Shown here: in pieces, positions 1-5,369 of the stretch
Position numbering within the stretch: position 1 is the first letter of the stretch
How the letters are laid out: each line of letters starts with the position of its first letter
IMG/VR virus record: IMGVR_UViG_2711768070_000016
Source of the DNA: a virus
Lineage: Duplodnaviria; Heunggongvirae; Uroviricota; Caudoviricetes
DNA length: 5,369 nucleotides
Reading direction: 5' to 3' (one strand)
Made by a program: the position numbers and the translations under genes
The notes under the pieces: model-generated
Seen by the model: the letters and a program-made list of their open reading frames with translations, nothing else
What the model was told of the DNA's origin: nothing
The model's database searches: none

Positions 1-678
1 AGCCTGAACGAGTCGGTTAAATCAGAGCAGTCACCGCGGGTGGTGCTCTGGGAAATTGACCTGACGGTGCAGGGCGGTGAGCGGTATTTTTTCTGTAATG
101 AGCTGAATGAAAAAGGGGAGCCGGTCACCTGGCAGGGGCGGCAATATCAGGCATACCCGATTGACGGCAGCGGTTTTGAGATGAACGGGAAGGGCAGCAG
201 TGCCAGACCGTCGCTGACGGTGTCCAATCTGTTTGGTCTGGTCACCGGGATGGCGGAGGACCTGCAGAGCCTGGTGGGGGCCACGGTGGTCCGCCGCCGG
301 GTGTATGCCCGTTTTCTGGATGCGGTGAATTTTGTGGCGGGCAATCCGGAAGCGGACCCGGAGCAGGAGCTGAGCGACCGCTGGGTGGTGGAGCAGATGT
401 CAGAGCTGACGGCCATGACAGCCTCGTTTGTGCTGGCAACACCGACGGAGACGGACGGAGCGCTGTTTCCTGGTCGCATCATGCTGGCGAACACCTGTAT
501 GTGGACCTACCGCTCTGATGAGTGTGGTTACACGGGCGGGGCTGTGGCGGATGAGTTCGATAAACCCACCACGGATATCCGTAAGGACAGATGCAGCAAG
601 TGCATGCGCGGGTGTGAACTGCGCAGGAATGTCGGCAATTTTGGCGGTTTCCTTTCCATTAATAAACTTTCGCAGTAA
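1..678 (+). CDS. L: Tail tip assembly protein L (lambda gpL family); 5' end lies outside the window
   Basis: Frame 1 is open from base 1 (no stop in 1-39) through TAA at 676-678. Translation (..VLWEIDLT..GGERYFFCNE..EKGEPVTWQGRQYQ..FPGRIMLANTC..ECGY..CSKC..GC..NVGNFGGFLSINKLSQ) matches lambda gpL as I remember it, including the C-terminal Cys cluster. The ORF track starts it at GTG 40 only because the true start is upstream. Confidence 0.9.
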   Translation, partial: SLNESVKSEQSPRVVLWEIDLTVQGGERYFFCNELNEKGEPVTWQGRQYQAYPIDGSGFEMNGKGSSARPSLTVSNLFGLVTGMAEDLQSLVGATVVRRRVYARFLDAVNFVAGNPEADPEQELSDRWVVEQMSELTAMTASFVLATPTETDGALFPGRIMLANTCMWTYRSDECGYTGGAVADEFDKPTTDIRKDRCSKCMRGCELRRNVGNFGGFLSINKLSQ

Positions 679-686
679 TGGATTAT

Positions 687-725
687 GCCCACCGTCAGGT
701 GGGTTTTTTATAAGGAGTAATCATG
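687..725. repeat. Left boundary repeat (hairpin + T6 + AT + AGGAGT + nn + TCATG)
   Basis: Aligns position-for-position with 2970-3008 at 31 of 39 bases; from the T-run to the ATG, 23 of 26 match. Stem differs by a compensatory change (CCCACC/GGTGGG versus CCCAGC/GCTGGG). Confidence 0.7.
688..709 (+). terminator. Intrinsic terminator-like hairpin after L (stem CCCACC/GGTGGG, loop GTCA, then T6)
   Basis: Read directly: CCCACC 688-693, loop 694-697, GGTGGG 698-703, TTTTTT 704-709. It lies between the convergent L stop (678) and the ClpP-like stop (735). Confidence 0.55.
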
Positions 726-734
726 ATTTACCCA

Positions 735-1271
735 TCAAACAACCCACCAGTTTGCCTGATTGGATGCCAGCCTTGCAGTTTTTATGGAATTAATTATGCC
801 ATGCTCAAGAGCCTTGTTAGCATCCAAAATGGTCGAGTCTGCTATCAGGGATGCCCACCTAATATGGGTTCCGATGTCGATATTGAACGTCTCAACGAAG
901 CGATCAAGATCGTTATCGAGGCATTTCCCGTACTCTCTCAATCTGGCATGGTCGGCGGCTGGGGAGGCAAAGCACCATAATAGAGGATGTAACAGGAATC
1001 TTGATAATGGGTTTGCGAAACGTTCTGAGCCAGCCAGGAAAACGATATTAGCTATGGATTCAACATTGCTTATGTTGTGAGTTCTAACGGTAACAGGGAG
1101 TGACTTAAGAAAGTTATACGCAGTAAAGCCAGCGGCAGTTTCCCCTCCCTGACTTGATATATGGATATTTAATTCAGTTGCGCCTTGAGATAATGCGGTG
1201 AGACAGTGGTTCTGAAGTTGCCCAACAGTGGCAGTGTTAACGGGGCATAAGAAATGAATTGTGTGCAGCAT
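735..1271 (-). CDS. ClpP-fold (S14-like) serine peptidase, 178 aa, lacking the N-terminal axial-loop region of canonical ClpP
   Basis: Translation contains ..IHISSQGGETAAGFTAYNFL..NVESIANIVFLAGSERFANPLSRFLLHP.., which aligns by eye to E. coli ClpP INSPGG...GQAASMGAFLLTAG...RVMIHQP with Ser and His at the equivalent positions (tentatively Ser72, His95, Asp145). Start ATG at 1271-1269 overlaps the mnt-like stop (TAATG on the minus strand). Confidence 0.7.
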   Translation of the reverse strand: MLHTIHFLCPVNTATVGQLQNHCLTALSQGATELNIHISSQGGETAAGFTAYNFLKSLPVTVRTHNISNVESIANIVFLAGSERFANPLSRFLLHPLLWCFASPAADHARLREYGKCLDNDLDRFVETFNIDIGTHIRWASLIADSTILDANKALEHGIINSIKTARLASNQANWWVV

Positions 1272-1519
1272 TATTTTTCATCCTTACCATACATGGTCTT
1301 TAGCGTCTCAAGCAGCGCCTCTTTGAATTTGTCAGCTTCTTGCTGAGCAAATGACTCAACTGACTTTGGCGACCTATCTTCATCAATCGCGGCTTGCAAA
1401 ATCATGACGATCTCGGAGTTAACAGAGCGACCATTTTTTGATGCTCTGACAGCAAGAGCCTCGCGTAAAGATTCAGGGATTCTTACCGTAGTTGGAGAAA
1501 TTGACACACCCTTTGCCAT
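1271..1519 (-). CDS. mnt: Mnt-like ribbon-helix-helix repressor (82 aa)
   Basis: MAKGVSISPTTVRIPESLREALAVRASKNGRSVNSEIV...LKTMYGKDEK has the RHH N-terminus (beta-strand then ..NGRSxNSEI..) and the length and C-terminus resembling P22 Mnt as I remember it. Start chosen at ATG 1519 (preceded by AAGGTG) rather than the upstream ATG at 1561 in the ORF track. It is divergent from arc-like, as in immI. Confidence 0.75.
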   Translation of the reverse strand: MAKGVSISPTTVRIPESLREALAVRASKNGRSVNSEIVMILQAAIDEDRSPKSVESFAQQEADKFKEALLETLKTMYGKDEK

Positions 1520-1633
1520 ATCACACCTTTGGTATTCAATTTGATAGCAAAGTGTATGCAAAAAAATTTTGACTAGATATACTCACTTTGCTATCTTTTG
1601 TATTCGAAAAGAGTTGTTTGTATGGAGGGTAAC
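1520..1633. promoter_or_regulatory. Divergent mnt / arc-ant control region with candidate operators
   Basis: 114 bp AT-rich spacer between divergent RHH genes. Possible rightward sigma70 promoter: TTGACT 1569-1574, 17 bp spacer, TATCTT 1592-1597. GGAGG 1624-1628 precedes ATG 1634. I could not find a convincing leftward -35/-10 pair. Confidence 0.45.
1543..1595. promoter_or_regulatory. 12 bp perfect inverted repeat GATAGCAAAGTG (1543-1554) / CACTTTGCTATC (1584-1595), 29 bp spacer; candidate repressor-binding sites
   Basis: Verified base by base. The right arm overlaps the putative -10 of the rightward promoter. Confidence 0.5.
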
Positions 1634-1786
1634 ATGGAGAAAGAAATAAGTAAGATTTTGGTAAGGATGCCGCAGTCGTTAAAGGATGCTATAGGTAGCA
1701 GGGCAAAGGAAGAGTGCAGGTCGTTTAACTCAGAGGTTATCAAGCGCCTGATAGACAGCTTGAAGAGAGAGGGGGTAATGGTATGA
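1634..1786 (+). CDS. arc: Arc-like ribbon-helix-helix repressor (50 aa)
   Basis: [50 protein letters not shown] resembles P22 Arc (..NGRSVNSEIYQRVMESFKKEGRIGA) in length and motif. Strong RBS GGAGG sits 5 nt upstream of ATG 1634; the ORF-track start at 1598 is a TTG and looks like an over-extension. Confidence 0.7.
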   Translation: MEKEISKILVRMPQSLKDAIGSRAKEECRSFNSEVIKRLIDSLKREGVMV

Positions 1787-1986
1787 GTAAAGAATGTTGT
1801 TTCTGCGGCATTAGCGAATCAGACGCTGATCAAACATACATTTACTCTAAAGAAACAGGTCGGATGCTGTGTAGTGACTGCGTGTTGGACATCATAAGAT
1901 ACAAGCATCTTGGATGTTCTGCCAGCATTAGCAATATAGGTGAAGTATATGAAGGGAAAGATATAACTGATAGAGCAGAAAGTTGA
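1783..1986 (+). CDS. Small standalone ClpX-type C4 zinc-binding-domain (ZBD)-like protein (67 aa)
   Basis: CCFCG..(21 aa)..[11 protein letters not shown] aligns by eye to the ClpX N-terminal ZBD (CSFCGKS...ICDECVDLCNDIIRE): Cys5/6-x-Cys8 and Cys30-x2-Cys33. Start ATG 1783 overlaps the arc-like stop (ATGA); its stop TGA 1984-1986 lies upstream of ant. Confidence 0.6.
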
Positions 1987-2048
1987 AGCCCCAACTGCGG
2001 GAACAGTCAGGGCTTCGGTTGTCAGTAAATCCGTGGAGAAAAACCAAC

Positions 2049-2951
2049 ATGAATAGTATAGCAATTTTAGAAGCAGTGAACACCTCTTACGTACCATTCA
2101 ACGGTCAGCAAATTATCACCGCCATGGCTGCCGGAGTTGCATATGTTGCGATGAAGCCAATCGTTGAAAACCTCGGAATGAGCTGGGGTACTCAGCAACA
2201 AAAACTTATGAAACAACTAGATAAGTTCAACTGTATTCATATGAATATGGTTGCTGCTGATGGAAAGCTTCGTAAGCTACTCTGCCTTCCTTTGAAGAAG
2301 TTAAATGGATGGCTGTTCAGCATCAACCCCGAGAAAGTTCGTGCTGACATCCGCGATAAACTGATTCAGTACCAGGAAGAATGCTTTACTGTGCTGCATG
2401 ACTACTGGACAAAGGGAAAGGCAGAAAATGCACGTAAGAAAACATCTGTTGATGACAGGACTCCGCTTCGTGATGCTGTAAATATGCTGGTCAGCAAAAA
2501 GCATCTAATGTACCCAGAAGCTTATGCAATGATTCATCAGCGTTTCAATGTGGAAAGTATTGAAGAGCTTGATGCATCTCAGATACCGCAAGCCGTAGAG
2601 TACATCCACAGGGTAGTGCTTGAAGGTGAGTTCATTGGCAAACAAGAGAAGAAGCTCAACGGGCTTTCCGCAAAAGAAACAGACAGCCTTGTATGGCTGT
2701 GGGATTATGCCAACCGCTCACAGGCATTGTTCCGTGAGTTGTATCCCGCATTAAAACTGATTCAGTCTGGCTATTCCGGCACATGCTACGACTACGGTCA
2801 TGAGTTCTCGTATGTTATTGGAATGGCGAGAGACGTTTTAATTAATCACACACGAGATGTTGATATCAATGAGCCAGACGGACCAACGAACCTTCTGGCA
2901 TGGGAAAGGCTTAAGAACAAAGAATTGCCGCCTTCACTGCATCACTACTAA
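2049..2951 (+). CDS. ant: Phage antirepressor Ant (P22 Ant-like, about 300 aa)
   Basis: N-terminus [44 protein letters not shown]...[25 protein letters not shown] is the P22 antirepressor N-terminal domain as I remember it. Start chosen at ATG 2049 (GGAGA upstream) rather than the TTG at 1983. Stop TAA 2949-2951. Confidence 0.85.
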
Positions 2952-2969
2952 CAGATTACCAACGAAATG

Positions 2970-2992
2970 ACCCAGCCTCGGCTGGGTTTTTT
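2970..2992 (+). terminator. Intrinsic terminator-like hairpin after ant (stem ACCCAGC/GCTGGGT, loop CTCG, then T-run)
   Basis: Read directly: stem 2970-2976 / 2981-2987, T-run 2987-2992. It is immediately followed by the K RBS AGGAG 2996-3000 and ATG 3006. Confidence 0.55.
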
Positions 2993-3008
2993 ATCAGGAG
3001 TTCTCATG
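2970..3008. repeat. Right boundary repeat (hairpin + T6 + AT + AGGAGT + nn + TCATG), ending in the K start codon
   Basis: Partner of 687-725; see the alignment described there. Confidence 0.7.
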
Positions 3009-3743
3009 CTCTATAGCAATATATTGGCACATGCCCGGCGGTGTGCGCCTGCGGAGTCGTGCGGCTTCGTGGTGAGAACGCCGGAGGGGGAGCGGTATAT
3101 CCCTTGTGTGAATATTTCCGCAGAGCCGGAGGCGTATTTTCGTATTGCGCCGGAAGACTGGCTGCGGGCAGAGATGCAGGGGGAGATTGTGGCGCTGGTC
3201 CACAGTCATCCCGGTGGTCTGCCCTGGCTGAGCGAGGCGGACCGGCGGCTGCAGATAAAGAGTGCCCTGCCCTGGTGGCTGGTCTGCCGGGGTGAAATTC
3301 ACCGGTTCCGCTGTGTGCCGCACCTGACCGGACGGCGCTTTGCGCACGGGGTGACGGACTGTTACACGCTGTTCCGGGATGCCTACCATCTGGCGGGAAT
3401 TGATATGCCGGATTTTCATCGCGGGGATGACTGGTGGCGCAACGGTCAGAACCTTTACCTGGACAATATGGCGGTCACCGGCTTTTACCGGGTGCCCCTG
3501 TCCTCTGCACAGGCGGGCGATATTCTGCTGTGCTGCTTTGGTGCTTCGGTACCGAACCATGCCGCCATATACTGCGGCAACGGTGAGCTGCTTCACCATC
3601 TGCCTGAACAACTGAGTAAACGGGAGAGGTATTCTGAAAAATGGCAACGACGAACGCATTCTGTCTGGCGTCACCGCCACTGGCACGCATCTGCCTTCAC
3701 GGGGATTTACAACGATTTGGCCGCCGCCTCAGCCTGTACGTGA
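3006..3743 (+). CDS. K: Tail assembly protein K (lambda gpK family; JAMM/MPN plus NlpC/P60 domains)
   Basis: ..HARRCAPAESCGFVV.. N-terminus, JAMM motif HSHPGGLPWLSEAD (H-x-H-x7-S-x2-D) and NlpC/P60-type Cys (GVTDCYTLF) and His (NHAAIYCG). Start at ATG 3006 with RBS AGGAG; the ORF-track start 2967 lies inside the terminator hairpin. Confidence 0.88.
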   Translation: MLYSNILAHARRCAPAESCGFVVRTPEGERYIPCVNISAEPEAYFRIAPEDWLRAEMQGEIVALVHSHPGGLPWLSEADRRLQIKSALPWWLVCRGEIHRFRCVPHLTGRRFAHGVTDCYTLFRDAYHLAGIDMPDFHRGDDWWRNGQNLYLDNMAVTGFYRVPLSSAQAGDILLCCFGASVPNHAAIYCGNGELLHHLPEQLSKRERYSEKWQRRTHSVWRHRHWHASAFTGIYNDLAAASACT

Positions 3744-4321
3744 ACACGGCAGCGGAAGCCATTCGCGCCCTGTCGATGCAGATGCCGGGCTTTCGCCGTC
3801 AGATGAACGAAGGGTGGTACCAGATACGTATTGCCGGTGAGGACACGGCACCGGAGGCGGTGTACGCCCGTCTTCACGAACAGCTGGGTGAGGGAACGGT
3901 CATCCACATTGTGCCGCGACTGGCCGGGGCCGGAAAGGGTGGACTGCAGATTGTGCTGGGGGCGGCAGCCATCGTGGGCTCTTTCTTCACTGCCGGAGGC
4001 TCGATGGCGTTATGGGGTACAGCCCTGAGTGCCGGTGGTTTTTCTGCCACCACGATGCTGTTTTCACTGGGTGCCAGTATGATTCTGGGCGGTGTGGCCC
4101 AGATGCTGGCCCCGAAGGCAAAAACACCGGATTACCGCGCAACGGATAACGGCAGACAGAACACGTATTTTTCGTCACTGGACAACATGATTGCCCAGGG
4201 TAACCCGATGCCGGTGCCTTACGGGGAAATGCTGGTTGGTTCACGACGGATATCCCAGGACATCAGCACCCGTGATGAAGGCGGGGGCGGAAAGGTCGTG
4301 GTTATCGGGCGGCAGGGGTAA
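3641..4321 (+). CDS. I: Tail assembly protein I (lambda gpI family)
   Basis: MATTNAFCLASPPLARICLHGDLQRFGRR...QIVLGAAAIVGSFFTAG...NTYFSSLDNMIAQGN matches lambda gpI as I remember it. It overlaps the 3' end of K by 103 nt in another frame. Stop TAA 4319-4321. Confidence 0.9.
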   Translation: MATTNAFCLASPPLARICLHGDLQRFGRRLSLYVNTAAEAIRALSMQMPGFRRQMNEGWYQIRIAGEDTAPEAVYARLHEQLGEGTVIHIVPRLAGAGKGGLQIVLGAAAIVGSFFTAGGSMALWGTALSAGGFSATTMLFSLGASMILGGVAQMLAPKAKTPDYRATDNGRQNTYFSSLDNMIAQGNPMPVPYGEMLVGSRRISQDISTRDEGGGGKVVVIGRQG

Positions 4322-4334
4322 AAAGAATAAAAAA

Positions 4335-4366
4335 TCCCGCAGTGCTCACGGACAGGAACTGCGGGA
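4335..4366 (-). terminator. 9 bp-stem hairpin (TCCCGCAGT / ACTGCGGGA, 14 nt loop) with the U-run on the minus strand
   Basis: Read directly. The plus strand has A-rich sequence 4321-4334 before the stem and no T-run after it, so it looks like a terminator only for leftward transcription. No convincing leftward gene precedes it. Confidence 0.3.
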
Positions 4367-4500
4367 GAGTTACGAAGATTAAGTGTAAGGAATTATTCTT
4401 ATGTCACGACAAAAAACATTAACGCAGAGAAATTATTAGCACCACAGTCAGTTTGTGAAAATGTGAAGATATTCAGAAGTTTTATTCAGTGATGATACAG

Positions 4501-4530
4501 GCATCCTCAGGGATGCCAGTTGTTTTTGTG
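4501..4530 (+). terminator. Hairpin GCATCC-TCAG-GGATGC followed by TTGTTTTTGTG; weak terminator-like element upstream of J
   Basis: Read directly: stem 4501-4506 / 4511-4516, T-rich tract 4519-4530. Confidence 0.3.
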
Positions 4531-4561
4531 CGTAACAGTTATCACAGTAAAGGGTGAGACA

Positions 4562-5369
4562 ATGGGCAAAGGTGGCGGCAGGGCGCACACACCGCGCGAG
4601 GCGAAGGGCAATCTCAAATCCACGCAGATGATGAGTGTGATTGATGCGATTGGTGAGGGACCGATAGAAGGCCCGGTGAAAGGCCTGCAGAGTATCCTGG
4701 TGAACAAAACCCCGCTGACGGACACGGACGGTAATCCCGTGATACACGGTGTGACCGCGGTCTGGCGTGCCGGGGAGCAGGAGCAGACACCACCGGAAGG
4801 CTTTGAGTCCTCCGGAGCTGAAACCGGACTGGGCGTGGAAGTGACGAAGGCAAAGCCGGTGACGCGCACCATTACGTCCGCGAACATTGACCGCCTGCGG
4901 GTTACCTTCGGGGTGCAGTCACTGGTGGAGACCACCTCAAAGGGTGACCGTAACCCGACGTCTGTCCGCCTGCTGATTCAGCTTGAGCGTGGTGGTAAAT
5001 GGATGACGGAAAAGGATGTCACCATTAACGGCAAGACCACCTCACAGTACCTGGCGTCGGTGATTCTGGATAATCTGCCTCCCCGTCCTTTTAACATCCG
5101 GATGGTCCGGGAGACAGCGGACAGCACCACGGACCAGTTGCAGAATAAGACGCTCTGGTCGTCATACACCGAAATCATCGATGTGAAACAGTGCTACCCG
5201 AACACGGCGATTGTGGGGCTGCAGGTGGATGCGGAGCAGTTTGGCGGTCAGCAGATGACGGTGAACTACCATATCCGCGGTCGCATAATTCAGGTACCGT
5301 CAAACTATGACCCGGAAAAACGCACTTACAGCGGTATCTGGGACGGCAGCCTGAAGCCGGCATACAGCA
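4562..5369 (+). CDS. J: Host specificity / central tail fibre protein J (lambda gpJ family); 3' end lies outside the window
   Basis: ATG 4562 preceded by GGGTGAG. Hand translation MGKGGGRAHTPREAKGNLKSTQMMSVIDAIGEGPIEGPV... matches the lambda J N-terminus (MGKGSSKGHTPREAKDNLKSTQLLSVIDAISEGPIEGPV). The frame is open to the window end, which is why it is absent from the ORF track. Confidence 0.92.
   Translation, partial: MGKGGGRAHTPREAKGNLKSTQMMSVIDAIGEGPIEGPVKGLQSILVNKTPLTDTDGNPVIHGVTAVWRAGEQEQTPPEGFESSGAETGLGVEVTKAKPVTRTITSANIDRLRVTFGVQSLVETTSKGDRNPTSVRLLIQLERGGKWMTEKDVTINGKTTSQYLASVILDNLPPRPFNIRMVRETADSTTDQLQNKTLWSSYTEIIDVKQCYPNTAIVGLQVDAEQFGGQQMTVNYHIRGRIIQVPSNYDPEKRTYSGIWDGSLKPAYS

Follow-up and report, generated by a model that had tools for sequence, protein, structure and literature searches.

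A probable P22-type immI cassette at the L/K tail-gene junction of a lambda-like prophage

The DNA analyzed here, referred to as the window, is a stretch of 5,369 nucleotides from the tailed-phage record IMGVR_UViG_2711768070_000016. On its left side lies the 3' part of tail-tip gene L (1-678, + strand; Pfam Phage_tail_L, E 6.9e-93), an open reading frame that leaves the window at the left edge and ends with a TAA codon at 676-678; homologues in PhiR12_1, WGPS8 and PhiR5_1 are annotated as tail protein L. On the right, tail-tip gene K (3006-3743, + strand, 245 aa) encodes JAB/MPN and NlpC/P60 domains (Pfam Prok-JAB, E 3.3e-16; NLPC_P60, E 1e-12), with homologues in relatives annotated as K or C40 peptidase, and its end is overlapped by tail-tip gene I (3641-4321, + strand; Pfam Lambda_tail_I, E 1.2e-16). 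The K start was placed at 3006 using RefSeq homologues and an AGGAG motif at 2996-3000, and both led us to reject a start at 2967 from the automatic ORF list, which falls inside a terminator. An earlier note on this DNA had described an AT-rich stretch with both transcription directions between L and K, and this description holds. The GC content of 679-3005 is 0.437, compared to 0.584 for L (1-678) and 0.599 for K and I together (3006-4321), and the GC3 of the five genes in the interval is 0.34-0.59 compared to 0.71 for L and 0.67 for K, making the interval distinct from both flanks by either measure. Two of these genes (clpP-like and mnt-like) are on the - strand and three (arc-like, a C4 zinc-finger ORF and ant) are on the + strand; all five ORFs are intact, as are the surrounding tail genes.

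The leftward operon begins with an mnt-like gene for a ribbon-helix-helix (RHH) repressor of 82 aa (1271-1519, - strand; Pfam Arc, E 1.4e-10), which is divergent from arc and ant. Its product shares 37.5% identity with P22 Mnt in a 72-aa alignment that takes in the C-terminal part (E 1.9e-13) and has a RefSeq homologue of equal length. The ATG of the next gene, which is clpP-like, overlaps the mnt stop codon (TAATG) and so places this gene second in the mnt operon. It encodes a truncated ClpP-family protein of 178 aa (735-1271, - strand; Pfam CLP_protease, PF00574, 44.4 bits with a cut-off of 20.2), and its RefSeq homologue is named "ATP-dependent Clp protease proteolytic subunit." The protein scores under every NCBIfam ClpP equivalog cut-off and is for this reason not a canonical ClpP. 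The residue assignments are based on pairwise alignments, in which Ser72 matches the catalytic Ser and His95 the catalytic His. The third triad residue corresponds to a Ser beside an Asp, and neither a complete Ser-His-Asp triad nor the N-terminal axial loops for ClpX/ClpA docking were found. The closest solved relative, aligning end to end with E 1.6e-35, is Pseudomonas plecoglossicida ClpP1 (PpClpP1, PDB 9UXT), which does not bind ClpX and co-assembles with the canonical ClpP of its host (PMC12900304). Both proteins begin approximately 20-35 residues into canonical ClpP, lacking the same N-terminal region, and both have the same triad Ser and His. In contrast to PpClpP1, which has a Pro at the third triad position, the cassette protein has a Ser (D-S-T-I-L), and its gene is prophage-borne within an mnt operon. 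Prophages of Klebsiella and Proteus also carry the truncated ClpP, there as a solo gene on the opposite strand, a recurrence which suggests that it serves a function of its own when expressed from a prophage.

Between the two operons is a divergent control region (1520-1633) of 31.6% GC. The promoter scan identified a consensus-level match to a Pant-like promoter, with TTGACT (1569-1574) separated by 17 nt from TG-n-TATCTT (1592-1597), and the repeat finder identified a perfect 12-bp inverted repeat, GATAGCAAAGTG (1543-1554) and CACTTTGCTATC (1584-1595), whose right arm overlaps the -10 element. These arms are candidate operators. Three P22-like prophages have almost the same control region (0-2 mismatches), whose place in PhiR12_1 is taken by another set of repeats. 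The rightward operon is led by an arc-like gene for a ribbon-helix-helix repressor of 50 aa (1634-1786, + strand; Pfam Arc, E 8.5e-12), with a product 39% identical to P22 Arc and a RefSeq homologue of equal length named "Arc family DNA-binding protein." As identity to the P22 counterparts is only 37-39% for Mnt and Arc, and the control region has no DNA similarity to the P22 operators, repressor and operator specificity would differ from that of P22.

The arc gene precedes ant within one operon, although a 67-aa CxxC...CxxC ORF (1783-1986, + strand) intervenes, its ATG overlapping the arc stop codon. This ORF matches PHROG 7150 (E 3.4e-50), a family of unknown function. It has no Pfam match even at E 10, the ClpX C4-type zinc finger family (PF06689) included, an exhaustive phmmer search returned no ClpX among its matches, and its AlphaFold2 model (pLDDT 56) gave no Foldseek match below E 0.001. 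The slot between arc and sar is variable: the same zinc-finger ORF occupies it in another locus (L005), whereas further prophages have there either a genuine zinc finger of the ClpX type or a 57-aa ORF that is unrelated. Against the bona fide PF06689 protein in the same slot of strain 14EC017, BLASTP gave E 0.024, and the two proteins have in common only the CxxCG...CxxCV spacing and their genomic position.

The remaining features correspond directly to P22. The sar antisense RNA gene (1981-2048, - strand) was detected at full length with Rfam RF00262 (95.6 bits with a gathering score of 43, E 2.6e-20), folds with a dG of -29.4 (z -5.2) and runs antisense to the ant ribosome-binding region; alignment to sar and Psar as annotated in P22 places a Psar homologue at approximately 2055-2083, with one mismatch in Psar. 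The antirepressor gene ant (2049-2951, + strand, 300 aa; Pfam P22_AR_N, E 8.8e-45, and P22_AR_C, E 4e-25) encodes a protein 84% identical to P22 Ant over 300/300 residues, and P22 DNA is 83.4% identical over the 1,014 nt from 1979 to 2992 covering sar, ant and its terminator. This terminator, t_ant (2969-2994, + strand), identified by the terminator scan and by P22 homology, consists of the hairpin GACCCAGC-CTCG-GCTGGGTT (2969-2988) followed by T6, is homologous to the intrinsic terminator annotated after ant in P22 and folds with a dG of -17.0 kcal/mol (z -3.8). The Ant identity, the sar RNA, the P22-type terminator and 92-99% DNA identity to the immI of P22-like prophages all back the immI-like mnt, arc and ant that the earlier note had recognized, a gene content from which the truncated ClpP, the 67-aa zinc-finger ORF and the sar RNA had been overlooked.

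The left edge is formed by a second hairpin. Downstream of the L stop codon, the left junction (679-711, + strand) consists of 8 nt (TGGATTAT), the hairpin GCCCACC-GTCA-GGTGGGT (687-704; dG -13.4 kcal/mol, z -2.8) and T6AT, resembling an intrinsic terminator; on the - strand, the side of the mnt-clpP transcript, this hairpin has no T run. The earlier note had placed terminator-like hairpins at both edges, and each is followed by T6 on the + strand. The terminator scan found 4 terminator-like sites in 600-3100, compared to 1.7 +/- 1.0 in shuffles. The left 33 nt are essentially identical, with at most 1 mismatch, in 12/12 filled loci and in the 40 IMG/VR loci with L, and over all filled loci the limit is 3 point differences; in one prophage the left-hairpin stem is altered with compensating changes, and both hairpins are kept in all cassette variants. 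P22 has the same left hairpin at the mnt 3' end, and homology to P22-like prophages begins at this hairpin (688) and stops at the T runs of both hairpins. At the right junction (2995-3026, + strand), which is identical in all filled loci, the Shine-Dalgarno AGGAG is followed by the ATG at 3006 and by seven divergent K codons (MLYSNIL), so that a cassette-linked K start, MLYSNILAHA, replaces MTQTESAILAHA of the empty-site K. In IMG/VR this divergent K start was found behind an immI cassette in 49/49 cases and never without one. As the alignment with the empty site places the right boundary of the differing sequence at approximately 3019-3026, the first approximately seven K codons belong to the acquired segment. 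An insert placed exactly at the L/K junction is accurate for 679-3005, the interval bounded by the L stop codon and by the ATG at which K actually starts, and too short for the sequence unlike empty sites, which continues into K.

In gene order and orientation (mnt leftward, arc and ant rightward), the cassette matches the P22 immI region (mnt, arc, sar, ant, t_ant), with sar, Psar and t_ant homologous in DNA and with a hairpin and T run closing the leftward operon on its outer side. It differs in that the truncated ClpP takes the place of P22 orf59a and that arc and sar are separated by an additional zinc-finger ORF, and its carrier is a lambda-type siphovirus in which K, I and J follow, compared to the P22 tailspike gene 9. 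An antirepressor switch within a late tail operon is present, as the earlier note had pointed out, and this placement is not unusual, since the P22 immI also lies within the P22 late operon (PMC2629481), in both cases just upstream of adsorption-apparatus genes. In P22-like phages this "ant moron" has been described as a variable, self-expressed late-operon insert (Villafane et al. 2008, PMC2629481). Its counterparts in the E. coli prophages of APEC O1, S88 and ATCC 11775 and in phage phiv205-1 share 94-99% nucleotide identity with the window from clpP through mnt and the control region to arc, and 92-94% from sar through ant to t_ant. Those modules are flanked by DNA-injection genes and the tailspike gene, unlike the L/K position here, and their arc-sar slot mostly holds the unrelated 57-aa ORF, with only strain 10035776-3 carrying the same zinc-finger ORF. 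The antirepressors of Gifsy prophages are described, in the portion of PMC7067206 that cites Lemire et al. 2011, as LexA-repressed genes; going by that description, they are likewise encoded outside the lambdoid immunity region and act on repressors in trans, whereas the present cassette carries its own Mnt/Arc/sar-type control.

Modules at the same site, with both junctions and the divergent K start, are found in phages 2851, 1717, YYZ-2008, Stx2a_WGPS8 and PhiR12 and in O157 prophages. In contrast to the window, the Stx-type modules lack clpP and the zinc-finger ORF and carry other mnt, arc and ant alleles, with Ant 55-57% identical and DNA approximately 90% identical only over 2618-3019. 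Their sar (WGPS8, E2865) scores under the Rfam threshold, with the hairpin preserved through compensatory changes. The PhiR12 module shares clpP and differs in its operators, its arc and the N-terminal half of ant. Among the phages with a cassette version at L/K, PhiR12_1/4/5 and Stx phages 2851, 1717 and YYZ-2008 are examples whose database entries are complete phage genomes and give laboratory hosts, which may be counted towards viability with the cassette in place.

Among 5,426 complete E. coli genomes, an empty L/K junction was found in 2,010 and a filled right junction in 463 (approximately 8%), and of the IMG/VR loci with an L at least 94% identical, approximately 70/80 are empty. In the empty layout, seen in PhiR5_1 and most close relatives, the L stop codon is followed after 7-12 nt by the K ATG; lambda itself is empty, as are 50/51 Xenorhabdus-type loci. 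Close relatives therefore do not all share these genes with matching composition, as an ancestral arrangement would predict. Since L abuts K in approximately 90% of close relatives and near-identical immI regions exist in P22-like E. coli prophages, the cassette is an acquisition. The moron-type origin proposed by the earlier note is borne out by these empty sites and by the foreign composition, with an insert present in some genomes and absent from the same place in close relatives; its own terminators are well supported, and its own promoters are consensus-level matches only.

How the cassette might work is described here by homology with P22, with every regulatory and biochemical step, as well as read-through by Q, being inferred. 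In a lysogen, Mnt expressed from a weak leftward promoter and co-translated with the truncated ClpP would repress Pant, so that no antirepressor would be made. Firing of Pant, for example upon infection of a Mnt-free cell, would lead to transcription of arc, the small zinc-finger ORF and ant, and Ant would bind and inactivate lambdoid (c2/cI-type) repressors, with Arc afterwards shutting Pant off and the sar antisense RNA blocking the ant ribosome-binding site. The repressor gene that Ant would target lies outside the window, and Ant might act on this phage, on co-resident prophages or on neither. The two + strand terminators suggest a self-contained unit, in which the left terminator would stop non-antiterminated transcription arriving from L and t_ant would stop Pant transcripts ahead of K. 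Late in infection, Q-modified RNA polymerase would have to pass both terminators for expression of K, I and J, with K translated from the Shine-Dalgarno sequence supplied by the cassette.

The extra genes could conceivably add a layer of proteolysis to the switch or the host, although we consider this unlikely. A ClpX-independent ClpP made with Mnt in the lysogen and a zinc-finger protein made with Arc and Ant might together retune host ClpXP, for example so that Ant, a replication protein or a repressor would be either stabilized or removed. In sister cassettes, the arc-sar slot is occupied by a true ClpX-type zinc finger.

Two other accounts of the function appear similarly improbable. The main selected effect might be transcriptional, with two terminators and convergent promoters setting the dosage of K, I and J and antirepression being secondary, in line with the proposal that the ant moron modulates read-through into the downstream tail gene, the P22 tailspike (PMC2629481). 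We give this little weight: the retention of both hairpins in all variants, in one case through compensatory changes, points in this direction, but most relatives manage without any cassette, and insulation of the switch explains the terminators equally well, the two explanations not being mutually exclusive. To a similarly low degree, the cassette could be an inert remnant of a defective prophage that no longer operates as a switch, given the frequency of defective lambdoid prophages in E. coli (PMC2669165), the decay of at least one copy (L212), in which L, arc and ant are truncated, and the existence of IS-interrupted versions. Set against this are the five intact ORFs and tail genes of the window, its conserved sar, Psar and t_ant, and the recurrence of the same 2327-nt version in independent IMG/VR contigs (L208 and L226) with ClpP, Mnt, Arc and zinc-finger proteins that are 100% identical.

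Homology, anatomy, presence or absence in relatives, junction identity and mosaic breakpoints are established by this analysis. Judged from these sequence comparisons, 679-3026 is probably a P22-type immI cassette, the ant moron of P22-like phages, transplanted into a lambda-like late tail operon between L and K by a single ancestral insertion that was followed by swapping of the interior. As to the source, positions 688-1786 share 98.9% identity with the immI of a P22-like prophage in E. coli ATCC 11775, and 1984-2992 is 92-94% identical to the immI of P22-like E. coli prophages, where it occupies the canonical position between DNA-injection genes and the tailspike gene. Filled sites of the E. 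coli clade always contain an immI allele and always have the same two junctions, while their interiors fall into at least seven length classes (1641, 1665/6, 1725/8, 1729, 2123, 2136 and 2327 nt), and identical junctions, varied interiors and constant immI together suggest one ancestral insertion with cassette swapping rather than repeated insertion. This insertion would have brought the divergent K 5' end along, and the interior would later have been exchanged repeatedly by recombination with the immI of P22-like and other phages. Breakpoints between versions were located inside the cassette at 711, 1363 and 2618, the second being the point where homology to PhiR12_1 breaks, just where the RHH domain of Mnt meets its C-terminal domain, with operators and arc differing beyond it.

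The earlier note had instead regarded the L/K junction as an integration hotspot, which would require the immI versions of the E. coli clade to have arrived by independent insertions. At least seven interior versions at one site could be read in this way, and unrelated cargo did enter L/K in a Pasteurellaceae-type clade (HigBA, HicAB, a TPR protein or unknown genes), so that across clades the description has support. Within the E. coli clade, where other immI versions are the only alternative cargo, it fails: all versions agree in the left junction (no more than 3 differences over its 33 nt), in the right junction and in the divergent K 5' allele, and the internal breakpoints are those expected from homologous exchange, leaving independent insertion improbable. 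It is weaker still, and very nearly dismissible, that L-immI-K was ancestral for this tail lineage and that empty sites are secondary precise deletions, since, although both edges end alike (GGGTTTTTTAT-AGGAG...ATG) and could in principle mediate deletion, empty sites predominate in every sampled clade, lambda included, the composition is foreign with 94-99% identity to the immI of unrelated (podovirus-type) prophages, and empty sites bear another K 5' allele that deletion between edge repeats could not regenerate.

As a genome-annotation result, the cassette is ordinary, being a member of a known accessory kind that is annotated in many public records and requires no new mechanism. Its biological meaning is that a complete regulatory cassette, from terminator to terminator, appears to move between P22-like podoviruses and lambda-like siphoviruses whose virion architectures are unrelated, and that once docked it is remodeled by recombination while its frame stays fixed. 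Antirepressors that act in trans can link the induction of one prophage to that of others in the same cell. As versions of the cassette are found in O157 prophages and in Stx-converting phages, its alleles could affect which prophages are co-induced, toxin-bearing ones among them.

The L-K interval (window 679-3005), between the stop codon of the tail-tip gene L at position 678 (3' part present, plus strand; Pfam Phage_tail_L, E 6.9e-93) and the plus-strand genes K (JAB and NlpC/P60 domains), I (Lambda_tail_I) and the start of J, is 2327 nt long. Its GC content is 43.7% vs. 58.4% in L and 59.9% in K plus I, and GC3 is 0.34-0.59 in its genes vs. 0.67-0.71 in the tail genes, so that the composition differs from both flanks. 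On the minus strand are a ClpP-family protein of 178 aa (735-1271) and an mnt-like ribbon-helix-helix (RHH) protein of 82 aa (1271-1519), the stop codon of the latter overlapping the start codon of clpP. A 114-nt control region (GC 31.6%) separates mnt from the plus-strand genes for an Arc-family protein of 50 aa (1634-1786), a CxxC...CxxC protein of 67 aa (1783-1986) and a 300-aa antirepressor, Ant, with both P22 antirepressor domains (2049-2951); start codons were assigned from equal-length RefSeq homologues. Terminator-like hairpins followed by T6 lie on the plus strand at 687-704 and 2969-2988 (folding z of -2.8 and -3.8, respectively), and the scan returned four terminator-like sites against 1.7 expected. 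Composition, gene strands and hairpins together confirm, at the stated coordinates, the mixed-strand, AT-rich module with edge hairpins described in the earlier note. No T run is present on the minus strand of the left hairpin, the side of the mnt-clpP transcript, and PADLOC gave 0 defence-system matches for any cassette protein. Farther down the operon, the I-J spacer (4322-4561; 240 nt, GC 40%) contains the hairpin GGCATCC-TCA-GGGATGCC with a T-rich run behind it, and may represent another small insertion; an O157:H7 prophage (L176) has a truncated I, with the effector gene nleL after it.

P22 DNA aligns to window 1979-2992 at 83.4% identity, spanning the sar antisense RNA, ant and the terminator annotated after P22 ant. 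The sar RNA itself (1981-2048, minus strand; Rfam 95.6 bits against a gathering score of 43, E 2.6e-20) directly abuts the ant ATG. Over its full length of 300 residues, Ant shares 84% identity with P22 Ant. Identity is 37.5% between the leftward RHH protein and P22 Mnt, in an alignment that includes the C-terminal part, and 39% between the rightward RHH protein and P22 Arc. The left hairpin is also present in P22, at the mnt 3' end, whereas the control region is without DNA similarity to P22. With sar, Ant, the Mnt- and Arc-like proteins and the P22 terminator all in place, the reading of the interval as immI-like (mnt, arc, ant) is borne out, and on sequence grounds the cassette is a genuine P22 immI module. 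A sar RNA was also detected in a Pectobacterium P22-like prophage (L184, 3216-3282; 65.5 bits) upstream of a gene for a Bro-N domain protein, without a P22-type Ant, indicating that sar-type control is not bound to one antirepressor family.

The promoter scan placed a Pant-like promoter in the control region (TTGACT, 17 nt, TG-n-TATCTT) flanked by a perfect 12-bp inverted repeat, the right arm of which overlaps the -10 element; these repeats are candidate operators with a specificity unlike that of P22. An AT(A/G)GCAAAG(G)TG-like sequence occurs three times (1505-1519, 1544-1558 and 1581-1595), with one copy overlapping the mnt start codon, and the copies are possible operator half-sites. Homology between the window and phage PhiR12_1 (L001) breaks at 1363, at mnt codon 52, where the DNA-binding RHH part gives way to the C-terminal part, suggesting that operator specificity was swapped while the C-terminal domain and clpP were retained.

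Alignment of the interval against relatives returned numerous empty sites. In PhiR5_1, the L stop codon is followed by 10 nt and the K ATG, so that L abuts K as in lambda-type relatives. Among 80 IMG/VR loci with an L at least 94% identical to that of the window, about 70 are empty and 7 filled, and among 5426 complete E. coli genomes the empty junction of the same lineage was found in 2010 and the filled right junction in 463. Lambda copies are empty, as are 50 of 51 Xenorhabdus-type loci. The same cassette is found in E. coli P22-like prophages (for example ATCC 11775, APEC O1, S88 and phage phiv205-1) with the DNA-injection genes on one side and the tailspike gene on the other, the canonical immI position, a region of P22-like phages named the "ant moron" (Villafane et al. 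2008, PMC2629481). Identity to these cassettes reaches 98.9% over window 688-1786 and 92-94% over 1984-2992, and strain 10035776-3 matches in one piece across 701-2992 at 94.2%. Homology to the P22-like contexts begins at the left hairpin and reaches no farther than the T run after the right hairpin, and in one prophage compensating changes preserve the left hairpin as a different stem. Two IMG/VR contigs (L208 and L226) have the 2327-nt version of the window, and no complete E. coli RefSeq genome contains window 560-3120 in one piece. Most close relatives are thus empty and the GC content differs, rather than all of them carrying the same genes with matching composition; the insertion claim holds, and these alignments identify the cassette as an acquisition. 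None of the open-access papers that we found describes an immI module between L and K; the literature searches yielded the paper on the "ant moron" of P22-like phages and general surveys of Stx phages. Empty junctions were also present in 48-kb contigs from assemblies of unrelated bacteria (Neobacillus, Pseudomonas, Shewanella and others; L011-L022 among them) with an L match of about 80% at the amino acid level. Their match to the L of the window equals that of lambda-type L, a contig search with L gave mostly lambda DNA, and these contigs are presumably leftover lambda control DNA (spike-in).

The filled right junction reads T6-AT-C-AGGAG-TTCTC-ATG CTC TAT AGC AAT ATA TTG GC, with K beginning MLYSNILAHA..., and the empty-site K begins ATG ACA CAG ACT GAA TCA GCG ATT CTG GC (MTQTESAILAHA...). 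The two starts have S-x-I-L-A-H-A in common with differing codons, and the cassette thus brings a diverged K 5' end as well as its own Shine-Dalgarno sequence; in IMG/VR, the divergent K start is always behind an immI cassette (49/49). The coordinates 679-3005 stand, but the insertion is not exactly at the L/K junction on its right side, as the K 5' allele was acquired too. All filled sites examined (12 loci and 40 IMG/VR loci with L available) have one left junction, varying at no more than 3 of 33 positions, and one right junction, and the interiors between them fall into at least seven length classes with varied combinations of clpP, mnt, arc, zinc-finger and ant alleles. The Stx-phage version has only 679-711 and 2618-3019 in common with the window, and PhiR12_1 has 679-1363, comprising clpP and the C-terminal 31 mnt codons, beyond which its RHH domain, operator set and arc are different. 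On the simplest reading of these alignments, a single ancestral insertion took place, and homologous recombination later exchanged the cassettes. Multiple independent insertions of immI versions at a hotspot are less likely in E. coli, as every filled site shares both junctions and the breakpoints between versions lie inside the cassette.

Although the E. coli immI series provides no evidence for the hotspot proposed in the earlier note, a search for alternative cargo across clades does. In a Pasteurellaceae-type lambda-like clade (L about 50% identical to that of the window; nearest sequenced phages from Mannheimia and Pasteurella), 59 of 75 loci are empty and 16 have unrelated cargo between L and K, AT-rich relative to the flanks and in no case immI. 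The cargo (L237, L238, L251, L311 and L173/L235/L275) includes a HigB/HigA toxin-antitoxin pair (PF05015, E 5.9e-24), a HicA/HicB pair (PF07927, E 1e-9), a TPR protein and its 126-aa partner, and a gene pair of unknown function (76 aa and 251 aa); the unknown genes among the cargo are membrane-like. The L/K junction is, in this respect, a repeated moron acceptor across clades.

The cassette ClpP aligns over its whole length with Pseudomonas plecoglossicida ClpP1 (PDB 9UXT, E 1.6e-35), an N-terminally truncated ClpP that forms a tetradecamer, does not bind ClpX, and with canonical ClpP forms a more active mixed complex (PMC12900304). Ser72 and His95 align with catalytic residues, and a Ser aligns with the third triad position. 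Truncated ClpP relatives (L178-L185) lie 3' of mnt in P22-like prophages of E. coli and Pectobacterium, and as solo opposite-strand genes in the lysis/terminase interval of Klebsiella prophages and adjoining N in Proteus prophages; given this recurrence in several prophage settings, truncated ClpP behaves as a moron by itself. ORF85 (723-980, plus strand; 85 aa), a possible coding frame antisense to clpP that begins immediately past the left terminator, has a full-length match to PHROG 7758 and a strong Shine-Dalgarno sequence (AAGGAG, 5 nt, ATG), like the K context at the right junction; its synonymous/non-synonymous comparison involves too few differences, and gives 8/22 vs. 13/17 in the one homologue that has diverged.

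Among cassettes, three small genes alternate in the slot that separates arc from sar (window 1783-1986; L006 3492-3674; L004 4096-4269): the 67-aa C4 protein of the window, a ClpX-type zinc finger (bona fide PF06689, E 7.6e-11) and an unrelated 57-aa ORF. The window protein has only Cys spacing and slot position in common with the PF06689 protein. A ClpX-like zinc finger was rejected for ORF 1783-1986, as no link to ClpX was returned by Pfam at E 10, PDB phmmer, exhaustive phmmer against 1.8 billion representatives, or Foldseek vs. PDB with a single-sequence AlphaFold2 model (pLDDT 56). An obligate ClpP and zinc-finger pair was likewise rejected, because cassette versions combine the two genes independently of each other.

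From known P22 immI and lambda late transcription, we infer how the window allele would operate. Mnt made by the lysogen would keep Pant off; firing of Pant would express arc, the small ORF and ant, Ant would bind and inactivate lambdoid repressors, and Arc and sar would later shut ant down. The left terminator would shield the cassette from non-antiterminated transcription leaving L, and t_ant, the terminator after ant, would block Pant transcripts from entering K. As K, I and J lie beyond both terminators and the promoter scan returned no promoter-like site between t_ant and K, their expression should need read-through of both by Q-modified polymerase. Phages with a version at L/K have been deposited as complete genomes with laboratory hosts, indicating that the arrangement is compatible with viability.

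The core interpretation, acquisition of immI within a lambda-type tail operon, is correct. The element is an example of the P22 immI "ant moron", a type already known; public records of Stx phages and E. coli already include annotated versions at the same L/K site, and nothing found here requires a new mechanism. New here are the fixed docking frame with a variable interior, the near-identity to podovirus-borne cassettes, the K 5' allele travelling with the cassette, the truncated ClpP within the mnt operon, and the cross-clade evidence of other cargo at L/K.

Follow-up and report, generated by a model that had tools for sequence, protein, structure and literature searches.

Terminator-like hairpins at both edges of a P22-type immunity I module between the tail genes L and K of a lambda-like phage

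Two similar cassettes, each consisting of a hairpin, a T-run, a ribosome-binding site (RBS) and an ATG, are located at positions 687-725 and 2970-3008 of the 5,369-nt stretch of tailed-phage DNA analyzed here (hereafter, the window). The two repeats are likely to be Rho-independent terminators located on either side of a P22-type immunity I (immI) region, or 'ant moron' (the name of a region of P22-like phages that has been described as being in rapid flux; Villafane/Casjens 2008, PMC2629481), transplanted between genes L and K. Under this scenario, a 2.3-kb, low-GC insert that consists of a ClpP-like gene, mnt, arc, a 67-aa ORF, the sar antisense RNA and ant (688-2992) would have replaced 35 nt of the L-K junction, including the first eight codons of K. 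The joint would have been completed by 9 nt of filler at the left end and 32 nt at the right end, the latter providing K with a new Shine-Dalgarno (SD) sequence, ATG and the N-terminus MLYSNI. Both terminators would point along late transcription and would also bracket the module in its P22-like home. The transplantation of the module from P22-like phages into the tail operon of a lambda-like E. coli phage is ordinary phage mosaicism; the kind of feature is already known and no new kind of system is involved.

Gene content of the insert

The gene content of the insert is that of P22-type immI, in which Ant inactivates the prophage repressor, and Mnt and Arc repress Pant. The sequence features of such a region are present here, namely, divergent mnt- and arc-like genes around a shared control region, Ant downstream of arc, and sar, with ant aligning to P22 ant at 83% nucleotide identity. 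The features of the window are the following.

40-678, plus strand: tail tip protein L (Pfam Phage_tail_L, E=7e-93), the left flank of the insertion
679-687, plus strand: left junction filler TGGATTATG, 9 nt, common to the lambda-like copies examined
688-709, plus strand: predicted left intrinsic-terminator hairpin, CCCACC-GTCA-GGTGGG at 688-703 and T6 at 704-709 (fold, terminator scan, homology breakpoints, flank matrix)
712-725, plus strand: strong SD AGGAG (713-717) and ATG (723-725); the 14-mer AGGAGTAATCATGA (713-726) is native to P22-like ant morons
723-980, plus strand: 85-aa ORF, antisense to the C-terminal half of the ClpP-like gene (PHROG 7758, E=1e-61)
735-1271, minus strand: ClpP-like gene with a serine-protease fold (Pfam CLP_protease, E=2e-11; PHROG 94, E=7e-21)
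1271-1561, minus strand: Mnt-like ribbon-helix-helix repressor (Pfam Arc, E=1e-10; PHROG 2685, E=2e-32)
1543-1597, no strand assigned: divergent control region, a 12-nt perfect inverted repeat (1543-1554 / 1584-1595) around the promoter-like TTGACT-17-TATCTT
1634-1786, plus strand: Arc-like ribbon-helix-helix repressor (Pfam Arc, E=4e-12)
1783-1986, plus strand: 67-aa Cys-rich ORF, present only in some module variants (PHROG 7150, E=3e-50)
1981-2048, minus strand: sar antisense RNA, which controls ant and overlaps the ant 5' end (Rfam RF00262, 95.6 bits vs a gathering score of 43, E=3e-20)
2049-2951, plus strand: P22-type antirepressor Ant (Pfam P22_AR_N, E=8e-45; P22_AR_C, E=4e-25)
2971-2992, plus strand: right intrinsic terminator, the counterpart of the P22 ant terminator (t_ant), CCCAGC-CTCG-GCTGGG and T6 (fold, scan, P22 alignment)
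2993-3024, plus strand: right junction filler ATCAGGAGTTCTCATGCTCTATAGCAATATAT, 32 nt, with an SD (2996-3000), an ATG (3006) and six codons, MLYSNI, for K
3006-3743, plus strand: tail tip protein K with JAB/MPN and NlpC/P60 domains, N-terminus swapped, start annotated in relatives

The GC content is 39-49% within the insert vs 53-65% in the flanks. The ClpP-like gene, which PGAP names 'ATP-dependent Clp protease proteolytic subunit', has a start that overlaps the stop codon of the mnt-like gene (TAATG), and the annotated start of the latter in PhiR12_1 corresponds to position ~1519. The promoter-like site at 1569-1597 matches the consensus at 9/12 positions, such matches being no commoner than in shuffled sequence, and occupies the position of P22 Pant; judging from the P22 layout, 1543-1597 probably comprises Pant and its operators. 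The left ATG (723) opens an ORF antisense to the ClpP-like gene, as had been reported; it is 85 aa long, and the substitution pattern in the overlap favors its frame, albeit with small numbers, so that it may encode a real protein driven by the left SD-ATG. In PADLOC, neither the ClpP-like gene nor the 67-aa ORF matched a defense system, and orf61, a 61-aa ORF of sibling modules, had only weak coiled-coil matches.

The immI region of phage P22, reportedly described by Sauer et al. in 1983, agrees with the module in gene content, gene order and orientation, in the sar RNA and in the ant terminator sequence, and likewise lies in a late operon through which an antiterminator allows transcription to proceed. 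The two regions differ in location, between L and K of a lambda-like siphophage here and between gene 16 and the tailspike gene 9 in P22. Furthermore, unlike P22 immI, the module in the window carries extra cargo, the ClpP-like gene and the 67-aa ORF, and its right edge is joined to K by a novel 32-nt leader that rewrites the N-terminus of K.

The insertion site and its two junctions

Relatives present the L-K site in three states: empty, mnt-arc-ant, and clpP-mnt-arc-ant. Alignments with empty sites cover 560-678 and then 3025 onward, that is, homology with uninterrupted phages ends exactly at the L stop codon (678) and homology to uninterrupted K genes starts again at 3025. P22-like contigs align to 688-2992 as one collinear block, with 97.2% (L029) and 99.8% (L023) identity. 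This shared segment starts with the opening base of the left hairpin (688) and ends with the final T of the T-run behind the right hairpin (2992), the latter edge being uncertain by 2 nt because the first two bases of the right filler (AT) also follow the T-run in P22-like phages. The proposal of the first-pass annotation that the hairpins mark the module edges is thus borne out by exact breakpoints at 688 and 2992.

The same annotation read the repeats as the footprint of the recombination that installed the module, and the left copy as a duplicate of the K initiation region; the copies would then stem from a target-site duplication or from recombination at a pre-existing L-K cassette. The cassettes are indeed direct repeats located at both exact edges of the insert and matching at 31/39 positions, but this scenario is extremely improbable given the state of the sites that lack the module. 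Empty L-K sites read ...CGCAGTAA ATCCCGGTTT ATGACACAG... (TAA-ATCCCGGTTT-ATGACACAG) and, in phages as well as in E. coli genomes, contain neither a hairpin nor such an RBS; therefore, neither copy is ancestral to the junction. An uninterrupted L-K junction with the MLYSNIL allele of K or a single hairpin-RBS cassette was sought in viral_contigs with a gapped pattern (0 matches), and a chimeric query made of the end of L and the start of K, run against 5,426 E. coli genomes, recovered only the ordinary MTQTES junction, at 91.5% identity; the notion of a single ancestral copy at that junction accordingly failed. Moreover, both hairpins already flank the same module in P22-like genomes, the left cassette is identical in P22-like phages that lack K, the two copies differ at 8/39 positions while the module is otherwise 97-99.8% identical to its P22-like counterpart, and there is no transposase or integrase.

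The right hairpin aligns to the annotated P22 terminator (16012-16035) and is the final stretch in common with P22-like phages. Downstream of Ant, P22-like contigs have ACCCAGCTTCGGCTGGGTTTTTTTAT, with GCCCAAAATTCACC... and the tailspike gene behind the right terminator. By homology with the annotated P22 ant terminator, the right copy would terminate transcription and would be bypassed by the Q/gp23-modified polymerase. Downstream, the right filler stands in for 35 nt of the original junction, including the first eight codons of K. A 34-nt query (2993-3026) was found with 100% identity in 22 phage records, all Ant-K junctions, in a BLAST search of 50,697 phage records; the filler is invariant among these 22 records, and the same Ant-K junction is present in 447/5,426 complete E. 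coli genomes. The filler was not found at empty sites or in P22-like contexts, and searches for its source with exact and codon-degenerate patterns in GTDB representative genomes, and in two metagenome scans built to exclude the K context, yielded 0 matches each. The right copy had been proposed to supply the RBS and ATG of K, which agrees with the annotation of relatives, where K starts at 3006. An alternative in-frame start, ATG 2967 (MTQ..., like lambda K), was rejected because it is missing in PhiR12_1 and in P22-like sequences, and the annotations of relatives begin K at 3006. The right RBS-ATG, located in a filler found only fused to K, hence has a history separate from that of the left one.

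On the left, the filler is absent from P22-like contexts, the alignments of which begin at 688. In phage Emek, the same position is annotated as a rho-independent terminator predicted with MFOLD and is followed by orf61; via this annotation, the left copy is a predicted terminator. No publication that calls the left hairpin a terminator was found in the literature, the Emek prediction being the sole annotation; literature searches turned up the 'ant moron' concept but no account of the location between L and K or of the hairpins at the module edges. In P22, the left hairpin is present in degenerate form at the stop codon of mnt and codes for the Mnt C-terminus, and in some alleles, the left hairpin doubles as the 3' end of the mnt coding sequence. 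In sibling modules, the left SD-ATG opens orf61 (MTIEERLNN..., 61 aa), and AGGAGTAATCATGA is found on both sides of orf61, the second copy being followed by the same ATTTACCC... as here. The left RBS-ATG is unchanged in P22-like phages without K, where it starts either the 61-aa ORF or the same 85-aa ORF; being native to such phages, it is not a duplicated K start, contrary to the original suggestion.

P22 and lambda biology suggest how such an arrangement could work. In a lysogen without Q, the left terminator would stop stray rightward L transcripts that would otherwise run antisense over the clpP-like gene and mnt and in the sense direction into arc-ant, and the right terminator would keep Pant transcripts out of K-I-J. 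During lytic growth, the Q-modified RNA polymerase would pass both terminators, and the strong SD located <=3-4 nt from each T-run would restart translation, of K on the right and of the 85-aa ORF (or orf61 in siblings) on the left.

Similarity of the two boundary cassettes

The ungapped match of 31/39 positions between 687-725 (GCCCACCGTCAGGTGGGTTTTTTATAAGGAGTAATCATG) and 2970-3008 (ACCCAGCCTCGGCTGGGTTTTTTATCAGGAGTTCTCATG) that had been observed at the outset is real: this pair is the longest direct repeat of the window (D1, 43 nt, 79%), and when the window was shuffled 200 times with dinucleotides preserved, the highest-scoring pair of 39-mers matched at 28/39 positions and none (0/200) reached 31. 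As a stricter control, the left cassette was compared with 49 distinct natural cassettes (hairpin, T-run, SD and ATG) from ~2.27 Mb of related phage DNA; the top score among the ~30 cassettes without either hairpin family was 24/39. When the hairpins are compared alone, they match at 12/16 positions, which is unremarkable because 2 of ~28 hairpin sequences from other families score equally high.

Folding of both copies, which the first-pass annotation had suggested, gave hairpins of -13.0 and -13.5 kcal/mol, each with a 4-nt loop on a stem of 7 bp (5 of them GC pairs) and followed by T6, and the terminator scan classed both as terminator-like on the plus strand, with a GC-rich stem-loop directly followed by a U-tract. 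The compensatory change that had been taken as a sign of selection on the hairpins is a true double change at stem position 5, from C-G to G-C. Pairing is maintained across the hairpin variants, with 95% of the cells paired and 2 pairs changed on both sides; apart from these two pairs, the variation is in the loops. The proposed selection on the hairpins is supported.

The likeness of the copies probably reflects a 'terminator + RBS + ATG' design shared by both edges rather than a duplication on insertion. A rather unlikely alternative is that the cassettes are true paralogs, whereby one terminator-RBS-ATG unit was duplicated or converted in the ancestral ant moron or in an intermediate phage, and the right filler is what remains of a lost gene that formerly lay behind t_ant, namely, its leader, which was of the same kind, and its first codons. 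The two cassettes agree in the lengths of stem and loop, in T6, the 'AT' spacer, the SD register and TCATG, the 31/39 score lies above those of all ~30 unrelated natural cassettes, and the 14-mer AGGAGTAATCATGA demonstrably was duplicated elsewhere in the module family, on either side of orf61. Yet, in addition to the unrelated terminators that equal the hairpin-only score, a CCCAGC-TTCG-GCTGGG hairpin is present in many unrelated contigs; the RBS halves differ in history, the left one being native to P22-like phages, and the right one absent there and only fused to K; with AGGAG and ATG excluded, 3/6 free positions match; and AGGAGT-NN-TCATG occurs at three unrelated genes in the sample as well. 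Similarity was also sought beyond the ATG (MIYPSN vs MLYSN) and is at chance level past ~5 nt. Because the score exceeds that of every unrelated cassette sampled, convergence on the shared terminator-RBS-ATG design might explain the similarity only in part, and the left and right cassettes may to some extent be related by common descent or gene conversion.

The left hairpin as a recurrent joint, and relationships to known systems

For 131 occurrences of the exact 22-nt left hairpin with enough flanking sequence, the upstream flanks fall into 20 clusters and the downstream flanks into 18, and the 47 combinations observed form 31 four-gamete squares. The upstream flank type TAATGGATTATG, that of the left filler, has 26 occurrences. 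The flank counts support the view that crossovers between unrelated flanks have repeatedly fallen at the left hairpin, an unusually clear short joint, which would explain its position at module edges, and give substance to the alternative proposal of the first-pass annotation, a conserved linker for modular exchange. Tentatively, and with the odds somewhat against it, the CCCACCGTCAGGTGGG-T6 hairpin and, to a lesser degree, the 14-nt RBS-ATG and t_ant might form a working recombination joint that repeatedly swaps cargo cassettes. Short-homology annealing of the Erf/Red type or hairpin-driven template switching would then repeatedly exchange the cassettes, and the same process would carry the regulatory module between P22-like podophages and lambda-like siphophages. 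If true, this would be a natural, well-populated and testable case of the long-debated 'short conserved boundary sequence' model.

The hairpins could also be conceived as sites of a dedicated mobile element or site-specific system, for example, integron attC-like sites, IS200/IS605-like hairpin targeting or phage att sites. An invariant 22-nt palindromic element between many unrelated flanks and the existence of a loop-inverted variant (L050) fit such a system, but searches with Pfam and PHROG identified no transposase, integrase or other recombinase gene in or beside the module, the ends are direct rather than inverted repeats and differ in sequence, the element has all the features of an ordinary intrinsic terminator and in some alleles forms the 3' end of the mnt coding sequence, and its occurrences lie almost entirely within ant morons. 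We consider this possibility very unlikely. Separately, a similarity between 680-694 and 2702-2716 (GGATTATGCC) was examined and is at chance level for this window. In contig L138, there is a rearrangement that uses the GGATTATGCC similarity.

The morons of lambdoid phages are reportedly (Juhala/Hendrix 2000) independently transcribed cargo, with a promoter and a terminator of their own, located between two late-operon genes. The module resembles them in its presence/absence polymorphism at a fixed site, deviating GC content, downstream intrinsic terminator and candidate divergent promoters of its own. In contrast to those morons, the module has an additional terminator at its upstream end, oriented like the downstream one, and comprises several genes with a regulatory role instead of one; upon insertion, it replaced 35 nt, part of which was coding sequence of the next gene. 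Short conserved boundary (linker) sequences are said to have been proposed as mediators of lambdoid modular exchange by Susskind & Botstein in 1978 and Clark et al. in 2001. The concept is summarized in PMC3029335. The likeness here consists in the identical 22 nt at which many different pairs of non-homologous segments meet, with crossovers there supported by the four-gamete squares, and in the 14-nt RBS-ATG repeat on both sides of the orf61 cassette. Unlike the proposed linkers, this one would have a function of its own, as a terminator hairpin, and it also forms the end of the mnt ORF in some alleles, so that its conservation can be explained by function.

For annotation, these findings account for the low-GC island that many E. 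coli prophages, Stx phages among them, carry in their tail operon as a complete P22-type antirepressor switch insulated by two predicted terminators, with the K N-terminus rewritten. Some P22-like prophage contigs are 97-99.8% identical at the nucleotide level to the module described here, and a module that is nearly identical in podophages and siphophages gives both families homology to recombine through; locus L148 looks like one product of such recombination. Most junctions in phage mosaics have no shared sequence, and therefore the 22-nt element amid 20 x 18 flank types is a rare, countable case, which allows one to test whether short conserved sequences, in this case a terminator, direct module exchange.

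The antirepressor module between tail genes L and K

A 2.3-kb island with a GC content of 39-49%, flanked by DNA of 53-65%, separates L from K in the window, which contains the following features:

40-678, tail gene L, lambda-type (Pfam)
735-1271, minus strand, ClpP-like protein
1271-1561, minus strand, Mnt-like ribbon-helix-helix repressor
1634-1786, Arc-like repressor
1783-1986, Cys-rich ORF, 67 aa
1981-2048, minus strand, sar antisense RNA (Rfam RF00262, 95.6 bits)
2049-2951, P22-type antirepressor (P22_AR_N and P22_AR_C domains)
3006-3743, tail gene K, lambda-type (Pfam)
3641-4321, tail gene I, lambda-type (Pfam)
from 4562, tail gene J, start only, lambda-type (Pfam)

The island is the P22 immunity-I (immI) region, known from P22-like phages, where Casjens and colleagues called it the "ant moron" and noted its rapid flux (PMC2629481). 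As a moron or immI module bracketed by terminators, the system belongs to a known class; its host context, the lambda-like L-K site, is already annotated in databases, and no discussion of this location was found in the literature searched.

The hairpin-T6-RBS-ATG elements at 687-725 (left copy) and 2970-3008 (right copy) are identical at 31 of 39 positions and constitute the longest direct repeat of the window. None of 200 dinucleotide-preserving shuffles reached this value (best 39-mer pair, 28). Because both elements consist of functional motifs, a function-conditioned control was added, consisting of 49 distinct natural cassettes of hairpin, T-run, SD and ATG from ~2.27 Mb of related phage DNA; against the cassettes without either hairpin family, the left copy matched at 24/39 at most. 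The repeat pair described in the first-pass annotation is thus real, exceeding both the shuffle and the natural-cassette maxima, and the latter maximum favours some relatedness of the two cassettes, which may share descent or have converged on one design. The hairpins by themselves match at 12/16, which is equalled by 2 of ~28 hairpin sequences of other families, and the CCCAGC-TTCG-GCTGGG hairpin is found again in many unrelated contigs.

The predicted fold of each copy is a 7-bp stem with a 4-nt loop (-13.0 and -13.5 kcal/mol for the two), and a terminator scan scored both as plus-strand terminators. The proposed selection on the hairpins is supported by the stem difference, a genuine double change from C-G to G-C, and by ten natural variants, a set of few sequences and few independent events, in which 95% of cells are paired, with both-side changes at two pairs and the other variation in loops. 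In one locus (L050), the left hairpin has an inverted loop (TGAC vs GTCA) on the same stems; two others (L010 and L025) carry another hairpin, CCCGC-TTAATC-GCGGG, in its position, with an A-T pair changed to G-C.

Source and insertion of the module

P22-like contigs were collected by an IMG/VR pattern scan and aligned to the window. Positions 688-2992 are collinear, as a single block, with P22-like podophage contigs (97.2% in L029 and 99.8% in L023), in which gene 16 and the tailspike gene flank the module. The homology opens with base 1 of the left hairpin and closes with the final T behind the right one, so that the hairpins do mark the module edges. Downstream of Ant, P22-like genomes contain ACCCAGCTTCGGCTGGGTTTTTTTAT, then GCCCAAAATTCACC... 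and gene 9; the ACCCAGCTTCGGCTGGGTTTTTTTAT hairpin is annotated in P22 as the ant terminator, t_ant (16012-16035). In P22, the left hairpin is degenerate (14512-14533): its loop holds the mnt stop codon, and the end of Mnt (...LYKKTT) is encoded by the 3' arm plus the T-run; Stx2a_WGPS8 has this layout too. In phage Emek, the left element is annotated as a predicted terminator of the rho-independent type, with orf61, a 61-aa gene of sibling modules, downstream of it.

In relatives, the L-K site is found in three states: empty (PhiR5_1, JLK-2012 and many E. coli prophages), with mnt-arc-ant (Stx phages, e.g., Stx2a_WGPS8, 2851 and 1717) and with clpP-mnt-arc-ant (PhiR12_1 and the window). The empty sequence, ...CGCAGTAA ATCCCGGTTT ATGACACAGACTGAATCAGCGATTCTGGCGCAT..., lacks the hairpin, and its homology to the window stops exactly at 678, the L stop codon, and restarts at 3025. 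The ancestral L-K junction thus had neither copy, and the reading of the repeats as an insertion footprint is not upheld. The insert took the place of 35 nt, including the first eight codons of K, the N-terminus of which, formerly MTQTESAIL..., is now MLYSNIL.... An in-frame ATG at 2967 (MTQPRLGFLSGVL-) would lengthen K across the terminator hairpin and resembles the lambda K MTQ start; this ATG, missing from PhiR12_1 and P22-like sequences, is probably unused.

The left AAGGAGTAATCATG is native to the P22-like module, and the left-type ATG starts a 61-aa ORF (MTIEERLNN..., PHROG 7586) in Emek as well as at 12 loci from the initial scan. Because it occurs in P22-like phages, which lack K, the left RBS-ATG is not a duplicate of the K initiation region, as had been suggested. 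Where a locus has orf61 together with the ClpP-like gene, a copy of the 14-mer AGGAGTAATCATGA stands on either side of a 251-nt orf61 cassette, the second one leading into ATTTACCC..., as in the window. The arrangement in the window thus either predates orf61 or arose when the cassette was lost by exact deletion between these repeats. The right RBS-ATG half lies inside the filler ATCAGGAGTTCTCATGCTCTATAGCAATATAT (2993-3024), 100% identical in each of 22 phage records, all of them Ant-K junctions; it was found neither in P22-like contexts or empty sites nor outside Ant-K junctions in viral, GTDB or metagenome collections. With such separate histories, the RBS halves speak against the cassettes having arisen by simple duplication.

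The lambda-like copies share the left filler TGGATTATG (679-687), even in tail backgrounds with L proteins only ~80% identical. The shared junctions indicate one founding insertion; the module interior diversified afterwards through exchange with P22-like ant morons. Among 5,426 complete E. coli genomes, 447 contain the Ant-K junction and 15 the L-hairpin-ClpP junction.

The left hairpin as a probable recombination joint

The exact 22-mer CCCACCGTCAGGTGGGTTTTTT occurs 135 times in the loci scanned, nearly always in ant morons. Clustering of the 80-nt flanks of the 131 occurrences with sufficient flank yielded 20 upstream and 18 downstream types in 47 combinations, with 31 four-gamete squares. 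To reassort flanks in this way, crossovers must fall in or next to the short element that they share. The alternative proposal of a linker for modular exchange is thereby supported, and the left hairpin fits a model of phage mosaicism, that of the "short conserved boundary sequence", for which documented cases are usually hard to come by (PMC3029335). The invariance of the 22-mer could be explained by its function as a terminator and the end of mnt; functional conservation does not account for the reassortment. Exchange might proceed via annealing of short homologies by Erf/Red or via template switching at the hairpin. Many P22-like contexts have an A-rich flank upstream of the hairpin, and ~30 hairpin copies also score as terminators on the opposite strand, hence as bidirectional.

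A prophage remnant (L148, IMGVR_UViG_2681813004_000016, ~2850-7500 of the extracted context) combines a lambda-type L and the left junction of the window with mnt-ant and t_ant. Behind t_ant lie the P22-type spacer, an 81-aa truncated N-terminal domain of the tailspike and two ORFs that, by eye, resemble host genes (penicillin-binding-protein-like and SbmC-like). The remnant resembles the product of recombination between a lambda-like and a P22-like phage through the shared moron.

A candidate overlapping gene, spacer elements and proposed transcriptional insulation

The ClpP-like gene, located inside the antirepressor moron, starts in overlap with the mnt-like stop codon (TAATG) and has no PADLOC match. 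Inspection by eye suggests that the Ser and His motifs are present and that Asn occupies the usual Asp position. It is overlapped by ORF85 (723-980, plus strand), an 85-aa ORF that starts at the left ATG and matches PHROG 7758 (E=1e-61). Variable sites among 42 near-identical copies, very small in number, include 6 nonsynonymous and 1 synonymous in the ClpP-like frame inside the overlap (2 and 8, respectively, beyond it) and 3 and 4 in the ORF85 frame inside it; on so few sites, ORF85 may be a genuine gene that overlaps the ClpP-like one in antisense. The interval separating the mnt-like gene from the arc-like one contains a promoter-like TTGACT-17-TATCTT enclosed by a perfect 12-nt inverted repeat (GATAGCAAAGTG / CACTTTGCTATC, 29 nt apart, within 1543-1597); the repeat and the promoter-like site probably represent the operators and Pant.

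The low-GC, 240-nt I-J spacer (4322-4561) contains, on the minus strand, a promoter-like site (4459-4432, 10/12 match) and a terminator (4352-4336) that would together yield an RNA of ~100 nt; the candidate folds weakly better than shuffles (z=-1.9), and the spacer has no Rfam match. In PhiR12_1, a 32-aa ORF is annotated there. A close relative, L071, has a minus-strand gene inserted into this spacer, and its J is preceded by AACAGGAGTTATCATG, matching K's new RBS-ATG CAGGAGTTCTCATG at 13/14 positions, possibly by chance.

The left and right terminators are oriented with late transcription, and strong SDs sit 3-4 nt past each T-run. Without Q, the left terminator would shield the module from rightward transcripts out of L, which, being antisense to clpP-like/mnt and sense for arc-ant, would risk induction; the right one would block Pant transcripts before K-I-J, as t_ant in P22 protects the tailspike gene. 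Q-modified polymerase would read through both, and the SDs behind the T-runs would then restart translation. By analogy with P22 and lambda biology, both terminators most likely function as insulators.

Follow-up and report, generated by a model that had tools for sequence, protein, structure and literature searches.

The minus-strand gene at positions 735-1271 of the analyzed window, a stretch of 5,369 nucleotides from a virus of the Caudoviricetes (IMG/VR record IMGVR_UViG_2711768070_000016), encodes a truncated ClpP-like peptidase of 178 amino acids, in which Ser72 and His95 are conserved and a serine, Ser146, takes the canonical position of the aspartate. With a probability of roughly 50%, we read this protein as an accessory ClpP isoform without a docking surface, which is carried as prophage cargo and would act via the ClpP of the host in lysogens.

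The window covers the tail gene region of a lambda-like prophage. Tail gene L, which encodes a lambda-type minor tail protein (40-678, plus strand; Pfam Phage_tail_L, 310 bits), forms the left flank of an insert, and the lambda-type tail gene K (2967-3743, plus strand; Pfam Prok-JAB and NLPC_P60) forms its right flank, after which come tail gene I (3641-4321) and the first part of J. The 2.3-kb insert between L and K is a complete immI module of the P22 type, with mnt, arc, the sar RNA and ant in the P22 order. The mnt-like repressor gene (1271-1519, minus strand) encodes 82 amino acids from the ATG at 1519, which is also the RefSeq start in L001, a locus of E. coli MS 21-1. Its product has a ribbon-helix-helix N-terminus and a C-terminal coiled coil, matches Pfam Arc (E 1.4e-10), and has the P22 Mnt repressor 1MNT as its best solved match (E 2.3e-6). 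A divergent control region (1543-1597) contains a perfect 12-bp inverted repeat (1543-1554 and 1584-1595) and, overlapping this repeat, a promoter-like sequence of arc-ant (-35 at 1569-1574, -10 at 1592-1597). The arc-like repressor gene (1634-1786, plus strand; Pfam Arc, E 8.5e-12) encodes 50 amino acids from the ATG at 1634, in agreement with the RefSeq coordinates in L001. It is followed by orf67 (1783-1986, plus strand; phrog_7150), which encodes a small Cys-rich protein and is present in only some copies of the module, by the sar antisense RNA (1981-2048, minus strand; Rfam RF00262, E 2.6e-20, 95.6 bits where the gathering score is 43), and by the ant antirepressor gene (2049-2951, plus strand; Pfam P22_AR_N 152 bits, P22_AR_C 88 bits). 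As in P22, the ant ATG at 2049 stands directly after sar.

The likeness to the immI region of P22 thus comprises gene order and orientation, homologues of Mnt, Arc and Ant, the sar RNA, and the presence of a gene between mnt and a terminator. There are three differences. In P22, the slot after mnt is occupied by the 59-aa orf59a and not by a ClpP-like gene, the module here lies between lambda-type L and K instead of beside the tailspike gene, and orf67 is placed between arc and sar. We considered orf67 as a mimic of the zinc-binding domain of ClpX and obtained no support for this idea: the BLASTP match covered only 11 residues (E 0.028); the best PDB matches of orf67 were RING fingers (E 0.005).

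The ClpP-like open reading frame is a real gene under strong purifying selection. The first possible start after the in-frame stop is the ATG, so that no upstream extension is possible. Comparison with an 80%-identical homologue gave a dN/dS of 0.078 for the ClpP frame, and in more distant pairs, for which synonymous sites were saturated, pN was only 0.18-0.33. The plus-strand ORF 723-980, which the earlier note had named as the possible expressed gene in place of 735-1271, was checked and discarded. It evolves neutrally (pN/pS about 0.9), contains in-frame stops in most homologues, and has no Pfam match. IS-disrupted and truncated copies of the ClpP-like gene exist, and the gene is therefore dispensable.

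Several lines of evidence place the protein in the ClpP fold, as had been proposed from the sequence. Residues 24-165 matched positions 37-180 of the 182 positions of the Pfam CLP_protease profile (MEROPS S14), and the score of 44.4 bits (E 2e-11) exceeded the cut-off of 20.2. The AlphaFold model, computed from an alignment of 31 family sequences, had a mean pLDDT of 91.9 and superimposed on solved ClpP structures with TM scores of 0.83-0.93, the value for E. coli ClpP being 0.83-0.85 at 20% sequence identity; PDB entry 4RYF was also among the fold matches. In the family alignment (31 sequences, 32-80% identical to the window protein), Ser72 and His95 were invariant, and so was the SSxGG oxyanion segment. 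Alignment with ClpP of E. coli MG1655 paired Ser72 and His95 with S97 and H122, and the GG oxyanion motifs aligned as well.

The third residue of the proposed triad did not hold up. Asp145 had been suggested as the equivalent of the catalytic aspartate; the alignment pairs it with R170 of E. coli ClpP, and the catalytic Asp of the E. coli enzyme (D171 of the mature protein) falls on Ser146. Residue 145 is D, N, Q, K, S, A, T, C, E or G across the 31 sequences, and we therefore rejected it as a triad residue. Residue 146 is always small (Ser, Ala, Thr or Gly).

Aligned with the precursor of E. coli ClpP, the protein begins only at residue 38 (residue 24 of the mature form), so that it has no counterpart of the propeptide of 14 residues, of the axial loop or of helix A. 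This agrees with the suggestion that the axial-loop segment is lacking and extends it to helix A. Moreover, Y60, F82, I90 and L114 of E. coli ClpP, which we take to be hydrophobic positions of the pocket for the IGF/LGF loops and ADEP, align with the polar residues N35, S57, H65 and N87. The handle region, the site of ring-ring contact in ClpP, aligns poorly between the two proteins. Overall identity to E. coli ClpP is 20-26%, and the shared fold and active-site motifs are set against the absence of propeptide, axial loop, helix A and catalytic Asp. Models for canonical ClpP scored below their thresholds: TIGR00493, the equivalog of canonical ClpP, gave 19.2 bits with a cut-off of 308.6, and the best ClpP model, PRK12553, gave 40 with a cut-off of 228. 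By equivalog score, N-terminus and catalytic Asp, the protein fell short of a canonical ATP-dependent ClpP. Taken together, the comparisons support its assignment as a putative Ser/His peptidase of the ClpP fold without the N-terminus used for gating and docking.

A sequence search of the PDB identified one outstanding match, 9UXT (E 1.6e-35, residues 3-175), whereas ordinary ClpPs were found with E-values of 2.5e-7 or weaker. The AlphaFold model agreed with 9UXT at a TM score of 0.93 and 38% identity. This structure is ClpP1 of Pseudomonas plecoglossicida (PpClpP1; PLoS Pathog, February 2026, PMC12900304), the shortest ClpP characterized, which has no N-terminal helical region. PpClpP1 forms a homotetradecamer with an axial pore of 42.7 A. 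Its active site is Ser-His-Pro, with Ser and His essential and the third residue dispensable. Peptidase activity is measurable, at a catalytic efficiency about 13-fold below that of the canonical paralogue. PpClpP1 did not pull down ClpX, and alone it degraded neither FITC-casein nor GFP-ssrA. Together with the canonical ClpP, it formed a stable heterotetradecamer, which bound ClpX and was somewhat more active than the canonical protein alone (PMC12900304).

In its sequence and fold, in its truncation and in the pattern of its active site, the window protein fits the PpClpP1 type. The two proteins are of similar length (178 and 183 amino acids), share the N-terminal truncation, retain Ser and His, and have a residue other than Asp in the third position. 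This third residue is Pro in PpClpP1 (Pro151, aligned with Ser146) but Ser, Ala, Thr or Gly in the prophage family. A conserved C-terminal NWWV motif is found only in the prophage clade and not in the Pseudomonas clade. The two clades also differ in their genomic setting, which is chromosomal in Pseudomonas (with genes for KGG stress proteins and DUF6555) and prophage cargo in enterobacteria. We asked whether PpClpP1 might itself be prophage-borne and rejected this idea, since its close homologues (67-88% identity) lie in a conserved chromosomal neighbourhood without phage genes.

Secondary ClpP isoforms, such as ClpP2 of P. aeruginosa, ClpP1 of Listeria and the mycobacterial ClpP1/P2, likewise exist as a second ClpP beside a canonical one, and they work through mixed tetradecamers. 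They differ in being host genes with full or nearly full N-termini and usually with Asp or Asn in the triad, whereas the window protein is shorter and is encoded by a phage, next to the gene of a repressor. P. aeruginosa ClpP2 also has no ClpX-binding N-terminal structure, as cited in a passage of PMC12900304.

The link to the repressor gene is close. The ATG of the ClpP-like gene (1271-1269) overlaps the mnt-like stop codon (1273-1271) in the sequence TAATG, as the earlier note had pointed out, and the 1MNT match identifies the upstream gene as a true relative of Mnt. A Shine-Dalgarno sequence, AAGGA (1285-1281), is located within mnt, 9 nt upstream of the ATG. Both elements belong to a junction of the mnt 3' end and the cargo start (1269-1309, minus strand; overlap at 1273-1269) that is preserved beyond the present window. 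Across Mnt alleles that are 36-100% identical in amino acid sequence, the final 39 nt of mnt, which encode ETLKTMYGKDEK, hardly differ in DNA. At this junction, a TAATG or ATGA overlap leads into the ClpP-like gene or into unrelated ORFs of 69, 105, 121 and 193 amino acids, and other cargo ORFs (92, 173 and 297 amino acids) begin a few bases past the mnt stop. Where an Mnt allele has no cargo behind it, its gene ends (KKPT-stop) within a terminator hairpin that has the same sequence as the hairpin 3' of the ClpP-like gene. Here, this GC-rich hairpin lies beyond the ClpP-like stop at 687-710. For the plus strand it serves as the intrinsic terminator behind gene L; on the minus strand it is without the T-run that is found in P22-like contexts (compared with L001). 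In P22, orf59a is located between mnt and the annotated mnt terminator, followed by sieA with a promoter of its own.

These comparisons show that the ClpP-like gene occupies an exchangeable cargo position within the unit of transcription of mnt, using a ribosome-binding site supplied by mnt, and they support its predicted translational coupling to mnt. Given a shared transcript and ribosome-binding site, the ClpP-like protein should therefore be made when Mnt is, and Mnt of P22 is made in the lysogen. A scan for the mnt promoter performed no better than on shuffled controls, and the same was true upstream of solitary family members. The loss of the minus-strand T-run in this lambda-like copy also counts against the reading. 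The layout of slot, junction and terminator nevertheless provides a strong, if indirect, argument for the predicted co-expression of the ClpP-like gene with mnt.

The properties of PpClpP1 suggest how such a protein may work. The ClpP-like protein would assemble into heptameric rings and into tetradecamers with a wide open pore. By itself, it would be unable to bind ClpX or ClpA and would be a weak peptidase that does not degrade proteins. Its ring could stack with a ring of the canonical host ClpP, and proteins would be degraded only in such mixed barrels. The mixed barrel would still be fed by ClpX or ClpA via the host ring, and would contain a second set of active sites, presumably with altered output. 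What is said here on the oligomer, the activity and a heterocomplex with E. coli ClpP is extrapolated from a single relative of 38% identity, which comes from another genus and from a chromosomal context that is not a prophage. As the pay-off for the phage, we prefer a broad alteration of host Clp proteolysis in lysogens, which may affect fitness, stress or biofilm behaviour, or interfere with incoming phages, over control of the immI switch.

The same data bear on two other modes of action. One is a stand-alone chamber that is independent of an ATPase, in which ungated homotetradecamers degrade peptides or unfolded proteins, possibly the unfolded proteins injected by superinfecting phages, so that the result would be exclusion. 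The missing gating N-terminus, together with the 42.7 A pore and the measurable peptidase activity of the PpClpP1 homotetradecamer, is in line with this idea. The gene also resides in slots of accessory genes expressed in lysogens, and in P22 the sieA gene is found just past the mnt terminator. However, PpClpP1 alone left both FITC-casein and GFP-ssrA undegraded. A search of PADLOC-DB 2.0 found no defence model matching the ClpP-like protein at E-values up to 1 and none matching its neighbours, in keeping with the earlier note, which did not recognize it as part of any named defence or exclusion system. The seven alternative cargo proteins of the slot had no significant Pfam match and no PADLOC match, so none of them is a known defence gene; nothing was therefore learned about function by association. 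We regard the stand-alone chamber as unlikely, although it retains some plausibility. Superinfection exclusion and abortive infection, both put forward in the earlier note, are speculative candidates for the function.

Alternatively, the protein could be a poison or decoy subunit, which caps host ClpP rings, lowers Clp proteolysis, and thereby stabilizes some ClpXP or ClpAP substrate that is useful to the prophage. The absent docking surface and the low intrinsic activity of PpClpP1 would suit such a role, and mixed barrels would have only one docking face. A pure decoy, however, would not need Ser72 and His95, which are invariant in a protein under strong purifying selection, and the mixed PpClpP1 complex was more active, not less. 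This makes a poison subunit rather improbable.

A protein search recovered 68 relatives, mostly of 178-187 amino acids, in Escherichia, Klebsiella, Pectobacterium, Leclercia, Serratia, Providencia, Pantoea, Erwinia, Proteus, Citrobacter and Rahnella. Copies of at least 80% identity were found directly after an mnt-like gene in all 46 viral contigs concerned, whichever mnt allele was present (37-100% identity), and some of these contigs combine a ClpP-like protein that is 97-100% identical with a Mnt that is only 37-66% identical. Members of this clade always occur with arc, sar and ant. The lambda-type L and K flanks were present in 10 of the 46 contigs and absent from the others. In the one of these others that was inspected in detail, L001 of E. 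coli MS 21-1, the module lies in a P22-like prophage at the classical immI position beside the tailspike gene. Members with 52-75% identity, in contrast, are solitary, lie on the strand opposite to their neighbours, and have no adjacent mnt. They were located between the lysis and terminase genes in prophages of the Klebsiella and Leclercia types, between N and the early-left genes in Proteus, and among tail genes in others. Such sites are typical of what would be independently expressed prophage cargo.

This distribution bears on the possibility that the protein is a dedicated regulator of the immI switch, which degrades Ant (or Arc) that has leaked in the lysogen and so backs up repression by Mnt. 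Co-expression with mnt and the constant company of arc, sar and ant in the closest clade fit this proposal. It is difficult to reconcile with the solitary members at lysis-terminase, N-proximal and tail sites, which have neither mnt nor ant beside them, and with the unrelated genes that fill the same slot. A survey based on Mnt, which the earlier note had called for, gave a divided answer: the ClpP-like gene followed mnt in 35 of 80 mnt-bearing viral contigs but was missing from the other 45, some of which carry a 99%-identical Mnt. Proteolytic control of the switch, one of the functions put forward at the outset, is weakened by these findings, and we consider a dedicated immI regulator quite improbable.

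A relic or exapted prohead (head-maturation) protease of the ClpP type is suggested by GenBank, which labels the gene "head maturation protease" in prophage phiv205-1, where it is present at 98.5% DNA identity. The best PHROG match of the protein was indeed phrog_94, "head maturation protease" (E 7e-21), and prohead proteases of the ClpP type are also without axial loops. With the NCBIfam model Clp_rel_HeadMat, however, the protein scored 49.3 bits and stayed below the cut-off of 120. It has neither a scaffold nor a capsid-targeting domain, and the solved structure closest to it is that of a tetradecameric ClpP from a cell. In the contexts examined, the gene was never in a head gene cluster; it lies on the opposite strand, in immI or in cargo sites. 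The earlier view that context speaks against head maturation was therefore sustained, and this function is highly improbable. RefSeq uses the label "ATP-dependent Clp protease proteolytic subunit", which probably overstates what the ClpP-like protein does alone, and both database labels, the ordinary ATP-dependent ClpP and the head protease, are probably misleading.

A role as toxin, paired with the ribbon-helix-helix protein Mnt as its antitoxin, is hardly credible. The classic arrangement of type II toxin-antitoxin pairs is indeed that of a ribbon-helix-helix gene with a second gene translationally coupled to it, but the partnership is not obligate in either direction (45 of the 80 mnt loci are without the ClpP-like gene, and distant members are without mnt), Mnt is part of a complete mnt-arc-sar-ant module, and mnt remains intact beside IS-disrupted copies of the ClpP-like gene.

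The earlier note had proposed the protein as a candidate for a novel prophage function. As a type of protein it is no longer novel, given the RefSeq name of a Clp protease subunit and the structure of the 38%-identical PpClpP1 solved in 2026. No description was found of its regular presence in temperate phages in connection with a repressor of lysogeny; a literature search for a ClpP cargo gene of phages or prophages, or for a Clp gene in immI, returned nothing specific. Phages inhibit host proteases or exploit them via adaptors. A prophage-supplied ClpP subunit made together with the maintenance repressor would be a different way to alter host proteolysis.

More broadly, temperate phages of enterobacteria may carry a docking-blind ClpP ring that hybridizes with host ClpP and reprograms ClpXP and ClpAP proteolysis in the lysogen. 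We put this generalization forward tentatively, as a possibility that is itself doubtful. If it were true, it would amount to a viral takeover of a host protease by a supplied subunit instead of an inhibitor or adaptor, and its uses might include exclusion of incoming phages, stabilization of lysogeny, or altered stress and biofilm behaviour. The one lead here is prophage phiv205-1, which is reported in a review to increase adhesion and the formation of biofilms in its APEC host, a result of deleting the whole prophage (PMC10052878). The ClpP-like gene lends itself to direct tests, being small and having a clear catalytically dead mutant (Ser72Ala) as well as a relative of solved structure.

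Members of the family are not uncommon. Among 5426 complete E. coli genomes, 128 had the allele of the window, and Klebsiella, Pantoea, Proteus, Serratia and other genera contain relatives. The conserved mnt 3' junction further identifies a cargo slot with at least seven other uncharacterized genes that appear to be coupled to mnt in the same manner.

Tail genes L and K, both of lambda type, are separated by the insertion of a full P22-type immI module (mnt, arc, sar and ant; window 679-2966). The P22-like prophage of E. coli MS 21-1 (L001) carries this module at 99.8% identity in the classical immI position. On the plus strand, a strong intrinsic terminator (687-710) immediately follows gene L, within the late operon. 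RNA polymerase would require antitermination to read through it into K, I and J. The left joint of the immI insert was placed at about position 688, within the terminator hairpin. Because the joint cuts the hairpin there, the T-run for the minus strand is missing.

The mnt-arc intergenic region contains a perfect 12-bp inverted repeat, with arms GATAGCAAAGTG (1543-1554) and CACTTTGCTATC (1584-1595), one of which overlaps the -10 element of the promoter-like site of arc-ant. The two arms probably serve as the operators for this particular immI specificity. Between arc and sar, some copies of the module, including the one in the window, carry orf67 (1783-1986, plus strand), which encodes a cysteine-rich protein of 67 residues (CxxC...CxxC) assigned to phrog_7150, a family of unknown function. 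A resemblance of this protein to the zinc-binding domain of ClpX was checked and found to be unsupported.

The final 39 nt of mnt (1271-1309, minus strand) were near-identical at the DNA level among Mnt alleles with protein identities of 36-100%, in a comparison that covered the window and the mnt-bearing viral contigs (L132-L211). This segment supplies the ribosome-binding site to any downstream gene, and at least eight unrelated cargo genes in the contigs begin at the mnt 3' junction or shortly past it. The junction looks like a recombination boundary, which would delimit a cargo slot within the mnt transcription unit.

Some P22-like contigs (L176 and L177, equivalent to L056 and L062) have two or three differing mnt alleles in tandem upstream of the ClpP-like gene. 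One contig (L142/L089) has the ClpP-like gene itself split by the gene of an IS5-like transposase, and in the complete genome of E. coli ETEC1749 (H48) the ClpP-like gene is cut down to 58%. The existence of these split and truncated copies indicates that the gene is dispensable for host and prophage alike.

In Pseudomonas chromosomes (L212-L217), the conserved surroundings of the PpClpP1-type gene, which encodes a truncated ClpP, consist of KGG-repeat stress-protein genes and DUF6555. These neighbors hint at a function under stress or in stationary phase, a point on which the 2026 PpClpP1 paper (PMC12900304) is silent. In the alignment of 31 family members, the C terminus bears a hydrophobic motif, NWWV(x)C (residues 173-178; window 735-752, minus strand), that is conserved only in the enterobacterial prophage clade; the Pseudomonas clade does not have it. 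The motif is predicted to form a short beta-strand, and one speculation is that this strand occupies the docking cleft.

Follow-up and report, generated by a model that had tools for sequence, protein, structure and literature searches.

In a phage antirepressor cassette, the control region contains an inverted repeat whose two arms are best read as two operator sites for the cassette's own ribbon-helix-helix (RHH) repressors, part of a group of four or more related sites (B, C, D, and E), a reading drawn from comparative sequence evidence to which we assign a probability of about 0.75. The genetic switch is ordinary in kind, but its layout is unlike the textbook version found in P22. Arc and Mnt of P22 are textbook models of RHH DNA recognition, and to our knowledge operator layout has been studied in P22 only.

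The repeat was found in a stretch of DNA of 5,369 nucleotides, the whole of which is referred to here as the window. Its left arm, GATAGCAAAGTG (site C, 1543-1554), and its right arm, CACTTTGCTATC (site D, 1584-1595), are 12 nt long, 100% complementary, and 29 nt apart, with arm centers separated by 41 bp; the repeat cannot be extended outward (1542/1596, T/T) or inward (1555/1583, T/T). The spacer is A/T-rich (23 of 29 positions) and holds the hexamer TTGACT at 1569-1574. The arms, the A/T-rich spacer with its TTGACT, and the 41-bp distance between arm centers had been described in the first-pass annotation, and the repeat is real, with its coordinates reproduced. With the first T of TTGACT as reference, the core of the left arm, CAAAGTG, is centered 18 bp upstream, at 1551, and that of the right arm 18 bp downstream, at 1587. 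When the window was shuffled 1000 times with its dinucleotides preserved, 17 of the shuffles (1.7%) contained a perfect inverted repeat 12 bp or longer with a gap no greater than 60; for the AT-richer cassette, the corresponding count was 6 of 1000. Both arms fall inside the 114-bp gap (1520-1633) that separates the divergent Mnt-like and Arc-like genes, which makes a chance origin far less likely than these figures indicate.

The cassette and its genomic context

The window is a lambda-type tail block (L, 40-678; K, 3006-3743; I, 3641-4321; J from 4562) with a 2.3-kb cassette between L and K. The gene to the left of the control region (1271-1519, minus strand) encodes an Mnt-like RHH repressor of 82 aa with a Pfam Arc match, carries a CDS annotation in locus L001 (99.8% identical), and gives a product that is 36% identical to P22 Mnt over its full length (E 8e-14), with 1mnt as the top solved-structure match. 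The gene to the right (1634-1786, plus strand) encodes an Arc-like RHH repressor of 50 aa that also matches Pfam Arc, is 39% identical to P22 Arc, and has Arc as its top solved-structure matches. The naming of the two flanking genes as mnt-like and arc-like, first made from open reading frames, is thus borne out by Pfam, by identity to P22 Mnt, and by solved structures. Downstream of the Arc-like gene lies the regulated target, the antirepressor gene ant (2049-2951, plus strand; Pfam P22_AR_N and P22_AR_C), with a nucleotide identity of 84% to P22 ant and 94% to epsilon34 ant, so that the divergent mnt-like and arc-like genes and the ant gene behind arc have the arrangement of an immI module. 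The start of ant is spanned by the sar antisense RNA (1981-2048, minus strand; Rfam RF00262, 95.6 bits against a gathering score of 43). Close similarity to P22 is confined to ant and sar, and no BLAST alignment could be obtained between the control region and P22; sar is fully conserved although the arc and mnt genes and the operators are a diverged replacement set. Modules of this type were named "ant moron" (immI-type) in the epsilon34 genome paper (PMC2629481). By its gene content, sar, and promoter homology, we assign the cassette to this immI/ant-moron class.

A 99.8%-identical cassette is present in E. coli AR_0017 at the canonical immI position of a P22-like prophage, between the DNA-transfer genes and the tailspike, and prophages of O145/O157 EHEC have a version of the 611R6 type, lacking ClpP, at the L-K joint that the cassette occupies in the window. 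From such sequence comparisons, the entire immI cassette (680-2990 in the window; also L001, L085, and L288) is seen as a mobile module. Terminator-like hairpins flank the window cassette at 687-704 and 2969-2988, and the mnt gene of L288 is a mosaic with an N-terminal half of the L046 type and a C-terminal half of the window type, together with ClpP.

Two genes that are absent from P22 immI are attached to the repressor genes. One is a ClpP-like gene (735-1271, minus strand; Pfam CLP_protease, E 2e-11) whose start overlaps the stop of the Mnt-like gene (TAATG, 1273-1269). The other is a 67-aa zinc-finger ORF (1783-1986, plus strand; in RefSeq, related loci are annotated as ClpX C4-type zinc finger protein) whose start overlaps the stop of the Arc-like gene (ATGA, 1783-1786), and translational coupling looks likely in both cases. 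The presence of a protease-like protein and a ClpX-adaptor-like finger beside an antirepressor switch hints at a possible proteolytic control. An 85-aa ORF on the plus strand (723-980), antisense to the ClpP-like gene and without a Pfam match, is probably not a gene.

Outside the cassette, a 240-bp AT-rich non-coding gap (4322-4561) separates tail genes I and J; about 40 Stx-converting phages share it at 97% conservation, none with a feature annotated there. Its minus strand has a promoter-like sequence (TTCACA-16-AATAAT, 4459-4432) and a terminator-like hairpin with a T-run (4352-4336), which suggests a candidate minus-strand small RNA of about 90-100 nt. The predicted fold of this candidate has a z of -1.6, and the sole Rfam match in the gap, MicX, is far under threshold (23 bits against 75).

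Conservation and covariation of the two sites

Protein scans with the Mnt-like and the Arc-like sequences returned 160 viral loci, which were supplemented with one locus from Serratia and several records from phages and E. coli; the Serratia locus was the only one found when genome contigs were scanned with the Mnt-like protein. The divergent intergenic regions were extracted and anchored on TTGAC. From these, 25 distinct control regions not of the P22 type can be aligned free of gaps over positions -32 to +32, counted from the first T of TTGAC (1569 in the window), even through the homopolymer A/T tract, and the resulting alignment (A3) has 65 columns and covers Mnt-like proteins with identities down to about 54%. 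In all 25, one site core is located at -18, the position of the left arm, and another at +18, the position of the right arm. This core is CAC-N-GTG in most clades, the homologues of the left arm being sites centered on CACAGTG; the 611R6-type cores are GATATCACAGTG and CACGGTGATATG. A full palindrome is found in L046 and L060, CTACACAGTGTAG, and in L160, CTACATAATGTAG. These three loci carry a third site at +39, where the Serratia locus has a different palindrome. P22-type regions have neither the -18 site nor the 14-bp A/T tract.

Pairing between the two arms holds in 79% of the cells of A3, compared with 25-57% when the partner is slid by 1-3 columns, and changes on both sides are seen in 5 of the 12 arm pairs. 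None of 500 column shuffles reached the observed covariation score; as the sequences are related, representing about 12 independent lineages and not 25, and relatedness can inflate covariation counts, the shuffle figures overstate significance and the slid controls are the fairer comparison. The central column of the core is unpaired in 18 of the 25 sequences. The first-pass annotation had proposed that the arms are too far apart to be halves of one site and represent two operators. Their reading as two distinct operator-type RHH sites is upheld by the conservation of both positions in all clades other than P22 and by the co-variation between them, and further by the finding that a single position forms a complete 13-bp palindrome in L046, L060, and L160.

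Local two-fold symmetry within the individual sites is weaker overall (64%), being strong in some clades. Among the relatives, the inner three pairs (CAC/GTG) are matched in 72-100% of cases for the left site and in 68-100% for the right site, and the flanks are symmetric in some clades only. The window type retains just 2 of 7 local pairs per arm and so lacks the local two-fold symmetry of an Mnt-type site. This symmetry is nearly absent because the outer halves of the cores have changed in mirror fashion, to CAA-A-GTG on the left and CAC-T-TTG on the right. Such a loss of CAC-N-GTG symmetry in the arms is odd for a site bound by a symmetric dimer of dimers.

Variation within the window type is also informative. 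Of 34 near-identical cassettes, 8 have the 12/12 repeat and 26 differ by one mismatch, with GATATC in the left arm in 20, GATATC in the right arm in 4, and CGC in place of CAC in the right arm in 2. Each of the 26 variants is altered in a single arm and none is compensated in the other, and a stem of RNA or cruciform DNA is disfavored because these one-arm changes stay uncompensated. On this allelic evidence, the perfect 12/12 symmetry is taken to be incidental, one of four allelic states and not selected for. The pattern also suggests that arm position 5 (1547/1591) is tolerant or, possibly, that it tunes affinity.

Promoter elements around the arms

A promoter scan placed TTGACT-17 bp-TATCTT at 1569-1597, the sole promoter-like site on the plus strand between 600 and 3100. 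The hexamer TTGACT is the -35 element of a rightward Pant-like promoter, homologous to the annotated Pmnt/Pant stretch of epsilon34, and TTGAC is found in nearly all relatives. The -10 hexamer, TATCTT (1592-1597), is preceded by TG and forms an extended -10 element (TGcTATCTT, 1589-1597, plus strand), a TGn plus hexamer being found at the same position in the relatives. The right arm supplies the TG of this element and overlaps its hexamer by 4 bp, so that the overlap with the -10 of the arc-ant promoter recorded in the first-pass annotation stands. Over 1569-1597 the window is identical to the annotated Pmnt/Pant and arcO stretch of epsilon34/P22 at 21 of 29 positions, ungapped, and the right arm matches the promoter-proximal (right) half of P22/epsilon34 arcO at 9 of 12. 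Rightward transcription would start near 1604. Between the left arm and the -35 element lies an A/T tract, TATGCAAAAAAATT (1555-1568), which resembles an UP element, may act as one, and is invariant in length among the relatives.

The leftward mnt promoter is less clear, since no convincing candidate conserved across clades was located in the control region, and for this reason we only infer its control. Two candidates, TATCTA (1579-1574, homologous to P22) and CAAAAT (1571-1566), were rejected, as neither has a convincing -35 element or is conserved in all clades. The preferred candidate, held with low confidence, is an extended -10 element, TGcTATCAA, on the minus strand (1549-1541). It has no -35 element and is kept in the window, Serratia, 611R6, and L059 types, not in all clades. 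Searches of the intergenic region (1520-1633) found no LexA box (CTG...CAG) and no CRP site (TGTGA-N6-TCACA). In the Kapi1 transcriptome, which comes from a lysogen of a different immI variant, mnt expression was not detectable (PMC12922286).

Further copies of the motif

The count of just two sites in the first-pass annotation has to be revised upward. With at most one mismatch allowed, CTTTGNTAT matches seven times in the window, and five of these matches lie inside 1511-1603, compared with 3.9 expected over the whole 5.4 kb. The clustered copies are A (1511-1519, the weaker one), B (1527-1535), C (the left arm, inverted), D (the right arm), and E (1595-1603). Site B, CACACCTTTGGTAT (1522-1535, plus strand), repeats the arm motif in direct orientation and overlaps the Mnt-like gene's Shine-Dalgarno region. 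As its counterpart in the 611R6 type reads CACCGTGATA, site B co-varies with the arms. Site E, CTTTTGTATTC (1595-1611), lies within an imperfect palindrome, CTTTTGTATTCGAAAAG, which is centered at 1603 about the probable rightward start, and the 611R6 type has the palindrome TTGTGATTCACAA in this place; we take site E for a putative operator. The weak copy A, CACACCCTTTGCCAT (1505-1519, plus strand), overlaps the start codon of the Mnt-like gene and may simply reflect the coding sequence.

The clustering is repeated elsewhere in the family. Four copies of CACNGTGATA are present in the 611R6 type, against 0.6 expected, and five copies of CACNGTGTAG in L046, against 0.39 expected, all of them intergenic. 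Additional copies of the clade's own motif are found in every clade; some of them are direct, and all are confined to the control region. From the 611R6 type to the window type, sites B, C, and D all undergo the same GTG-to-TTG change. The repressors' own promoter region thus holds short subsites repeated in inverted or direct orientation, as is typical of RHH operators. Because the sites are partly direct, are confined to the control region, and change in concert, they are better explained as operators than as hairpin stems.

A separate inverted repeat of 15 nt, 80% complementary, joins 1505-1519, at the Mnt-like start codon, to 1544-1558 in the region of the left arm. If the leftward transcript began upstream of 1558, a 15-bp stem would be possible with the Shine-Dalgarno sequence in its loop and the AUG in the stem; this repeat may instead be a by-product of the repeated operator motif.

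Proposed mode of action

Each arm would act as a separate site. A repressor on the right arm would, judging from its position, cover the spacer and the extended -10 element of the arc-ant promoter and block RNA polymerase. A repressor on the left arm could, more doubtfully, cover the -10 of the leftward mnt promoter (the candidate TGcTATCAA) or, alternatively and with similar reserve, block the UP-element contacts of the rightward promoter. Sites B and E would lie near the two presumed start sites. Were the Mnt-like tetramer the binder, it would repress ant and regulate its own gene.

It can be speculated, more tentatively, that the layout is a multi-operator array fixed throughout the clade, in which one type of RHH repressor occupies -18 and +18 together with a site at about +39 or -41 and builds a higher-order complex with 36-bp spacing that would silence ant and autoregulate mnt, the repressors of L046/L288 sharing their specificity; we consider this extended version rather improbable as a whole.

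Comparison with known RHH operators

Like P22 immI, the cassette has divergent mnt-like and arc-like RHH genes, a downstream ant, sar, a homologous Pant core, and an operator that overlaps the promoter spacer and the -10 element. P22 has one 21-bp Oarc between -35 and -10, one 17-bp Omnt palindrome at the start site, and overlapping promoters, whereas in the window there are an additional A/T tract of 14 bp, a site upstream at -18, and at least 3-4 occurrences of the same motif. P22 Arc represses both immI promoters, and the tetramers of P22 Mnt and Arc occupy neighboring half-sites separated by about one turn. In P22-type regions, Oarc is again located between -35 and -10 and Omnt (TCCACGGTGGA core) near +43. 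In the window, a P22-type Oarc of 21 bp with symmetric TAGA/TCTA boxes is absent between -35 and -10, where 3 of 10 mirror pairs match, and no CAC-N-GTG palindrome of the Omnt type is present near +43 from TTGAC.

The resemblance to Omnt is instead one of form. The palindromes of L046, L060 (CTACACAGTGTAG), and L160 (CTACATAATGTAG) have the same form as P22 Omnt (GGTCCAC-G-GTGGACC; GTCCACGGTGGAC), and the sites of the relatives, such as CTACAC-A-GTGTAG in L046 and L060, are likewise centered on CAC-N-GTG with variable flanks and a free central base. In natural variants of P22-type Omnt, the central base also varies (CCAC-G/C/A-GTGG). Unlike Omnt, the window arms lack local symmetry while keeping symmetry from arm to arm, and the sites are at -18 and +18 from the -35 element and not at the start site.

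Multi-repeat RHH operators (pSM19035 omega heptads, CopG, ParG, and the met-boxes of MetJ) also consist of short direct or inverted subsites, here spread over about 80 bp; those operators, however, are contiguous tandem arrays, whereas the sites in the window are 10-36 bp apart and interleaved with promoter elements. The 611R6-type subsite (ATCAC/GTGAT) presumably resembles the omega heptad WATCACW, which we note as a lead only. The operator of NikR, another RHH protein, has two inverted half-sites with a long spacer (GTATGA-N16-TCATAC). In NikR, however, a central metal-binding tetramer core separates the two RHH dimers, and none is evident in the 82-aa Mnt-like protein; the spacer in the window, moreover, is 29 bp long and contains a -35 element.

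Which repressor binds

For the identity of the binder, we give the Mnt-like protein about an even chance and consider the Arc-like protein clearly the weaker candidate; shared or overlapping use of the sites by both proteins is possible and takes up the rest. The Mnt-like protein is favored because the sites share the form of P22 Omnt. Natural variants lean the same way. The locus L117 has window-type arms and an Arc-like beta-strand that, through a K7R change, equals that of the 611R6 type, and the Mnt-like N-termini of the window and 611R6 types differ (GVSISPTTVRIP vs KVRDIAPYSVRMP); as the DNA-facing residues of the Arc-like proteins are alike in L117 and 611R6 while the sites and the Mnt-like N-termini differ, the comparison leans to the Mnt-like protein. 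Conversely, L032 has 611R6-type arms and a 611R6-like Mnt N-terminus, yet its Arc-like strand is very different (VDCIVRMS). The arms thus follow the Mnt-like N-terminus in L032 and L117. They do not in L059, and the assignment is not a clean one because the core of L059 (CAAATTG / CATAGTT) differs despite a 611R6-like N-terminus.

In the L046/L288 clade, the proteins at the Mnt and Arc positions share a near-identical DNA-reading strand (MKGARDISPLGIRIP and MKVRDIAPLGIRIP; the L046-clade beta-strands are RDISPLGIRIP and RDIAPLGIRIP), which suggests, by analogy with CI and Cro, that two repressors there may share one operator specificity. An exact-pattern scan of viral contigs with TGATAKCAAAGTGTA yielded no new swap loci, that is, window-type arms next to a foreign Arc-like or Mnt-like gene; the pattern is too short, and 51 of 61 distinct contexts are due to chance, the 10 with a nearby TTGAC being 9 known window-type loci and 1 unrelated one. 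L044, L045, L289, and L290 have other Mnt types and an unrelated GGTACGCAT motif and are uninformative on the binder of the arms.

Alternative explanations

The most serious competitor, which we regard as improbable though by no means negligible, holds that both arms are Arc-like operators, the right arm being a diverged promoter-proximal half of arcO and the left arm a second copy that shuts a leftward promoter set apart from Pant by the extra A/T tract. Position points to the Arc-like protein because the right arm matches half of P22 arcO (9/12), within a promoter stretch that is itself homologous (21/29); the control of both promoters by Arc in P22 agrees with such a scheme, and the almost identical RHH strands of the L046 clade make shared sites plausible. 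Against it, three sites differ by GTG to TTG between L117 and 611R6 although their Arc-like strands are the same, the arms of L032 are kept while its Arc-like strand is drastically changed, and no symmetric TAGA-type boxes are present at the center equivalent to arcO (3/10 mirror pairs). It is less probable still that one tetramer, or two interacting ones, bridge the arms by looping or wrapping the 29-bp spacer with its -35 element, as the first-pass annotation had considered. The spacing between the sites is invariant in 25 of 25 aligned regions, even across a homopolymer tract, the A7T4 tract in the spacer could bend the DNA, and arm centers 41 bp apart are separated by about 3.9 turns. The conserved cores, however, are 36 bp or about 3.4 turns apart and would lie on nearly opposite faces, promoter or UP-element geometry explains the invariant length equally well, L160 keeps the sites without an A tract, each position is a self-sufficient palindrome in relatives, and the half-sites bound by the P22 tetramers lie side by side, about a turn apart.

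Two further explanations dispense with repressors, and we consider both very unlikely. The repeat could form an RNA hairpin, either in a late tail-operon transcript that reads through the cassette or in the mnt leader. The predicted folding energy is -16.1 kcal/mol (z -3.2), and -26.3 kcal/mol (z -4.1) on the minus strand, and compensatory changes are present among the relatives. The middle of the stem is nevertheless unpaired in 18 of 25 relatives, 26 of 34 cassettes have an uncompensated stem mismatch (T-C or G-A, or, in the two CGC loci, a G-U wobble), the motif recurs in direct orientation, the arms are in fixed register with the -35 and -10 elements, and Rfam has no match at the repeat. 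A hairpin as the main function, including one formed in the leader by the left-arm region and the mnt start codon, was rejected, as the stem is not maintained in relatives. Slightly less probable again is a symmetry due to chance or to history alone, for example as a by-product of back-to-back -10-like elements; each arm does contain an extended -10-like string of the TGnTATC type, and the perfect form is a minority allele. The repeat is rare, however, in shuffles of the whole window (1.7%) and would be much rarer in a 114-bp region, and comparison across clades shows conserved positions, co-varying arms, and a clustering of the motif in the control region.

Implications for immI-type cassettes

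This cassette variant alone is present in 162 of 5426 complete E. coli genomes, and Shiga-toxin-type prophages carry related variants between their tail genes L and K. This widespread family of antirepressor cassettes would have a multi-site operator arrangement unlike that of P22, with recognition sequences specific to each clade. Since antirepressors can induce resident prophages in trans, these sites and their repressors may be relevant to prophage induction and cross-talk. The findings extend a known mechanism and are unsurprising in kind; the -18/+18 layout and the series of specificities should nevertheless be useful to the specialist. We contend that the co-varying protein N-termini and operators could serve as a natural series for studying how RHH specificity evolves.

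Follow-up and report, generated by a model that had tools for sequence, protein, structure and literature searches.

A short cassette gene between arc and sar in an immI-type phage module encodes a putative, indirectly connected relative of the ClpX zinc-binding domain

Introduction

The immI region of phage P22 comprises mnt, the promoters Pmnt and Pant, arc, sar, and ant. Two repressors act on Pant: Mnt in lysogens, and Arc at a later stage of infection (P22 annotation; PMC2629481). In P22, the stop codon of arc lies over the 3' end of sar, and the sar region, 68-70 nt in length, is all that separates it from the start of ant.

The host protease ClpXP sets the stability of phage and host regulators, among them lambda O, MuA, the Mu repressor, and, via RssB, RpoS. 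Within ClpXP, the N-terminal zinc-binding domain (ZBD) of the unfoldase ClpX makes no contact with ClpP, docking being achieved via the AAA+ module. The ZBD is a dimer that is needed for the degradation of lambda O, and its hydrophobic pocket (F16, I46) binds lambda O, SspB, and RssB (PMC7804408). Standalone phage proteins with a ClpX-type zinc-binding (ZB) domain, small and devoid of the AAA+ module, are already present in databases and uncharacterised: gp06 of Pantoea phage vB_PagM_AAM22 (QDH45581.1, 59 aa), its relatives P0021-P0023, and the PHROG families 5259, 20296, and 12435. The gp06 group passes the threshold of the Pfam family zf-C4_ClpX (PF06689) and is encoded among head-morphogenesis genes.

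Here we describe ORF67, a 67-aa gene situated in an immunity operon of the immI type, and weigh how far it can be linked to the ZBD of ClpX.

Results and discussion

An immI-type module with an additional gene between arc and sar

The DNA analysed here, hereafter the window, is a stretch of 5,369 nt from the IMG/VR record IMGVR_UViG_2711768070_000016. It consists of a lambda-type tail gene block in which a low-GC module (GC content 0.44 versus 0.59 in the flanks) is inserted between genes L (40-678) and K (3006-3743); I (3641-4321) and J (from 4562) follow. Genes L, K, and I were assigned by a Pfam scan with the set Phage_tail_L, Prok-JAB/NlpC_P60, and Lambda_tail_I. Terminator hairpins of related sequence, both on the plus strand, mark the left (687-704) and right (2969-2988) edges of the module. 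In P22-like phage, by comparison, the module lies between genes 16 and 9.

The minus strand of the module carries a gene for a ClpP-like peptidase of 178 aa (735-1271; Pfam CLP_protease, E 2.2e-11), joined by a TAATG overlap to a divergently transcribed gene for an mnt-like ribbon-helix-helix repressor (1271-1519; Pfam Arc and FitA-like RHH), the Salmonella homologues of which match Repressor_Mnt as well. On the plus strand, a consensus scan located a Pant-like promoter (TTGACT-17-TATCTT with a TG extension, 1569-1597), which coincides in location with the annotated Pant of P22 and presumably drives arc, ORF67, and ant. The 50-aa arc gene (1634-1786, plus strand; Pfam Arc, E 4.4e-12) is annotated as such by PGAP on identical copies, and the 300-aa antirepressor gene ant (2049-2951, plus strand) matches P22_AR_N (E 7.7e-45) and P22_AR_C (E 3.5e-25). 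The Pfam matches bear out the identities given to arc, ant, and the ClpP-like gene in an initial annotation of this DNA. The antisense RNA sar lies on the minus strand (1981-2048; Rfam RF00262, 95.6 bits, E 2.6e-20) and covers the ribosome-binding site of ant. All five elements of P22 immI recur here with order and orientation unchanged, and the divergent mnt and arc-ant operons together with sar make the module an 'ant moron' (the term of PMC2629481) of the immI type.

Unlike P22, the module contains an extra 204-nt gene between arc and sar and the extra ClpP-like gene behind mnt. From position 1979 onward, the window barely differs from P22, a match that takes in sar and the first part of ant. 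Since arc and sar overlap in P22, ORF67 amounts to an insertion between the two relative to that phage. The distance from the arc stop to the ant start is 262 nt, 204 of which are ORF67, against the 68-70 nt of the P22 sar region, in line with the initial annotation, which had P22 with a short arc-ant gap only.

ORF67 (1783-1986, plus strand; TGA stop at 1984-1986) is coupled to arc, as had been noted: its ATG (1783-1785) overlaps the arc TGA (1784-1786) in the tetranucleotide ATGA. A Shine-Dalgarno-like GGGGGT, read from the sequence, lies within the 3' end of arc (1771-1776), with its GGGGG run (1771-1775) 7 nt ahead of the ATG, and a run of this kind is also kept in the Salmonella loci described below. 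The 67-aa product has the cysteine pattern C5/C6-x-C8 ... C30-x2-C33 (CCFCG...CSDC), exactly as first described. Codons 1-43 (1783-1911) encode a predicted zinc-binding beta-hairpin and helix, and codons 44-67 (1912-1983) a tail that is predicted to be disordered and evolves faster. An AF2 model has a pLDDT of ~81 for residues 1-40 and below 50 for residues 46-67, and places the beta-hairpin at 19-22/27-30 and the helix at 31-42. The stop codon falls in the stem base of the sar 3' terminator, a hairpin that starts at this codon (1983-2018) and folds with z = -3.3. No AAA+ module follows, as ORF67 ends after 67 aa and the next gene is ant. The protein matches phrog_7150 over its full length (residues 1-67 on profile positions 1-67 of 67, E 3.4e-50). 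phrog_7150 is a phage protein family of unknown function.

Distant homologues occupy the same slot

A word-indexed search of 5.8 billion proteins returned near-identical copies of ORF67 only. An exhaustive HMMER search of 1.84 billion representatives yielded one true distant relative, P0014 (68 aa), to which a profile search added its sister, P0019. A dozen long TPR-repeat proteins from the HMMER search were rejected as spurious because their scores sum weak matches to the tail over many repeats. Both P0014 and P0019 come from Salmonella P22-like prophages and sit in exactly the same slot, in the order arc, ORF, sar, ant; the arc-ORF-ant arrangement to which the initial annotation drew attention is thereby kept in related prophages. 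The Salmonella ORF begins with an ATG or GTG that shares bases with the arc stop codon and, like ORF67, is closed by the TGA in TGAAGCCCC. The Salmonella proteins thus share with ORF67 the slot, the coupling to the arc stop, the stop codon, the Cys, Phe, and Gly positions, and the length, but they are only 33-36% identical to it, have a two-residue insertion in the helix, and carry an unrelated tail.

A more drastic replacement is seen in strain NMBU_W05E18, where the slot of ORF67 is filled by an unrelated 57-aa ORF (phrog_17642). ORF67, the Salmonella ORF68, and the 57-aa ORF all overlap the arc stop and have in common the TGA in TGAAGCCCC. The junction between arc and sar is thus a cassette site whose occupants start and stop at common positions.

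The exact ORF67 protein is encoded on more than 1000 contigs of E. coli and a few Salmonella serovars, and the members of its UniRef cluster are all named 'hypothetical protein'. Among 5426 complete E. coli genomes, 373 carry ORF67 DNA, but in ~300 of these the gene is frameshifted (+1 after codon 7); the frameshifted copies are mostly of the O157:H7 type, have a truncated arc too, and go back essentially to one clonal event. Two scans of species-representative genomes did not find ORF67, a prophage gene that varies from strain to strain instead of being characteristic of a species. When 50,697 phage records were searched with tblastn, it was present in CUS-3 alone, the record of which marks the region as 'boundary sequence' though the identical protein is encoded there. 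PGAP leaves ORF67 uncalled in RefSeq E. coli genomes; it is common yet overlooked. Across 40 IMG/VR loci, some set in P22-like (tailspike) and others in lambda-like (L-K) phages, the protein sequence stays 99-100% identical, and its neighbours are far more varied (61-100% identity for arc, 35-100% for mnt, and 34-96% for ant).

An indirect link to the ClpX-type zinc-binding domain

The initial annotation held that the cysteine motif and its flanking residues closely resemble the ZBD of ClpX. This was an overstatement: BLASTP aligns only 11 residues of ORF67 with E. coli ClpX(1-102). Against PF06689, for which the gathering threshold is 27 bits, ORF67 has no match at E<=1, although the same profile gives 77 bits for E. 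coli ClpX and 37.9 bits for the phage protein gp06; ORF67 itself is outside the membership of this Pfam family. For the Salmonella homologues, PF06689 is the sole Pfam match, at sub-threshold scores of 13.2 and 10.2 bits. Scans of ORF67 against NCBIfam and PADLOC gave no useful match, and no other functional family was found. In searches of PDB sequences, whether by phmmer with the single sequence or with the family profile, insignificant RING fingers came up and ClpX was absent; the best matches in fold searches were RING, PHD, and FYVE fingers, again with ClpX absent. The single-sequence AF2 model of ORF67 had a pLDDT of 56, and Foldseek with that model was uninformative. Finally, a canonical ClpX-ZBD HMM, built from five ClpX ZBD sequences (each scoring 73-79 bits against PF06689), gave ORF67 0.3 bits, a score equalled by 26% of shuffles in which the four cysteines were held fixed.

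The picture changes when phage intermediates are considered. A weak tblastn match led to gp06 of phage AAM22, which together with its three relatives passes the PF06689 threshold (28-39 bits across the family). ORF67 and gp06 are 43% identical over 35 residues and have the same C-x2-C-x21-C-x2-C spacing, and the two groups share the start MS.(K/E)C.FCGI. The gp06-family HMM gives ORF67 21.6 bits, which none of 2000 shuffles with the four cysteines fixed reached. In hhalign comparisons, the immI family matches the gp06 family with a probability of 96% (E 3.9e-9), the gp06 family matches the ClpX ZBDs with 97.5%, and the immI family matches the ClpX ZBDs directly with 82% (E 1.1e-5 over 29 columns). 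PHROG profiles link the same proteins, since phrog_5259 is matched by ORF67 (6.7e-5), the E. coli ClpX ZBD (4.4e-7), and gp06 (1.3e-8), and gp06 also matches phrog_7150 (7.3e-5). The UniRef name of P0019 is 'ClpX-type ZB domain-containing protein'.

We conclude that the ORF67 domain probably belongs, as a divergent member, to the ClpX-type ZB superfamily, with phage intermediates as the only route to it. What stands of the original assignment is thus a putative distant kinship with the substrate-recognition domain of ClpX, supported by the phage ZB proteins, the PHROG matches, and the UniRef name; it holds only indirectly, and neither Pfam nor the canonical HMM recovers it.

The likeness to the ClpX ZBD (PF06689; PROSITE ClpX-type ZB; PDB 1OVX) comprises four cysteines in two knuckles, the signature residues C-x-F-C-G and hydrophobic-C-x-x-C-V/I, the latter at the helix start, and the beta-hairpin and helix, which in ORF67 are predicted. 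Unlike the ClpX ZBD, ORF67 has no AAA+ ATPase joined to it; its knuckles are set apart by a spacer that is 3 residues longer (21 residues, as in the phage ZB proteins, versus 18 in ClpX), its helix is shorter, the third Cys-containing turn is missing (DLCNDII versus LDII), and a significant direct profile or fold match is lacking. From the gp06 group, ORF67 differs in falling short of the Pfam threshold, in its location in an immunity operon rather than among head-morphogenesis genes, and in its tail, to which those of the gp06 group are unrelated.

Across 19 sequences, there is no variation at C6, F7, C8, G9, C30, or C33, which include the four cysteines expected from the initial annotation. 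C5 is the residue aligned with the first ligand of ClpX, yet it is variable, being Tyr in two rare alleles; because C5 varies while C6 and C8 are invariant, the original C-x-C reading of the first knuckle keeps its standing. The pocket residue F16 of ClpX aligns to the invariant F7. Among the ligand-binding residues of the ClpX ZBD, F16 is the sole one identified as kept in ORF67.

A candidate mimic of the ClpX N-domain, presumably made together with Ant

By analogy with the P22 paradigm, ORF67 would share a transcript with arc and ant, and its translation would be coupled to the stop codon of arc. From such co-transcription it would follow that the protein is made only during the short period free of repression by Mnt and Arc, i.e., soon after an infecting or superinfecting phage has entered, or once repression is lifted. 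The product would consist of a four-Cys, predicted zinc-binding treble-clef domain of ~43 residues (beta-hairpin and helix) and of a disordered, fast-evolving tail of the remaining ~24 residues. The dimeric state and the ligand pocket of the ClpX ZBD imply that a free ZBD-like protein could compete for ligands or pair with the domain. ORF67 may thus mimic the free N-domain of ClpX and compete for its ligands, namely the tails of adaptors (SspB, RssB) and substrates that depend on the N-domain in the manner of lambda O; alternatively, it might heterodimerise with the ClpX ZBD. By either route, ClpXP proteolysis would be biased transiently toward the phage while Ant is being made.

Taken as a whole, the best explanation that we can offer, and one that we put forward tentatively, is that ORF67 is a swappable cassette gene, part of the Pant operon (arc-ORF67-sar/ant) in an 'ant moron' of the immI type, expressed briefly with Ant and mimicking the ClpX N-domain. 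The decoy activity by itself, which the initial annotation had raised and which we rank first among the possible functions, is somewhat doubtful, because its support consists of distant homology. A fuller scenario is unlikely: ORF67 would be a free copy of the ClpX recognition domain that titrates adaptors or substrates or poisons ZBD dimers, protecting Ant or another phage protein in the decision between lysis and lysogeny or in superinfection, and the arc-sar junction would be a dedicated slot for small effector ORFs, exchanged by recombination in the flanks that supply the shared start and stop.

The most serious alternative, which we consider a real possibility, is that ORF67 is a generic small zinc-finger protein with a target unrelated to ClpX, be it Ant, Arc, a repressor, or nucleic acid, and with a role in, for example, superinfection exclusion or anti-defence. 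The link to the ClpX ZBD would then reflect nothing more than a shared treble-clef fold and ancient common ancestry. Such a reading accords with the direct searches, which do not pick out ClpX and are headed in the PDB and fold comparisons by RING, PHD, and FYVE fingers, and with the score of the canonical ClpX HMM, which is no better than that of the Cys-only controls. The slot can, moreover, house the unrelated 57-aa cassette, which suggests a general cargo site rather than a part of a ClpX-related pathway, and the fast evolution of the ORF, with a dN/dS near 1 (see below), is typical of conflict genes. However, the likeness to the Pfam-positive phage ZB proteins goes well past the Cys pattern, the signature residues of the ZBD are retained around both knuckles, and the search of PADLOC and of other functional families offered ORF67 no competing home.

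Should ORF67 bind ClpX ligands, as the mimicry reading predicts, it would represent a new type of viral anti-proteolysis factor and a compact tool to block N-domain-dependent degradation. Our literature search brought up neither a description of a ZBD gene in immI nor one of a phage-encoded mimic of the ClpX N-domain. Standalone phage ClpX-type ZB proteins being already in databases, ORF67 is a new divergent one in a new location. Regardless of function, it adds one more gene to one of the best-studied regulatory regions of phages, a gene that has no entry in the CUS-3 record or among RefSeq-annotated E. coli genes.

ORF67 is very probably a real, fast-evolving gene

In 20,000 shuffles of the same composition, the ORF67 frame was open in 0.4%, and any plus-strand frame in 1.1%. 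The E. coli and Salmonella types have diverged by indels and to saturation at synonymous sites (pS 0.77, pN 0.49), yet among the six frames, that of ORF67 alone is open in all three diverged versions, and the ATGA/GTGA coupling and the arc-ORF-ant slot are kept in the Salmonella loci. Two minus-strand ORFs (1819-2097 and 1842-1994) were rejected, as stop codons close both of them in the Salmonella versions. Variation is unevenly distributed along the protein, with 4 of the 43 positions in the N-terminal domain variable among 14 E. coli-type variants, versus 7 of the 24 in the tail. Between two Salmonella alleles, the dN/dS of the ORF is ~1.2, from changes (2.5 synonymous and 14.5 non-synonymous) that are too few to decide; neighbouring genes compared between Salmonella alleles have values of 0.17 (arc), 0.09 (mnt), and 0.3 (ClpP-like gene). 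Over short times, the ORF protein is therefore without strong purifying selection. With the evidence on either side weighed, ORF67 is very probably a real gene that evolves fast.

Two readings would deprive the protein of a role, and we regard both as improbable. According to the first, translation itself matters and not its product: ribosomes would run from the arc stop to the stop in the base of the sar-target hairpin, tuning the pairing of sar and the expression of ant. The geometry of P22, in which the arc stop overlaps the sar 3' end, would be reproduced in this way, ORF67, the Salmonella ORF68, and the 57-aa ORF all have their start and stop in conserved flanks, the ORF67 stop sits in the stem of a stable hairpin, and the short-term dN/dS is ~1. 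A mere spacer, however, would not be expected to have a significant protein-family match, to keep its Cys ligands, F7, and G9 invariant across homologues that are 33-36% identical, or to be less variable in its domain part than in its tail.

The second reading, to which we likewise give little credence, takes ORF67 as non-functional or decaying, a leftover of recombination at the arc-ant junction. It has in its favour the missing annotation in RefSeq E. coli genomes and in the CUS-3 record, the frameshift in ~300 of the 373 E. coli genomes, the dN/dS of ~1.2 between the Salmonella alleles, and a GC3 of 0.34, below that of ant (0.46) and arc (0.59). Decay is hard to reconcile with a frame that has stayed open through saturated divergence and indels while all other frames were closed, and that is open by chance in so small a share of shuffles. 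Furthermore, the frameshifted copies are essentially one clonal group in which arc is broken too, and the exact protein is found on more than 1000 contigs.

The neighbouring ClpP-like peptidase is an improbable partner

The initial annotation suggested that ORF67 might pair with the ClpP-like peptidase, an idea weakened by the distribution of the two genes. Very little likelihood remains for a mini Clp system encoded by the phage, with ORF67 as partner or regulator of the peptidase; it is the weakest of the alternatives because the genes are separable, lie in opposite operons, and would be paired through a ZBD that, in ClpXP, has no contact with ClpP. The two genes are both of Clp-related ancestry and occur together in the window and in all six Salmonella loci examined, so that P0019/P0014 accompany the ClpP-like gene at every locus seen, whereas among 29 intact E. 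coli-type loci of ORF67, just 10 have the peptidase gene. The latter is missing from CUS-3, which has ORF67; NMBU_W05E18, in contrast, has the peptidase gene but no ORF67. The operons are divergent and, in the P22 paradigm, oppositely regulated, with mnt on in lysogens and Pant then off (PMC2629481). As for the ClpP-like protein itself, it lacks the N-terminal 35-40 residues of ClpP, and the Ser and His of the ClpP catalytic triad align.

A cassette slot between arc and sar

The junction between arc and sar behaves as a cassette slot, in which three different ORF bodies share common start and stop positions (window 1783-1786 and 1984-1986; 2594-2767, 5001-5207 and 4001-4207 in the compared loci L004, L009 and L010, respectively). 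These are the 67-aa zinc-finger gene of the window (ORF67), its 68-aa Salmonella homologue (ORF68) and an unrelated 57-aa ORF (phrog_17642) of strain NMBU_W05E18. In all three, the start codon overlaps the stop codon of arc (ATGA or GTGA), and the terminal TGA is identical and lies within a conserved TGAAGCCCC flank. The window encodes a full-length sar antisense RNA on the minus strand (1981-2048; Rfam RF00262, 95.6 bits), and the stop codon of ORF67 is the point at which the sar terminator hairpin begins. Comparison with P22 revealed near-identity from position 1979 into the start of ant.

Frameshifted copies and variants of ORF67

In O157:H7-type prophages (L005, 2501-2705; L044-L054), an additional T in the TGTTGTTT run shifts the reading frame after codon 7 of ORF67. 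Among the 373 E. coli genomes in which the ORF67 DNA occurs, approximately 300 have such a frameshifted copy. The arc gene of L005 is shortened as well, to 36 aa; ant remains intact. Two rare natural alleles of ORF67 (proteins P0031 and P0039) carry the substitution C5Y, which leaves the first knuckle as C6-x-C8; either C5 or C6 may therefore serve as the zinc ligand. In an exhaustive protein search, the tail of ORF67 (codons 44-67, window 1912-1983) matched long TPR proteins at multiple repeats, with E-values down to 2e-20; we treated these matches as spurious, being weak hits summed across many repeats. Separately, a protein of 112 aa encoded on a single Logan contig (P0001) joins an Arc allele in frame to ORF67. 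A shift of the reading frame within the GA/G run that closes arc apparently produced this fusion, which may be a genuine variant or may reflect misassembly.

The ClpP-like gene and the module boundaries

The ClpP-like gene (window 735-1271, minus strand, 178 aa), which overlaps mnt at a TAATG and is thereby coupled to it, is an unusual cargo for an immunity module and is absent from P22. It is 97% identical between the E. coli and Salmonella loci. Aligned to ClpP, its product lacks the N-terminal 35-40 residues and matches the catalytic triad at Ser and His; the best profile matches are to ClpP-related head-maturation proteases, all of them below their respective cut-offs. Antisense to the 3' part of this gene lies an 85-aa ORF (723-980, plus strand), for which PHROG has a separate family (phrog_7758, E = 1e-61) and Pfam has no match; it is probably a shadow ORF sometimes picked by gene callers.

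Imperfect direct repeats (687-725 and 2969-3008) lie on either side of the inserted module; in each, a hairpin precedes TTTTTTAT(A/C)AGGAGT..TCATG. This repeat is the L-K intergenic terminator together with the ribosome-binding site and start codon, and the insertion thus duplicated, or recombined inside, the region upstream of the tail gene K.
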